A DNA stretch of 64,000 nucleotides from Myxococcales bacterium (GCA_037445065.1 JBBILD010000005.1:128001-192000), one strand, 5' to 3'. Numbered from the stretch's first letter, positions 1 through 64,000 are shown. Notes: generated from the sequence alone by a model not told the origin. Program-made: numbers and translations.

Positions 1-1806
1 TAAATTCGGGTCGGCCTTTAAGGAGAGACCTTCCTTGACGTCCCAAATCACGCGGCGTTCCGGCTCGTTTTCGTGCAGGCTTGCCAGCACCCGCGCGCAC
101 AGGGCGGTAAAGTCCACCGTGCGGCGGCGCAGCGGCCGGGAGCGTACGCGGGCCAGCCCGAGCAGATCTTGTAGCAAGCGGTCCAAATGCGCGGCATTCT
201 CCCGCGCTGAGCGCGCGTAGTGGCGGGCCTGCTCGGGCAGGGTCTCGCCACAGCGCAAAAAGAGTAGTTCGCAAAAGGCAACTACGCGACGGACGGGTGC
301 GCGGATGTCGTGCGCCAAGGAGTGCGTAAACGACTCGAGTTCGCGCACCGCTTCCTCCAGGTCGCGCGTTCGGTCGCGGACCATCTGTTCGAGACCACGG
401 TTCAGTTCTTCCAGCGCTGCCTCCGCCTCGTGCCGCCGGGTGATGTCAACGACCGCCCCGACGTACCCCTGATCCTTTCCACCTGAGTCCGCCACTGGCG
501 CAAGCTGCAAGGACAGCCAAATCGGAGCACCATCGCTTCGCACCACCCGCAACTCGGTTTGGAAGGGACGCTCCCGGCCGCAGCGGTGCCATTCCTCGAC
601 CAGCCGGCCGAGTTCCCCGCCCGGCAAAAACTCCTGCCAGCCGTAACCGAGCAGTCGCTCGCGTGGCAGTTTCATCATGGCACACAAGTGGTCGTTCACG
701 TACGTACACTCGCCTCGGCGCGTGACCTGCATGATGCCCACCGGGGCAACCTCCGCGAGCAAGCGGTAGCGTGCCTCAGCCGCTCGCCGTTCCTTTTGCG
801 CACGCACTTCTCGTTCCTGGGCCTCGATCCGTTCGAGTCCGACGTTGAGGTTCGTGGCCAGTTCTTGCAACAAGCCGGTTGCTTCCCGGTCGAACGCTCC
901 CGGTTCTGAGGCGTACACGGCGAGCACCCCCTGAAAGCCCCCCTTTGTTTTGAGGGGAAGCGCCACAACGGACCGGTAACCATGCGCGAGGGCTGGCCGC
1001 ACCCATGGGCGAAACGCCGGATCGGTCACCACGTCCTCCACCACTTGCGGTCGGCGCTCTCGCAGCGCCCGACCGGCCGGTCCTTGGCTCAAAATCGCAT
1101 CGTCGGTGGAAACGGTAATCTCCTGCAAATAACTCAGAGCGTGGCCCGCCCAAGCCACAGGCTTTACCGGGGCGCCCGGCCCGCCTTGCGGCACACCAAT
1201 CCACGCAAACCGGTAGCCAGTGCGCTCCACGATCACCTCGCAAACCTGGCGCAAGAGCTCCTCGCGCCGCCGGGCTCTACCCACCACCCGGTTGCAATCG
1301 CTCAGCGCACGCAGCGCCTGGTTCTGCCGGCGCAGCGCGACTTCCAGGCGGTGGCGCTTGAGCGCGTACGAGAGGCTGCGCTGCAAGCGGTCAGGGTCGC
1401 CCTGCCCCTTGCTGATGTAGTCCTGCGCACCCAGGGAAACCAAGCTGGCCGCGAAAGCCTCATCGCCGATTGCGGTCAGCACAACCACCGGTGACGAAAT
1501 GGCTCGCCGCAGTTCGGTCAGGGTGTGGGCTCCTTCGGAGTCCGGGAGCCCCAGATCTAACACCACCGCATCGAACGAATCCTGCGCCAGTGCAGCCAGA
1601 GCTTCTTGCAGCGAGCCAACCAGCGTCGCCTGGAATTCTGGGGCCCCTTCGAACGCAGGCTGCGCGAGCCAACGCTGCACGAGGCGCGCGTAGACCGGAT
1701 CGTCTTCGACGATGAGCACGCGGACTGGCAGCGCTTCCGCTCCCACCGCGGGCTCCAGCGAAGGAATGCGCGCGCCAGCCGGAGGTACGATGTACGACTC
1801 GTCCAT
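1..1806 (-). CDS. Hybrid sensor histidine kinase (REC-GAF-PAS-HisKA), 3' end runs off the window
   Basis: Not in the ORF track because the frame runs off the edge. Manual translation from ATG 1806 (GAGAAGG RBS): VLIVEDD...DAVVLDLGLPD...QDYISK receiver; GAF (FAWIG...GPAGRA...SVVALPL); PAS (RYRLLAEVAPVGI...YVND...VDIT); H-box SFTHSLAHDIRAP. Confidence 0.88.
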   Translation of the reverse strand, partial: MDESYIVPPAGARIPSLEPAVGAEALPVRVLIVEDDPVYARLVQRWLAQPAFEGAPEFQATLVGSLQEALAALAQDSFDAVVLDLGLPDSEGAHTLTELRRAISSPVVVLTAIGDEAFAASLVSLGAQDYISKGQGDPDRLQRSLSYALKRHRLEVALRRQNQALRALSDCNRVVGRARRREELLRQVCEVIVERTGYRFAWIGVPQGGPGAPVKPVAWAGHALSYLQEITVSTDDAILSQGPAGRALRERRPQVVEDVVTDPAFRPWVRPALAHGYRSVVALPLKTKGGFQGVLAVYASEPGAFDREATGLLQELATNLNVGLERIEAQEREVRAQKERRAAEARYRLLAEVAPVGIMQVTRRGECTYVNDHLCAMMKLPRERLLGYGWQEFLPGGELGRLVEEWHRCGRERPFQTELRVVRSDGAPIWLSLQLAPVADSGGKDQGYVGAVVDITRRHEAEAALEELNRGLEQMVRDRTRDLEEAVRELESFTHSLAHDIRAPVRRVVAFCELLFLRCGETLPEQARHYARSARENAAHLDRLLQDLLGLARVRSRPLRRRTVDFTALCARVLASLHENEPERRVIWDVKEGLSLKADPNL

Positions 1807-2006
1807 GGTTCCTTCTCGCACCGGAGCAACGGGACAGATCCGGTCCCTCGCCATGAGAACACGCACCGTGCCTGCACTCAATCGAAATCTGCACGCTCAG
1901 GTTTCGCCCTTGAGGAAGCACACCACGCTCCGAGAGCTGCAGGCGCACCGACTCCCCGCATATGCCACAGCTCAGCGTTTGACGTGACTGCTCGGCTTTC
2001 CTTCCG

Positions 2007-2822
2007 CTAGCGCAGCTTCCATTGCAGGCGTCTGCCCGAGGCAAACGCCTTCTGGCCTTCTTCCAGCGCCTGCCGATCCGTGCCGAGTCCGATCAGCGCG
2101 TACCCCATTGCGAGGGCTTGCGAGCGCGACAACTCCCGCGCCGTCCACAGTGCCCGTACGGTGGCTTCGATCGCGCGGGCCGGGGCACTGGCGATGGCTT
2201 TCGCGGCCCAGCCCGCGGCAGCACGAAGCTCTGCCAGCGGCACCACCTCGGAGACTAAGCCGATCTCGTACGCCCGTCGCGCGGACAGGCGTTCGTGGTT
2301 TCCCAACAAGCTCAAGCGCATGATTTCATGGAAGGGCATCTTCTGCAGCATGTGCATGGGCTCGAAGACGGCGGCCATGCCGTAGGAAACATGCGGGTCG
2401 AAAAAGGTCGCGTGCTCCGCAGCGATGATGAACTCGACCTCCCCCAAAAGGTAAAAAGCGCCGCCACACGCCATCCCGTTCACGGCTGCAATCACTGGCT
2501 TCCACAGGTCGCAGGTCTTAGGACCGATGAGCGCGGCCGGATCGTCGAACATGAAGGGCGACGATGCTGCTCCAACCGGCACTGCCGCCCGATCGCGGCC
2601 TTCCCCCAATACCTCGTCGCGATCGATGCCCGTACAGAACGCCTTGTCCCCCGCACCAGTCAGCACCACGCAACGCACCTCCGGGCGGCGGCGCAACGCG
2701 CGCCACAGCTCGTGCAACTCGAGCTGCATCTTGGCGTTGAATGCGTTCAACCGTTGCGGCCGGTTCAAGGTGACCCAGGCAACGCCTTCATCCTCCTCGT
2801 ACAGCAAGGTCTCGAACTGCAT
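2007..2822 (-). CDS. Enoyl-CoA hydratase/isomerase (crotonase) family protein
   Basis: VTLNRPQRLNAF, LTGAGDKAFCTGID, KPVIAAVNGMACGG. Confidence 0.92.
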   Translation of the reverse strand: MQFETLLYEEDEGVAWVTLNRPQRLNAFNAKMQLELHELWRALRRRPEVRCVVLTGAGDKAFCTGIDRDEVLGEGRDRAAVPVGAASSPFMFDDPAALIGPKTCDLWKPVIAAVNGMACGGAFYLLGEVEFIIAAEHATFFDPHVSYGMAAVFEPMHMLQKMPFHEIMRLSLLGNHERLSARRAYEIGLVSEVVPLAELRAAAGWAAKAIASAPARAIEATVRALWTARELSRSQALAMGYALIGLGTDRQALEEGQKAFASGRRLQWKLR

Positions 2823-2837
2823 CGCTGCTACGCTCCT

Positions 2838-4283
2838 TCAACTCGCTACAGTGGCCGGTTTTCGTTGCACCCAAGGCTGGGCTTCCTCGAGCTGGGCTGC
2901 AACCGCAAACAGCAGATCTTCTCTGCCGTACGCAGCCACCAACTGAACACCGATCGGAAGGTTCTCATCCGTCCAAGTCATCGGCACCGAGGCTGCGGGT
3001 TGCCCAGTGACGTTAAAGGGCGCGGTGAACGCCACCATTGGGACGCTGCGCAAAAACGCTCGCATCGGCTCCTCCGGGGTGGCGCGCACCTCCCCCAATC
3101 GCGGTGGGGGCTGTGCCATCGTAGGAGTGAGCAGAAGATCGAACCCGCTTTGCCACCACGCCGCTACTCGCCGGGAAAAGCCCTGCAACCAGGCATGTGC
3201 CCGCAGCCACTGCACCGCGGACACCTCTCGTCCGGCCTGAGCCAACTGCCAGGTATGGATTTCGAGGTCCTGAGCCTCGATCGGAGAGCCCACCTCCTGC
3301 TCCCAGTGCTCGAGTTCCCAAGCCAAGGAGGCCATCACGATGGTGCCGTAATGCTGCTGCAGCTCACCCTCCGCGAGTGCAGCCGGGAACGCTTCCTCGA
3401 CTCGGTGGCCGAGTCCTTCGAGCAAGCGGGCGGCCTGCTCCGCCGCTTGCTTGCACTCGGGAGTCACTGTGGTCCAACCCGAAGGAACATGGAGCAAAAG
3501 CCCGATGCGGAGCGACCGCGGCCGCTGGCGCACGGCCTCGGTAAACGACACTGGGGGCGGCGGCGCGACGCAGGGATCTCCGGGCATCGCCCCTCCGATC
3601 CAGTCGAGCATCGCGGCGGAGTCGCGCACCGAGCGGGTCAGAACGTGCTCGGCAACGGCGCCGTCCCACAAGTCACCGAATTGGGGTCCCAGCGACACCC
3701 TCCCGCGCGAGGGCTTGAGTCCGAACAGCCCTGTCGCACTGGCCGGAATGCGAATGGACCCGCCACCGTCGTTACCATGTGCCATGGGAACCAAGCGAGC
3801 CGCGACCGCTGCCGCCGAGCCTCCACTCGAGCCACCGGGAGAGTACGCGAGGTTCCATGGGTTGTGCGTCGGCCCGTAGACCTCGGGTTCGGTGGTCGGA
3901 ACCGGACCAAACTCGGGAACGTTCGTACGGCCTAAGAAGATGAGTCCGGCCGAGCGAAATTTTTGCGCGAGGTACGTGTCGGCCTTGGCGCGGTAGTCGC
4001 GCTTCTTCAGAAAGCGCGAGCCAGCGTGAAAAGGATCGCCCGCAGTCTGGCAAATCAGGTCCTTGACCAGGAACGGAACCCCGGCAAATGGGCCACTTGG
4101 GAGCGGGCCCGTCGCAGCAGCGCGGGCCTGCTCAAACAGAGGAATGACCACCGCGTTCAATTCCGGGTTGAGGCGTTCAATGGCTGCAATCGCGTGCTCG
4201 ACGAGTTCGCGCGGACTCACCACCCGGCGCCGTACCGCCTCCGCTAGTGCCGTCGCATCTGCTTCGGTCCAGTCAACATGCAT
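2838..4283 (-). CDS. Amidase-signature family amidase
   Basis: GVPFLVKD, PGGSSGGSAAAVAA, NDGGGSIRIPAS catalytic signature. Confidence 0.95.
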   Translation of the reverse strand: MHVDWTEADATALAEAVRRRVVSPRELVEHAIAAIERLNPELNAVVIPLFEQARAAATGPLPSGPFAGVPFLVKDLICQTAGDPFHAGSRFLKKRDYRAKADTYLAQKFRSAGLIFLGRTNVPEFGPVPTTEPEVYGPTHNPWNLAYSPGGSSGGSAAAVAARLVPMAHGNDGGGSIRIPASATGLFGLKPSRGRVSLGPQFGDLWDGAVAEHVLTRSVRDSAAMLDWIGGAMPGDPCVAPPPPVSFTEAVRQRPRSLRIGLLLHVPSGWTTVTPECKQAAEQAARLLEGLGHRVEEAFPAALAEGELQQHYGTIVMASLAWELEHWEQEVGSPIEAQDLEIHTWQLAQAGREVSAVQWLRAHAWLQGFSRRVAAWWQSGFDLLLTPTMAQPPPRLGEVRATPEEPMRAFLRSVPMVAFTAPFNVTGQPAASVPMTWTDENLPIGVQLVAAYGREDLLFAVAAQLEEAQPWVQRKPATVAS

Positions 4284-4413
4284 AAGCTCGCTGCTTACGC
4301 TCAGCCAAATCTCGAGTCCAGAGTGGGTTGACTCACGCCTTTGGCTTGCGTCCTCGGACCAGGCCGAGTAGAAGCGGAGGCTTCACAGAATTGTCAAAGA
4401 AAGGTGCTCGGGA

Positions 4414-7400
4414 ATGAGGACGTTGCGGCCGCTTTTCGTTGCGTTTCTTGCTGGGGCAGGCATTTGGCTTGCCGGCTGCGGTTCGGATGGCGAGCCGCCA
4501 GCGACCGCATCTGGGTTGCGAGTTGCCATTCTGAGCCCCGCGAACGGCGCAACCATTACGGATTTCTCGTTCGGCGTCGAGTTGGACGTATCACAGCCGA
4601 GCTCGGCCAGCGGAGCCGTGTTGCAGGTCGAAGCGCTCCTCAACGGGGTGCCGCTCCCTCTGCAGGGCGGGCCGAGTGGCTACCGTACTCGGGTGAACCC
4701 AGGTCCGCCGCTGCGCGATGAGAACCGGCTGGTGGTCACCGTGACCGCCGGTGGTGCGAGCGCCCGGGCACAAGCGGACTTCTCGTACCTTCCTCCAAAA
4801 GCCGTAGCGCGCAGAATCACGGATGAGCGGGATTTGCTCCGCGGCCCGCTCGCCCACGGTCGCGTCGGCGATTATCTGCTTGCCAACACCGTGGCGCGAT
4901 TCGTGATTCAAGACGCGCCGCAGCGTGACCTTTACAGCGTCGGCACCTTTGGCGGTAACATCATTGACGCGGAACTGGTCGAGCGCCCTGGAACGGACAA
5001 TTTCCTCGAGTTGCAACCGGCGGTGAACATCGAGACCGTAATCAACGCCCAGACCGTTGAGATCGTAAACGACGGGCAGGATGGCACGCCGGCCATCATT
5101 CGCACGTGTGGGCCGGACGATCTGCTCGACTTCGTCAACCCTTCCACGATTATCCGCGACGCCGGCCTTGCCTTCCCCGCGGCTGCCGACGATGCCGACT
5201 ACGAAGTCGAAGGGTGCACCGACTACATCCTCGAGCCGGGCAAGCCCTATGTGCAGGTTGTGACGACGATCTTCAACAACGAAGATCGCGACCTCGGGCT
5301 GTTCGTGGGTGACTACATCAATGGTTCCGGGGAACTGGAGCAGTGGACCAGTTCGGGCGCAGGCTTGGGCGAAATTCTCACCGCCAACTTAGGGGTGCTG
5401 AGTTACATCGGGTTCGGCCAAGCCCAAGGTGTGGACTACGGCTTCATCCCACTTCCCGTACCGGGCATCGAAGACGGGCGCTCGAGTTTCTTTACCGCCT
5501 CTGGGGTATCTTACATCATGCAAAGCAACTCGATCGTACGCGTCTTGCTCGGTTCACCGGCCACCTTTGTCGTCCCGGCGCGCGGCTCGCGCTCTTACAC
5601 GCGTTACTTCTCCGTAGGGAACGGAAGCGGCGGCAATGCCGTAGCGGTGGAAAACGAGGTCAAAGGCTTCGATACAGGCACGCTGCGCGGATGCGTTCTG
5701 GCGGGTGGCCGCGGGCTCCCGGGAAGCCGTGTCAGCGTCTTGCGCGCCAACGCCGTCGTCGCACCCTACGTCACCGGCGAGGACGGCTGCTTCGAGGGCT
5801 CCCTGCCACCAGGCGCGTATCGGGTGGTGGCGGCGCGGCGGGGATTCCTGTACGAGGGGGCTGGCACTTCCCCCGAGGCCAAGGAGGTTTCGATTACCGC
5901 TGGCAGCACAGCCGAGGTGCGCTTCGAGCTGCCATCCTCCGGGCGCGTGCGGGTGCAAGTCAGCGAATCCCTCGCTAGTGCCGGCCAAACCTCGCGCCCG
6001 ATCCCGGCTCGGGTCAGCGTCGTCGGTTTCGACCCAAGCCCTGAGCCCATCATTGTTCTCAATTCGATCGCGGGCCGCATCTCGACGGGAACCTTCGAGG
6101 ACGTCACCAAAGACGTCGTCCCCTTTGGCATCGTCTGGCTCGATTACACCGACGCGCAGGGACGCCTCGAGTTCGACCTCGAACCAGGCGAATACGAACT
6201 GTTCGTGTCGCGCGGCACCGAGTACTCGCTCTTCCGCCAGCGCATCGTCGTGGAAGCAGGCAGCACTGTGGACGTGTCCGCCACCATTGCGCGCGTACTG
6301 GACACCAGCGGTTTCATTTCCTCTGACTTCCACGTGCACACCATCAACAGCGCCGATTCCCGTGTGAATCTGCGCGACCGCGCCATACAATTCGCAGGCG
6401 AGGGGGTGGACAATGTGATTTTGACCGACCACCACTTCCACACCGACTTGCGTCCTGTCATCGAACAGCTCGGCCTGGGTCCGTTCTTGCAGACCACGAT
6501 CGGGGAGGAGATCACCACATGGGACTACGGCCACTTCAACGCTTACCCGCTGCGGATCGACTCCAGCCGCCCATCCAATGGCTCTACCGATTGGGCGGTG
6601 GCGGCGCCGCCGGGGCGTGACTTCCCCCGTTTTGGCTCCTTCTCGCTTTCTCCGGCGGACCTCGAACGCCTCGCAAAAGAGGGCCCGACGAGCACGCCGG
6701 ATACCACTGTGCAGATCAACCACATTGACAGCTTCTTTGCGCCGTTGCGTATCGACACTTCGCTCGTGCCGCCACAAACCTTTTTGACCCCAGAGCAGCG
6801 TCTGGCCTTCCGACTCGACCCCAACGGCGGCAACCTTTTCCACCACTTCAGAGCCCTCGAGCTCTGGAACGGCTCCAACCGCACGCACCAGAGCCAATTC
6901 CTCGATCAGCGCATCGGAATCTGGATGAATCACTTGAACCAGGGCATGAAGACAACGTTCATTGCCGACACCGACACCCACGAGTTTCGCAACCTGAACA
7001 CCGCTGGTGCGCGCACCTGGACCGCTTCCTCTACGGACGATCCGACGCAAATCGAACCTGGCGAGGTCGCCCGTTCCGTGGACGCCGGCCGGGCTGTGGG
7101 CGGGCAGGGAATTTACGTGCAGGCACGGCTGCGCGCCCTCGACGGGTCGGAACGTGTGGCCGATTTCACCCTGAACGGCAGCACCGAAGTGCGGAGCGAT
7201 GCCGGGGTGGAACTCGAGGTTGTGGTCCAGGCACCGGTGTGGGCGGAGTACGATCGCATCGAGATTTACGCGAACGCGGTGACCGTACCGGCGCTGCGCG
7301 TGGACAATGTACCGGTCCTGTTCACCGCAATACCGACCCGCAGCCTGGACCTCGGTGCGGATTTCGAGCGATCCCTGGTCACGGTGGACCCGACTGTTCC

Positions 7401-7674
7401 CGGAGCGCAGCGTTGGGAGACACAGGTGCGCATTCCTTTTCCGGACCTGCGCGAGGACACTTGGTTCGTCGTCGTCGTGAAGGGGCGGGATGGGGTTTCG
7501 CGTCCCATGTTCCCCGTCTTCCCGCAGAGTCTGCGCGCGGACACCAACCGTACGCTCGCAGATCTACTCGACGGCAACCTCGGCGAGAGCGGCACAATGG
7601 CCTTGGGGGCTACCAACGCCCTGTACGCAGATGTCAATGGGCGCCCCGGGTTCCAAGCCCCACTGGCTCCCTAA
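4414..7674 (+). CDS. Large lipoprotein, CehA/McbA-type PHP metallohydrolase with Ig/carboxypeptidase-regulatory-like domains
   Basis: Lipobox LAGC; GRVGDYLLAN N-terminal module; PHP metal motifs SDFHVH, LTDH, GEE, GHFN, INH, DTDTH. Confidence 0.8.
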   Translation: MRTLRPLFVAFLAGAGIWLAGCGSDGEPPATASGLRVAILSPANGATITDFSFGVELDVSQPSSASGAVLQVEALLNGVPLPLQGGPSGYRTRVNPGPPLRDENRLVVTVTAGGASARAQADFSYLPPKAVARRITDERDLLRGPLAHGRVGDYLLANTVARFVIQDAPQRDLYSVGTFGGNIIDAELVERPGTDNFLELQPAVNIETVINAQTVEIVNDGQDGTPAIIRTCGPDDLLDFVNPSTIIRDAGLAFPAAADDADYEVEGCTDYILEPGKPYVQVVTTIFNNEDRDLGLFVGDYINGSGELEQWTSSGAGLGEILTANLGVLSYIGFGQAQGVDYGFIPLPVPGIEDGRSSFFTASGVSYIMQSNSIVRVLLGSPATFVVPARGSRSYTRYFSVGNGSGGNAVAVENEVKGFDTGTLRGCVLAGGRGLPGSRVSVLRANAVVAPYVTGEDGCFEGSLPPGAYRVVAARRGFLYEGAGTSPEAKEVSITAGSTAEVRFELPSSGRVRVQVSESLASAGQTSRPIPARVSVVGFDPSPEPIIVLNSIAGRISTGTFEDVTKDVVPFGIVWLDYTDAQGRLEFDLEPGEYELFVSRGTEYSLFRQRIVVEAGSTVDVSATIARVLDTSGFISSDFHVHTINSADSRVNLRDRAIQFAGEGVDNVILTDHHFHTDLRPVIEQLGLGPFLQTTIGEEITTWDYGHFNAYPLRIDSSRPSNGSTDWAVAAPPGRDFPRFGSFSLSPADLERLAKEGPTSTPDTTVQINHIDSFFAPLRIDTSLVPPQTFLTPEQRLAFRLDPNGGNLFHHFRALELWNGSNRTHQSQFLDQRIGIWMNHLNQGMKTTFIADTDTHEFRNLNTAGARTWTASSTDDPTQIEPGEVARSVDAGRAVGGQGIYVQARLRALDGSERVADFTLNGSTEVRSDAGVELEVVVQAPVWAEYDRIEIYANAVTVPALRVDNVPVLFTAIPTRSLDLGADFERSLVTVDPTVPGAQRWETQVRIPFPDLREDTWFVVVVKGRDGVSRPMFPVFPQSLRADTNRTLADLLDGNLGESGTMALGATNALYADVNGRPGFQAPLAP

Positions 7675-7687
7675 GCCCCATCGTCGA

Positions 7688-8974
7688 GTGCGCAGCGCGC
7701 TGGGGGCAACGCGTGTGCTGGCGGGGGCCTTTTTGCTCGCCGCCCTCGGTGCCGTGGGCGCTTGCCAGCGGGAGGCAGCGCCGGCAGTTCGTGCTCGCGG
7801 CGATGCGGGCTTGCTTCTCAGCACCCTGCCGGCTGCCACGGCCTTAGTCGAGGCGCGCGTGGAACGGGTCGCCCGCATTGACCGCCACGGTTACCGGGCC
7901 AGTGCCCGCGTTCAGCGATCCCTGAAAGGGCCCTTCGAGCCGGGAACCCCGCTGGAAATCGCCTGGGAAGAGCTAGCTGTGGAGCGCGCCCCGCGTTTCG
8001 CGTCGGGTGAGACGGTTGTGGTCGCCCTGACCCCCTTGCCCACCACTTCGCTGTGGTTCCATCGCTTTCCCCCACAGTTGCGCAGCGAGCGGACGCTTGC
8101 CGTTGCAGGCGGCGGCGACGCCTTTGCGGCGGATCTTTCAGCTGACGATCTGGAGCGACTGGGGGAGTTCGCTCGCCTTGCTGCAGATCAGCCCTACTCC
8201 CTCTCTGCCGCCATTGCTCTCCTCCGCTTCTGGGACTCCCGCAACGAACAACTTGCGCGCGCCGCCTTGGCTTTGCTCGACCAAGACTGGAGCGAACCAA
8301 TCGCTTCTGCACCCGCGTTTATCGAGGCCTGTGCTCAGGCGCTGGCGCGACCCAAGCCGCTCTGGTTGGGGAGCGCCATTCTCGAGTGGGCGGCAAGGCG
8401 ACAGGTGCGAGGTTTGATCCCGGTGTTGGATCGCATCGCTCGTGCGCACACGCCTTTGGCCCCGCACGCGATTCTGGCTGCGCGCCGACTCGGGCATCCG
8501 CTACCGGAGGAGCTACTCGAGCCCTGGCTCAGCCATCCCGACGGCGCGGTACGGGCCAGTGCAACCCGTGCGCTGGACGGCCCGAATGCCGCCGCCAGGC
8601 TCGCACGCCTAGCTGGAGACGACCCTGACCCGACAGCCCGTGCCGCTGCCCTAACCCGGCTCCGCGAACTTGCCGGCAATGAGGCCTTCCCGACTCTGGC
8701 GGCGGGGCTCACCGATCCCGAGGCGAGCGTGCGGCTGGCCGCTGCCCAGCAGTTGTCCGTACTCGGGGAAACAGTTCGCCAGCATTTGGAGGAGTTCGCA
8801 CTCGCACAATCAGGTGATGCTGCGCTCGCTGCAGTGGCTGCCTTTGAAGGCATGGGGGCAGCAGGTCACCCCGCGCTCGTGCGCCTAGCCAAAGAGCACC
8901 CCGACCCGCGCGTTCGCGCTCTCGCGGAGATCGCGGCCCGCAAGTCGCAAGGTGAACATGGCAGCAAGCCATGA
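7688..8974 (+). CDS. HEAT-repeat lipoprotein
   Basis: Lipobox-like VGAC; repeated DPDPxVRxxAxxAL HEAT units; start placed at GTG 7688 after the upstream stop. Confidence 0.7.
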   Translation: MRSALGATRVLAGAFLLAALGAVGACQREAAPAVRARGDAGLLLSTLPAATALVEARVERVARIDRHGYRASARVQRSLKGPFEPGTPLEIAWEELAVERAPRFASGETVVVALTPLPTTSLWFHRFPPQLRSERTLAVAGGGDAFAADLSADDLERLGEFARLAADQPYSLSAAIALLRFWDSRNEQLARAALALLDQDWSEPIASAPAFIEACAQALARPKPLWLGSAILEWAARRQVRGLIPVLDRIARAHTPLAPHAILAARRLGHPLPEELLEPWLSHPDGAVRASATRALDGPNAAARLARLAGDDPDPTARAAALTRLRELAGNEAFPTLAAGLTDPEASVRLAAAQQLSVLGETVRQHLEEFALAQSGDAALAAVAAFEGMGAAGHPALVRLAKEHPDPRVRALAEIAARKSQGEHGSKP

Positions 8975-8987
8975 CTCGTGGCCAGAA

Positions 8988-9024
8988 AAGTCATTGACTT
9001 CGATTTCCTGTTTCCATAGGAAAC
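8988..9024 (+). promoter_or_regulatory. Putative tetR promoter with two palindromic operator candidates
   Basis: AAGTCA-T-TGACTT perfect palindrome containing a TTGACT -35; GTTTCC-ATA-GGAAAC palindrome over the expected -10. Confidence 0.5.
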
Positions 9025-9033
9025 CATGGGCCA

Positions 9034-9693
9034 ATGACGAGCCAGCACGTGCCTGCCTCCAACTCTGAGATTCTCGCTACACGGGAGAAAATTCTCCAAG
9101 CTGCAGCCCGTTTGTTCGCACAGCAAGGGTACGAGGCGACCTCGCTAGCGCAGGTGGCGCGGGAGGCGAGGGTGAGCAAGGCCCTGATCTTTTGGCACTT
9201 CGACAGCAAAGAAAAACTCTACCGCACGGCCCTGCGGCGCACTCTGGAGCCGTACTTCATTGACACCGAGGAAATTGCCGGTCTTGACGAGCCGAGCCAG
9301 ATTGCCCGCTTAATCGACTCTTTCTACAGGTTTGTGAACGACAATGTTTATTCGGTGCGCTTTTTCATGGGGCTCATGCTGCGCGCCGAACAACGGGCAC
9401 ACGGGTCCGGAGCAAATTTGCCGGAAGAAGACGACGTGCGCCGCGTCAGCGAACTCTACCGCGCCTTCCGCCAGTCCTTCGCCGAAATCCTGGAGCAAGG
9501 GAAGGCACGCGGCTTGTTCGTGCCGGAAATCGAGCCGCAGCGGGAAGCCGCGCTGATTCTCGTCACGCTGGCTGGGGTGCTGGTACAGCAGTTCATGTTG
9601 GGAGAATCAGCGGAACAGGCAAAGGAACTGATCGAATTTTATAAAAGTACTTTGTTTGCGCGGCTCATGCGCGCGAGAGGCCAGCAAGGCTGA
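9034..9693 (+). CDS. TetR/AcrR family transcriptional regulator
   Basis: TREKILQAAARLFAQQGYEATSLAQVAREARVSKALIFWHFDSKEKL HTH. Confidence 0.95.
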   Translation: MTSQHVPASNSEILATREKILQAAARLFAQQGYEATSLAQVAREARVSKALIFWHFDSKEKLYRTALRRTLEPYFIDTEEIAGLDEPSQIARLIDSFYRFVNDNVYSVRFFMGLMLRAEQRAHGSGANLPEEDDVRRVSELYRAFRQSFAEILEQGKARGLFVPEIEPQREAALILVTLAGVLVQQFMLGESAEQAKELIEFYKSTLFARLMRARGQQG

Positions 9694-9927
9694 CCACCCC
9701 GCGGGGCGCTACAGACTCGTAGCGCCCCGCCCGATCTTCTCGGCCGCATCCGCCCCTCCCGCAGGAGCCCCACTCCACCACGACCACGCACCGTTGGCTC
9801 CCGATCTGCTCCTCCGTGCGGCGATAGCCCACGCATTCGTCGCTGGATGTCGGCTCTCACGCCGCGCGTCCGCCGCATGCTGATCCCTACCCTCAAGGGT
9901 GTTTTCGGCACCCCGCCCGGAACCGAA

Positions 9928-12681
9928 TCATGAGCAGCCGCTCGTCGCCCCGCAGTTCAGGCACTTGTAACAGCTACCGTTCCGCACCATGATCGAGCCG
10001 CAGTCATGGCAGCTCGGAGCATCTGCCTGCGGACTGAAGCCCAACGCAGCCACCCGCGCAGCAGGCTCGACTTCGCTCCCCGCACTCGGGCTGCTCGACT
10101 CCTGGTCTGGCTCGCGAGATACGATACCGATTTGCGAGCGCTTCTCTGGGCCCAAAAACCGCGCGCCCAAGAAGCGGAAAATGTAATCAATCAAAGACTT
10201 GGCGAACGGAATATCGGGGTTCTTGGTGAAGCCCGAGGGTTCGAAGCGCACGTGGCTGAACTTGTCCACCAGAACTTCGAGCGGCACCCCGTATTGGAGC
10301 GCCATGGAAGTGAGGATCCCGATGGTGTCCATGAGCCCCGAAACCGTGCTCCCTTCCTTCGCAATCTTGATGAAGATTTCCCCCGGCTGCCCGTCCTCGT
10401 ACAAGCCCACATGGATGTACCCCTCGTGCCCGGCGATATCGAACTTGTGCCGGATAGACTGGCAGTCGTTCGGCAGCCGGCGCCGCACCGGACGGAACTC
10501 CGCCGCGGCCTCTGACTTCTGCACGCGCGCCGTGTTGAGGGGCTGGGTCCGTTTGCACCCGTCACGATACACTGCCACCGCCTTCAGGCCCAGGCGCCAG
10601 GCAGCCAGGTAGGCGTCCATGATGTCTTCCACTGTGGCGTGGTTCGGCATATTGATCGTTTTGGAGATCGCACCGGAGATGAACGGCTGCACCGCACCCA
10701 TCATGCGCAGGTGGCCCATGTAGTGAATCGAGCGCTGTCCCCGTGCCGGCTTGAAAGCGCAGTCAAACACCGGCAAGTGCTCCTCGCGCAGGCCCGGGGC
10801 GCCTTCGATCGTGTCATTCTCGTCTATGTACTCGACAATCCGCTGAATCTCCGCCGACTCGTATCCCAGGCGCCGGAGGGCGCGGGGCACCGTCGAGTTG
10901 ACGATCTTCAATACGCCCCCACCAACCAGCTTCTTGTATTTCACTAGGGCAATATCGGGCTCAACTCCCGTGGTGTCGCAGTCCATCATGAACGCAATCG
11001 TGCCGGTAGGCGCCAGCACCGTGGCTTGCGAGTTGCGCACCCCGAACCGCTCACCTCGCTCGACAACCTCATCCCACACTTGCCGTGCGGAACCGAGGAG
11101 CTCGAGGGGGACGTACGTCGAATCAATCTTGTGGGCATAGGATCGGTGTTTGCGCAGCACGCGCAGCATCCCATCTCGGTCGTTGGCAAAGCCAGCAAAT
11201 GGACCCATCCGCTCGGCAATCCGGGTCGACTGCAGGTATGCCTCACCGGTCATGAGCGCGGTGACCGCAGCAGCGTACTGGCGACCCGCTTCGGAGTCGT
11301 ACGGCAACCCAAGCGACATCAGAAGTGCGCCCAAATTGGCGTAACCCAAGCCCAACTGCCGGTAGCGGCGCGCGTTTTCCTCGATCTCCGGAGTTGGGTA
11401 GCTGGAGTGATCCACGATGATGTCCTGCGCGGTGATGGTGATATCCACCGCATGGCGAAACGCTTCCACATCGAAATTGCCGGCCTCATCCACGAACTTC
11501 ATCAGGTTGAGCGAGGCCAGATTGCACGCAGAGTTGTCGAGGTGCATGTACTCCGAGCACGGGTTCGAAGCGTTGATGCGGCCAGCGTTCGGGCACGTAT
11601 GCCACTCGTTGATCGTGGTGTCGAACTGCATTCCCGGGTCGCCACACACCCAAGCAGCCTCAGCAATCATGCGAAACAGATCGCGCGCGCGGAACACCTC
11701 CGCGGTCTCCCCGCTCAGCACGTAACGAGTCGCCCAGGTTCCGTCTTCTTCTACCGCACGCATGAACGCATCGGGAACCCGCACCGAGTTGTTGGCGTTT
11801 TGAAAGAACACCGACCCGTAGGCTGGGCCATCGAGCGAGCCATCATAGCCTGCGTCAATCAAAGCCCAGGCCTTTTTCTCTTCCTCCTCCTTGCAACGGA
11901 TGAACTCGACAATGTCCGGGTGATCAATGTTGAGCACCACCATTTTCGCGGCCCGCCGCGTCTTGCCACCCGATTTGATGACGCCGGCGGAAGCATCCGC
12001 TGCCTTCATGAAGGAAACCGGCCCGGAGGCGGTGCCACCACCAGCCAGTTTTTCCTTAGAAGAGCGAATCTTCGACAGGTTGACCCCGGAACCAGAGCCT
12101 CCCTTAAAAATGATTCCTTCGTTGCGGTACCAGTTGAGGATGGACTCCATCGTGTCTTCCACCGACAAGATGAAGCAAGCCGAACACTGCGGGCGAGGCT
12201 CGATCCCCACGTTGAACCAAACCGGGCTGTTGAAGGCCATTTTTTGGTGCAACAACAGGTGGGTGAGTTCCGCAGAAAAGGTCTCTGCATCCTCCCGGGA
12301 GGCGAAGTAACCCTGCTCTTCACCCCAGGCACGCAGGGTGCGCACCACACGGCCAATGAGCTGCCGCACACTATGCTCCCGCTCCGGCGCGCCGAGCTGC
12401 CCCCGGAAGTACTTGGAGACGACTACGCTGGTCGCCAGTTGCGACCACGAGCGCGGAATCTCCACGTTGTTTTGCTCGAAGATGACCTCCCCTTTCTCGC
12501 CGGTGATCACCGCTTTGCGCAACTCCCACTCGACCGAGTCGAAGGGGTCCTCCCCGGGGTTGGTGAAGAAGCGGCGGAACCGTAGGCCCCTCTCTACCTC
12601 CGAGCCTGTGGCGCTCCTTTGCGCGGGTACAAACCGTTGGCCTTTCTCGTTTCGCCGCTTATTGTGCACGCCGTTCGCCAT
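9928..12681 (-). CDS. nrdJ: Class II adenosylcobalamin-dependent ribonucleotide reductase
   Basis: FNSPVWFN, CSACFI, ASNPCSEY, APTGTI, AISKTIN; C-terminal TSCPD-type domain ending CLNCGATSGCS. Confidence 0.96.
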   Translation of the reverse strand: MANGVHNKRRNEKGQRFVPAQRSATGSEVERGLRFRRFFTNPGEDPFDSVEWELRKAVITGEKGEVIFEQNNVEIPRSWSQLATSVVVSKYFRGQLGAPEREHSVRQLIGRVVRTLRAWGEEQGYFASREDAETFSAELTHLLLHQKMAFNSPVWFNVGIEPRPQCSACFILSVEDTMESILNWYRNEGIIFKGGSGSGVNLSKIRSSKEKLAGGGTASGPVSFMKAADASAGVIKSGGKTRRAAKMVVLNIDHPDIVEFIRCKEEEEKKAWALIDAGYDGSLDGPAYGSVFFQNANNSVRVPDAFMRAVEEDGTWATRYVLSGETAEVFRARDLFRMIAEAAWVCGDPGMQFDTTINEWHTCPNAGRINASNPCSEYMHLDNSACNLASLNLMKFVDEAGNFDVEAFRHAVDITITAQDIIVDHSSYPTPEIEENARRYRQLGLGYANLGALLMSLGLPYDSEAGRQYAAAVTALMTGEAYLQSTRIAERMGPFAGFANDRDGMLRVLRKHRSYAHKIDSTYVPLELLGSARQVWDEVVERGERFGVRNSQATVLAPTGTIAFMMDCDTTGVEPDIALVKYKKLVGGGVLKIVNSTVPRALRRLGYESAEIQRIVEYIDENDTIEGAPGLREEHLPVFDCAFKPARGQRSIHYMGHLRMMGAVQPFISGAISKTINMPNHATVEDIMDAYLAAWRLGLKAVAVYRDGCKRTQPLNTARVQKSEAAAEFRPVRRRLPNDCQSIRHKFDIAGHEGYIHVGLYEDGQPGEIFIKIAKEGSTVSGLMDTIGILTSMALQYGVPLEVLVDKFSHVRFEPSGFTKNPDIPFAKSLIDYIFRFLGARFLGPEKRSQIGIVSREPDQESSSPSAGSEVEPAARVAALGFSPQADAPSCHDCGSIMVRNGSCYKCLNCGATSGCS

Positions 12682-12708
12682 TTGCCTTCTCCTCCACGAT
12701 CCCTCGAA

Positions 12709-12763
12709 CCCCTATCCGTTGTGGGCGGACACCGTATAAGACACAAGATGTTGTGGTTGTCAA
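12709..12763 (-). promoter_or_regulatory. Tandem NrdR boxes and -35 (TTGACA) of nrdJ
   Basis: ACACAAGATGTTGTGG (12741-12756) matches the NrdR consensus acaCwAtATaTwGtgt; weaker box CCCCTATCCGTTGTGG starts 32 bp away (12709-12724); TTGACA on the minus strand at 12763-12758. Confidence 0.75.
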
Positions 12764-12818
12764 GCAAAGCCACCTTCCTTCTAGCCGGCGCTTTGCTGGC
12801 GCGGTAAAGTGGCACTCT

Positions 12819-15140
<2,322 letters not shown>

Positions 15141-15197
15141 GTGACTTGCGCGGCTGGGCGAGGACCAGTAGGCAGGCCCTTTCAGGAGGTGAGGCTC

Positions 15198-15404
15198 ATG
15201 GCCGAAACAGTGCGGATCAAAACCATTGCAGACGGTCCCTACGAAGTCCGAGGACCGGTCGAACTCGTGGATGCACGGAATCGCCCCTTCCAGGTCAGCG
15301 AGCAACCGATTTACCTTTGCCGCTGCGGGCATTCCGCGAACAAGCCGTTTTGCGACGGCTCGCACAAGCAAGTAGGGTTCAAGGCGAACGAAGAGGCTCG
15401 CTAG
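15198..15404 (+). CDS. CDGSH iron-sulfur domain protein
   Basis: DGPY...LCRCGHSANKPFCDGSH; strong RBS. Confidence 0.93.
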   Translation: MAETVRIKTIADGPYEVRGPVELVDARNRPFQVSEQPIYLCRCGHSANKPFCDGSHKQVGFKANEEAR

Positions 15405-15441
15405 GCGAGTCTCCGCCCAAATCAGCATGGAGGTTCTTCCC

Positions 15442-15930
15442 ATGGCAATTTCAGTTGGACAAAAGCTACCCCTTCACATCTCGCTCAAGGAAATGACCGA
15501 GCAGGGCCCGCGGGATGCCAAGCTCGAGGACGTCTTTCGGGGCAAGAAGGTTGTGGTGTTCGCTGTCCCCGGCGCCTTCACTCCGACGTGTAGCGCCAAG
15601 CACCTTCCCGGCTTTGTTGAGCGGGCAGACGAAATCAAGGCAAAAGGCATAGACGACATCGTGTGCATCGCCGTAAACGATGTCTTCGTCATGGGCGCCT
15701 GGGCAAACGCGAGTGGAGCCAAAGGCAAAGTGCGTCTGCTCGCAGACGGGAACGCCGAATTTACCAAGGCGATCGGACTCGAGCTCGACGCGAGCGGATT
15801 TGGCATGGGCCTTCGCTCGCAGCGGTATGCGATGATCGTAGAAGACGGAGTGGTCAAGGAGCTGCTGGTCGAGCCGGGCCCTGGTCTGAGCGTTTCGAGT
15901 GCCGATTCCGTACTGGCCAAACTCGGCTAG
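15442..15930 (+). CDS. Peroxiredoxin (Prx5-like)
   Basis: FAVPGAFTPTCSAKHLPGF, NDVFVMGAW, RSQRYAM. Confidence 0.95.
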   Translation: MAISVGQKLPLHISLKEMTEQGPRDAKLEDVFRGKKVVVFAVPGAFTPTCSAKHLPGFVERADEIKAKGIDDIVCIAVNDVFVMGAWANASGAKGKVRLLADGNAEFTKAIGLELDASGFGMGLRSQRYAMIVEDGVVKELLVEPGPGLSVSSADSVLAKLG

Positions 15931-16395
15931 CGCCGAAAGAGTTTCTTTGATCGAGCGGTGCCAGTGAGGCAGGTGCGGGATCCTGCATCATTGGCCGCAC
16001 TTGCCTTGCGGCCCGCAGACATTCATCCGCGACCACGTCGCTTTCATCCACCGCGCCGCCGCAGCCTTTTCGACCTCGCTTGGGGCCCGCTGGTCGTCCC
16101 TCGCCGGGAGGCCACATTCGCGTAGGCTCGGTCACTAGCGGGCCTGATTGCAAGGTCCCGGAAGTCCACGCACAATCCGGCCGTCGTTCCGCTGACAGCA
16201 GGGGCACACTCCACTGCGCTGCCACGAGCAAGCGCTAACGCTTCGCTGCTTTCTCCGCCAGTCTTTGGGCGGTGCAGTTGCGCCGTGCCAGGAGGAGTCC
16301 TGGCAGGCGCGCGTTCCACCGCAAGATGTTCGACTGTTCTCCGCGTCCTCCGCGGAGAGCCAGCGCAACGGGAGCCGGCATAAAGGTGCGAGAGA

Positions 16396-16468
16396 AGGCG
16401 GCGAGCGGATTCGAACCGCTGCATCGAGGTTTTGCAGACCTCTCCCTTAGCCACTTGGGTACGCCGCC
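16396..16468 (-). tRNA. tRNA-Cys(GCA)
   Basis: GGCGGCG acceptor stem, CCCAAGTGGCTAAGGG D arm, GAGGT-CTGCAAA-ACCTC anticodon arm, GGTTCGAATCC T loop, U73; CCA not encoded. Confidence 0.95.
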
Positions 16469-16586
16469 TCGAGTCGCTGCCTCGCTTAGCAAGCTTGCCG
16501 GAGGGCTTCAATTCGGTTTTCGCGCGTTGACCCGCGCGCCGGCCAACAGTAAGAACGCTCCACTTTCGTGGAAGCCGAGACGCAAG

Positions 16587-17294
16587 ATGCGGATGGTGCT
16601 CATGTTGCTGTTGTTGCTGGGTCTCGGCTGCGAACCCGCCCACACCCGGGAGGAGGTCCAGGCAAGCACCGACCGCGGAACCGCGGGAAGCGGGAAATCC
16701 TCCCAAGCGGCCACTCTGGCTGCACGCCCGCAAGGGCGCTCTCCATCCGGCGCTCCCCTTCCTCCTCTCCAACTCGTTGCTGAGCCGGTGCGCGGAGAGG
16801 CACCGCTGGCGGTGCACTTCCGTGTGTCAGGAGCGGAAATGGGAGCGCTGCTGCGATGGGAATTTGGCGAAGGCACTGTACACGAGGGCACACAACCCGA
16901 GGCCTGGCACCGCTACCAAACGCCCGGCACCTACGTAGTGCGAGTGCGGGACATCCCAGCCGAGCGCGAGGCGAGCGCCGTGCTTGAGGTCACAGAACGC
17001 GCGCTGGATCTCGATGTCGAGGCAGTACCGGACATCGGGCGAGCTCCGTTACAAGTGGAATTCCGGCTCGTCCTGAGCGATCCAGGCGAACCGCTGCGCA
17101 GCATCCGCTGGAACTTCGGTGACGGGCACGAGGCGGACGGGGCGATTGTCCGCCACTTGTTCACAGAGCCCGGTGGTTTTTGGGTTACCGTACAGGTAGA
17201 GCGCAAAACCGGTTCGCTGCTGCAACGGGACGTGTTTGTGCAAGTAGATCCGCCTGCAGGGGTGCAAAGCGAGGGAAACGAAGAGGATGGGTAA
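16587..17294 (+). CDS. Lipoprotein with two PKD domains
   Basis: LLLLLGLGC lipobox; GEAPLAVHF...WEFGEG...HRYQTPGTY and GRAPLQVEF...WNFGDG...HLFTEPG. Confidence 0.8.
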   Translation: MRMVLMLLLLLGLGCEPAHTREEVQASTDRGTAGSGKSSQAATLAARPQGRSPSGAPLPPLQLVAEPVRGEAPLAVHFRVSGAEMGALLRWEFGEGTVHEGTQPEAWHRYQTPGTYVVRVRDIPAEREASAVLEVTERALDLDVEAVPDIGRAPLQVEFRLVLSDPGEPLRSIRWNFGDGHEADGAIVRHLFTEPGGFWVTVQVERKTGSLLQRDVFVQVDPPAGVQSEGNEEDG

Positions 17295-17759
17295 ATGAGC
17301 AGAAATTGGCCTTTTCTTTACTCCGGGGTACTCTCTATCAGCCTGGCGCTGGCAGGTTGCGGCGGTTGCGAGCGACAAGAAGAGCCCGTGCTTCTCGTTC
17401 CGCCCGAAGGACAACTACCCAAGGTCGCTCAGCCTGCGACCACGCCCACGATTCCGGTAACTGTGGGGCCTGGGTGTCTGGTGATTCTGACCCCGGATGT
17501 GGAGGAGGGACCTGCGCCCCTCGAAGTGCGCTTCACGGCGGAGGGTCTTTGCTCTGACAACGACGGCGAGTTCGAATGGGATTTTGGGGACGGTTCCGCA
17601 ACGGTAACCGGTGGCACTCGCTTTGAGAACGGCGCACGCGTCTCGCACACGTACCAGAAGCCCGGCGAGTACATTGCACGCGTGACGCTGCGCGACCCAC
17701 AAAATCAAGTGTCCGACACCGACGAATATCCAATCACCGTCCTCGCGCCCGAGCCGTGA
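17295..17759 (+). CDS. Lipoprotein with one PKD domain
   Basis: LALAGC lipobox; GPAPLEVRF...WDFGDGS...HTYQKPGEY. Confidence 0.85.
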   Translation: MSRNWPFLYSGVLSISLALAGCGGCERQEEPVLLVPPEGQLPKVAQPATTPTIPVTVGPGCLVILTPDVEEGPAPLEVRFTAEGLCSDNDGEFEWDFGDGSATVTGGTRFENGARVSHTYQKPGEYIARVTLRDPQNQVSDTDEYPITVLAPEP

Positions 17760-17891
17760 GCGCTCCGCGCCTGCTCGGGAAAGGCTCTCCTCCACCCAAC
17801 CGAGAATTCGTTGGTGACCGCGCTTTCCAAGCACACGGCGCTGGGATGCTTTGACTTCGCGGAACGGCTTCGCTAGGTAGACGCCCCGCAT

Positions 17892-17965
17892 GCGGGTGTA
17901 GCTCAGCTGGCTAGAGCGTATGCTTGCCAAGCATAAGGTCGCCGGTTCGACCCCGGTCACCCGCT
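17892..17965 (+). tRNA. tRNA-Gly(GCC)
   Basis: GCGGGTG acceptor, TATGC-TTGCCAA-GCATA anticodon arm, GGTTCGACCCC T arm; TTGACT -35 at 17851. Confidence 0.95.
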
Positions 17966-17972
17966 CTTTCCG

Positions 17973-18002
17973 CCGGCCTCGGAATCGAGGCCGGTTTTCT
18001 TC
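17973..18002 (+). terminator. Rho-independent terminator after tRNA-Gly
   Basis: CCGGCCTCG-GAAT-CGAGGCCGG hairpin followed by TTTTCTTC. Confidence 0.8.
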
Positions 18003-18072
18003 TCTCGCCAGGCTTGCGCCTTCGAGCCACTTCGGTCATGGTGAAACTCGCCCGGAGAGGAGAGGCGCAGGC

Positions 18073-18546
18073 ATGTACGTGGTCGAAGTACTGGAGCAGT
18101 GCGCGGCACTGGCGACTCGGGTGGCTCGTCTATACCGGCAACTGGCCGAGCGGTTTCCCCATGATCCCGCACGAGCGCAGTTGTGGCGCGAACTCGCCTT
18201 CTTGGAAGAAACCCATGCGGAAGTGTTGCAGCGCGAACTCCGCAGTTTCGAGGAGCGCGAGGAGACCGGCGACTTCGTTCCGGAAATGGCGGAGCGTCTT
18301 CGGCAAGCGGAGGCGACGCTGAGTGCGATCGAGGCACAGCTTGCCGCTTCCCAAGGACCGGACGCCGCAATCGAGGCGTCCGTAGCGCTCGAGCAGATGC
18401 ACCTGGAGGAACTGTACGATGACTTGGTCATCCAGGGTGAGCCGGCGTTCCGCTTGTTGATGGAACGCTTAGAAGGGGCGTTAGCCCGCAGGCCCGAAAT
18501 TCCTCCCACGCTGGTACGCAGGCAATGGCTGGGAAGACAACCCTGA
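18073..18546 (+). CDS. Ferritin-like/rubrerythrin-like four-helix protein
   Basis: ARLYRQLAERF...LWRELAFLEETHA, ALEQ...LY pattern; GAGG RBS. Confidence 0.6.
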   Translation: MYVVEVLEQCAALATRVARLYRQLAERFPHDPARAQLWRELAFLEETHAEVLQRELRSFEEREETGDFVPEMAERLRQAEATLSAIEAQLAASQGPDAAIEASVALEQMHLEELYDDLVIQGEPAFRLLMERLEGALARRPEIPPTLVRRQWLGRQP

Positions 18547-18632
18547 GCAGGCAAAATCGCAACCGAGCCGCAGCAAAAGCGGGTCCGCGGGCTTACGCCG
18601 AGTTCGAACCATTTCGGCCGAGGTGGCAGGCA

Positions 18633-19604
18633 ATGTTTCGCAGTTTGGGATTCGAGAGCCGGCGCGGCGCGCGCCGAACCGCCGTATTTGCCCCGCTGCT
18701 GTTGGGAGTGCTTGCGCTGAGTGCCTGTGCCGCGAAAAAGCCAAAGAGTGCAGAGGAGTATTTCCGCGCCGCGAGCGCGAGTTTTCGCAGTGGCGCCTTG
18801 GGTGTAGCCAGCGAGCAGTTCCGCGAACTGCTCGACCAGCACCCGTTCAGCGAGTATGCCGAAGAGGCCGAGCTGCGTATTGCCCACGCCCATTACTTGG
18901 AGGGTCGCTACGCGGAAGCTGTGGTGGCGCTCACCGATTTCCAACGGCGCCACCCAACCAGCCCCCACTTGCCCCTGGTGGGGTACTTGCTCGGCATGTG
19001 CTACGCGCGGCAAATGTTGCCGATTGACCGCGACCAAACCGCGGCCCAGAACGCTCTCACCTACTTTCTGACCGTCGCTCGCCAGTATCCGGAGAGCCCG
19101 TACGCAGAACTGGCGCGCGAGGAACTCGAGCGTTGCCGCCGGCGCTTGGCCGGTCATGAAGCCTATGTGGCTGAGTTCTACGCCAAGCGTGGGCACTGGA
19201 AAGCGGCGGAGGTGCGGCTGCTGGAACTCGCGGCAAAGTACGGTTCCACCGAGGAAGGAACCCGAGGACTCCTCTCGCTTGCCCGCCACTATGAAAAGCA
19301 AGGCATGACCGACCGAGCCCGGCTCGCATACCAGGCCGTAGCGCAGGCACGACCGGGCAGCGCCGACGCCGTGGTGGCGCAGCGAGCACTCCAGCGCCTG
19401 CGCGTGGAAGAGCCAATTCGTGCGGCTGACCCCATTACGGTGCTGCTCGCGTTGAACGGTCGCTCTCAAGTGGTCGATTCCTTCGACACCGCCCAGGTGA
19501 CACCTCCGCAGCCGGCCCGCTTGCCCTCCAGTGCCGGGGCGATGCCGGTCCCGGCCGTTGGCACCGGGTTCGATCCGTTTGGTCGTGGCCGTTCCTACTA
19601 CTAA
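18633..19604 (+). CDS. bamD: Outer membrane protein assembly factor BamD
   Basis: LSAC lipobox; HPFSEYAEEAELRIAHAHY, FQRRHPTSP, DRDQT, YPESPY, LAGHEAYVAEFY. Confidence 0.88.
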   Translation: MFRSLGFESRRGARRTAVFAPLLLGVLALSACAAKKPKSAEEYFRAASASFRSGALGVASEQFRELLDQHPFSEYAEEAELRIAHAHYLEGRYAEAVVALTDFQRRHPTSPHLPLVGYLLGMCYARQMLPIDRDQTAAQNALTYFLTVARQYPESPYAELAREELERCRRRLAGHEAYVAEFYAKRGHWKAAEVRLLELAAKYGSTEEGTRGLLSLARHYEKQGMTDRARLAYQAVAQARPGSADAVVAQRALQRLRVEEPIRAADPITVLLALNGRSQVVDSFDTAQVTPPQPARLPSSAGAMPVPAVGTGFDPFGRGRSYY

Positions 19605-20361
19605 CCTCGGAGCATCTTCCTCCGCGCACGAGGCTTGGCGGCACGGTCGGGTGTTGATCGCCGGCGTGGGCGGTTTGGGCTGCCCGGCTGCCCTCCTCAT
19701 CGCCCAGGCGGGGGTCGGCAACCTCACGATCGTGGATCCCGACAGGGTCGAAGTTTCCAACCTTCACCGCCAGCCTCTGTTCGATGAACTTGACCTCGGC
19801 CAGCCCAAGGCGCTGGTCGCTGCGCAACGCTTACAGGAGCGGTTCCCAGCGCTGGCCATCAAAGGCCTTGTCGCCGCCGTAGAAGAGGAGAACATCGAGC
19901 CGCTGCTAACCGGGCACGACCTGCTGGTAGACGCCACAGACCGAATCGAAACCAAGCTTTGGCTGAACGATCAGTGCGTGCGACTCGGCATCCCGCTCGT
20001 CCATGCGGGAGCACTCGGCTGGCAGGGGCAGCTCTGCACCGTTTTACCCGGGCGCAGTGCGTGCTTACGCTGCATCTTTGCAGCGGCGGACGATGAGTCG
20101 CTGCGCTCCTCCTGCCGAGAAGCAGGGATCGTGGGTCCTGTGGTCGGCTATCTCGGCGCGCGGCAAGCCTTCGAGGCACTGGCGCTCCTGGCCGGAGAGT
20201 GGGGCCAACTCACGGCCGACCGCATGTTGCTGTTCGACGCCTGGCGTCCGAGCCTTCGCGTGGTACGCGTGAAACGCGACCCGAACTGCGCGGTGTGCGC
20301 TGGTGTTTTGCCAGCACGAAGCGACCACACTCGTAAGAACACCCGCGCTTGCAGCGCATAG
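19585..20361 (+). CDS. ThiF/MoeB family E1-like adenylyltransferase (active-site copy, lacks the N-terminal YSRQ arm)
   Basis: VLIAGVGGLG P-loop, DPDRVEVSNLHRQ, GQPK, DATD, CLRC, SCREAG catalytic Cys, CAVC; start uncertain. Confidence 0.9.
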   Translation: MAVPTTNLGASSSAHEAWRHGRVLIAGVGGLGCPAALLIAQAGVGNLTIVDPDRVEVSNLHRQPLFDELDLGQPKALVAAQRLQERFPALAIKGLVAAVEEENIEPLLTGHDLLVDATDRIETKLWLNDQCVRLGIPLVHAGALGWQGQLCTVLPGRSACLRCIFAAADDESLRSSCREAGIVGPVVGYLGARQAFEALALLAGEWGQLTADRMLLFDAWRPSLRVVRVKRDPNCAVCAGVLPARSDHTRKNTRACSA

Positions 20362-20448
20362 GGGAAGCTTTTACCAGTGGGTCTCACCGAAACGATTCCA
20401 AGTGTCTGCCCGAGCAGGCAGCGTTTGGCGTGAAAAAGGAGGTTCCAC

Positions 20449-20736
20449 ATGGGTGTTCGAGTTCGCATTCCAACGCCGCTCCGCCGGTACACCGATGGGA
20501 AAGAGGAGGTCGTCGCTTCGGGAGCCACCGTGGGGTCGGTGCTCGAAGATCTCGAGCAACACCATCCGGGCATCAAGGAACGGTTGTGCGATGAATCCGG
20601 GAAGGTCCGGAGATTCGTGAACATCTACGTGAATGGCGACGACATTCGCTTCCTCGATTCTCTGGACACCCCGGTGCGGGAGGGAGACGAGATTTCCATC
20701 GTGCCGGCGATTGCCGGCGGAGTTTTGAATGCCTGA
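20449..20736 (+). CDS. MoaD/ThiS/CysO-like ubiquitin-fold sulfur carrier with a C-terminal extension (GG-VLNA)
   Basis: VRIPTPLR...GATV...[16 protein letters not shown]...[19 protein letters not shown]. Confidence 0.95.
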
Positions 20737-21727
20737 GGCTGCGACCATCCGGTTGCGCCACACCCTGCGCCCGCGCAAAGCGAACTCGGTTCTCGATCTG
20801 GTCGGCAACACGCCTCTGCTCGAGCTCCGCAACCTGCGTGAAGGTGTGGCACCGGGGGTCCAAATCTACGCCAAGCTCGAGGGGTTCAACCCGGGCGGGT
20901 CCGTCAAGGATCGGCCGGCGGTATGGATGATCCGCGACGGCTTGCAGACTGGGAAACTGCGGCCGGGCAAGACGATCATCGACTCGACCTCTGGCAACAC
21001 AGGAATTGCTCTTGCGATGGCTGGGGCAGTCCTCGGCTATCCGGTCGAACTCGTCATGCCCGCCAATGTCAGCAAAGAACGCAAGCAAATTGTCTCGGCA
21101 TACGGGGCTAAAGTGATCTTCAGCGATCCTCTCGAGGGCTCCGATGGAGCCATCCGCCTGTGCCGCAAGATTCTCGCGGAAAACCCGGACAAGTACTTCA
21201 AACCCGATCAGTACTTCAACGAAGTGAACCCGCTGGCGCATTTCGAAAGCACCGGTCCGGAGATCTGGAACGACACCCGCGGTCGGGTCACCCATCTGGT
21301 CGCCGGCATCGGCACGGGTGGGACGATCATGGGCACCGGCCGTTATCTAAGAAGCCGCAACCCGGCCATTCAGGTGATTGCCGTGGAGCCTGATGACGCG
21401 TGGCACGGGCTGGAAGGACTCAAGCACATGGCGACCTCCATCGTACCGGGCATCTATCACGAGGAGGAACTGGACCGAAAAATTCCGGTGAGCACCGACG
21501 CCGCTTATGAAATGGTGTACCAAATCGCCGAACGCGAAGGCATTGTTGTCGGTCAGTCCTCCGGGGCAGCACTGGTGGGCGCGTTGGAGGTTGCGCGCGA
21601 ACTCCGCGAGGGGGTCGTGGTGGTCATCTTCCCGGACTTTGGCGACCGGTACCTGAGCACGAATCTCTGGGTTGGCTGGCGGGAGCGGCGTGCTCGCCTG
21701 GAGCGCATCCTGGCACAAAGTCTCTGA
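20729..21727 (+). CDS. PLP-dependent cysteine synthase family (CysM-like)
   Basis: [50 protein letters not shown]. Confidence 0.93.
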
Positions 21728-21733
21728 TCGCCC

Positions 21734-22402
21734 ATGCATCTCAACGAACAGGAGTTGGAGTGGTTCAGCCGCCAAATCCTGGCCAGCGGCGTCGGCGGGC
21801 GCGGGCAAGGAGCCTGGTTCGAGAGCGCTGTGGCCCTGGTGGGAAAGCCGGACTTGCTCGGACCGTGTGCTTTGTACCTAGCGCGCGCTGGGGTCGGTCA
21901 CATCGCAGTGCCGGCAGCGTTGCTCCCACAGTTGCCTCGCGGTGCCTGCCCGCGCACTTCCTGGTACGGCGAAGCTTTTCCAAGCGGTTTCTCCCGAGCC
22001 ACCGGTGTTTCCATCCACGCTTGCGAGGAGCCTGGCGCCTGGCACGCGCAAGTTCGCAAATGGCGCCCACAGCGTGCTGCGGTTTGGGTGTGGGTGCAAG
22101 GAACGCGCGCGTGGGTGGCGTACTGGCCGCAACCGTTTCAAAGTGCTTGCCCGCTCGATGACGAATTCTGGCAGTTGTGGTCCGAGCCCGGCAACGCCGC
22201 ATCGCACCAGAGTGCCGAGCCGGTCTACGGCTGGGGTGCGGCAACGTTGGCTGCCAGTCTAGCCTTGCGCGCTCTTTTAGAGCCGCGCGCGCAACAGGAG
22301 CACGCATGGTTTCTGCAGGACTTTGGGCGGGGCCTTGTCCGCCAGCAGGTCCGGCAAGCGTTCTCCACTCCCTGCGAGCATTGCCGAGGGCACTTGGTAT
22401 GA
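21734..22402 (+). CDS. Degenerate ThiF/MoeB-like protein (putative inactive adenylation subunit)
   Basis: LNEQELEWFSRQIL..GVGGRGQ and ALYLARAGVGHI match the MoeB N-terminus; P-loop replaced by GKPDLL; no SNLxRQ; C-terminal CEHC. Confidence 0.75.
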   Translation: MHLNEQELEWFSRQILASGVGGRGQGAWFESAVALVGKPDLLGPCALYLARAGVGHIAVPAALLPQLPRGACPRTSWYGEAFPSGFSRATGVSIHACEEPGAWHAQVRKWRPQRAAVWVWVQGTRAWVAYWPQPFQSACPLDDEFWQLWSEPGNAASHQSAEPVYGWGAATLAASLALRALLEPRAQQEHAWFLQDFGRGLVRQQVRQAFSTPCEHCRGHLV

Positions 22403-23676
22403 AGCTGGCACCCGCAAGCAGCGCCGGCAGCCGCCTCGCCGGCGAGCCCTGGCTCGCACACAAACTCTTGTGCAAAGGCGTGCAGGTCGGCGCCGCGCGA
22501 GAGGATGAACTCAGGCATACCGCGCATTGGCTCGCAGGCGCGTTCGGTTCGCCGCGACTCGAGATCGAGCTTCTCACACCCTCTCCGGCACGCCTACTGG
22601 TGGCCGTGCACACGGGCGAAAGCGACGGAGATCTGCCCCGACTCGAGCGAAGCGATGGGAGGTGGCAGCTCAGCACCGCGGGCGGGCCCATACCGGTGCG
22701 CATCCCTAGCCCCCCCGCCTGGTACGAGATCGAAGCTTCTACCGGACGCAAGATGGGGGAGATCGCGTGGCTGCTCGGTTCGGTTTTGATTTTCTTCCCG
22801 ACAACCAGTTGCGGGTATGGCCTGAGTGGTGCGAGCTGCCGCTTCTGTCGTGCCGGCTCTCGGTCCTTCGATGAGCGGGAGATGACGCTCGGTGCGAGCG
22901 AAGTGGCGCAAGTGGTGAGCGCGGCAAGCCGGGAGCGGCGCCTGCGCTACGTGTATTTCCCCGCCCAGCCATCCTTCGACTTAGAAGACGGCGGCGTCTG
23001 CGAGTTAGAGCCGCTGGTGAGGGCTGCCCGGAGGCACACCTCCGCACTGATCGCCGCGTCGTTCCATCCCCCGCGCACTCTCCGCTGGCTCGATCATGCT
23101 TACGCAATGGGAGTGGATGCTGCAGGGATTCACCTCGAGGTCATTGACGTCGAGACGCTCTCCCGTGCCTTGCCGGGACGGGCCCGGCACCTGGGCAAGT
23201 CGCGGTATTTTGCAGCGTTGCACCACGCCGCCCGCATCTTTCCTGCAGGCGCCATTTGGAGCGAGGTGGTGCTCGGCTGGGAGCCAGGGAGCGCACTGAG
23301 AGGTGATCTGCGGACTCTCGTAGAGGTAGGGGTCATTCCGGTTCTCATCCCCTTACGAAGCGAGGACCGGCCTTCGTCCTTCCCCGTCTCGCCGCCCGAC
23401 GCAGAAGAGCTTCGGCACGCCTGCCTCACCGTGGAGGCGGCGCTTCGCGGCAAACGTCTGTGCCCGCAGTGGATTCCTCCCCTCCCCTACGCCCTACCGA
23501 GGCTGCTGGACGATTGCCTTGAGCAAGAAGCAGTTCAGGCTCGCCTGTGGGCCGGCGTGAGCCGAGCGCAGCTGCTGGGTAACCTGGCTTTGCCACGCCT
23601 CGCCCGTTTGCGGCGGGCATTGCGCGTTCGCAGCCTGGACGACTCCACGGGCGAGGCGCCCCATGCAAGCCGGTAA
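22399..23676 (+). CDS. Radical SAM protein with a CX8CX2C motif (biotin-synthase-related/MSMEG_0568-like)
   Basis: CGYGLSGASCRFC; AYAMGVDAAGIHLE, PG+A.LG...YF.AL..A..IF, GVIPVLIPLR; ATGA overlap with the upstream gene. Confidence 0.75.
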   Translation: MKLAPASSAGSRLAGEPWLAHKLLCKGVQVGAAREDELRHTAHWLAGAFGSPRLEIELLTPSPARLLVAVHTGESDGDLPRLERSDGRWQLSTAGGPIPVRIPSPPAWYEIEASTGRKMGEIAWLLGSVLIFFPTTSCGYGLSGASCRFCRAGSRSFDEREMTLGASEVAQVVSAASRERRLRYVYFPAQPSFDLEDGGVCELEPLVRAARRHTSALIAASFHPPRTLRWLDHAYAMGVDAAGIHLEVIDVETLSRALPGRARHLGKSRYFAALHHAARIFPAGAIWSEVVLGWEPGSALRGDLRTLVEVGVIPVLIPLRSEDRPSSFPVSPPDAEELRHACLTVEAALRGKRLCPQWIPPLPYALPRLLDDCLEQEAVQARLWAGVSRAQLLGNLALPRLARLRRALRVRSLDDSTGEAPHASR

Positions 23677-25153
23677 CATGGATATCGCCAGCCCAGCCAG
23701 CTCCGCTCGCAAACCGCGGTACGTCGTGGACACCCGGCCCCTTTGGCGCATCCTCCTGCCAGGGGTCTTTCACGCGCTCTTGTGGTGTCTCGCCGCGGGG
23801 ATGTACTGGTGGGCAATCAGCACTCCGCCCCCGGCGGGGCTCAGCGAAGCGGGGCAGCGCGCGCTGGCGATTTTCGCCATTTGTGTGCTCTTCTGGGTGC
23901 TCAGCGTTCTACCGCTGATGGTCACCAGCTTGCTTGCCATCGTGCTGATCCCGCTTTCCGGGGTCATGAGCGCATCGCAAGCCTATTCGCTGTTCGGCAA
24001 CGAAGCCCTGTTTTTTATCCTCGGTGCTTTCATTTTGGCCGCCTGCCTGATGAAGTCGGGTCTCAGCACGCGCATCGCGCTGGCGATCTTGCATCGTTTC
24101 GGGCGGACTCCGCACTCACTCCTGTTCAGCGTACTACTGCTCAACGTCGTCATGGCCTTCTTCATGTCCGAGCATGCGGTAGCCGCGATGAACTTCCCCA
24201 TCATCGCCGAGATGACCCAAGTGTTGCGACTCACGCCGCGGCGCAGCAACTATGGCAAGGCGCTCTTTCTCGCGATGGCGTGGGGCTCGACCATTGGCGG
24301 CATCGCCACCTTGCTCGGGGGGGCACGCGCCCCGCTCGCGATCGGCATCTTACGCGAGACAACCGGCAAGTCGTTCACCTTCTTCGAGTGGAGCCAGGCA
24401 ATCTTTCCGCTCGTCGTTGTCCTCACCGGGGTGGCTTACGTGCTGCTCCGCTGGTTCTTCCCCGTTGACATTAACGACGTCCGTGCCGCCGACGAAGTGC
24501 TGCGCGAGCGCCGCTTGCGCCTCGGCAAGCCTCGCTACCAAGAACGGGCGATCGCCACCGTGATGCTGGCCACCCTCGCAGCATGGATCTTGCTCGGCGA
24601 GGAGTTCGGCTTGGCTAACGTCGCCCTGGTTTCCGTCGTCGTTTTGTTCCTGTTACGACTGGTCCATTGGAAAGAAATCGAAGGTTATGTGAACTGGGGC
24701 GTGCTGGTGATGTACGGTGGGGCAATTTGTCTCGGCTCGGCGCTGAGCAAGTCCGGGGCGGCTGGCTGGCTCGCGCACGCCACCATCCGCGACTGGGCCA
24801 CGAACTCCAGTGCGGTCATCTGGTTGCTTTCCTTGCTCGCGCTGGTGCTCACCGAAGCCATGAGCAATTCCGCGGTCGTGGCCATGCTGCTCCCGATGAG
24901 CCTCGGGATTGCGGGCGAGTTCGGGCTCGACCCCCGCGTGATCGCGCTCACTGTGGCGGTACCTGCTGGCTTGGCGACCACCCTACCGATCGGTACACCT
25001 GCAAACGCGATCGCGTTCTCGAGCGGCTACCTGTCGCTGCGTGACTTACTCCTCCCGGGCGCCACGCTGGCCTTCATTGCCTGGGTCGCGTTCAACCTCA
25101 TGGCGTGGTGGTACTGGCCATGGCTCGGCTTGCACATCGGGGGTGGAGGATGA
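23663..25153 (+). CDS. SLC13/DASS family anion (probably sulfate) transporter
   Basis: Many TM helices; MKSGLSTRIA, FMSEHA, GGIATLLG, VNWGVL..YGG, EAMSNSA, LPIGTPANAIAF. Confidence 0.92.
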   Translation: MQAGNMDIASPASSARKPRYVVDTRPLWRILLPGVFHALLWCLAAGMYWWAISTPPPAGLSEAGQRALAIFAICVLFWVLSVLPLMVTSLLAIVLIPLSGVMSASQAYSLFGNEALFFILGAFILAACLMKSGLSTRIALAILHRFGRTPHSLLFSVLLLNVVMAFFMSEHAVAAMNFPIIAEMTQVLRLTPRRSNYGKALFLAMAWGSTIGGIATLLGGARAPLAIGILRETTGKSFTFFEWSQAIFPLVVVLTGVAYVLLRWFFPVDINDVRAADEVLRERRLRLGKPRYQERAIATVMLATLAAWILLGEEFGLANVALVSVVVLFLLRLVHWKEIEGYVNWGVLVMYGGAICLGSALSKSGAAGWLAHATIRDWATNSSAVIWLLSLLALVLTEAMSNSAVVAMLLPMSLGIAGEFGLDPRVIALTVAVPAGLATTLPIGTPANAIAFSSGYLSLRDLLLPGATLAFIAWVAFNLMAWWYWPWLGLHIGGGG

Positions 25154-25614
25154 ATGCCGTACTGCTTCTACTGACGCCGGGGTCCCAACCCGGGCTTGCT
25201 CTGCAACGCGCCTTGGAGCGAGCCAAGGAGTCGCACGCAGTGCTTTACGCCGCCGTCGTGCTCCCAGCGCGACACTTAGATGAACTCGCCGGCCAACTCA
25301 TGGACCACGGCTTCATTGGCGAGAAGCTTAGTGAGGACGTGATCGAACACGTACGGCAGGAGCAAGTCGCTCTCGCGAACGAGGTTCTGGCAAGGGTACG
25401 GGAGGCGGCAGCACGAGCGGGCGTCGAAGTCGAAACGCAGGTGATCGAGGGCGAACCTTGGGAGGCTTGCGAAGCGGCTTCGACCCGCTTTTCCATCGCG
25501 CACGCAGTGCTGCCTGTGCCCGCCCGTGCGTGGTTCGAACGCTGGTGGCGCAAGCCCCGGGCCCCCGCCTGGGCGGAGGACCTGGGCTGTAACGTAGAAA
25601 CCGTGGAAGAGTAG
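25150..25614 (+). CDS. Universal stress protein family
   Basis: ALQRALERA..., LARVREAAARAGVEVETQVIEGEP; ATGA overlap with the transporter. Confidence 0.75.
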   Translation: MNAVLLLLTPGSQPGLALQRALERAKESHAVLYAAVVLPARHLDELAGQLMDHGFIGEKLSEDVIEHVRQEQVALANEVLARVREAAARAGVEVETQVIEGEPWEACEAASTRFSIAHAVLPVPARAWFERWWRKPRAPAWAEDLGCNVETVEE

Positions 25615-25629
25615 AAAGGAGTCTGGAAT

Positions 25630-26889
25630 ATGGCCGATTTGGTTCCCGTGCACGGGGGTTTAGAATCGCCCGTCAACCGCGTCGTTCCTCTCGGACGCCG
25701 CAAGCAGTTTCTCGAGGAAGCCAAGGATTTCGCCCGCGTGGAAGTGAGCCGGGCCGATCTCTCCACCGTCTATCGCATCGCAGACGGAACCCTTTCGCCT
25801 CTGACCGGCCCGATGGACGAAGACACCTGGCACTACGTCCTCGACCACGATGCGCTGGATTTCGGCTTTCGCCATTATGCGTGGACGGCGCCCATTTCCT
25901 TCCCGGTCACTGACGACGAAGCGCGCCGGGTGCGCATCGGGAAGCCCGTGGCCCTCTTTCACGAAGGGCAGACTGTGGGAATGGTACGCGTGACCAGCCT
26001 TTTCGACTGGGATAAGCCAAAGCACATCGAACGCTTCTACGGAACGCGCCGGACCGATCACCCTGGTGCGCGCATGATTCTCGAAGATCCCCGTACCAAG
26101 CTGATCGGCGGCGAGCTTTGGGCTCTGCCGCAGGAGGTCGATCCGGAATACGGCGAGTTCGTTCTTTCGCCTCGCCAAGTGCGCACGCTGATTGCCGAGC
26201 GGCGTTGGGAACGGGCGCTCGCCTTCCAAACCCGCAACCCGTTGCACCGAGCACATGAGTACGCACTGGTGGCTGGCGTCGAGCGCCTGACCCGCGAGGG
26301 ATACTTTGCAGGTGTGGTCTTGAACCCGCTGGTCGGTGAACTGAAGGGAGACGACGTGCCGGCTCGCGCCCGCATGCGCTGCTACCGCGCCCTGCACGAC
26401 CTCAAGCTGCTCGGCAAAGGAGACAAGGACGAGGCTTTGTGGCGCGAGAAAGGCTACGACCTCACGGAGGTCTTCGAGCTCGTCGGCCTGGACATCAAGA
26501 TGCTTTACGGAGGCCCCAAGGAAGCGGTGATGCACGCGATCTACCGCCAAAACCTGGGGTTCACCGACATTGTCATTGGACGCAAGCATGCCGACGCCCC
26601 GTATGATGACGGCTCCCCGATCTGGGGCGATTTCGATGCGCAAGAGATTTTCCGCGAGCTCCGCGGGGACCTGCGCATCCAGCCTTGCAACATCGGTTTC
26701 GCGGCATACTTCGAAAGTGTCGGGCGCGTGGACCTCATCGAGAATCATCCCGGCGAGAAACCTGTATCCATTTCGGGCTCAAGCATCCGAGAAATGCTCA
26801 CCCGCGGGGAGCGTCCCGACGAGCGGATTCTCAGACCAGAGATCGCTGACATCCTGATCGCCTACTACCGGGAGAAAGCCTCTCGCTGA
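25630..26889 (+). CDS. sat: Sulfate adenylyltransferase (ATP sulfurylase)
   Basis: LVPVHGG, SPLTGPM, AFQTRNPLHRAHE, NPLVGELKGDD, YGGPKEA.MHAIYRQN, IGRKHA, SISGS.IREML. Confidence 0.93.
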   Translation: MADLVPVHGGLESPVNRVVPLGRRKQFLEEAKDFARVEVSRADLSTVYRIADGTLSPLTGPMDEDTWHYVLDHDALDFGFRHYAWTAPISFPVTDDEARRVRIGKPVALFHEGQTVGMVRVTSLFDWDKPKHIERFYGTRRTDHPGARMILEDPRTKLIGGELWALPQEVDPEYGEFVLSPRQVRTLIAERRWERALAFQTRNPLHRAHEYALVAGVERLTREGYFAGVVLNPLVGELKGDDVPARARMRCYRALHDLKLLGKGDKDEALWREKGYDLTEVFELVGLDIKMLYGGPKEAVMHAIYRQNLGFTDIVIGRKHADAPYDDGSPIWGDFDAQEIFRELRGDLRIQPCNIGFAAYFESVGRVDLIENHPGEKPVSISGSSIREMLTRGERPDERILRPEIADILIAYYREKASR

Positions 26890-27009
26890 GAGGTGAGGAA
26901 CAGCCGTAGCCGGCGCCGCCCCAAGAGGGCGCCTCCCTGCGAGCTTTCTGCCCCTGGCGCGCAAGCCCCCAGTGGCTAGCCAGGCGCCCTCGGACGGTGT
27001 TCGAACCCT

Positions 27010-27522
27010 TCACGGATTCGCACGCGGCCCAGTACCGCGGCTGCCGGGCGCCGCGTGCGCACCCGCCCCGGAGCGTAACGTTTCTTGCGCCTGGCGTTGC
27101 TGTTCATAAAGCGCCAGCCGTGCGAGCACGTGCAGGGCAAAACCGCTCGCTGCCGCCAGTTTGGCCGCTTGCGCGAAAGCGGGAAGAAGCGAGGCGAACG
27201 CGGACAACTGTTGCACGCAGAATAGCAGCAGGGAAGTGTTCAAAAGCACGAACACACCCCAAACCCACTTCGGGCTCAAGAAGCAAGCTGCGAAGGCGGA
27301 ACCTGGCGTCCCCACCTTGCCCGGCAGGATCCAGTAGGCAACGCCCAAGGCGAGTTGCACAAGCCAGCCCCACAACAGGAACTCGTAGTGGACGGGGAGC
27401 AGCACCCAGAGCTGGGCGTGAAACGGCGCTGCCTTCTGGACCAGCAGTAAAACGCCGAGCACCGTCCCCGCCAGCCAGAACACCAGCGCCGCATGGAGGA
27501 AACAACGGGCCACTCGCGGCAT
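27010..27522 (-). CDS. Small polytopic membrane protein with a conserved His (NnrS/heme-copper-oxidase-like fragment)
   Basis: About 4 TM; HYEFLLWGWLVQLALGVAYWILP; paralog of the adjacent gene. Confidence 0.65.
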   Translation of the reverse strand: MPRVARCFLHAALVFWLAGTVLGVLLLVQKAAPFHAQLWVLLPVHYEFLLWGWLVQLALGVAYWILPGKVGTPGSAFAACFLSPKWVWGVFVLLNTSLLLFCVQQLSAFASLLPAFAQAAKLAAASGFALHVLARLALYEQQRQAQETLRSGAGAHAAPGSRGTGPRANP

Positions 27523-27524
27523 GG

Positions 27525-27944
27525 TCAGCGTCCCCGGATCCGCGGCCACAGGAGCAGCGCCCAGCCCAACGCGCCGATCCCGTGCAACGCGGCGGCAACG
27601 AGCAAAACCACGGCCCACGGTTCCCCGCTTCCCGCAACCAGCAAGGGCTCCGCCACAGTCCTCAGCACGAGGCCAAGGTTCCAAACGGCAAAAGAGGCCC
27701 AGCCTACCGCCTCCAGCACCGGAAGAGAAGGGAACAACGGTTTCGGGAACATCCAATGTGCGACGCCAAAGATCAACTGACTCACCCACCCGAGAAAAAA
27801 CAGGTGGAGATACGAGGGCATCCACAGGCCTCGGCTGGTGGCTGCGTGTGCCCAGTCGTATCCCTCAGCCACTGCAGCCAAACACAGCGAAGCCACCAGA
27901 TAGGCAATCGCGGTTCGAATCAAGACTCGACTGAGCGGAGGCAT
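27525..27944 (-). CDS. Small polytopic membrane protein with a conserved His (NnrS/heme-copper-oxidase-like fragment)
   Basis: About 4 TM; HLFFLGWVSQLIFGVAHWMFPK; WNLGLVLR. Confidence 0.7.
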   Translation of the reverse strand: MPPLSRVLIRTAIAYLVASLCLAAVAEGYDWAHAATSRGLWMPSYLHLFFLGWVSQLIFGVAHWMFPKPLFPSLPVLEAVGWASFAVWNLGLVLRTVAEPLLVAGSGEPWAVVLLVAAALHGIGALGWALLLWPRIRGR

Positions 27945-28261
27945 GCGCCCAGCGTAGTCTGCCTGGGCTACCTACTGCTAGTCGGAGGCGCTGTCTTCAG
28001 GAAAAAGCCAGCATACCCGTTAACGGGGCTCTGCTTGGTACGCTGCTGAGGGACCATTCTTGTGGCCCGGTCGGCACGCGCTCCTTTGGATGGGGCGAGA
28101 AGATCCGATGCCGGTCCTCGCAGGAAACCAGTCAAGGGCGCAAGCGATGGGCTAGGCTGCGCTCGGCGCCATAGCGTACGAGAATGCATCGCTTGCAAAA
28201 CTCGGCGCTAACTGCGCCTGCACCGTTCCCCGTCGTCAGTGGCTCTGCTATCGGTGCTCAC

Positions 28262-28885
28262 ATGCCGCGGATCCCCCGGCTCTGCCTCGTCACGGACCGC
28301 CACGCGACAGCCGGGCGGGATCTGCTTTCCACAGTCGAACGCGCGCTCGCTGGCGGTGCCGATGCCGTGCAGCTTCGCGAAAAGGACCTCACGGCACGCG
28401 AATTGTGCGAACTCGGCTCGAAGCTCGTCACCCTCTGCCAGCGTTATGGAGCGAGCCTGCTCATCAACGACCGCCTCGACGTTGCACTCGCAATTGGGGC
28501 GGATGGGGTGCAGCTACCGGAGCGTTCTTTCGCGCCGTGCGAAGCGAGGCAATTGCTTGGCGCCGGCAGGCTGATCGGCGTGTCCAGACACCGCGTGCAA
28601 GATCTTACTCCCGCACTCCTCGAGGGTGCAGATTTCGTGTTGTTCGGGCCCATATTCGACACACCGAGCAAGCGTTCCTATGGCGCCCCGCTCGGCCTCT
28701 CGACACTGCGCGAAGCGACGGCACGAAGCCCGCTTCCCGTGCTCGCCATCGGAGGCATTCACCCCGAGCATGTGCCCAAGGTCATGGCCGCAGGAGCCTA
28801 CGGCGTCGCCACGATCCGCGCGCTGCTTGGGGTGGCTGCTCCCGAGAAGGAAGCCGCCCGCTTTCGCTCCGCTCTGCCGCGCTAG
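28262..28885 (+). CDS. thiE: Thiamine-phosphate synthase
   Basis: VQLREKD, LLINDRLDVA, GVS.H, FGPIFDTPSK, AIGGI. Confidence 0.93.
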   Translation: MPRIPRLCLVTDRHATAGRDLLSTVERALAGGADAVQLREKDLTARELCELGSKLVTLCQRYGASLLINDRLDVALAIGADGVQLPERSFAPCEARQLLGAGRLIGVSRHRVQDLTPALLEGADFVLFGPIFDTPSKRSYGAPLGLSTLREATARSPLPVLAIGGIHPEHVPKVMAAGAYGVATIRALLGVAAPEKEAARFRSALPR

Positions 28886-29130
28886 AACCCAATTGTTCCT
28901 AAAACGCCGGGCCTGTTTTCTTCGCACCCCAATGTGGGGTGAAGGCGGCCCTGGTATGAGGTTCGGCCGGCGCAGAACGACTGCGCACCACGGCGCACAT
29001 GCCGAGCCACCTATGGCCGGCAACATCGAGGCTCCTCTCACAGAATCTCACGCCGAAGGCCGCCACGGTGCCCGAGCAATCTCTCTTCCGGGCAGGCACC
29101 TACTCTTACCGGGCAGGCCCGAGCACGCGG

Positions 29131-29433
29131 TCAGAAGGCCCGCTCGAAGCGAGCCGGTGGGTTCCACTCGATGGAGATCCCGAACACCTCGGTCAACAGG
29201 TAAGAAAAAGCCACTAACAGCACCAGAAACGTAGTCAGCGCGCCCACCGCCACGCCGGCGAGCAAGGCCAGCGACAAGACCGAGGCGACCCCGACCAACG
29301 GCGCAAGCCAAACCGAAGCGCCCTCTACAGGCGTGGCGAACCAGATCAGGCGCCGTACCGTGCCCGCTGAACCTGACAATCTTTGCAACCACCAGAGGAG
29401 ACTCGCCAAGTCCCACATCGTACCCGTCCTCAC
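29131..29433 (-). CDS. Small membrane protein, last gene of the ECF operon
   Basis: Long hydrophobic segment; 4-bp overlap with the upstream gene. Confidence 0.55.
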   Translation of the reverse strand: MRTGTMWDLASLLWWLQRLSGSAGTVRRLIWFATPVEGASVWLAPLVGVASVLSLALLAGVAVGALTTFLVLLVAFSYLLTEVFGISIEWNPPARFERAF

Positions 29434-29927
29434 TCCTGATCGAGCTTTTCCGCACCGATGGTCAGAATCAATACACCGTTGGCCTGCCGAGGTCCACCGA
29501 CTAGCAAGCGCGCATCGCGGCGCAGCGCCAACGAGGTGTCCACAATCGGGCGCGCACCCTCGATCACCATTACCTTCATTGCGATCCGCCCTTCCCGGAA
29601 GCCGCGGGGAATCACCAACACGTAGCGCCCGCCTGGAAGGTCAAAACCTGCCCGCCCTCCCCACGGGACCTGCTGGGACTCTTCCTTGAGAAGGCGGTAC
29701 GAACGGTACGGAAACAAGGAACGCAGTTGGTGTCCGATCAGTTGGAGCTGCGGATCCATGTATTGACCCGAGTTACTCCCCACCACACAACCGACCCGAA
29801 CCTCCACCGCGGGGGCGAGCTGGCGAACTGGATCCACTGGACTGCGGGCTCCGGCCTGCGCCACGCAACGCTGCGCAGTGCCGACCGCCAATACGCCACC
29901 AATCAAGATCCAAAAAGCCTTCACCAC
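29430..29927 (-). CDS. Exported hypothetical protein in the ECF operon
   Basis: Signal-peptide-like N-terminus; DPQL...L..LFPYRSYRLL, LLVGGP; overlaps the anti-sigma gene. Confidence 0.7.
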   Translation of the reverse strand: MVKAFWILIGGVLAVGTAQRCVAQAGARSPVDPVRQLAPAVEVRVGCVVGSNSGQYMDPQLQLIGHQLRSLFPYRSYRLLKEESQQVPWGGRAGFDLPGGRYVLVIPRGFREGRIAMKVMVIEGARPIVDTSLALRRDARLLVGGPRQANGVLILTIGAEKLDQE

Positions 29928-30493
29928 TGTCCTCCGGCAGGGGCCTCGTCACTCACCCAGATGACGGCGGTGTCGTGCGCTTCGTCGTTCATCACGGTCA
30001 CCACTGGGAAATCGGTCTCGATCTGCTGGATCTCGGCTGGCACGTCCAGCGCGTTGGATCTCCCATGGGCGATTTGCGTCGGAGCCTGCGGCACAGAGCG
30101 CACGTCCGCAGAGCGCAAGTACAAGCTCAGCGCCAGCACGGCAACCGCGACAGCCGCAGCCGCCGACCACACGAGCCGCCCCGCCGGCTCGCTTGCCTCC
30201 CACCACGACTTCACTCGCTCCCACCAGCGGGCCTCGGTCGCCGGCAAGCGTGCCTCGATGCGCTGCCAAAGCTTGGCAGGGTCAACCGCATCCGCTTTTT
30301 CCTCCACCGTAGCTTTCACGAGTACATGCAGCCGATCCAGCACGCCGATTTCCTCTTGGCATTGCGGGCAAGCCGCACCATGCACGCTCACTCGGCGGAC
30401 ATCGTCCGCACCCAGTTCGCCGTCAAAGAACAGTGCCAGGAGATCCCGTACCTCTCTACAACCCTGCGTGTTGTGCTCTCGTGAATCTGTCAC
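29921..30493 (-). CDS. Zinc-binding (ZAS) transmembrane anti-sigma factor
   Basis: C..VRDLL..FFDGEL...HGAACPQC (HxxxCxxC), one TM helix. Confidence 0.88.
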   Translation of the reverse strand: MTDSREHNTQGCREVRDLLALFFDGELGADDVRRVSVHGAACPQCQEEIGVLDRLHVLVKATVEEKADAVDPAKLWQRIEARLPATEARWWERVKSWWEASEPAGRLVWSAAAAVAVAVLALSLYLRSADVRSVPQAPTQIAHGRSNALDVPAEIQQIETDFPVVTVMNDEAHDTAVIWVSDEAPAGGQW

Positions 30494-30527
30494 GGCATAC
30501 TTCTCCTAGCGCTCTCGTCCGGCCGGC

Positions 30528-31139
30528 TTACAGCAAGTCCTTCAATTTGTTTTGCAGCTTCTTGCGCGCGTAATGCAGCCGGCTCATCACGGTTCCCTTC
30601 GAGCACTGCATTACGCGACTGATTTCTTCGTACGAGAGTCCTTCCACTTCCCGCAGCAGTATGACGGCCCTGTGATCAGGCGTCAACTCAGCGATGGCTT
30701 GCGCCACGCGCGCGCCAATCTCATGCGCTTGTGCCATGCGCACCGGATCGGTGCGCTCCTCTTCGTCTTTAAGGAAGTCGTCGTAAGGCTGGTCAGAGTC
30801 CGCGTACCCGAATTCTTCCTCCAGCCCTGTTGTCGGGTTGCGCCGGCGGTGCCGGCGGAAATCAATGGCGCGATTGACCGCGATCCGGAACAGCCACGTG
30901 TAAAAGGAGGACTCGCCCTTAAATCCGGAAAGATTCTCGTACGCCTTGACGAAAGTGTCTTGAACGATTTCCAACGCGTCTTCGCTATTACCGACCATGC
31001 CGACCACAATCGTCATGACTTTTCTCTGATACCGCTCGAACAACTCGCGAAAGGCCTCGCGGCTTCCGGCCCGAGCCTCCTCGACCAACCGCTCGTCGCT
31101 TTTTTCCACAATGGCACCCGCTGAATGACGTTCTGCCAA
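30528..31139 (-). CDS. ECF sigma-70 factor (RpoE-like)
   Basis: FKGESSFYTWLFRIAVN; LREVEGLSYEEIS..MQCSKGTVMSRLHYAR. Confidence 0.95.
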   Translation of the reverse strand: MAERHSAGAIVEKSDERLVEEARAGSREAFRELFERYQRKVMTIVVGMVGNSEDALEIVQDTFVKAYENLSGFKGESSFYTWLFRIAVNRAIDFRRHRRRNPTTGLEEEFGYADSDQPYDDFLKDEEERTDPVRMAQAHEIGARVAQAIAELTPDHRAVILLREVEGLSYEEISRVMQCSKGTVMSRLHYARKKLQNKLKDLL

Positions 31140-31173
31140 GCCCCTCTATTCACTTGGCCCGAGCTTTGCGTTC

Positions 31174-33771
31174 TCAGGGATGAGCTTCGAGCCAGTTCCG
31201 GCCCACTCCTACATCGGCAACGATCGGTACCCGCAGTACAAGGGCCGCTTCCATCGCCGCCTTCACGACCTCCCCGAGCTGCGTTGCCTGCCCCTCCTCC
31301 ACCTCGAAGACAAGTTCATCGTGGACCTGTAAGAGCATGTGTGCTCGAAAACGGTTGCGCCGCAAGTCGCCGTCAATACGCACCATGGCGAGCTTGATGA
31401 GATCCGCGGCGGATCCCTGGATAGGAGTGTTCATCGCAATGCGTTCCGCGGCTTGCGCCGTGGCCCGGTCCGCACTACGCAGCCCCGGTACCGACCGTCG
31501 CCGCCCGAGAATGGTGGTCACGTATCCGCGCTCGCGCGCTTGCGAGAGGCTCCTCTCAATGTAGTCCCTGACCCCTGCATATCGTTTGAAGTAGTTCTCG
31601 ATGTAGCGTTGAGCTTCTGCCACCGGCACCCCAATTTGCCGCGCCAGCGACGCCGCTCCCATGCCGTACAAAATTCCAAAATTGATCATCTTCGCCACTC
31701 GGCGCATCTCGCGGCTCACCAACTCCGCGGCCACGCCGAACACTTCCGCCGCGGTCCGCGTGTGGATGTCCTCCTGCCGTGCGAAGGCTTCACAAAGCAC
31801 ACGGTCCTCGGAAAAGTGCGCCAGCAGGCGGAGCTCGATCTGGGAGTAATCCGCAACCAGAAGCCGCCACCCGGGGGGGGCGATGAAGCAAGCGCGGATC
31901 GCGCTTCCCTCTTCGCCACGCACGGGAATGTTCTGGAGATTTGGTTCACTCGAACTCAAACGGCCAGTCGCCGTCACGCACTGGTTCAAGGATGTATGCA
32001 GCCGCCCGGCGGGGTCGACCGCGGCAAGCAAACCGTCAACGTACGTTGATTTGAGCTTCGCCAACGTCCGGTATGCCAGGATTTTTCCCGGCACCGGGTG
32101 CACTTCAGCCAAGCGGGTCAAAACCTCCACGTCCGTGGAGAGACCGGTTTTGCCGCGCCGAATCCCGCGCGTGGGCAGCCGCAAGCGCTCGAACAACACT
32201 TCCCGCAGTTGTTGCGGCGAGGCCAAGTTGAACGAACTTCCAACCAGGCGGAAGATTTCCTGCGCAAGCTCCGCCATGCGCCGGTCCAGGTCTTCGCCCA
32301 TGGCAGCAAGGGCACCCACGTCCAGCAACACGCCGCGGGCTTCCATGCGCGCGAGCACCCCGGTCAGGGGCATTTCTACTTCACGGAAGAGCGCCGCCGT
32401 CTCGGTTTCCTCCAGGCGGCGCTGCAGCCGCTCTTGCAAGGCTCCCAGGTGACGCAGACCCACAGCCGTCGCTTCGACGCTGCTGCGATACGGTGGCAAA
32501 GAGACGCTGAGGCATGCCGCCGCCGTCTCCTCCAGGCGGCTTGGCACCGGAGCCTCGAGCAAGTAGGCAGCGACCATGGTGTCAAAGGCGGCGCTTGTGT
32601 CCAGAGCTTCCGCACCGGCAAGGCGTAGGTCCGCTTTGAGATCGTGGGCCACAATTTGGCCGCCGCTCTGCCGGTGCACTTGGCTGAGCACCTCTGCCGG
32701 CGCCTCTATGGTCTCGTGAATCACTAGTGGCTCTGTGCCGGCGGCACAGACCACGCTGCTCCGGCCACCCGCATCGTTGCTGACGACAGCCGCGCACAAA
32801 CGTTGCCCGAATGGGAGGTTTTGCAGGTACGCCGCAAGCGAGTGTTTGGAATCTGCCGTCGCCACTTCGTGCACAACCTCGACTGGCGCCTCCGGCAACT
32901 CGCGCAGCAGAGAGTCGAACCCCAGGCGCGCAAACAACGAGCGCAAGCGCGGCAAGTCCGGGCCCGCGTAGAGAAGGTCTTGGAGGCGAAGTTCGATGGG
33001 AAGGTCGGTGCGGATCCGGGCCAAGCGTTTGCTCAGGGCGAGTGCCTCGCGTCCCTGCTCGAGCTCCTGGGCAAGTTTGGTAGCGCCGCGGAGTTCGCGC
33101 CAGCCGGCAACCTCAGAGAGGTGTTCGAGGATCCCTTCGACCGAGCCAAAGCGCTGCAGGAGGCGGCGCGCGGTCACATCTCCGATACCGCGGATGCCCG
33201 GGATATTGTCCACCGGGTCCCCCACGAGCGCGATGTAATCCACTACCTGCGCAGGCTCGATTCCGAGTTTTTCGCGTACCGCTGCCTCGTCGTACCACCG
33301 CCCGGCCACGGGATCCCATACTCGCACACCGGCACGCACCACCTGCAACAAATCCTTGTCCCCACTCACCACGACAACTTGGCAACCTTGCTCACAAAAG
33401 CGCGCGGCGAGGGTGCCGATCACATCGTCTGCCTCAACGCCCACCTCCAAGACCACGCGCAGACCAAGCGCTCGGCTCACTTCCTGTACCAACGGAACCT
33501 GCACACTCAGCTCGTCCGGCATCGGCGGCCGGTTGGCTTTGTAATCGGCGAACAGGTCGTCGCGAAAGGTCCGCCCCGGCGCGTCGAACACCGCACCGCC
33601 ATAAGAGAGCTTGGTGTCGCGCAGGAACTTGATCATCATGCGCGCGTAACCGAACACCGCGTGCACCGGGGTGCCGTCCGGCGCCGTGAGCACCGGCAGT
33701 GCGTGAAATGCCCGGTACACATAGGAACTGGCATCAATGAGGTAGACAGGTTCCTCCCCAGCAGCTTGCAT
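31174..33771 (-). CDS. polA: DNA polymerase I
   Basis: YLIDASSYVYRAFHA, EADDVIGTLA, DNIPGIRGIG, TATGRLSSSEPNLQNIP, ADYSQIELR, AKMINFGILYG, LLQVHDELVFE. Confidence 0.97.
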   Translation of the reverse strand: MQAAGEEPVYLIDASSYVYRAFHALPVLTAPDGTPVHAVFGYARMMIKFLRDTKLSYGGAVFDAPGRTFRDDLFADYKANRPPMPDELSVQVPLVQEVSRALGLRVVLEVGVEADDVIGTLAARFCEQGCQVVVVSGDKDLLQVVRAGVRVWDPVAGRWYDEAAVREKLGIEPAQVVDYIALVGDPVDNIPGIRGIGDVTARRLLQRFGSVEGILEHLSEVAGWRELRGATKLAQELEQGREALALSKRLARIRTDLPIELRLQDLLYAGPDLPRLRSLFARLGFDSLLRELPEAPVEVVHEVATADSKHSLAAYLQNLPFGQRLCAAVVSNDAGGRSSVVCAAGTEPLVIHETIEAPAEVLSQVHRQSGGQIVAHDLKADLRLAGAEALDTSAAFDTMVAAYLLEAPVPSRLEETAAACLSVSLPPYRSSVEATAVGLRHLGALQERLQRRLEETETAALFREVEMPLTGVLARMEARGVLLDVGALAAMGEDLDRRMAELAQEIFRLVGSSFNLASPQQLREVLFERLRLPTRGIRRGKTGLSTDVEVLTRLAEVHPVPGKILAYRTLAKLKSTYVDGLLAAVDPAGRLHTSLNQCVTATGRLSSSEPNLQNIPVRGEEGSAIRACFIAPPGWRLLVADYSQIELRLLAHFSEDRVLCEAFARQEDIHTRTAAEVFGVAAELVSREMRRVAKMINFGILYGMGAASLARQIGVPVAEAQRYIENYFKRYAGVRDYIERSLSQARERGYVTTILGRRRSVPGLRSADRATAQAAERIAMNTPIQGSAADLIKLAMVRIDGDLRRNRFRAHMLLQVHDELVFEVEEGQATQLGEVVKAAMEAALVLRVPIVADVGVGRNWLEAHP

Positions 33772-33981
33772 GCAGTGCACGCTAACAAACCTCGTCTCGA
33801 GATACAGGGCGCGGCGAGCCGCGCCCACCCGCGTTTCCGTGCCGGTCTGCGGACCGACTCCTTCCGCAAGGCAACTTGCGGCGGAGACTCCGCCGCGCCG
33901 CCACTGCGCTCGAGCTCTTCGAAACATCGAATCCAGAGTCTACGTATTGTTTCGGTTCGACACTGGCTTTACGGTCATTTT

Positions 33982-34770
33982 GTGCTCGAGGGGTACTTAC
34001 CGGCGAAAATCCTCGCCTACCTGTCCCTGGGTTGGGAACTCCACCTGCGTTGCGGCCTTGGCTCGGGCCAATGGTTCGAATACGCATTCCAAAATACCAT
34101 CCACGGGCGTGGAGTGTTTGGCCGCTGGCTCGACCGCCGCTTGCTAGAGTCGCCACATTGGCGCGGACTCCGAGCGGTCGCCAAGGAAGCCATGGCCTTT
34201 GCTCGCGGCTTGCTGTCCCACCGCCAGCGCCTCGGGCTCCCCACCCATATCCTCGATTTGTCCCCCGGCACCGCACCCTACCTGCGGGACTTGCTTCGCG
34301 GAGTTGGCAACAGCAAACTGGAGGCAATCTGCTTGCGGCGCGATCCACGGCTCCTTGCCTTCGGGCGCAGCTTGGCCTGCAAAGCGGGCCTTACGAACCT
34401 GTGGTTTCAAGCCGGGGACGCGCTCGATCCGCCGAGTTACTTGGGCCGCGCCCCGGACCTGATCCTGTGCCTGGACGCCGCCCCCGTCTGTGCGAGCCGC
34501 GACGAGCAGCGGTTGCTGCTCGAGCTGTGGCGGCAGCACCTGCGTCCTGGTGGAGCCTGTTTGATCGGGATCGTGCCCAGAGCTGACAGCACGCCCCACC
34601 GGCAGCAGCTCCGCCAATCGCCGTTCACGCTCCCTAGTACCTGGAGGGCAGCTCTCGAGGAGCAAGGGTTCTCTGGGGTGGCGGACAAGCGCGTGCTGCC
34701 TTTCGCCGTGCTCCTCCAAGGCTGGCATCTCCTGGGCGAGCAAAGCCAGCCAGAGGGGACGGCTTGGTAG
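33982..34770 (+). CDS. Divergent class I SAM methyltransferase (YnbC C-terminal/Methyltransf_20-like)
   Basis: GLGSGQWFEYAFQN...GRWLDR..L..PHWRGLR and ILDLSPGTAPYL resemble the family pattern; FQAGDALD; start unclear. Confidence 0.55.
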   Translation: MLEGYLPAKILAYLSLGWELHLRCGLGSGQWFEYAFQNTIHGRGVFGRWLDRRLLESPHWRGLRAVAKEAMAFARGLLSHRQRLGLPTHILDLSPGTAPYLRDLLRGVGNSKLEAICLRRDPRLLAFGRSLACKAGLTNLWFQAGDALDPPSYLGRAPDLILCLDAAPVCASRDEQRLLLELWRQHLRPGGACLIGIVPRADSTPHRQQLRQSPFTLPSTWRAALEEQGFSGVADKRVLPFAVLLQGWHLLGEQSQPEGTAW

Positions 34771-34812
34771 CGCACCCCGTGCAACCCTCGACCGTGAAAC
34801 CGTATTCCCACC

Positions 34813-35805
34813 TCAGAAAGTGTTCGAACGTTTCCACACGCGCAGCACAGCGGTAAAGTCTGCCGCTTGGGCGACGCCGCTCACGTTATCAATCGCTCCG
34901 AGCTGCACACCAAAGCTCGCGCTCTGCCAGCTCAGCCCCAAGGCAAGTTCTACGACTGTCCCCTCCAGCACTCGAGTGCCTAACCCGTGAAACGGGCTCG
35001 TATACAGCTCCTGTTGCAGGTGGGCGGACAGCCCTCTCAGTAGAACCCACTCGAAGCCCACCGCTTGCTGAAAGATGGGGTCCAAGGTCAGCCGCGCTGC
35101 GGTGATCCGATCCAGCGGCTGCACGCCCGAGATGTTCGAGTACACCCATAGTTTTTCCCCCAACGGCAGCTCCACGGCAGCGCCCAGCCCCAAGTCTGGG
35201 TTGCCGCTGCCCCAGACCGCGGCAGTTCTGCCGGTCGGAAACTTGACCGCACCGCGCAGGGCCAAGGCGACACCGTGCGGCCCATCCCACGCCTGCCACT
35301 GGCAGCGAAGATGGGTGTCCATCACCTCCCACACTTGGCGAGGCCCCTGGAACAGCGTGAGGTCGCCTCGGCGAACCCGAAAGCCCCCAAAGCTGTTGTT
35401 CGGGAACAGTTTCCGTTCCGGGTTGAACGCGCCGAACGCTTCCTCAGTGCTGTCAATCAAAGGATCGAGAAAACCACCAAAACGAGAGCCGAAGGGGAGT
35501 TCGAACAGGCACTGCGTCCGATGCGCCAACCCCAGCCCCGCCGTCAGCGCGACTCGGTTTTGCTCGAACTTGAGCAGGGCATCCACGCGGCCGCTATCAG
35601 TGGCGATCACATTGCTGTGGGCCGTGTCTAGTGCCACCAGGCTCTCACCACGGGCGAGAACGCGCGCGCGTTCGAACGGCAAGTTGAGGAACAGTTGCTG
35701 CACCGGTTGGAAATTCCGCAAGGGCAACGGGCCGCTCGGCCTCGCCTCCGCACCCGCACCAGCGGCCCATACCAGCAGCAAGAGAAGTTGTATATAAGCG
35801 CGCAC
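34813..35805 (-). CDS. DUF3187-like outer membrane beta-barrel protein
   Basis: Signal peptide; GPLPLRNFQP...LFL, GGFLDPLID, VKFPTG...GSGNPD; terminal Phe. Confidence 0.7.
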   Translation of the reverse strand: MRAYIQLLLLLVWAAGAGAEARPSGPLPLRNFQPVQQLFLNLPFERARVLARGESLVALDTAHSNVIATDSGRVDALLKFEQNRVALTAGLGLAHRTQCLFELPFGSRFGGFLDPLIDSTEEAFGAFNPERKLFPNNSFGGFRVRRGDLTLFQGPRQVWEVMDTHLRCQWQAWDGPHGVALALRGAVKFPTGRTAAVWGSGNPDLGLGAAVELPLGEKLWVYSNISGVQPLDRITAARLTLDPIFQQAVGFEWVLLRGLSAHLQQELYTSPFHGLGTRVLEGTVVELALGLSWQSASFGVQLGAIDNVSGVAQAADFTAVLRVWKRSNTF

Positions 35806-35920
35806 GCCCGTGTCTCGTACGCCAATGCCGCATGCAATCACAAGGGAACCCGCCCCGCGGGTTCGCTTTCCGGCCGCTGGGCCGCGTTCGCGGGCGCTTC
35901 AGAGCGCGTGTGCAGGCAGC

Positions 35921-37171
35921 GTGCTCTTGGAGCTGTGTTTGCACCTCTCATGGCTCCTCTTTTCGAGCCCGCTCTCGGCGCTCACGCTTCCCGAGGTTCT
36001 CGCGCAGGTCCAATCCCAACACCCTGCACTCGCCGCGGCAAATGCTCGCATCGAGGCAGCCCGCGCTGCTTGGGTGCAGGCCGGTCGCTGGCGAAACCCG
36101 GAACTGGAACTGCGCGCGGAGAATCTCCGTACGTCGCCACCGCTGAGTCGCGCGCAGCCCTCGCTCGACTTCTTCGCCACCCTGACGCAGGTTCTCGAAG
36201 TTGCCGGCAAGCCCGGTCTGCGGCGCATCGTCGCAGCAGCAGAACAAGAGCAAGCGGAGGCGAATCACGCCCGCGTGAAACTGGATCTCGCTCTGGCGGC
36301 GCTTGGCGTGTACTTCACCGCGCTGCGCAGCCACCTGGAAGCCGCCACGTTAGCGCGCACCCATGAGCAGCTACGGCGCCTTGCCCAACTAGCCGAGCGG
36401 CGTGTTCTCGAGGGGCGTTCCCCTGCGGCCGAGGCCGCCAAACTCGGCGCCGAACTCGCTCGCTTTAACGAGCGGCGCAGCGAGCTGGCGCTCGATGAGG
36501 AACGAGCCCTCGAGGGCCTGCAACTGCTGCTCGGGCGAGGCGAACGCGTGCGTGGGGACGAACTCCGCGAACCTCCCCTACCCTTGCCCCCCGAAGGAGA
36601 ACTCGAGCCACTCATCGCCCGCGCCCTCCAGCAACACCCGGACTACAAGCTGGCCATGGCAAACTGTGCGCGCACGCGGGGGCAGCTCGCCTTGGAGCGC
36701 GCCAAACAAGTGCCCGACCCAGCCCTCACCGCGGGCTACAAGCGCACGGAGTCCACCGATACTTGGGTCGGGGGTCTCACCATTCCTCTCCCCCTGCTCG
36801 ATACCAATCGAGCCAATGTGGAGCGCGCAATCGCCGAGCACCAGGCAGCCGAGGCGGCGCTGTCGGCCCTGGAACGGGAACTGCGCAGTAGCATCACGGG
36901 CGTATTGCTGAGCGCTCGCGCATTGCACGATCGCGCCCAGCGATTGCCAGCCCAGTTGCTCGAGCCGGCCAAGGCCGCTCTGACCGCCGCTCGCGCCGCC
37001 TTTACAGAAGGCACCGGTGACCTACTGGCGCTGGTAGACGCCGAGAGAGTGGCAGCCGAAGCGGAAAGAACCCTCGTGCAGACACGCACGGAAGCGGCCG
37101 CGGCTCTCTACACTTGGGCCATTCTCGCCGGCGAGCCCATCGCCCCACTAGCAAAGGAGAGAGAACCGTGA
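35921..37171 (+). CDS. TolC/CzcC family outer membrane efflux protein
   Basis: LTLPEVL...HPAL, NPEL, VPDPALTAG...GLTIPLPLLDTNR; start uncertain. Confidence 0.88.
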   Translation: MLLELCLHLSWLLFSSPLSALTLPEVLAQVQSQHPALAAANARIEAARAAWVQAGRWRNPELELRAENLRTSPPLSRAQPSLDFFATLTQVLEVAGKPGLRRIVAAAEQEQAEANHARVKLDLALAALGVYFTALRSHLEAATLARTHEQLRRLAQLAERRVLEGRSPAAEAAKLGAELARFNERRSELALDEERALEGLQLLLGRGERVRGDELREPPLPLPPEGELEPLIARALQQHPDYKLAMANCARTRGQLALERAKQVPDPALTAGYKRTESTDTWVGGLTIPLPLLDTNRANVERAIAEHQAAEAALSALERELRSSITGVLLSARALHDRAQRLPAQLLEPAKAALTAARAAFTEGTGDLLALVDAERVAAEAERTLVQTRTEAAAALYTWAILAGEPIAPLAKEREP

Positions 37172-38373
37172 AGTCGGCGCTTGCCGCGCGCCTGCCGCAG
37201 CGCTGCCTGGCGCTGCTTCTGCTTGCGGGGGCCATGGTACTGCTCGGCTGCCTCCGCTCGGAAACCCAGCAGAGCACCGCCGGCCGCAGTTCGGATACCA
37301 TCTACGTCCCGAAAGAAATCCGCGAGCAACTAGGTCTCGAGTTGGTCGCCGTGCAGCGGACGCTCATTGGGAGTCTGGCCCGAGCGCCCGGCACCTTGGA
37401 ACTCAATGAGAACCGCACGGCAAGAGTTGGTGCCTTCGTTGACGGCAAAGTGGCGGCCGTTCTGACCGACGTGGGGGATCGCGTGCGGCCGGGCCAACCC
37501 CTCGCTTACTTGTTCAGCCCGGCCTGGCAGCAGGCCCGTGCAGAACTGCGCAAAGCCGAGGCAGCCGCGGCGGCAGCCCGCCAGGAAGTGTCCTACGCAA
37601 CCCAAGTATTGGCTCGGGCGCAGCGCTTGTTCCACGCTGGTGCGGTATCGCGCCAGGAAGTCGAGAAGGCAGCACTCGACCGCTTCGTTGCGCAGCAGAA
37701 CCTCGCCGCTGCCCGGGCCGAGCTCGCGCGTGCTAGGCAACAGGTACGCCAGCTCTCTGGGGCAGGCCCAGCCGTTCAGGAAGATGCTGACTGGCTGGTC
37801 GTTGCCAGCCCGCAAGCAGGAGTCGTGATCGAGCGCCATGTAAACCTAGGCTCATCTGTGACTACCGGAGCCCTCCTATTTGTGGTCAGCGACCTCACCG
37901 AACTCTGGCTGGTCGCCGAAATCCCGGAGGCGGAACTGGCGCGCTTCCAGGGTGGCTCCACCGTGACCTTTCGGGTGGCCGCCTATCCGGATGAACAATT
38001 CACGGCACAAATCGAGCGCATTGGGGACACGCTCGATCCGCACACGCGCCGTGCACGTGTGCGCTGTAAGGTGCCGAATCCTGATTTCCGGCTCAAGCCC
38101 CACATGTTCGCCACGCTCGAGCTAGGTCGGGCGGAGCAACGAGAGGCAACCGTGGTGCCCGACTCCGCAGTGCAAGAGGTGGAAGGCGTCTCGGTCGTAT
38201 TCGTGGCGGAGGGCGCCGATCGGTTTCGCCGACAACCGGTCGAAGTCGGCCAGACCCACAACGGCCTCACCGAAATTCGCAGCGGGCTGGAACCCGGGGA
38301 AACCGTGGTCGGCAACGGTAGCTTCCTTCTCAAGTCCGGGCTGGTGCTGCAGGCGAACCCTGAGGACCACTAA
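37168..38373 (+). CDS. RND periplasmic adaptor (CzcB-like)
   Basis: VGDRVRPGQPL, SPQAGVVIER, DLTELW, LDPHTR, LKPHMF, GLEPGETVV..GSFLL. Confidence 0.93.
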   Translation: MKSALAARLPQRCLALLLLAGAMVLLGCLRSETQQSTAGRSSDTIYVPKEIREQLGLELVAVQRTLIGSLARAPGTLELNENRTARVGAFVDGKVAAVLTDVGDRVRPGQPLAYLFSPAWQQARAELRKAEAAAAAARQEVSYATQVLARAQRLFHAGAVSRQEVEKAALDRFVAQQNLAAARAELARARQQVRQLSGAGPAVQEDADWLVVASPQAGVVIERHVNLGSSVTTGALLFVVSDLTELWLVAEIPEAELARFQGGSTVTFRVAAYPDEQFTAQIERIGDTLDPHTRRARVRCKVPNPDFRLKPHMFATLELGRAEQREATVVPDSAVQEVEGVSVVFVAEGADRFRRQPVEVGQTHNGLTEIRSGLEPGETVVGNGSFLLKSGLVLQANPEDH

Positions 38374-41300
38374 TGGGTTGGCTCGAACGGCTGGTGGCCC
38401 GCACGTTCGATCATCCAGCATTGGTCTGGGGCGCGGTCCTGGCATTGATTGCCTTTGGGCTGGTTTCTTGGCGGGGTTTGAGTGTCGAGGCGTTTCCAGA
38501 CCTCACCAACCAGCAGGTCGTTATCGCCACAGAAGCCCCTGGCTTAGCTGCCGACGATGTGGCGCAGTGGATCACCTTCCCGATCGAGGCCGCAGTCATG
38601 GGAATCCCGGGTACGGAGCAGGTTCGCTCGACCTCGAAATTCGGCCTGTCCCTCGTGACGGTGGTCTTCGAGGACCGTGTCCCGATCTACTTCGCTCGGC
38701 AACAAGTTGCGGAGCGCTTGAACGAGGTGCGTGGCCGGCTCCCCGCCGGCTTCTCGCCCACCCTGGGGCCTGTCGCCACTCCCTTTGGCGAGGTTTATCA
38801 GTACTTGGTCGAGGGTCCCCTGGACCCGATGGCCCGGAAGACCCTGCAAGACTGGGACGTCCGGCTGCGCCTACGCAGTGTTGCCGGGGTCAGCGAAGTC
38901 AACTCTTGGGGTGGCTTTAGCCAGTGCTTGGAGGTCACGGTGGATCCCCGCCGCCTCGAAGCTTTCCAGCTTCCCTTCGATGCTGTACTGGCGGCAGTCC
39001 GCAACAACAATGCCGCTTTCGGGGGCGGCTTCCTCGAACATCGTGCCGAACGCCTCACCTTGCGCGGACGCGGTATGCTGCACGGCCTCAAAGATCTCGA
39101 GCAAGTCGTCCTACACAGCCACGCCGGTGTTCCCATTTTGCTGGGCGACGTAGCTGAGATTCGCACTGGGGCCATGCCGCGCCATGGGGCGGTGACGCGC
39201 GATGGCCAAGGCGAGACCGTCTCAGGCATGGTCATCCTGCTCAAAGGAGAGAACGCTGCCGCCGCCACCCAACGGGTCAAGAAACGGGTGGCGGAGATCA
39301 ACGCTACCCTGCCCTCCGGCGTCCGAATCGAGCCGTTTTACGACCAATCGGAGATCATCCAACGTACCAGCGCGACGGTGCGCAAGAACCTGCTCGAAGG
39401 ATGTGCGCTCGTCGTGCTGGTGCTGGTGGTCTTCCTGCGCGACTGGCGCGCCGCTCTGCTGGTCGCTTCCGTGATTCCTCTGGCGCTGCTGTGCGGCTTT
39501 TCCAGTATGTTCCTCTTCGGCATTTCGGCCAACTTGATGTCGCTCGGCGCCATTGACTTCGGGTTGATCGTGGATGGCGCTGTGGTGATGACAGAGAATC
39601 TCGTGCGGCGGCGTACGCAACACCTCGGCGGTGAGTGGCGCGCGGTGTGCAGAGCGGCCGCTGCCGAGGTCGCGCGCCCGGTCACCTTTGGTGTGCTGAT
39701 TCTGTTTTCTGCCTACTTGCCGATCCTCACTTTGGAAGGAATCGCTGGAAAGTTGTATCGCCCGATGGCGCTTACCGTGTGCAGCGCCATCCTCGGAGCT
39801 CTCCTCTTGTCACTGACAGCGATTCCTGTCGCCGGCCAAAAGCTGCTGGCGCGCGCCTCGCTACAGGACCACGAGCGCGAGGCTGCCTGGTTCCTTTGGC
39901 TGCAAACGCGGTACGAGCGAATCCTTCACTGGGTGCTCGAGCACCGCCGCAGGGTGTGGGCTGTGGCCCTGGCGCTGGTCACAAGCGGGCTCGCCTCCCT
40001 TCCCTTTTTGGGCACCGATTTCATGCCCAAACTGGACGAAGGCTCGATCCTCATCCAGACACGTCTCATGCCGTCGGTGAGCCTGGAAGAATCGGTCCGC
40101 TTTTTTACCCGGGTGGAAAAAATCGTTCTTTCGTTCCCGGAGGTAAAGCGGGTGGTGAGCAAGATCGGGCGTCCGGACATCGCCACCGAAGCCATGGGTG
40201 TGTACGAAGGTGACATGTACGTTCTCCTCCAACCTGAAGAGAAGTGGCAGCGACGCAGTAAGGACGAGCTGCTGGACGCCCTCGCCGGGGCGCTGGCTAC
40301 GATCCCTGGCGCCTCGTTCAATTTTACTCAGCCGATGGCCATGCGCCTCGATGAAGTGATCTCAGGGATCAAGGGTGACGTAGCCGTGAAGATTTTTGGG
40401 CCCGACCCCAAGGAGCTGCAGCGCTTGGCTCAGGCCGTTGCCCAAGTGCTGGAACAAGTCCCCGGCGTGGCCGACCTACGCGCAGAGCTGATTTCCGGAG
40501 CGCGGGAACTCAGCATCGCGCTCGACCGCTCGGCGATGGCCCGCTTCGGCGTGAGCGTCGAGCAGGTGCGAGCCATCGTGGAGGCCGCCTCGGGGGGCAC
40601 TGTGGTGACCGAAGTTCTGGATGGCACCCGGCGCTTCCCGGTAGTGGTTCGTCTTCCGGCGGAGTACCGCAGGGAGCCGCAAGCCCTCGCACAGCTTCCC
40701 CTGCAAGCTCCCGGCGGCGAGCGCTTTTTGTTGGGACAAATCGCCCGGATCGAAACGTCGGAGGCTCCTGAGGCCGTTTATCGGGAAGACGGGCAGCGGC
40801 GGATTGTCGTGCAGGCGAACGTACGCGGGCGGGACCTCGGAAGCTTTGTTCAGGAGGCGCACGAACGTATTGCTCGCTCGGTTTCCCTGCCTCCCGGCTA
40901 CTACCTGCGCTGGGGCGGGCAGTTCGAGAACCAGGAGCGGGCCATGCGACGACTCGCAATCGTGGTACCGATCGCGCTCAGCGCAATTGCTTTGCTCCTC
41001 TACAACACGTTCGGTAACGTTCGCCACGCGCTGGTCGTGCTGGTCGGGATTCCGTTCGGCCTCATTGGCGGGATCGGTGCGCTCTGGGTGCGCGGCCTGC
41101 ATCTGAACCTCGCTGCCTCGGTCGGTTTCCTTGCTCTGTTTGGCGTTGCCGTACTGAACGGCGTGGTCCTGATCAGCGCCATCAACCGCTTGCGTGCAGC
41201 GGGCGACTCGCTCCGCCAGGCAACCACCCGCGGGGCGAGCCAGCGCCTGAAGCCGGTACTGATGACCGCGTTGGTGGCCGCCTTCGGCTTTCTTCCCATG

Positions 41301-41453
41301 GCGTTGTCTCGCAGCGCCGGCGCGGAGATCCAGCGGCCGCTGGCCAGCGTGGTCATCGGCGGTGTGTTTTCTTCGATGATTCTCACGTTACTGGTTTTGC
41401 CCTCGCTGTATGAGTGGGTGGAGCAACGCAGGCAAGCGAAGGAGCAACGGTAA
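38373..41453 (+). CDS. Heavy-metal efflux RND transporter (CzcA/CusA family)
   Basis: EAFPDLT, ANLMSLGAIDFGLIVDGAVVMTEN, FMPKLDEG, GVAVLNG, RLKPVLMTA, AEIQRPLA. Confidence 0.96.
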   Translation: MGWLERLVARTFDHPALVWGAVLALIAFGLVSWRGLSVEAFPDLTNQQVVIATEAPGLAADDVAQWITFPIEAAVMGIPGTEQVRSTSKFGLSLVTVVFEDRVPIYFARQQVAERLNEVRGRLPAGFSPTLGPVATPFGEVYQYLVEGPLDPMARKTLQDWDVRLRLRSVAGVSEVNSWGGFSQCLEVTVDPRRLEAFQLPFDAVLAAVRNNNAAFGGGFLEHRAERLTLRGRGMLHGLKDLEQVVLHSHAGVPILLGDVAEIRTGAMPRHGAVTRDGQGETVSGMVILLKGENAAAATQRVKKRVAEINATLPSGVRIEPFYDQSEIIQRTSATVRKNLLEGCALVVLVLVVFLRDWRAALLVASVIPLALLCGFSSMFLFGISANLMSLGAIDFGLIVDGAVVMTENLVRRRTQHLGGEWRAVCRAAAAEVARPVTFGVLILFSAYLPILTLEGIAGKLYRPMALTVCSAILGALLLSLTAIPVAGQKLLARASLQDHEREAAWFLWLQTRYERILHWVLEHRRRVWAVALALVTSGLASLPFLGTDFMPKLDEGSILIQTRLMPSVSLEESVRFFTRVEKIVLSFPEVKRVVSKIGRPDIATEAMGVYEGDMYVLLQPEEKWQRRSKDELLDALAGALATIPGASFNFTQPMAMRLDEVISGIKGDVAVKIFGPDPKELQRLAQAVAQVLEQVPGVADLRAELISGARELSIALDRSAMARFGVSVEQVRAIVEAASGGTVVTEVLDGTRRFPVVVRLPAEYRREPQALAQLPLQAPGGERFLLGQIARIETSEAPEAVYREDGQRRIVVQANVRGRDLGSFVQEAHERIARSVSLPPGYYLRWGGQFENQERAMRRLAIVVPIALSAIALLLYNTFGNVRHALVVLVGIPFGLIGGIGALWVRGLHLNLAASVGFLALFGVAVLNGVVLISAINRLRAAGDSLRQATTRGASQRLKPVLMTALVAAFGFLPMALSRSAGAEIQRPLASVVIGGVFSSMILTLLVLPSLYEWVEQRRQAKEQR

Positions 41454-41510
41454 GTTGGCAGGCGAGGTGGATCGAGCGGGCTCCCGGCTGCACGCCTATT
41501 CCCGGTGACC

Positions 41511-43979
41511 ATGGCACCGCTTCACTCCCCTCAGTCGAGCCCGGAGCACCAGTACCCGGCGATTGTTCGGGTCGTTCTCCTACCTCCGCGCGGTCGGCTC
41601 GATCTCCTGGACTATGGCGTCCCCGCAGAACTTGCCGGACAAATCAAACCCGGCATGCGCGTGCTCGTCCCCCTCGGACCCCGGCACGTCGTGGGGCTTG
41701 TTGCCGAGCTTGTCAGCGAGAGCGAGGTCTCGCCACTGCGCCCAGTGGACGCACTGGTTGATCCAGATGGGCCGGTCCTCGATGGTGAGACGCTGGCTCT
41801 CTGCCGCTGGATGGCAGAGTATTACTTGGGGACCCTCGCCGGGGCGGTAGCCACTGCGCTGCCTCGTCCGCTCAAAGTACGACTGGAGCGGTACCTTGAG
41901 CGAGGTCCAGCCGCCGAGCAGCCTCTCAAAGGACCATTGGAAGACTTGCGTCTGCGGCTCGTCCCGCTGCTGCCCGCATCGTTTGCGACCCTACGCCGAG
42001 AAGTGCGGGCACTGGGCCTGCGCGAGTTGCGGGCACTCGCCCGCTCGAACGTAATCCTGATACGCGACCGCTTGCGCGCCGAGCCGCGTCGTTTCCTCCC
42101 TGGCGAGCGCCGCTATCAGGTCGCCCCGCTGTCGGCGGCGCAGGCTCCGGAGGCACTCGGCCGCAGCAAGGCGCTGCTTGCCGTGTTGGAGTATGTGCGC
42201 TCGCACCCTCTTGGCAGTGCCACGCACGAAGAACTCGAAGCCACCTTCCCCAATGCGAGTGCGAAGATCCAGCGCCTCTTGAAGGCGGGCCTGCTCTCCT
42301 GCACGACGGCCTGGCAGCCAGCCGTGACCGTATCGCAGCTCGAGGCGAAGAGCCCGCCCGCGCAGCTCAACCATGCGCAGCAAGCCGCTCTCGACGCCAT
42401 CGTTCAGAGTCTCGATCACGGTTTCCGGCCTTTCCTTCTCTGGGGAGTCACCGGGAGTGGCAAAACAGAAGTGTATCTGCGCGCAATCAGCGCCTGCCTC
42501 GCGCGAGGCCGCTCCGCCCTCGTACTGGTTCCCGAAATCTCGCTCACTCACCAACTCGCTCGCCAGCTCCAGGCCCGCTTCGGGGAACAGGTAGCCGTCC
42601 TGCACAGTGGTCTCTCCGATCAAGAACGGTGGCGGGAATGGAGGCGCGCTGCCTCCGGCAACGTGCGTGTGGTGGCCGGCGCCCGCTCTGCGGTATTCGC
42701 GCCCTTGCCGTCGCTCGGGCTGGTGGTCGTGGATGAGGAACACGACCCCGCCTACAAGCAGGAGGAAGGGCTCCGCTACCACGCTCGCGATGTTGCGGTG
42801 ATGCGCGCCAAGCTCAACCACTGCCCCGTCGTGCTGGTTTCCGCCACCCCCTCCCTCGAATCGTTCCACAATGCGCGCACCGGGCGCTACCGCCTGTTAT
42901 CTCTCCCCCAACGCGTGCAGCAGCGCCCCATGCCGCGCGTGGAAATCGTGGACCTCCGCGGCCGCGGCAGCGCGGCACGAGGTCTGCCCTTGAGCCGTAC
43001 GCTGATTGCTGCCTTGCGAGCGAATCTGGCTGCCGAGCAGCAGAGCCTGCTGTTTCTCAACCGCCGTGGCTTCGCTCGCGTGCTGCAGTGCGTGAGCTGC
43101 GGCGCTTCCTTCTCTTGCCCGAACTGTACCGTAAACCTCACCTACCACCGCCAGAGTTCGGCCTTGCGCTGCCACTACTGCAATTTCACGCGCCCCGTAC
43201 CGGAGCGCTGCCCCCAGTGCCACGCCGAGCAAATCGCTGCCTGGGGCGCAGGAACGGAACACTTGGAAACAGAACTAAAGCGAATCCTGGGTGGCGCGAA
43301 CGTAGCTCGCCTGGACCGCGACATCGCGGGGCGGCGCGGTGCCGTGGCGCGCCTGCTGGCGGATTGGGAGGCCGGCAGCCACGACGTCCTGGTCGGCACA
43401 CAAATGATTGCGAAAGGGCATGACGTGCACGGGGTCACGCTAGTCGGCGTGCTGCTCGCTGACCTCTCGCTCCATCTCCCGGACTTCCGCGCCAACGAGC
43501 GGACCTTCCAGTTGCTTGCCCAGGTGGCCGGTCGCGCCGGCCGCGGGGAACGACCCGGGAGGGTGATCGTGCAAACGTTTGTACCCGAACACCCTGTGCT
43601 GCGCTTCACCGTGGAGCACGACTATCAGGGGTTTGCGCTGAGTGAACTCGCCTTGCGCGCGGAGGCCCGCTACCCGCCCTTCACCCGTCTCGTTCTGCTG
43701 CGCTGCGAGGCCCAACAGCTCAAAGGGGCAGAACGCGCTGCAAAAGCCCTGGCCGAATTTTTGTGCGGGCAAGAAGCCAAAGGAGTCGAGGTGCTCGGCC
43801 CCAGTCCGGCTCCCTTGGAGCGGCTGCGCGGCTATTTTCGCTGGCACGTCCTCGTGCGCTCGGCGCACGGCCGGCGGGCGCGCGATCTCGTGCGCTTGGC
43901 CCTGCAGTCCGTTCGCCCGCAATTGGAGCGCAATAAGGTCCGGGTGGTCGTAGATGTGGATCCGCAGTCGACGCTTTGA
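41511..43979 (+). CDS. priA: Primosomal protein N'
   Basis: GVTGSGKTEVY, VDEEHD, LNRRGF, Zn-binding CxxC pairs, QVAGRAGR, DVDPQ. Confidence 0.97.
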   Translation: MAPLHSPQSSPEHQYPAIVRVVLLPPRGRLDLLDYGVPAELAGQIKPGMRVLVPLGPRHVVGLVAELVSESEVSPLRPVDALVDPDGPVLDGETLALCRWMAEYYLGTLAGAVATALPRPLKVRLERYLERGPAAEQPLKGPLEDLRLRLVPLLPASFATLRREVRALGLRELRALARSNVILIRDRLRAEPRRFLPGERRYQVAPLSAAQAPEALGRSKALLAVLEYVRSHPLGSATHEELEATFPNASAKIQRLLKAGLLSCTTAWQPAVTVSQLEAKSPPAQLNHAQQAALDAIVQSLDHGFRPFLLWGVTGSGKTEVYLRAISACLARGRSALVLVPEISLTHQLARQLQARFGEQVAVLHSGLSDQERWREWRRAASGNVRVVAGARSAVFAPLPSLGLVVVDEEHDPAYKQEEGLRYHARDVAVMRAKLNHCPVVLVSATPSLESFHNARTGRYRLLSLPQRVQQRPMPRVEIVDLRGRGSAARGLPLSRTLIAALRANLAAEQQSLLFLNRRGFARVLQCVSCGASFSCPNCTVNLTYHRQSSALRCHYCNFTRPVPERCPQCHAEQIAAWGAGTEHLETELKRILGGANVARLDRDIAGRRGAVARLLADWEAGSHDVLVGTQMIAKGHDVHGVTLVGVLLADLSLHLPDFRANERTFQLLAQVAGRAGRGERPGRVIVQTFVPEHPVLRFTVEHDYQGFALSELALRAEARYPPFTRLVLLRCEAQQLKGAERAAKALAEFLCGQEAKGVEVLGPSPAPLERLRGYFRWHVLVRSAHGRRARDLVRLALQSVRPQLERNKVRVVVDVDPQSTL

Positions 43980-44084
43980 GTGCTCCCCCACCTCCACAGA
44001 CGGGCCGAACTCGAGGACTTGTACGCGAGGAGCTGCGGAAGGCGCCCTTGATCTCGGACTACTGCCTTCCCTACGTTGGCGTGC

Positions 44085-44630
44085 ATGGCACGGCGAACCA
44101 TCCTGACATATCCCAGCGACGCCTTAGCAAGGCCGTCGCAACCAGTACGAAACATTGACGGCCGCATTGCCGAGCTGGCGGCGGACATGGCCGAAACCAT
44201 GTACGCTGCCCCAGGGATCGGCTTGGCCGCACCTCAGGTGGGAGTGAACGAGCGGGTGATTGTGGTGGACATTGGCACGGACGAGCCGGGCAAACAACTC
44301 ATCCAACTCGTCAACCCGCAAATTGTCGAGCGCGAAGGAACGATCGTATTCGAAGAGGGGTGCCTGAGCGTGCGCAACTTCACCGCCGAGGTGCAGCGGG
44401 CGCGCAAGGTGTTGGTGCGTGGCTGGACACTCGAAGAACGAGAGGTGGAAATCGAAGCAGACGGTCTGTTTGCCGTCGCCTTGCAGCATGAGATTGACCA
44501 TCTCGATGGCAAGCTGTTCATCGACCGCATCGGCCGCTTGCGGCGTGACCTCTATAAGCGCAAACTCAAACGCTGGCTCCGCGAAGGGTTCCCAGAGGAG
44601 CCACGAGAACGCTCGACCACCGGCCTGTGA
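44085..44630 (+). CDS. def: Peptide deformylase
   Basis: GIGLAAPQ, EGCLS, QHEIDHLDG. Confidence 0.97.
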   Translation: MARRTILTYPSDALARPSQPVRNIDGRIAELAADMAETMYAAPGIGLAAPQVGVNERVIVVDIGTDEPGKQLIQLVNPQIVEREGTIVFEEGCLSVRNFTAEVQRARKVLVRGWTLEEREVEIEADGLFAVALQHEIDHLDGKLFIDRIGRLRRDLYKRKLKRWLREGFPEEPRERSTTGL

Positions 44631-45595
44631 GTCGCCCGCCATCTGCGTGCGCCGAAACGCTGCCCAGGCGCGTCGTTTTTTTTGGCACCCCAGAATTCGC
44701 CGTACCCAGCCTGCAGGCGCTGCACCGCGCAGGGTACGAAATCGCACTGGTGGTCTCGCAGCCCGACAAGCCGGCTGGACGCGGACAAAAACTCGCTGCC
44801 ACGCCGGTTAAAGCCGCGGCTGGCTGTTTGCACCTCCCGGTCTTCCAGCCTCCCAGCTTGCGGAGCCCAGAGGTCGTCGCGCACTTAGCGCAATTCGGCG
44901 CCGATCTATTCGTGGTGGCGGCCTACGGAAAGATCTTTCCGCGATCGGTGCTGGAGCTGCCGCAAAGAGGCTGTGTCAACGTGCACGCCTCTCTGCTTCC
45001 GCGCTACCGAGGCGCAGCACCGATTCAGTGGGCGATCCTCAACGGAGACAGCGAAACCGGCGTCACTATTATGCTCATGACGGAGGAAATGGATGCTGGC
45101 CCAGTGCTTTTGCAGCGGCGCGTGTCAATCGGTGCAGAGGAGACGTACGGCGAGTTACAACAGCGCCTGGCTGTGCTTGGCGCCAGCGCCTTGCTCGAAG
45201 CGTTGGGCGGGTGGCTAGCGGGCAGCTTGCAGCCCCAGGAACAAGACCCCTCCCTGGTCACTTTCGCCCCACTCATCCGCAAGGAGCACGGGCGCATCTG
45301 GTGGACCTCCCCAGCGGAGTTCATTTGTCGGCAAGTCCGCGCCCTCCATCCTTGGCCGGGTGCCTTCTTTTTTTGGCGCGACCGCCTCATCAAAGTGCAC
45401 CGCGCTCGCGTCAGCGAGGAGGAGCGACCCGGACTTCCTGCTGGGGCGGTGATCATCGCCCGAGAGCGCCTCGTCGTGCAGACAGGTGCGGGCGCCACCG
45501 AGCTGCTCGAATTGCAAATGGAAGGGCGCCGGCGCCTGCCGGCCAAGGACTTCCTCGCTGGGCAAGGGCTCAGGCCAGGGGAGGTCTTGAACTAA
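44627..45595 (+). CDS. fmt: Methionyl-tRNA formyltransferase
   Basis: FFGTPEFA, QPDKPAGRG, NVHASLLPRYRGAAPIQ. Confidence 0.97.
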   Translation: MSRPPSACAETLPRRVVFFGTPEFAVPSLQALHRAGYEIALVVSQPDKPAGRGQKLAATPVKAAAGCLHLPVFQPPSLRSPEVVAHLAQFGADLFVVAAYGKIFPRSVLELPQRGCVNVHASLLPRYRGAAPIQWAILNGDSETGVTIMLMTEEMDAGPVLLQRRVSIGAEETYGELQQRLAVLGASALLEALGGWLAGSLQPQEQDPSLVTFAPLIRKEHGRIWWTSPAEFICRQVRALHPWPGAFFFWRDRLIKVHRARVSEEERPGLPAGAVIIARERLVVQTGAGATELLELQMEGRRRLPAKDFLAGQGLRPGEVLN

Positions 45596-45610
45596 CCGCG
45601 TTGACCGGGG

Positions 45611-47005
45611 ATGGAACGGAACGCGAGCAAGAACAGACCGGTACCCCAAGCCGATGCTCGCCGAGTCGCTTGGCGAATTCTGCAAGCGGTGGAGGAGGGC
45701 GGTTACGCCGACGCGCTGCTCGGCAACGAGTTCCGCCGCGGTCGCCTCGCCCGCCCGGATCGAGCCCTTGTCACGCGGCTGGTGTACGGCACCCTAGCCT
45801 ACCAACTCTACCTGGATCACCTCCTCGCCGGTTTCAGTGCCATTCCCTTGCATGAGCTGGAGCTACCCATCCGCGTGTTGTTGCGCATGGCGTTGTTCCA
45901 AGCCGTCAAACTCTCTCGGATTCCGCAGTTTGCCGCCGTAGCTACAGCGGTCGAACTCGCTAAATCCTATCGCCACGGAAAAGCGGTCGGTTTTGTGAAT
46001 GCGGTTCTTCGCCGCGCCGTAGAGGGCTGGCGCCACGTACCGCTACCGGCGCGGGACCGCGACCCGGCTGGCTATTTGTCCGTGCGCTGGTCGCACCCGC
46101 GCTGGCTCGTCCAACGATGGCTGGAAGAGTACGGCCCGGAGGAGACCGAAGCCCTGCTCGCTGCAAACAACGAGTCGGCACCGACCGGGCTCCGCGTCAA
46201 CCGCTTGCGCACTTCCCGCGCAGCGCTGGTTGCCCAATGGAAACCCGAGTGGGGAGAGCTGCGAGAATGCGGCTATTCGCCGGACGCTTTGGAACTTACG
46301 GGCGGCGACCCGCTCGCCCCACCACCATACGCTGCAGGAGATTACAGCGTACAGAGCGAGGCAGCACAACTGATCGGCTTTCTGGTCGGGCCGCGCCCGG
46401 GAGAGCGCATCCTCGACGCCTGTGCCGCACCGGGAGGGAAGACTTGCCAGTTGGCGGAACTCATGGGCGACGAGGGAGAAATCGTTGCCCTCGATGCCAA
46501 TCACCGCGGCGTCGAGCGGATTCGCACCGAAGCGGCGCGGCTCGGCCTCACTTCGGTTCGTGCCGAGTGCGCCGATGCGCGCTCCTGGCAGAGCGCCGGG
46601 ATGACCTTCCACCGCGTGCTCGTTGACGCTCCATGCTCCGGACTCGGCACGCTCCGCTCCCATCCGGAGATTCGCTGGCGCCGCTCGCCAGCGGACTTCC
46701 CATCGTTCGCTGCCCTCCAGCTCGAACTGCTCCACGCCTGCGCACGCTGGCTCGAGCCGGGCGGCACTCTCGTGTACGCCACCTGTACCCTGTGCCGTAG
46801 TGAGAACGAGGTAGTCGTCGAGCAGTTTCTCAGGGAGAGCGGACGCTTCGTCCTCGAGGACCCGCGGCCAGCTCTGCCGCCGCCGGCGCAAGGGCTCGTG
46901 GGGGCAGACGGCTTTCTCCGTACGTGGCCCCATCGCCACGGACTCGACGGCTTCTTTGCTGCGCGGTTGCGCCACCTCGGGGCTGGCGATATCGTGCGCA
47001 AGTGA
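45611..47005 (+). CDS. rsmB: 16S rRNA m5C967 methyltransferase
   Basis: NusB-like N-terminus; LDACAAPGGKT, VDAPCSGLG, YATCT. Confidence 0.95.
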   Translation: MERNASKNRPVPQADARRVAWRILQAVEEGGYADALLGNEFRRGRLARPDRALVTRLVYGTLAYQLYLDHLLAGFSAIPLHELELPIRVLLRMALFQAVKLSRIPQFAAVATAVELAKSYRHGKAVGFVNAVLRRAVEGWRHVPLPARDRDPAGYLSVRWSHPRWLVQRWLEEYGPEETEALLAANNESAPTGLRVNRLRTSRAALVAQWKPEWGELRECGYSPDALELTGGDPLAPPPYAAGDYSVQSEAAQLIGFLVGPRPGERILDACAAPGGKTCQLAELMGDEGEIVALDANHRGVERIRTEAARLGLTSVRAECADARSWQSAGMTFHRVLVDAPCSGLGTLRSHPEIRWRRSPADFPSFAALQLELLHACARWLEPGGTLVYATCTLCRSENEVVVEQFLRESGRFVLEDPRPALPPPAQGLVGADGFLRTWPHRHGLDGFFAARLRHLGAGDIVRK

Positions 47006-47697
47006 TCCGAATCGCCGCTTCCATTCTTTCAGCGGATTTCGCTCGCCTGGGAGAAGAAGTGCGTGCTGTCACTGCCGCCGGGGCAGACTGGATCCACCTC
47101 GACGTGATGGATGGTCACTTCGTACCCAATCTCACGATCGGTCCCGACGTAGTGCGCGCGGTGCGAAAAAACACCCACCTCCCGTTGGACACCCATCTCA
47201 TGATCGACAACCCCGGCGACTTTCTCGAACCCTTTGCGCGGGCCGGATCGAACTGGATCACCGTTCACATCGAAGTATGCCCGGAGCCCCGCGCGGTCAT
47301 CGCCGAGATGCGCCGCCTCGGTGTGCGGCCGGGACTCGTGATCAACCCCGAGACGCCCCTGGAAGCAGCTTTGCCGTTCCTGAGCCAAATTGACTTGCTC
47401 CTGTTGATGAGCGTGCACCCGGGCTTCGCAGCGCAAGCGTTCATCCCTTCCACACTGGACAAGATCAGCGCGGCCCAAGCCCACCGGGTACGCCACGGCC
47501 TTCAATTTCTCATCGAGGTGGACGGCGGGATCAAAGTAGAGAACGCGGCACAAGTCGCGGCCGCGGGCGCGGACGTGCTGGTTTCCGGTTCGGGAATTTT
47601 TTCCACCCAGGATTACACGGCCACCATTGGCGCCATGCGGGCAGCCGCGGCGGCAGCCCTGCGGACCGGCAGACAGGGGACCGAAGACGCGCCATAA
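47002..47697 (+). CDS. rpe: Ribulose-phosphate 3-epimerase
   Basis: SILSADF, HLDVMDGHFVPN, MSVHPGF, EVDGG. Confidence 0.97.
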   Translation: MIRIAASILSADFARLGEEVRAVTAAGADWIHLDVMDGHFVPNLTIGPDVVRAVRKNTHLPLDTHLMIDNPGDFLEPFARAGSNWITVHIEVCPEPRAVIAEMRRLGVRPGLVINPETPLEAALPFLSQIDLLLLMSVHPGFAAQAFIPSTLDKISAAQAHRVRHGLQFLIEVDGGIKVENAAQVAAAGADVLVSGSGIFSTQDYTATIGAMRAAAAAALRTGRQGTEDAP

Positions 47698-47780
47698 GGT
47701 CGGTTTGTTGCAAAATGACCGCCCTATGTTATCACCGCCGCCGTTTGTTTTGACCCGCTTCTCCAATTCCGAGTGCGTGC

Positions 47781-47857
47781 CGGGGTGTAGCTCAGACTGG
47801 TAGAGCGCACGGTTCGGGACCGTGAGGTCGCTGGTTCAAGTCCAGTCACCCCGACCA
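47781..47857 (+). tRNA. tRNA-Pro(CGG)
   Basis: CGGGGTG acceptor, CACGG-TTCGGGA-CCGTG anticodon arm, GGTTCAAGTCC, encoded CCA. Confidence 0.96.
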
Positions 47858-47884
47858 TTCTTTCGCCGAACGACGCCACGTCCA

Positions 47885-48970
47885 ATGTTCGTGTCGAGCC
47901 ACGAGAGAAAACGAGCCACGGGGCTGCTCGCCGTGGCAAGCAGGGCAATTTGGACGTGGCGTCGCTTTGCGGCGTGGCTGGTGGTTCTCGCCGTAGTCTG
48001 CCTGGTGGTCTTCTCGCCGTTCCCAGCAGCGCTCGCCACCACAGCCATCGTCACCGGCACGGAGTGGGTCTTCGTGCGCCGCGGACCAGGAAACCAGTTT
48101 CCGCCTTTTGCGCGGATTCCGAGCGGGAGTGCGGTCGAGGTACAAGAGGTCGAGGGCGAATGGGCGCGCATTGTAACGGCCAACGGGCAAGTCGGCTTCA
48201 TTCATAAAAAGTTTCTCTCCTTCCCCACCGGCGGACAGCAGCCAGCTCGCGGGAGCGAAACGCAAAGCCCGCTCGGCCCGCCTCCTTCCCCAACTGCACA
48301 CGTGGCGTTGCCAACACACCTGGTTCCTCCGCCACACAGTCCCGCCACCCTGCGTGCCCCGGCTACCACCGCAACTCGTCCCGGCACAGCCACACCGACG
48401 CGCACCCCGAGGCCGACGCGCACGTCCGTTCCGACGCGCACTCCAACCCTAACGCGTTCGCCGACCGTGACTCGTTCGCCAAGCCCAACGCGGTCGCGAA
48501 CGGCCACGCGCTCCCCAAGTCCCACGCGCACTCCCACGACCCCCGCCACGACGGCAACCTGGAGGCACGGCGAGGCGCCCCCACCGCCGGCCTCCCCTGA
48601 GGCCGAGCTTACTGCCTCACCGGTGCTTCGTGCCAGCGTGCAGGAACTAGAGGCGGAACTCCTGTCTCTCAAGCAAGAGCTCCTCGTGTGCCGGCAACAA
48701 AACAGCCACACACCGTCCCTTGCCAGTTGCCCGGAAGAACTCAAGCAAGAATTGGCGCGGCTGCGCGAACTGTTCGAAACAAAAGCGCGCGCCTCTACGG
48801 TCCCCCTTCCTCCCAATCCCGAGCCGGGGAGTGCTGCCAGCTCGGACGAGCACGCCGTCTCTCCCATGGCAATCCTCTTTGGCACCGTAGGTCTGATTTT
48901 TGGCTGGTGGGGCGGGATTCGCTACGCGCGCCGGCAGGAACGTGCTCGCCGTTCGCGCCTGCGCTTCTGA
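47885..48970 (+). CDS. SH3b domain protein with Pro/Thr-rich stalk, coiled coil and C-terminal TM anchor
   Basis: VRRGPG.QF...GEWARI...GQVGFI SH3b; TPTRTP repeats; TM followed by RRQERARR. Confidence 0.8.
   Translation: MFVSSHERKRATGLLAVASRAIWTWRRFAAWLVVLAVVCLVVFSPFPAALATTAIVTGTEWVFVRRGPGNQFPPFARIPSGSAVEVQEVEGEWARIVTANGQVGFIHKKFLSFPTGGQQPARGSETQSPLGPPPSPTAHVALPTHLVPPPHSPATLRAPATTATRPGTATPTRTPRPTRTSVPTRTPTLTRSPTVTRSPSPTRSRTATRSPSPTRTPTTPATTATWRHGEAPPPPASPEAELTASPVLRASVQELEAELLSLKQELLVCRQQNSHTPSLASCPEELKQELARLRELFETKARASTVPLPPNPEPGSAASSDEHAVSPMAILFGTVGLIFGWWGGIRYARRQERARRSRLRF
48380..48560 (+). repeat. Degenerate 18-bp (6-aa, S/T-P-T-R-T/S-x) coding tandem repeat
   Basis: TPTRTPRPTRTSVPTRTPTLTRSPTVTRSPSPTRSRTATRSPSPTRTP. 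Confidence 0.65.
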
Positions 48971-48976
48971 ACGGGC

Positions 48977-49591
48977 ATGGGCTGGATCCTTGTGTTCTGG
49001 CTCGCGCTTGCGTTCCTGTGCGGTAGCATTCCGTTTGGGTACTTGTTCGCTCGGGCGCGCGGCATTGACGTGCGGCGCATGGGCAGCGGCAATATCGGCG
49101 CTACCAACGTGGCACGCACGGCGGGCCGCGCCCTCGGGCTCTGGACCCTCGTTGCAGACTTAGCGAAAGGACTGCTCCCGACCCTCGCAGCGCGCCTCAG
49201 TTTCCCGCATGGCGAGTGGGCAGCATGGGTGGCGCTCGCCGCCGTCCTCGGTCATGTCTTTTCACCTTGGCTTCGCTTCCAGGGTGGCAAAGGCGTTGCC
49301 ACCGCGGCCGGGGGCATGGCGGTTGTGACGCCTAGCGCCACCGCCGGAGCAGTGGTGGTCTTTCTGCTCGTCGTCCTGCGCAGCCGCTACGTGTCGCTGG
49401 CCTCCCTGTGCGCGGCCCTCGCGCTACCCCTGCTGTGTATTCTCCTCCGCACTTCCGTGCACGCCTTTCTCGCAGCTGTCATCCTGGCCGCCCTCATCTT
49501 GTACCGCCACCGCGACAACTTGCAGCGCTTACTTTCGGGAACAGAGCCGAAACTTGGCCGGCCGGGACAAGCCGCAACGCCCGATAAGTGA
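48977..49591 (+). CDS. plsY: Glycerol-3-phosphate acyltransferase
   Basis: GSIPFG, GSGNIGATNVAR, GH.F..WLRFQGGKGVAT, RHRDNLQRL..GTE. Confidence 0.96.
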   Translation: MGWILVFWLALAFLCGSIPFGYLFARARGIDVRRMGSGNIGATNVARTAGRALGLWTLVADLAKGLLPTLAARLSFPHGEWAAWVALAAVLGHVFSPWLRFQGGKGVATAAGGMAVVTPSATAGAVVVFLLVVLRSRYVSLASLCAALALPLLCILLRTSVHAFLAAVILAALILYRHRDNLQRLLSGTEPKLGRPGQAATPDK

Positions 49592-49826
49592 ACGGGAGAC
49601 TGTGGCCGCTTTTTCCACCGAGGGCGCCATCAGAGAGCCTGCCGAGTGGCCAGGGAAGCAGCACCCGGCACCCTCCGAGGCTTTGCCGCGCTGTGGCTTC
49701 CCGCGCAAAGGCGTCGCGGAGCCCACTGACGGGAAAAAGGGCAATGCCTGCGCTTTAAGCAGCACGAGCAAGCGGGATCTCGCGACGCACGGCAGCTTCG
49801 CTGGCAACTCGTGTTTCGCCGCGTGT

Positions 49827-49842
49827 TGGCAACCATGTTGCA
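49827..49842 (+). promoter_or_regulatory. Sigma-54 (-24/-12) promoter of amtB-PII-glnA
   Basis: TGGCAACCATGTTGCA gives GG-N10-GC, about 50 bp upstream of the amtB ATG. Confidence 0.8.
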
Positions 49843-49892
49843 ACCTTATGGCCCTGTTTCCGTGCTCGATTGCTAGGAGGGATGAGATCGCC

Positions 49893-51224
49893 ATGAAATG
49901 GTTCGCTCGAACCATCGGGAGAGAAGTGAAGACGCGGTTCGCGGGCGCCCTGGGTTTGCTGCTGTGCTCTGCGGCTGCGGCAGCAGCGCAGGAATCGCCC
50001 GCCGTGGACAGCGGGGATACCGCGTGGGTGCTGACGGCCTCCGCCCTGGTGTTGATGATGACGTTGCCTGGCCTCGCTCTGTTCTATGGAGGGTTGGTAC
50101 GGGCAAAGAACGTCCTGAATGTCCTCATGCAGTGTTACATCTCGGCTGGCATCGTCGGCGTCCTGTGGGTGCTCATCGGTTACAGCCTCGCTTTTAGTGG
50201 GGGCGGCGCTCTGATTGGCGATCTGGCAAAAGTCGGCCTTGCCGGGGTAACAGCCGACTCGGTCGTCGCTAACTTCGCCACACCGCCGCGCAACATCCCC
50301 GAGTATGCCTACGCCATGTTCCAGGCCATGTTCGCGATTATCACCCCTGCGCTGATTCTGGGCGCGATTGCCGAGCGAATGAAGTTCAGCGCCTGGGTGG
50401 TGTTTCTCACCCTCTGGTTTCTGTTCGTGTATTGCCCCATTGCGCACATGGTGTGGAGTTCCGAAGGCTGGATCTTCAAGTCTGGCGCCATTGACTTCGC
50501 TGGCGGCTTGGTGGTGCACATGTCGAGCGGCTTCTCAGCACTCACCGCTGCTCTGCTCTTGGGCGCCCGCCGGGGCTACGGGCGCGAGCCGATGCCGCCG
50601 CACAACCTGCCTCTCTGCCTCACCGGAGCAGGGCTGCTGTGGACCGGTTGGTTCGGCTTCAACGCCGGCAGTGCCCTCAGCGCTAGCGGCCTTGCCGCAC
50701 TGGCGTTCGTCAATACGAATACCGCCACGGCCACGGCTGTTCTTGCCTGGGTGCTGCTCGAATGGCTGCACCGGGGAAAACCCACAGCCCTCGGGGCCGG
50801 CACCGCCGCGGTGGCGGGCCTGGTGGCGATTACGCCAGCGTGCGGCAACGTGAGTCCCCTAGGTGCGATCGGGGTTGGTCTCGGCGTAACCTTCATTTCG
50901 TACTTCGCGCTCACCTGGCTCAAGCCCACCCTCGGCTATGACGACTCGCTGGATGTCTTTGGCGTGCACGCCTTGGGAGGAGCCTGGGGTGCGTTCGCAT
51001 CGGGACTGTTCGCCACCACTCTCGGGAGCGGCATTGAAAGCAACTTTCAGCAAGTCCTGGTGCAGCTCCGGGGTATCGTGTTCGTCGCCGTGTTTGCTCC
51101 CATTGCGTCCGCCATTTTGCTGTTCGTAACGCGCCTGATCACGGGCACTCTCCGGGTCACGGACGAGGAGGAGGTAGAAGGGCTCGATTTCTCCGAACAC
51201 GGGGAGACCGCATACACTGCATAA
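49893..51224 (+). CDS. amtB: Ammonium transporter
   Basis: GDTAW, PGLALFYGG, DFAGG.VVH, GWFGFNAGS, AGLVAITP, DDSLDVFGVH. Confidence 0.97.
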   Translation: MKWFARTIGREVKTRFAGALGLLLCSAAAAAAQESPAVDSGDTAWVLTASALVLMMTLPGLALFYGGLVRAKNVLNVLMQCYISAGIVGVLWVLIGYSLAFSGGGALIGDLAKVGLAGVTADSVVANFATPPRNIPEYAYAMFQAMFAIITPALILGAIAERMKFSAWVVFLTLWFLFVYCPIAHMVWSSEGWIFKSGAIDFAGGLVVHMSSGFSALTAALLLGARRGYGREPMPPHNLPLCLTGAGLLWTGWFGFNAGSALSASGLAALAFVNTNTATATAVLAWVLLEWLHRGKPTALGAGTAAVAGLVAITPACGNVSPLGAIGVGLGVTFISYFALTWLKPTLGYDDSLDVFGVHALGGAWGAFASGLFATTLGSGIESNFQQVLVQLRGIVFVAVFAPIASAILLFVTRLITGTLRVTDEEEVEGLDFSEHGETAYTA

Positions 51225-51296
51225 TGCGCGCGGCTTTACAGGCATGGCACGCTGGCGTAAGAGGGAGCGCAATTTCGAGCAGTACCGCTGCTGTGA

Positions 51297-51650
<354 letters not shown>

Positions 51651-51755
51651 AGTGGTCGTTCCAGATGTGCTCGCGCCACAGGAGCTGAACTTCGGGTCGG
51701 AGCGGAGTTTCTCCCACCCTGAAAATACGGTCAGTGAAAAGGAGGAGGAAGCAGG

Positions 51756-53168
51756 ATGACACCCAAAGAGGTGATCAAGTTCGCCAAAGAGCACAAAGTG
51801 ACGATGGTGGACTTGAAGTTCAACGATTTTCTCGGGATCTGGCAGCACTTCACGATCCCGGTCAGCGAACTCGACGAGAAGCTTTTTGAAGAAGGGTCGG
51901 GATTCGACGGGTCCTCGATCCGCGGCTGGCAGCCGATCCACGCCAGCGACATGCTCGTCGTGCCGGACCCTACCACCGCGGTCATTGATCCGTTCTTCGC
52001 AGAGCCGACCCTTTCGTTGATCGGCAACATCGTCGACCCGATCACGAAGGAAGACTACACGCGCGACCCTAGGAACATCGCGCGCAAGGCGGAGGCGTAC
52101 CTGAAGAGCACCGGGATCGGCGACGTTGCCTATTTCGGGCCAGAACCGGAGTTCTTCATTTTGGATGACATCCGCTACGGCCAGGATCAGCATTCCGGTT
52201 TTTACTTCCTCGACTCGATCGAGGGCCAGTGGAACACCGGGCGCGATGAAAAGCCGAACCTCGGCTACAAGCCGCGGTACAAAGAGGGGTACTTCCCCGT
52301 ACCGCCGACGGACAGCCAGCAAGACATCCGCTCGGAGATGGTGCGGGTAATGGAAGAGGTGGGCTTGCGGGTGGAAAAGCACCATCACGAAGTGGCTACC
52401 GCCGGGCAAGCGGAGATTGACCTGCGCTTCTTGCCGCTGGTCAAAATGGCCGACGCGCTCAACTGGTACAAATACATTGTGAAAAACGTGGCTCGCCGAC
52501 ACGGCAAGACAGCTACCTTCATGCCGAAACCGATTTTCGGCGATAACGGCAGCGGCATGCACACACACCAGAGTATCTGGAAAGGCGAGACGCCGCTGTT
52601 CGCGGGCGACCGTTACGGGGGCTTGTCCGACCTTGCGATGCACTACATCGGGGGCATCTTGAAGCATGCTCCGGCGCTTGCCGCCTTCACCAACCCGACC
52701 ACCAACAGCTACCGGCGCCTGGTCCCGGGCTTCGAAGCCCCGGTCAATCTCGCGTACTCGAGCCGCAACCGCTCTGCCGCTGTGCGTATCCCGATGTACA
52801 GCCCCAGCCCGAAAGCCAAGCGGATCGAAGTCCGCTTCCCCGACCCGACTGCGAACGGCTACCTCGCCTTTGCGGCAATGTTGATGGCCGGGTTGGACGG
52901 GATCCAAAAGCGCCTCTCACCGGGCGAGCCGCTGGACAAGGATATCTATTCCCTCACCCCGGAGGAACTCAAAGACGTTCCGGGCATGCCGGCTAGCCTC
53001 GACGAGGCACTCCAAGCGCTGCGCAACGACCACGACTTTTTGCTGCAGGGCGACGTGTTCACCGAAGACGTGATCGAGACTTGGATCGAGTACAAAATGA
53101 ACAACGAGGTCAGCGCCATGCGCTTGCGCCCCCATCCGTGGGAATTCGCCTTGTACTTCGATTCCTGA
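51756..53168 (+). CDS. glnA: Glutamine synthetase type I
   Basis: [44 protein letters not shown] adenylylation site. Confidence 0.98.
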
Positions 53169-53195
53169 GCCAGGCTCGTAGACCTTAACCAAAAC

Positions 53196-53237
53196 AAAAA
53201 AAGGCTGGGAAGCGGTTACACGCTTCCCAGCCTTTTT
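53196..53237. terminator. Bidirectional rho-independent terminator between glnA and the ALDH gene
   Basis: AAAAAAA-GGCTGGGAAGCG-GTTACA-CGCTTCCCAGCC-TTTTT. Confidence 0.92.
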
Positions 53238-53254
53238 CGTTTTGCGCACCGGTT

Positions 53255-54691
53255 CTAACGAGCAAAGCGCAGCAAGAAATCAATCACCCGCCGGTGGAAG
53301 GGGCGATACGGCGGATAGAGCCAGTGTAACAGCGACAGCCGTGGAGCCGTGAAGATTGGACGCAGTTTGCTGAACTCCAAAAAGCCCTCGTACGCGTGGT
53401 ACTGCCCCATACCGCTCGCGCCGATCCCACCGAAGGGGAGGTCGTGCTGGGCGACGTGCAGTAACACGTGGTTCACCGTAACCCCACCGGACAGGGTGCG
53501 ATACAGGATTTTCTCTTCCCGCTCTCGGTCGTGCGTGAAGATGTAGAGCCCGAGTGGGCGGTCATGGTGGTTGATGTACTCGATGACCTCATCCAAGTCG
53601 CGATAGGTCTTCACCGGGAAGAGCGGGCCGAAAATCTCCTCTTGCATCACGATCATGTCGTCGCGCGGATCGAGAATCAACGTGGGGGGAATCTTGCGCA
53701 ACTGGTCGTTGCATTGCGCCCCGGGAACAAGCGGCACCAGGCGCGCACCTTTGCGTTCGGCGTCTTCCATCGTCTGGCGCAGCCGCCGGTAGGAGCGCTC
53801 GTCAATGATCGAGGTGAACGACTCGTCTTCGATGCGCGGGTATCGCTCGATCACGATTTTCTGTGCTGCGGTGACAAACGGTTCTACCCTACCCTCAGGC
53901 AGGAAAAGGTAGTCCGGCGCCAGGCAGGTTTGCCCTGCGTTGACGAACTTCCCGTAAAGGATTCGGGAAGCCGCTTCTTCTATGTCAAAGTCGTCGCACA
54001 CGATGGTAGGCGACTTGCCCCCTAACTCGAGGGTCACCGGCGTGAGGTTCTCGGCCGCCGTCCGCATGACATTGCGGCCAGCATCGGCCGAGCCTGTGAA
54101 GATCAAGTGGTCGAAGGGAAGCGTGGTAAACTCTTGCGGGCGCACCCCGGGCAAAATGGCAACCCACTCTTCTGGAAATGCGGCGCGAAACCGCTCCGCC
54201 AAAAGCCGGCAGACCGTCTGCGAATTGCTCGCCATCTTGATCATCGCCCGGTTGCCCGCCGCCAATACGCTGGTCAACGGGCTCACGGTCAGAAACACCG
54301 GGTAGTTCCACGGGGAAATGATCCCCACCACCCCTTCGGGTTGCGGCAGCACTCGGTTGGCCCCAGTGAAAAACATGGGCGACACTTTCCGCCGCTGAGG
54401 CTGCATCCATTTCTTCAGCATCTTGCGCGTGTAGCGAATGCCGTCCACGCAGCCGAAAATCTCGAGCATTTTTGTTTCTTCCGCGCAGCGGTGGCCAAAG
54501 TCCTGCTTGACGGCAGCCACGATGTCCTCCGCGCTGTCCAGCAAAACCCGCTCGAGCTTGCGCAAGTGATCGAGCCGTTCTTCGAGCGAAGGGTATGGAT
54601 GCTTCAAGTAGGCTTCTCGCTGGCGCAAGAAGATGCGCTGCGCCTCGGTTTCCACTGTCTCGATTCTGCGGAGCTGCGCTGTTTGGGCCAT
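53255..54691 (-). CDS. Aldehyde dehydrogenase, coniferyl-aldehyde dehydrogenase (CalB)-like
   Basis: ISPWNYP, FTGS, TLELGGKSP, NAGQTCLAPDY, EEIFGP, LPFGGIGASGMG.YH. Confidence 0.92.
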   Translation of the reverse strand: MAQTAQLRRIETVETEAQRIFLRQREAYLKHPYPSLEERLDHLRKLERVLLDSAEDIVAAVKQDFGHRCAEETKMLEIFGCVDGIRYTRKMLKKWMQPQRRKVSPMFFTGANRVLPQPEGVVGIISPWNYPVFLTVSPLTSVLAAGNRAMIKMASNSQTVCRLLAERFRAAFPEEWVAILPGVRPQEFTTLPFDHLIFTGSADAGRNVMRTAAENLTPVTLELGGKSPTIVCDDFDIEEAASRILYGKFVNAGQTCLAPDYLFLPEGRVEPFVTAAQKIVIERYPRIEDESFTSIIDERSYRRLRQTMEDAERKGARLVPLVPGAQCNDQLRKIPPTLILDPRDDMIVMQEEIFGPLFPVKTYRDLDEVIEYINHHDRPLGLYIFTHDREREEKILYRTLSGGVTVNHVLLHVAQHDLPFGGIGASGMGQYHAYEGFLEFSKLRPIFTAPRLSLLHWLYPPYRPFHRRVIDFLLRFAR

Positions 54692-55003
54692 GGATTCCTC
54701 CTTGCCTCGCGTCGGCGCACACGCGCCACTGTGTCGCCCGGAACTCTTGCACGCTCCTGCGCGTCACTCAACCCGGGCTCCGCCCCGGGGCACGAACAAG
54801 CACTGAGGGCAAGCTCCCTCCGCAGATGAGGCCGAACTACGGACAACACCCACTTCACCAACCCTTGCCCACCGTGCTCCAGGCGCCCCCCTTCGCCCAA
54901 GGCGCGCACTCTGCACCCAGCAAACTCGTCCCTCGCCCCCAACAGGACCGGAACTGTCCGGTCGCCGCGCGTGGCGAGCCACGCCGCCTGTTCGCTCCCG
55001 GTA

Positions 55004-58000
55004 CTACCAGAGCAGCCAGGGGGCCGAATGCACGCTGGCGAGTTTGCGTAGCTCCACCGTGCCACCTGTACTGACCAAGCCACCCTCCACGCTAGCGCTA
55101 TCCAGCAACAAGATCGAATCCCGCGCAAGGATTGTACCTTCCATCCGCGCCCTACGGCCAAGCCGCGCCTCTCCCGAGACCCACCATAAGACCCTTTCCG
55201 CCGGCAATCCGCTGGGGCCCGGAGCGAAACCCGAAAGCACGAGACCTGCTCCGCGGCCCAGACGCAAACTGCCATACACCCGCAGCACGACGGCTTGCCT
55301 CCTAGGCGTCGCTCGTCAGGTCAGACGCGCCCCAGGACCGAGTTCGAGCGAATCTGCATCTACAACCACCAATCCCTCGTGATCGGGAAGCTGGACCCAC
55401 GTGTTGTGACAAAGGTGAACGTTTCCCAGGGCCAACGCGCCCGGCAGACTCCCGAGTCGCTGCGCGCGCTCCACGGCCTTTCTTTGGGCCTCGGCGCACC
55501 ACAGCAGCCGCTCGTTCACCCCTGAGTCGTCGCCTCCGTCGTTGCACCGTCCGGGTTGGCTCCCGAGGAGCAAGACCGACGCACCGTCGGTCACACACGA
55601 TCCTTGTACCCACGCATTTTGCTTCAATGTGATCGAGCCCATGGCTACCAGATTGGCGAGGAGCCGCGCGCTCCGTTCGAGCGTTGCGCCCCCCGGAGCA
55701 CACTGGCCCGCCGACCAATGCACTGCGCCCGAGCTTAGTGCCGTGGAGCTGCCCACCGCCCTGCTGGAGAACTGCGTAGCCGCTCGGGCATTCTTCCGGC
55801 GCGACCGGCTCGTGCACACAGTTGCCGGCGCCATCACATTGATCCAGCGTGCACGTGAGGTCGTCTTCGCAGGCTGTGCCGGGGGCAGCCGGGTCGCTCT
55901 CCCGGCAGCCTCCCGCGCCGTCGCACTTCTCTACTGTACACGGATTCGCGTCGCCCTCGCATGCATGACCGCTCGCCTCGGGTTCGCAGCGCGCGTTACA
56001 ACAATCTCCGTCCTGGGTATTTCCGTCGTCGCAGCGCTCGCCACTCTCCAGCACCCCGTTTCCACAGCCAGGCAGGGCCGGCGTGCGCGGAGTCGCCGTT
56101 CCGGTGGCCGATGGAGTCGCCGTCCTGGTAGCGGTCTTCGTCACCGTCGCAGAGGCGGTGTGTGAAGGCGTAACGGTGGGGGTGGCCGAGGCAGGCACCG
56201 GAGGGCTGGCTGTTTGCGACCGAGTCGCGGATGGTGTGGGTGTGGGTGGGTGCATTACCGTCACAGACGCGGAAACGGTCGGACTCGCGGAGGGCGAAAA
56301 CGTCCAGGTGGCGGTCGGCAGCGGTGGCGTTGTGGCAGTGGGCGTCGGGCTGGAGCTCGCGGTCTCCGTGTGGGTGGCGGAAGGCAACCCCGTGCTTGCG
56401 GGAAGCGGAGTCTCGGTCCCGGTGGGAAGCGCCGTTTCCGTGGGAAGGGGCGTTTCCCAGGGTGGCACAGGGGTGTGAGTCAGGCTTGGGTTCGGGCTAG
56501 GAGTCGCGGTCGGGCTCGGGGTGCGGCTCAGGGCTCCGGTTGGCGTCCGCGTGCGGGACGGGGTCGGCGTTGAAGTTCGCGTTGCCGTGGCAGTGGGAAC
56601 GAACTCTCGGAAGAGGTAGGCCGCTCCGGGAGTGGAAGCGAGGCGCCGCGGAGCGCCCACCGAGACAGACAAAGTCTCAGGAATTGAGACCCAGCCACTG
56701 ACGTGGACCGCATACCCGAAATCAGACAAAGAGGCAGGGTCGCTCGGAACGAGCTTTTGTTGCTCAGTGATTGGGAACGAAGAAACGGACACCAGCCGAA
56801 AGACGTACGCAGCCGGGTCGTTGAATGGCTGACCTACAACGGCCAGAAGGCGGTCCTCGCTGAGCGCTACGGCACGACCAAACCCACGCCCGTTTGCGCC
56901 GTCGGAAGCATACAGGCTCCGGCTCCGCGCCAAGTCCTGCCACCCGGTGGCGGGATTGCGCACAAACAGATACGCGGCGCCAGAATCCACCGTGTTACCA
57001 GGCCCGGAAGGAGAGCCCACCAGCGCTGTGTCCATACGAACTGCCACCGCGGCTCCGAAGTTGTCGTTTGCGGCTCCGTCGCTCGGGGTTAGTTTGGCCG
57101 TGTGGCTCGCGTCCCCCCAACCACCGCTCGGCTTAACGAACACGTACGCGGCTCCAGTTGCCAGTCCTGCCGCCCCAGGTGCAAACGGGGCTCCCGCAAC
57201 CACCGTGCACTCGTCCAACAAGAGTGTCACGTCGACCGCCGTGCCGAGCTGGTAGCCACCGCCGCTGCCGTCGCCCGGGGTGAGTTTGGCGGTCTGCGTG
57301 ACCGTACCAGCCCAGCTTGCTCGTTCGAATACGTATACAGCGCCTCGGTCAGTTGCGGCACCGGCGTCGTCCAGCGGCGCCCCTACCACAACCACGTCGT
57401 TGGAACCGTTCTGTACAGCCACCGCCACGGCAGTCCCAAAGGTGTCGTTGGCAAGGCCGTCCGAGGCGAGCAGCTTCGCGTTTTGGTTCAACACCCCGCT
57501 CCAACCGCCAGCGGGGCGAACAAAGACATAGGCCGCACCGCGGCCACCGTCGTGGCGAGGGACTCCGATCACGATTCGATCTCCCGCCATGGCGACGGAG
57601 GCGCCAAAACGGTCGCCAGCGACTCCATCCGAGGCTCGCAACACGGCCACCTGAGTGAGGTTCGACCACACACCGCCAGGGGCCACGAACACGTACGCCT
57701 GGCCCTGATCCGCGTTGCTTGCCAGGTCTTTATTCGGCGCGCCCACAACCAGAGTGTCGGAGGAGATCGCGACTGTGAAGCCGAAAAAGTCTCCCGCACT
57801 CCCGTCCGAGGCCGTCACCTTGACGCTCTGGATCAGCGGGTCGACGACGATCAGGTAGTCCGCGTCCCGGTCATCCACCCAAATCTGCAACTCCCCTTCC
57901 GCAAGGTGCCACTGCACAGGCAGGCTACGCCCAGCTCGGTCCCAGGCCGCAAACTTGCCGTAACGCACGACGGGTTCGCCCCGCGCGTTGGCAAAGGTCA

Positions 58001-58556
58001 ATTCTCCTGCCGTTGCCTGCGCTTGCAGGTTTACCGCTTCGATGCGGATGCCCAGGATCAGGGGCTGCGAGCGCAATGCGAGGGAGTCCACGCCAAACGG
58101 TTCGCAGATCGTAAACCCGTGCTCCAGTCCAAGCGGTCCATTCTCGTACCACTCTACAACCCGCGCACTTTCGTACGAGGCTTCGAGCCGATTCCGCGCG
58201 AAGCGAAGGGCAGTGGCGGGGCCGGCCTCCACCCAGTGGCCTGCTCGCCCTCAGCGCGCCAGCTTGAGGCTCAGGGTCTCTCCCGTGCTCAGTTGCACGA
58301 CCGCGCCCTGCGCTCGGAAGCGCACGGCAAAGCTTTGGTGCCGATTGCTGGCCCACGCTCGGTTGGCGCGGCCGCGCACGTGGTACTGGTCGTCTGCGTG
58401 GCCTAGGCTGGCCGAGATGCGGCCGAGTGCCGGAATCGGTACGCGCTCCCAAGCGGCATGGGCCGGTTGGCCCCCAACTAGGATCGCAACCAGAGTGCAT
58501 GTAACCACCGCGGTGGTCGCACCCGCAGCCACTGCGTTTTTTGAGTCAAGCTGCAT
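55004..58556 (-). pseudogene. Disrupted giant secreted protein: 7 FG-GAP repeats, Pro/Thr stalk, Cys-rich repeats, C-terminal beta-solenoid
   Basis: ATG 58556 with signal peptide; in-frame TGA 58253-58251; +1 shift in the C6 run 55689-55694; in-frame TGA 55318-55316; reading continues to TAG 55004. Confidence 0.75.
56080..56600 (-). repeat. Pro/Thr/Ser low-complexity coding repeat (TPTATP-type)
   Basis: PTATATRTSTPTPSRTRTPT...TATPSATGTATP. Confidence 0.7.
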
Positions 58557-58889
58557 GTTTCCCCTCCCTTCCCGCTGCAACGGAGGACGGTCGAATCGGG
58601 AACCAGCCGCGCGCCCGGCCCGCCCATCGCCGCATCGCTCCGCCGGAACGAGCCACGGCGCCGATGGCGGAGCGAGCACACGCGGCAGTGCGAGGGCCGC
58701 CATCGCCCCGCCAATCTTGCGCACGCAGGTTACGCATCATCGAACCCCGCACTCCGCTTCTCCTGTTGCTTCCGCATTTGTTGCGGCATACGTAGAGGCG
58801 AATGGGAGGAGTGATCCCGAAATTTTCCCGAAATTTTGTGCCGGGCGGGTTCATTGGTTCATCCAGCGCGACATGGAAGAGACAGGTTT

Positions 58890-61710
58890 GTGATCAGCAG
58901 CCCTTACGAGATCCGTTTCGGGCCGTTCGTCATTGATCGGCTGCGGCAGCAGCTCTTGCACGGATGCGATCCGGTTCGACTGCGGCCCCAAAACGTGGGC
59001 CGTTCTCGTGCATTTGGCCAGCCGCCCGGGAGAATTGGTAACCACCGAAGAACTCCTCGACGCTGTCTGGCGAGACACGACGGTGACCGCGGAGCTCCCC
59101 GGCGTTTCCATTCGCGAACTGCGGCGCGCCCTGGGGGATGATCGGAAAAAACCGCGCTACATCGAGACCGTTCCCTGCCGCGGTTACCGTTTCATCGCTC
59201 CGTTACGGAGCGACCCGGTTCCTCCTGCGGCTGATTCCACACCCAGCGCTCGTCCCGCCGCGGTGCTCGTCCGCACTCCCTTTGTCGGGCGCGAGCATGA
59301 GCTCACGGAGCTCAATGCCGCCTTTGCCGCCGTTCGGAGCGGGAGCAGAAAGGTCGTATTCGTGGCAGGCGAAGCGAGCATCGGCAAAAGCAGCTTGCTC
59401 GAGACTTTTCTGTTGCGGCTGCGCGAGCGGCCATCTCGGCCGTTCCTGCTCGGTCGTGGCCAGTGCATTGCCCAGCAAAGCGAGGCGTATCTCGGCTTGC
59501 TCGATGCGGTGGCAGGGCTTTGCTGAGAGGACCCTTCCGGCACCGCCCTGCGCCGTCTCGAGCGGTTTGCCCCTCTTTGGCTTCCGGCCCTCCCCGAGTT
59601 CGGCGACCAGCCACGCACCCGCCCCGGCGCAACCGTGGCCGCCACACCCGAGCGGTTGGTGCGCTCCTTGAGTCAGGCCCTGGAGGCAATCTCATCCGAG
59701 ATTCCAGTGGTCCTGGTTCTCGAAGGCCTCCATTGGGCGGACCAAGAAACCGTGCGGTTCCTGTAGGTGCTCGCAGAGCGCGTCGCGCCTGCCCGCCTCC
59801 TGACTCTTTGCACCTACCGGCCTTTGGAACTCGCCCTCCACTTGCACCCTCTGCGCGAGGTGAAGGGCTCCCTGCTCGCCCGGCAGCGGTGTCAAGAACT
59901 GCTGCTCGAAGGTCTGCCCGAGCCCGATGTGCGCGGGTTCGTGCTCCAGCGCTGGGGCAATCTCGATGAGGCCGAGATGCTCGCCGCGTGGCTCTCTCAG
60001 CGGACCGAGGGCTCGCCTCTCTTCCTGAACGCTCTTGCCGAGCAGCTCGAGCGGGCGCAGTTCCTGCGCCGCAAAGGGGAGGGCTGGCTGCTCCAACCCG
60101 GTTACTGTGATGTGGATGTCCCGACTAGCGTGCGTGCCCTGATTGGGCAGACGTTCCGTGAGCTTCCACCGCTCGCGCAGGACCTGCTCGAAGCGGCGAG
60201 TGTCGCCGGGACGCGCTTTCCCGCAGCCAGCGTGGCCGAGGCGGCGGGGCGCGACGTGGAGCGAACAGACCGCGACTTGCTGGCCCTTGCCGACCAGGGG
60301 TTGTTCTTGCGCCGTTGTGGGGAGACTTGCTGGCCGGACGGAACCGCCTCGTCTCTGTACGAATTTCAGCATTCGCTGTACGGGGAGGTCATTTACCAGC
60401 GCCTCCCCGGAGCCGTCGCCACGCGGTTGCACGAGCGCGTCGGGCTGCGTTTGGAACAAGCGTTCGCGAGGCACACTGCGGACGTCTGCCATGACTTGGC
60501 GCGGCATTTCGCACGCACGCCAGATCATCGGCGGGCGTATTTCTACCACTGGCAAGCGGCACAACTTACGCTGGAGTGTCAGGCGCTACCGGAGGCGTAC
60601 CGCCATTTGCGCGCTGCCAGGCAACACCTCGAGCACCTTCCGCCCGCTCGTGTTGCAGCCACCGACGCGTTGGCCATCGGCTCCGCTCTCGGAGCCGTAT
60701 CGGTTGCCCTTCTGGGGTACGCGTCACCCGCGGTTTGCGACGCATACGCGTGGGCCCTGCGGTGGAGAAGAGGTAAACGCGATCCGGCTCGGTTGATCGC
60801 GTGGATCGGCCTGTGCACCGCGCACATGACCCGCGGCGAGCTGCGGCAGGCGCGAACTGCGGCTCGCGCGATCGAACGCCTGCGCCAGGCTGGGCGCTTC
60901 CAGATGCCGCTTCACGCCGCCGCCATGAACCCCTTTGCCCAATTGTGCTTCTACACCGGCAACCATGGCCAGGCTCGGAAGAGCTTCGCCCAGGAGCTCG
61001 CGCTCTTCCGGCGCAAGGAGGCACGCAACCAGAAGTCACGCTCCGGTGGGCTGCTCTGGATTGACCCGTTCGTGGCCTGTATCAATCTCTTCCAACTGTC
61101 ACTGGCGCTAGGCGGGGAGGCCGAACATGCCCGCAGTTTGTCGGAAGAGTCCGTGGCGTATGCCCGCCGGCTCGGCCACCCTTTTACGCTGGCTTCAGCG
61201 CTCGTGCATGCCGCCTTTTTGCACTTCCTGTTGGAGGAGTGGGGAGCAGAGCAACAGTTCGCACAGGAAGAGCGAGAGCTGGGTCGCGAGTCTGGCTTTC
61301 CCTTCTGGACCGCGAGTGCCGGAAACATCCTCGGGCACGCCACCGCCATGGCCGGAGAAGCGCAGCGCGGACTGCAACAAATCGAGTCCAACATGGGATC
61401 GTGGGAACGTTCCGGCACGCAGCTCGGCCGACCGCTCTGCCTCGCCATGTGGGCAGATGCGCACCTCCGCTCCGCCCAACCAGAGAAAGCTCTTTCCCTG
61501 GTGGAAACCGCGCTAAAACAGGCCGCGAATAGCGGCGAGCGCGTTCAGGAGCCTTACTTGTGCATGGTGGCGGGAAACGCCGCGCGCCAGTGCGGCGAGC
61601 AGCGAGCCGCCGCAGCCTGGCTGGCGCGCGCAGCGCGGATCGCAACCCGGCAAGGAGCGCCTTTGTGGGCGCTACGCGCGCACCGCTTAGCAGCGCAGCT
61701 CGCGGCTTAG
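58890..61710 (+). pseudogene. Disrupted winged-helix/AAA-ATPase/TPR transcriptional regulator
   Basis: FGPF..D...RLRP|KTWAVL...VTTEELLDAVW...IETVP.RGYRF wHTH with a frameshift at CCCCAAAA 58986-58993; FVGRE, GEASIGKS, LHWAD; in-frame TGA 59524 and TAG 59764. Confidence 0.82.
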
Positions 61711-61861
61711 AGCTGAAGCTGGCGTCCAGGCCCGATGCTCTCTTGGGCCTAGCGGAAAGAAGAGCAAGAACCGGCGTCGTCTCGCTAAAGCCATCGGAGC
61801 CCAGCGGGAGGAGCCTTCTACTGGCACGCCGAGGCGGAACCAATTAGGGAGGAGCGGCTTC

Positions 61862-62605
61862 GTGTTCCCCATGAACGGGTCAGACGCCCTATTGCTCCTC
61901 CTCGCCGGAATGGCAGCCGGCGTAATCAACACCCTGGCTGGAGCCGGATCGCTTCTCACGGTGCCGGCGCTAGTCCTGCTCGGCATGCCGGGCACTCTGG
62001 CAAACGGTACGAACCGCGTCGGGGTCCTCGTGCACAACCTGGTCGCGAGCTGGCGGTTCCACGCCGAAGGGATTTTTGGCATCCGCGCCGCGGTGCCCCT
62101 GCTCCTCCCGGTCACTGCTGGATCGCTGGTCGGCGCCTATGTGATTTCTCTCGTTCCGTCCCGCACCTTCGAGCAAGCGTTCGCGGTGCTCACGCTGGCG
62201 CTGGTCATTCCGCTGCTGCGCCCTCCACGCTTGCACGACAAGCCTTCCACCTGGCCGTCTTGGCTGACCGCTGTGGTCTTCTTTGGCGTCGGCTTGTTTG
62301 GCGGCGCGTTTCAAGCTGGGGTGGGGCTCCTGCTCATCGCTGCGCTGGCCCATGCCGGGCACGATTTGCTTCGCGCCAACAGCGTCAAGGTGGTGATCAA
62401 CGCGGTGCTCACTGGCTCTGCCCTCGTTGTGTTTGCCCTGCGGGGACAGGTGCTGTGGCTACCCGGGTCGGTGTTGGCCGTCGGCTATGCGCTCGGCGCC
62501 GTGGCTGGGGTGCGCCTTGCGGTGGCCGGCGGCGAGGTGCTGGTGCGTGCGTTTATCGCTGCCAGCGCCGTGGGGCTCGCCACAAAGATGCTCGGATTGT
62601 GGTAA
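61862..62605 (+). CDS. TauE/SafE sulfite exporter family
   Basis: AGVINTLAGAGSLLT.P, ANGTNR, GLFGG..QAGVG, AN..K. Confidence 0.9.
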   Translation: MFPMNGSDALLLLLAGMAAGVINTLAGAGSLLTVPALVLLGMPGTLANGTNRVGVLVHNLVASWRFHAEGIFGIRAAVPLLLPVTAGSLVGAYVISLVPSRTFEQAFAVLTLALVIPLLRPPRLHDKPSTWPSWLTAVVFFGVGLFGGAFQAGVGLLLIAALAHAGHDLLRANSVKVVINAVLTGSALVVFALRGQVLWLPGSVLAVGYALGAVAGVRLAVAGGEVLVRAFIAASAVGLATKMLGLW

Positions 62606-62791
62606 GCAGAGCGCCGCGCAACGCCGACTCGCCCATCCAGCGCCGGCTTCAACACCTGCACGGGCACGCCGAGCTCGAGGACTAGGACCAAGTGCCCCAG
62701 GGTCCGGTTGCCCCGGCGCGATCGAGGTTCCGCGCGAGCGATCCGCCTTTTCTGACTCACCGCCTCTCTTCGGCCGCTCGGCCGCGGGAAC

Positions 62792-63277
62792 TCATTCCTC
62801 CCCGGTTTCGCGCCGCAGGAAGGACTGCACGATCAGCAGCACGGCGCCGATCGTGATCAAAGAATCCGCCACGTTAAAGGCGGGCCAGTAATACTCTCCC
62901 CAATGCAGGCTGATAAAATCGGTCACTTCCCCGAACCAGACCCGATCGATCAGGTTACCAACGGCTCCACCGAGTACCCCGGCGACCGCGAACAAGCCGA
63001 GTCGCTCGTGCTCTGGGGTCACCCGCACCAAGTACACCAGAGCCGCGATGGCCACGATTCCGACGCCGATGAAGAAGGGCAGCCGCCAAGAATCATGGGC
63101 GCGAGCCAGAAAGCCAAATGCGCCGCCAGTGTTTTTCACGTGGGTCAGGTCGGCAAATCCGGGCAGGATTTCGATCTCGGCGTGCAACGGCAGCCATGCC
63201 CGTACGGCGAGTTTGGTGAGCTGGTCCAGTACGATCACCGCCACCGCCCACGCGGTAACGAACCCGTACTTGCTCAT
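62792..63277 (-). CDS. lspA: Lipoprotein signal peptidase II
   Basis: LDQLTK, NTGGAFG, GNLIDR, VTDFI, WPAFNVAD. Confidence 0.97.
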   Translation of the reverse strand: MSKYGFVTAWAVAVIVLDQLTKLAVRAWLPLHAEIEILPGFADLTHVKNTGGAFGFLARAHDSWRLPFFIGVGIVAIAALVYLVRVTPEHERLGLFAVAGVLGGAVGNLIDRVWFGEVTDFISLHWGEYYWPAFNVADSLITIGAVLLIVQSFLRRETGEE

Positions 63278-64000
63278 CTGCCCAACTCCCGCACCACCCC
63301 GACGCAGCGCGTGCACAGAGCGGGGTGATCTTGGGCGGTGCCAACGCTCTCGCTGTAGTTCCAGCAGCGCTGGCACTTCTGGCCGCGCGCCTTGTCCACC
63401 CGAATGCGAAGTTCCGGCAACTGCCCACTCGCCTGCGCTTCGCTGAGAGTAGGGTTCCACTCCACTTGGGAAACAATGAACAAGGCAGGCAACGCAGCCA
63501 AGTTCTCCTCCACCAAGGAAGCGAGCGGGCCTTGGGCGAACAGCTCGACGCGCGCATCGAGCGAGTGGCCGATGTGCCCTGCCTTGCGTACTTCTTCCAG
63601 CTCCTTTGTGACCGCCGAGCGCACCTCGAAAAGTTTCTCCCAGCGCTGGAACAACTGGACATCCTGCGGCAGACCGGAACGGAACCCAGCGAGGAAAACG
63701 CTAGCCGGCCGTTCGGCCGCTGCCGGAAGGTAGGACCAAACCTCCTCCGCAGTGAACGACAGCACCGGAGCCATCACCCGCACCAGAACATCGAGAATGT
63801 CGTACAGCGCCGTCTGCGCAGCACGCCGCTCCTGCGAGCGAGGGGCGGAGGTGTAGAGCCGGTCCTTGACGATGTCGAGATACAGCGCGCTCAGGTCCAC
63901 GGCGCAAAAGTTGACGAGTTGCTGAACCACTAGGTGAAACTGGTACTGCTCAAAGGCCCGCAGCGCGCGCTCATTGAAATTGTGCGCACGGTGCAAAATC
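63274..64000 (-). CDS. ileS: Isoleucyl-tRNA synthetase, C-terminal part (5' end outside the window)
   Basis: DLSALYLDIVKDRLY, RRAAQT, P.LSFTAEE, KCQRCW...LCTRC zinc finger; ileS-lspA synteny. Confidence 0.95.
   Translation of the reverse strand, partial: ILHRAHNFNERALRAFEQYQFHLVVQQLVNFCAVDLSALYLDIVKDRLYTSAPRSQERRAAQTALYDILDVLVRVMAPVLSFTAEEVWSYLPAAAERPASVFLAGFRSGLPQDVQLFQRWEKLFEVRSAVTKELEEVRKAGHIGHSLDARVELFAQGPLASLVEENLAALPALFIVSQVEWNPTLSEAQASGQLPELRIRVDKARGQKCQRCWNYSESVGTAQDHPALCTRCVGVVRELGR

Follow-up and report, generated by a model that had tools for sequence, protein, structure and literature searches.

A candidate asymmetric ThiF/MoeB-type enzyme in a bacterial sulfur-carrier operon: an armless adenylyltransferase and a degenerate paralog that keeps the arginine-finger arm

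Two ThiF/MoeB paralogs with complementary sequence features are encoded in one operon of the window (the whole 64,000-nucleotide stretch of Myxococcales bacterium DNA analyzed here): copy A has an intact adenylation site and no N-terminal arm, whereas copy B retains the arm but not the nucleotide site. The best reading, which we favor by a modest degree of confidence, is an asymmetric A:B enzyme that would activate a CysO-like ubiquitin-fold protein (Ubl) for CysM-dependent cysteine synthesis; it draws on the complementary features, the co-occurrence of the two gene types, purifying selection, the conserved arm, and a natural fusion. We propose more tentatively that this is a widespread bacterial two-subunit E1-like enzyme, in which a dead ThiF paralog persists chiefly as the supplier of an Arg finger to an armless active subunit, perhaps also docking the sulfur donor. 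A full-text literature search found no description of a bacterial two-subunit E1-like enzyme of the A:B kind. The features of the locus are as follows.

18525..19604, + strand: bamD, outer membrane assembly lipoprotein (Pfam YfiO 5.5e-39; NCBIfam TIGR03302 5.9e-58)
19585..20361, + strand: copy A, armless ThiF/MoeB-type adenylyltransferase (Pfam ThiF 1e-69; MoeB 2.9e-44)
19663..19680, + strand: P-loop of A, GVGGLG, residues 27-32 counted from 19585 (translation; aligns with MoeB GLGGLG)
20449..20736, + strand: CysO/MoaD/SAMP-like ubiquitin-fold sulfur carrier, the Ubl (Pfam ThiS 8.2e-20)
20729..21727, + strand: cysM-type PLP cysteine synthase (Pfam PALP 3.4e-74)
21734..22402, + strand: copy B, degenerate ThiF-fold paralog, arm kept, nucleotide site lost (family profile, AF2, Foldseek)
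21746..21778, + strand: arm of B, residues 5-15, EQELEWFSRQI (profile alignment to MoeB and ThiF)
21842..21859, + strand: degenerate P-loop position of B, GKPDLL, residues 37-42 (translation; alignments)
22399..23676, + strand: variant radical-SAM-like gene (NCBIfam variant_rSAM domain 1.7e-27, 96.4 bits, below the 125 cut-off)
23663..25153, + strand: DASS/SLC13-type anion (sulfate-type) symporter (Pfam Na_sulph_symp 9.3e-65; NCBIfam dass 2e-80)
25105..25614, + strand: weak universal-stress-protein-like ORF (Pfam Usp 0.0023, below cut-off; conserved in locus L064)
25630..26889, + strand: sulfate adenylyltransferase, ATP sulfurylase (Pfam ATP-sulfurylase 1.9e-56, PUA_2 5.8e-29)

The product of copy A is a bare 258-aa ThiF domain, with a Pfam ThiF (PF00899) match (E 1e-69) spanning profile positions 14-237 of 238. 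Its residues 31-257 align with residues 24-248 of E. coli MoeB (E 2.9e-44), and the match to E. coli ThiF has an E-value of 1.5e-43. Translation and the MoeB alignment place GVGGLG, SNLHRQ, DATD, CLRC, SCREAG, and CAVC in this protein. The ATP-phosphate Arg/Lys and the Mg Asp (SNLHR62Q, PK75, and DATD119) correspond to MoeB R73, K86, and D130, two CxxC zinc motifs are formed by C160/C163 and C235/C238, and the crossover-loop Cys C177 corresponds to MoeB C187. Among 30 armless homologs of A, G27, G29, G32, R62, K75, D116, D119, C160, C163, C177, C235, and C238 are all invariant. In contrast, the N-terminal arm that bears the trans Arg finger (R14 in MoeB, R11 in ThiF) is missing in both the Pfam and the MoeB alignments; since the latter starts at MoeB residue 24, MoeB residues 1-23, including R14, are unmatched in A. 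Pfam detected no rhodanese domain in A. Judged from its residues, copy A is a catalytically complete ThiF/MoeB adenylation domain without the Arg-finger arm, and translation, Pfam, and the MoeB alignment thus agree with the initial annotation, which had listed the adenylation motifs, two CxxC motifs, and the SCREAG Cys as kept and the arm as missing. Both ORFs also sit at the coordinates given there.

The start of A is ambiguous, with four in-frame candidates (19531 GTG, 19585 GTG, 19651 GTG, and 19654 TTG) for an ORF ending at 20361, and the loss of the arm might accordingly be an artifact of start choice, a frameshift, or an assembly error; we consider this practically negligible. The first codons of the A ORF fall within the tail of bamD (stop at 19602-19604), which occupies the in-frame upstream DNA, and no [YFW]xRQ motif was found upstream of A in any of the three frames; the earlier claim that this sequence lies inside bamD and holds no arm motif therefore stands. 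The bamD-A adjacency recurs in four other loci (L001, L007, L046, and L064). The arm is also missing in 114 of the 119 best homologs of A, among which intact arms would have counted against the pairing, and in 39 stop-to-stop ORFs from independent genomes. The absent arm is a clade trait of A-like proteins. Armless A-like proteins are currently annotated as ordinary MoeB/ThiF.

Copy B, whose N-terminus reads MHLNEQELEWFSRQIL, starts 6 nt past the cysM stop and ends in an overlap with the start of the next gene (ATGA); its reading frame is backed by codon-position GC (GC1/2/3 = 0.69/0.56/0.70). In the profile alignment, WFSR13QIL of B matches RYNR14QII of MoeB and RYSR11QIL of ThiF, so that R13 (codon 21770-21772) aligns with MoeB R14 and ThiF R11. 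The P-loop position reads GKPDLL in place of GxGxxG, a single CxxC (CEHC) is present, and the SNLxRQ...PK segment (MoeB R73/K86) is missing in B and in the B-like sequences that were classified or aligned. All four of these characters had been noted at the outset, and translation and profile alignment uphold them. On its own, B matches Pfam ThiF over residues 11-59 only (profile positions 1-49, E 7.5e-4), with a score of 19.1 bits that falls under the 28.1 cut-off, whereas its relative in L064 passes at 105.5 bits, and the B family profile gives full-length matches to E. coli ThiF (3e-26) and MoeB (1.7e-25). The AF2 model of B (pLDDT 88.8, pTM 0.88) has ThiF, Uba4, MoeB, and SAE1 as its best Foldseek matches (ThiF, 1zud: E 1.5e-11, TM 0.59-0.69). 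Profile and model together mark copy B as a full-length, degenerate ThiF-fold paralog that keeps little except the arm. B-like proteins are at present labelled "ThiF family domain-containing" or "hypothetical."

In 22 B-like sequences, all 6 invariant columns and 12 of the 16 nearly invariant columns fall within residues 1-55, with S12, R13, and Q14 invariant. R13 is also invariant in a set of 78 B-like sequences, a result with some circularity, as the set was picked with the help of the arm motif. Purifying selection acts on B-like genes: dN/dS is 0.19-0.42 in 9 pairs (the window's own B is not among them), close to the 0.15-0.42 found in 10 pairs of A-like genes, and relaxed selection on these B-like genes was not seen. 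These values speak against the reading of B as a decaying ThiF duplicate, a functionless relic, which we consider very improbable and largely refuted. Such a reading would fit the failure of the window's B, taken on its own, to reach the Pfam cut-off, the single close homolog returned by a word-indexed search, and the very long tree branch: this protein is the most divergent member of its family, sharing 22-28% identity with most others and sitting on an end branch of 2.21, and has one 93%-identical relative. It is, however, at odds with the intact ORF and its coding-type GC pattern, with the confident predicted fold, and with the retention of B-like genes across Binatota, Myxococcota-labelled MAGs, FCPU426, and one Chloroflexota MAG. 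B-like sequences account for 62 representatives of 50%-identity clusters among 137 matches to B, and the nearest ESM Atlas clusters have 70-111 members, mostly Binatota.

Across 80 genome loci, the main ThiF ORF was armless in 39, the stop-to-stop ORFs mentioned above, and arm-bearing in 41. A separate B-like ORF was located nearby in 26 of the 39 armless loci (26/31 with adequate flank) compared to 0 of the 41 arm-bearing loci, and the conservation of B with A expected from the proposed pairing was thus observed. Among the 13 armless loci that lack a B-like ORF, 7 have <2.6 kb downstream, and L017 carries a second, arm-bearing ThiF. In five others (L003, L012, L020, L073, and L078), an unfiltered HMM search of ~7 kb of flank on each side found no B-like ORF; in these genomes B could sit elsewhere. 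Four arrangements were observed: A...Ubl-cysM-B, adjacent A-B (L028, L035, and L045), B-cysM...A (L043), and a natural fusion, P0264, composed of an armless ThiF (residues 7-218), TusA (251-317), and a B-like arm near residue 340; the TusA domain hints at sulfur-donor docking by B. In a FastTree phylogeny, the armless and the B-like sequences each form essentially one clade with long branches, so the co-occurrence may reflect one origin and retention rather than repeated association.

A different division of labor, which we regard as unlikely but deserving of weight, is that A is a self-sufficient fingerless homodimer like E. coli TcdA and that B is a non-catalytic ThiF-fold protein with another job in the pathway, either as an adaptor for the Ubl, CysM, a TusA-type sulfur donor, or the radical-SAM-like protein, or as a regulator. 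The five armless loci with no B within 7 kb are consistent with this, as are the translational coupling of B to the radical-SAM-like gene and not to A, and the position of TusA between two ThiF-like parts in P0264. A 2026 NAR paper (PMC13139853) points the same way, reporting the MoeB R14 and ThiF R11 fingers to be non-essential and E. coli TcdA to have no finger. However, an adaptor role leaves unexplained why the SRQ arm of B is invariant while the rest of the protein drifts to ~21% mean column identity, and why it is only next to armless ThiFs that B-like genes are found. We therefore retain the asymmetric A:B enzyme as the preferred reading. Its description as "obligate" in the initial annotation is not supported, given the reported dispensability of the finger and the five armless loci without B, and an A homodimer could be active.

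The Ubl gene was located between A and B, as initially described, although it is not alone there, the cysM gene being the second. The Ubl passes the NCBIfam cut-offs for SAMP1 (69.5 bits, cut-off 60) and moaD_arch (54.8 bits, cut-off 49.5), and a comparison with the C-termini of its homologs shows that its own (...AIAGG-VLNA) extends 4 residues past the GG. The synthase gene, which overlaps the Ubl gene by 8 nt, scores above the cut-off for cysKM (357 bits, cut-off 344) and below that for cysM (384 bits, cut-off 394). The radical-SAM-like gene had no Pfam match at E 0.01; homologs of it follow B in L064 and occur close to A in L042. In 20 of the 80 loci, a sat homolog is encoded downstream of the operon. 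A Pfam scan of the 54 other ORFs in the window revealed no TusA, rhodanese, or JAMM, and no further ThiF or E2-like family.

In the proposed enzyme, A and B would come together as an asymmetric dimer of the ThiF/MoeB type. Copy A would hold the only working adenylation site and would adenylate the C-terminal glycine of the adjacent CysO-like Ubl, whose thiocarboxylate form would then serve CysM in making cysteine, with sulfur supplied via the co-encoded sulfate transporter and ATP sulfurylase. Copy B would be catalytically dead and would bind A across the conserved dimer interface of the ThiF fold; its arm would reach the ATP site of A, where B-R13 would replace the trans Arg finger, and B may also dock the sulfur donor. 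We infer the physical A:B heterodimer, of which the natural fusion P0264 is the one indirect sign, the trans contact of B-R13 with ATP, and any dependence of A on B; for the putative Ubl and CysM chemistry we rely on homology to the M. tuberculosis CysO/CysM pathway.

E1 enzymes are believed to have evolved from symmetric MoeB/ThiF homodimers, and the origin and purpose of the asymmetric active/inactive form are a standing evolutionary question. If the A:B reading is true, a split of the eukaryotic type also arose, independently or earlier, in sulfur-carrier metabolism, and a minimal two-gene bacterial system with no Cys domain, UFD, or E2 would be at hand for the study of asymmetry. Asymmetry could bring half-site control, leave one face free for the sulfur donor, or impose directionality; A/B could tell, and the pair would allow a direct measure of the contribution of the trans Arg finger. 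The same reading would correct the annotation of B-like and armless A-like proteins.

E. coli MoeB and ThiF (PDB 1jw9 and 1zud) resemble the present system in that A has all of their ATP, Zn, and Cys residues and the partner Ubl is of the MoaD/ThiS type. They differ in being symmetric homodimers with a site and an arm in each subunit, whereas here the site and the arm are on separate polypeptides. In M. tuberculosis, CysO and CysM form a protein-thiocarboxylate route to cysteine. As in that route, the locus places a MoaD/ThiS-fold carrier bearing a C-terminal GG next to a CysM-type synthase. The likeness to CysO-CysM-MoeZR(-Mec) (for MoeZR, PMC3227635) covers a carrier of the MoaD/ThiS type together with a CysM-type synthase and an activator of the ThiF type, all in one sulfur-assimilation context. 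The M. tuberculosis activator of the MoeZ type is a rhodanese fusion, whereas here rhodanese is absent and the activator is split into A and B; that pathway also has a JAMM peptidase, and none is present in the window although the Ubl has residues past the GG.

Among asymmetric ThiF-family enzymes, yeast Tcd1-Tcd2 (PMC13139853) is described as a heterocomplex in which the Arg59 finger of Tcd1 enters the Tcd2 active site and none is returned; R59A cut the ct6A/t6A ratio by 26%, so the finger is not essential there. This complex differs from A/B in acting on tRNA t6A (ct6A) and not on a Ubl, and in being eukaryotic and mitochondrial. In BilD of the type II Bil antiviral ubiquitination-like system, inactive and active adenylation domains form a pseudo-dimer with a key Arg reaching across, and the preprint that describes it (PMC10557695) states that every other E1-like protein known from bacteria is a homodimer. 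BilD consists of a single chain (IAD then AAD) that carries a CYS domain and works with an E2, whereas A/B are two genes with no CYS domain in a cysteine-biosynthesis operon. The active/inactive E1 split itself is already known, from eukaryotes and from bacterial BilD.

The eukaryotic SAE1/UBA2 and NAE1(APPBP1)/UBA3 enzymes likewise combine an active adenylation subunit with an inactive subunit that keeps the N-terminal arm, an arrangement suggested here at the level of sequence. UBA3, the active NAE subunit, is not known to carry the arm. The arm of the B profile matches SAE1 residues 12-68 (E 0.004-0.006), and the B model matches SAE1 with a TMq of 0.69 in Foldseek; residue 31/32 of A aligns with residue 11/12 of SAE2, which is consistent with arm loss in that active subunit. 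The eukaryotic enzymes differ in having a catalytic-Cys domain, a UFD, and an E2, none of which was found in the window, and in that the context of A/B is a sulfur-carrier pathway. The proposed parallel to the eukaryotic split need not extend to ancestry: the B family is nearest to bacterial ThiF/MoeB and not to SAE1 or NAE1, with SAE1 much farther off, so common descent with the eukaryotic split is not indicated. As a likeness of sequence the parallel holds, with a predicted active subunit lacking the finger and a predicted inactive subunit carrying it, as in heterodimeric E1s.

Within the window, the plus strand carries a single tightly packed string of genes from ~18.5 to ~26.9 kb, in which two members of the ThiF/MoeB family, termed copy A and copy B, lie on either side of the genes for a ubiquitin-fold sulfur carrier (Ubl) and a CysM-type synthase. 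The features of this locus are as follows:

16394-16469, minus strand, tRNA-Cys(GCA), upstream of the operon
17892-17966, plus strand, tRNA-Gly(GCC), just upstream of the operon
17972-17995, GC-rich terminator-like hairpin with a T-run, directly after tRNA-Gly
18525-19604, plus strand, bamD
19531 or 19585 to 20361, plus strand, copy A
20449-20736, plus strand, MoaD/ThiS/SAMP-type Ubl
20729-21727, plus strand, cysM-type PLP synthase
21734-22402, plus strand, copy B
22399-23676, plus strand, variant radical-SAM-like gene
23663-25153, plus strand, DASS anion symporter
25105-25614, plus strand, Usp-like ORF (weak)
25630-26889, plus strand, ATP sulfurylase (sat)

Since tRNA-Gly and the hairpin occupy the same DNA as the ORF called at 17920-18546, the true start of this ORF must be later than listed. 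The gene content of the string suggests, by homology, sulfate assimilation that would feed a CysO/CysM-type synthesis of cysteine via a protein thiocarboxylate, for which we take the protein-thiocarboxylate cysteine pathway of M. tuberculosis to be the model. The Ubl of the window has a VLNA tail after its AIAGG end; 28 homologous ORFs with the same end, from the set of loci L001-L064, carry zero to four residues after the GG, a single arginine being the most common (17 of 28). The start codon of the radical-SAM-like gene overlaps the stop codon of copy B (ATGA), its cysteine motif is Cx8Cx2C (SCGYGLSGASCRFC) rather than CxxxCxxC, and its match to the NCBIfam variant_rSAM domain model (1.7e-27) lies under the cut-off. 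The window contains no thiS, thiG, or second thiF, and no genes for TusA, rhodanese, or a JAMM/MPN peptidase. A gene for thiamine-phosphate synthase (TMP-TENI, 1.1e-56) is located at 28184-28885, 1.3 kb downstream of sat.

Copy A matched the Pfam ThiF family at 1e-69 over profile positions 14-237 of 238 only, and in a search against solved structures its residues 31-257 aligned to residues 24-248 of E. coli MoeB (2.9e-44). The MoeB alignment revealed that the P-loop, SNLHRQ, PK, DATD, both CxxC pairs, and the crossover-loop cysteine are all kept, but that copy A has nothing equivalent to MoeB residues 1-23, among them R14. Copy A is also devoid of a rhodanese domain. Both alignments thus bear out the initial annotation, according to which copy A has the full set of active-site motifs but no arm, i.e., the N-terminal segment with the arginine finger that acts in trans (R14 in MoeB and R11 in ThiF, with which R13 of copy B aligns). 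A start-codon artefact was considered as the cause and rejected, since the [YFW]xRQ motif is absent in all three frames upstream of copy A, where the DNA is the 3' end of bamD as originally described, and since most homologs are armless as well. Among the 120 best homologs of copy A, 119 of which have a recognisable P-loop, the arm motif before the P-loop is absent in 114 of the 119, and canonical ERYSRQ proteins account for four of the remaining five. The missing arm is not peculiar to this genome. Residues G27, G29, G32, R62, K75, D116, D119, C160, C163, C177, C235, and C238 are invariant in 30 armless homologs. A genome_contigs scan using the five closest orthologs of copy A found no relative; with an alignment of armless homologs, 80 loci were fetched from the same collection; in 39 of them the main stop-to-stop ThiF ORF has no arm, and in 41 it has one.

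Copy B starts with MHLNEQELEWFSRQIL and has GKPDLL at the position of the P-loop, no SNLxRQ segment, and one remaining CxxC, which confirms its initial description, including the retained equivalent of MoeB R14. On its own, copy B matched Pfam ThiF only in residues 11-59 (profile positions 1-49) with a score under the cut-off, and it could be aligned directly with copy A over no more than 41 residues (34% identity, E 0.001). The profile built from 22 B-like sequences gave full-length matches to both ThiF (3e-26) and MoeB (1.7e-25) of E. coli, with its RYSRQI aligned on RYNR14QI of MoeB and RYSR11QI of ThiF. The AlphaFold2 model of copy B, obtained with a 78-sequence alignment, reached a pLDDT of 88.8 and a pTM of 0.88, and its best Foldseek matches in the PDB were ThiF (E 1.5e-11, TM 0.59-0.69), followed by Uba4, MoeB, and SAE1. 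Based on the profile, the model, and the structural matches, we concluded that copy B is a real ThiF paralog. In a joint alignment of the two families, the B family is missing a block of ~30 residues that in copy A holds the second ATP-binding arginine and a lysine. Conservation is concentrated at the N-terminus: all six invariant columns of the 22-sequence alignment (S12, R13, Q14, G21, Q25, and G53) and 12 of its 16 nearly invariant columns fall within residues 1-55. In the 78-sequence set, which has a mean column identity of 21%, R13, G21, Q25, and G53 are invariant, partly by construction, as the set was picked partly by the arm motif.

The reading of copy B as a pseudogene was rejected, because the codon-position GC pattern of its frame is of the coding type and matches that of the neighbouring genes, and because B-like genes showed dN/dS values of 0.19-0.42 in nine of ten pairs of loci, the tenth having saturated dS. 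These values, calculated by the Nei-Gojobori method on pairs of the fetched loci, indicate purifying rather than relaxed selection on B-like genes. The corresponding ranges were 0.15-0.42 for A-like genes (10 pairs), possibly inflated by the stop-to-stop ORFs, and 0.11-0.24 for cysM (8 pairs).

A word-indexed search with copy B returned only one full-length relative (93% identity), whereas an exhaustive HMMER search gave 137 matches, two of them full-length at 40% identity; 62 of the matches are 50%-identity cluster representatives of at least 150 aa that bear the arm and have neither P-loop nor SNLxRQ. Of the 39 armless ThiF genes, 26 were accompanied by a nearby separate B-like ORF, as opposed to none of the 41 arm-bearing ones; the co-occurrence of the two types envisaged at the outset was thus observed. 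Of the 13 armless loci without a B-like gene, seven have <2.6 kb of sequence downstream; an unfiltered HMM search found no B-like ORF within ~7 kb on each side in L003, L012, L020, L073, and L078, and L017 has a second, complete, arm-bearing ThiF instead. This last locus (L017:405-3964, a Thermodesulfobacteriota MAG) encodes, in this order, an armless ThiF, a Ubl with an additional domain fused at its C-terminus, and the second ThiF with arm, P-loop, and SNLxRQ all intact, which may represent a less degenerate state of the A/B pair or simply two separate enzymes.

Most Binatia-type loci have the order A-(ThrC-like PALP)-Ubl-cysM-B. The whole order of the window from bamD to sat is repeated in a Candidatus Binatia MAG (L064), where a homolog of the radical-SAM-like gene also follows the B-like gene; another such homolog lies near the A-like gene in L042. 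The A-like and B-like genes are directly adjacent in L028, L035, and L045, and in L043 a B-cysM pair is located ~5 kb upstream of the A-like gene. The PALP enzyme between A and Ubl in most Binatia-type loci has 422 aa and an N-terminal NinF-like zinc ribbon and is presumably ThrC-like, and a HAD hydrolase follows B in most of them (L010:7712-8980 and L010:11192-11878, plus syntenic Binatia loci); the operon of the window has neither. Two MAG loci (L005:10620-11224 and L037:9333-11433) have a B-like gene that is broken up into two or three reading frames, which may be due to a frameshift or an assembly error.

In a FastTree tree of 102 sequences, all 20 B-like rows fell on one side of a branch with a support of 97, and 39 of the 40 armless rows, including copy A of the window, formed one 39-row set (support 98). 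Given these single-sided clades, the co-occurrence of A and B may reflect one origin with long retention rather than repeated association. The placement of the window's copy B is unsafe because of long branches, and the midpoint root lies inside the B-like clade of an effectively unrooted tree, so that the sister group of B is unreadable and no source ThiF lineage is claimed. The armless ThiF outside the main set (L078:6914-7693, Magnetococcales), which has no B-like neighbour, may have lost its arm independently. Going by record titles and NCBI taxonomy, the carriers of B-like genes are Binatota, FCPU426, MAGs with a Deltaproteobacteria or Myxococcota label, and one MAG whose title is "uncultured proteobacterium" (L026, assigned to Pseudomonadota in the count), with a weaker case in a Limnocylindria MAG.

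The complementary features of the two copies, the fold of copy B, its conservation, co-occurrence, and selection, and a natural fusion make a ThiF-type dimer of A and B, with A holding the single working site, the most likely mechanism. In such an enzyme, the arm of B would complete the site of A in trans through R13, the C-terminal glycine of the Ubl would be adenylated by A, and the thiocarboxylated Ubl would then feed CysM. From the same features we infer the physical A:B dimer, the contact of R13 with ATP, and any reliance of A on its partner. The initial proposal of an asymmetric E1 is partly supported, as the armless orthologs of A, the retention of B with A, and purifying selection each contradict one of the conditions that would have refuted it, but its qualification as obligate is not. 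An excerpt of a 2026 NAR paper on the yeast Tcd enzymes describes the ThiF/MoeB fingers as coming from the neighbouring subunit and chelating the gamma-phosphate without being essential, E. coli TcdA as having no such finger, and the Tcd1 R59A substitution as lowering the ct6A/t6A ratio by only 26% (PMC13139853).

The fusion protein, P0264 (502 aa), consists of an armless ThiF (residues 7-218), TusA (251-317), and a B-like domain whose RFARQ arm lies near residue 340, a hint that an A/B-type enzyme may draw on a sulfur carrier of the TusA type. Seven local MAFFT trials of P0264 with A-like and B-like rows placed all rows on a single domain, and an eighth with only B-like rows placed them on the C-terminal domain. 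When longer fused forms of copy B were sought, the sole match was an algal ThiF+rhodanese protein with no B fusion, and such a blank is weak evidence.

A full-text literature search retrieved no account of an active and an inactive MoeB/ThiF protein encoded by two paired bacterial genes, and the consulted part of a comparative study lists operons of ThiS/MoaD, E1(+rhodanese), JAB, and cysteine synthase genes with no second inactive E1-like gene (Iyer et al., 2006). Among bacterial E1s, BilD is already known to combine an inactive with an active adenylation domain, but as a single chain from an antiviral conjugation system, and the preprint on it, as excerpted, describes every other known E1-like protein of bacteria as homodimeric (PMC10557695). 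Yeast Tcd1-Tcd2, in the excerpt on these enzymes, is likewise a heterocomplex of ThiF-family subunits in which the finger is supplied in one direction only (PMC13139853). The Cys domain, UFD, and E2 of the SAE1/UBA2 and NAE1/UBA3 systems have no equivalent in the A/B system, and profile comparison places copy B far nearer to bacterial ThiF/MoeB than to SAE1; by analogy, however, the A/B pair would share the working architecture of these eukaryotic heterodimers.
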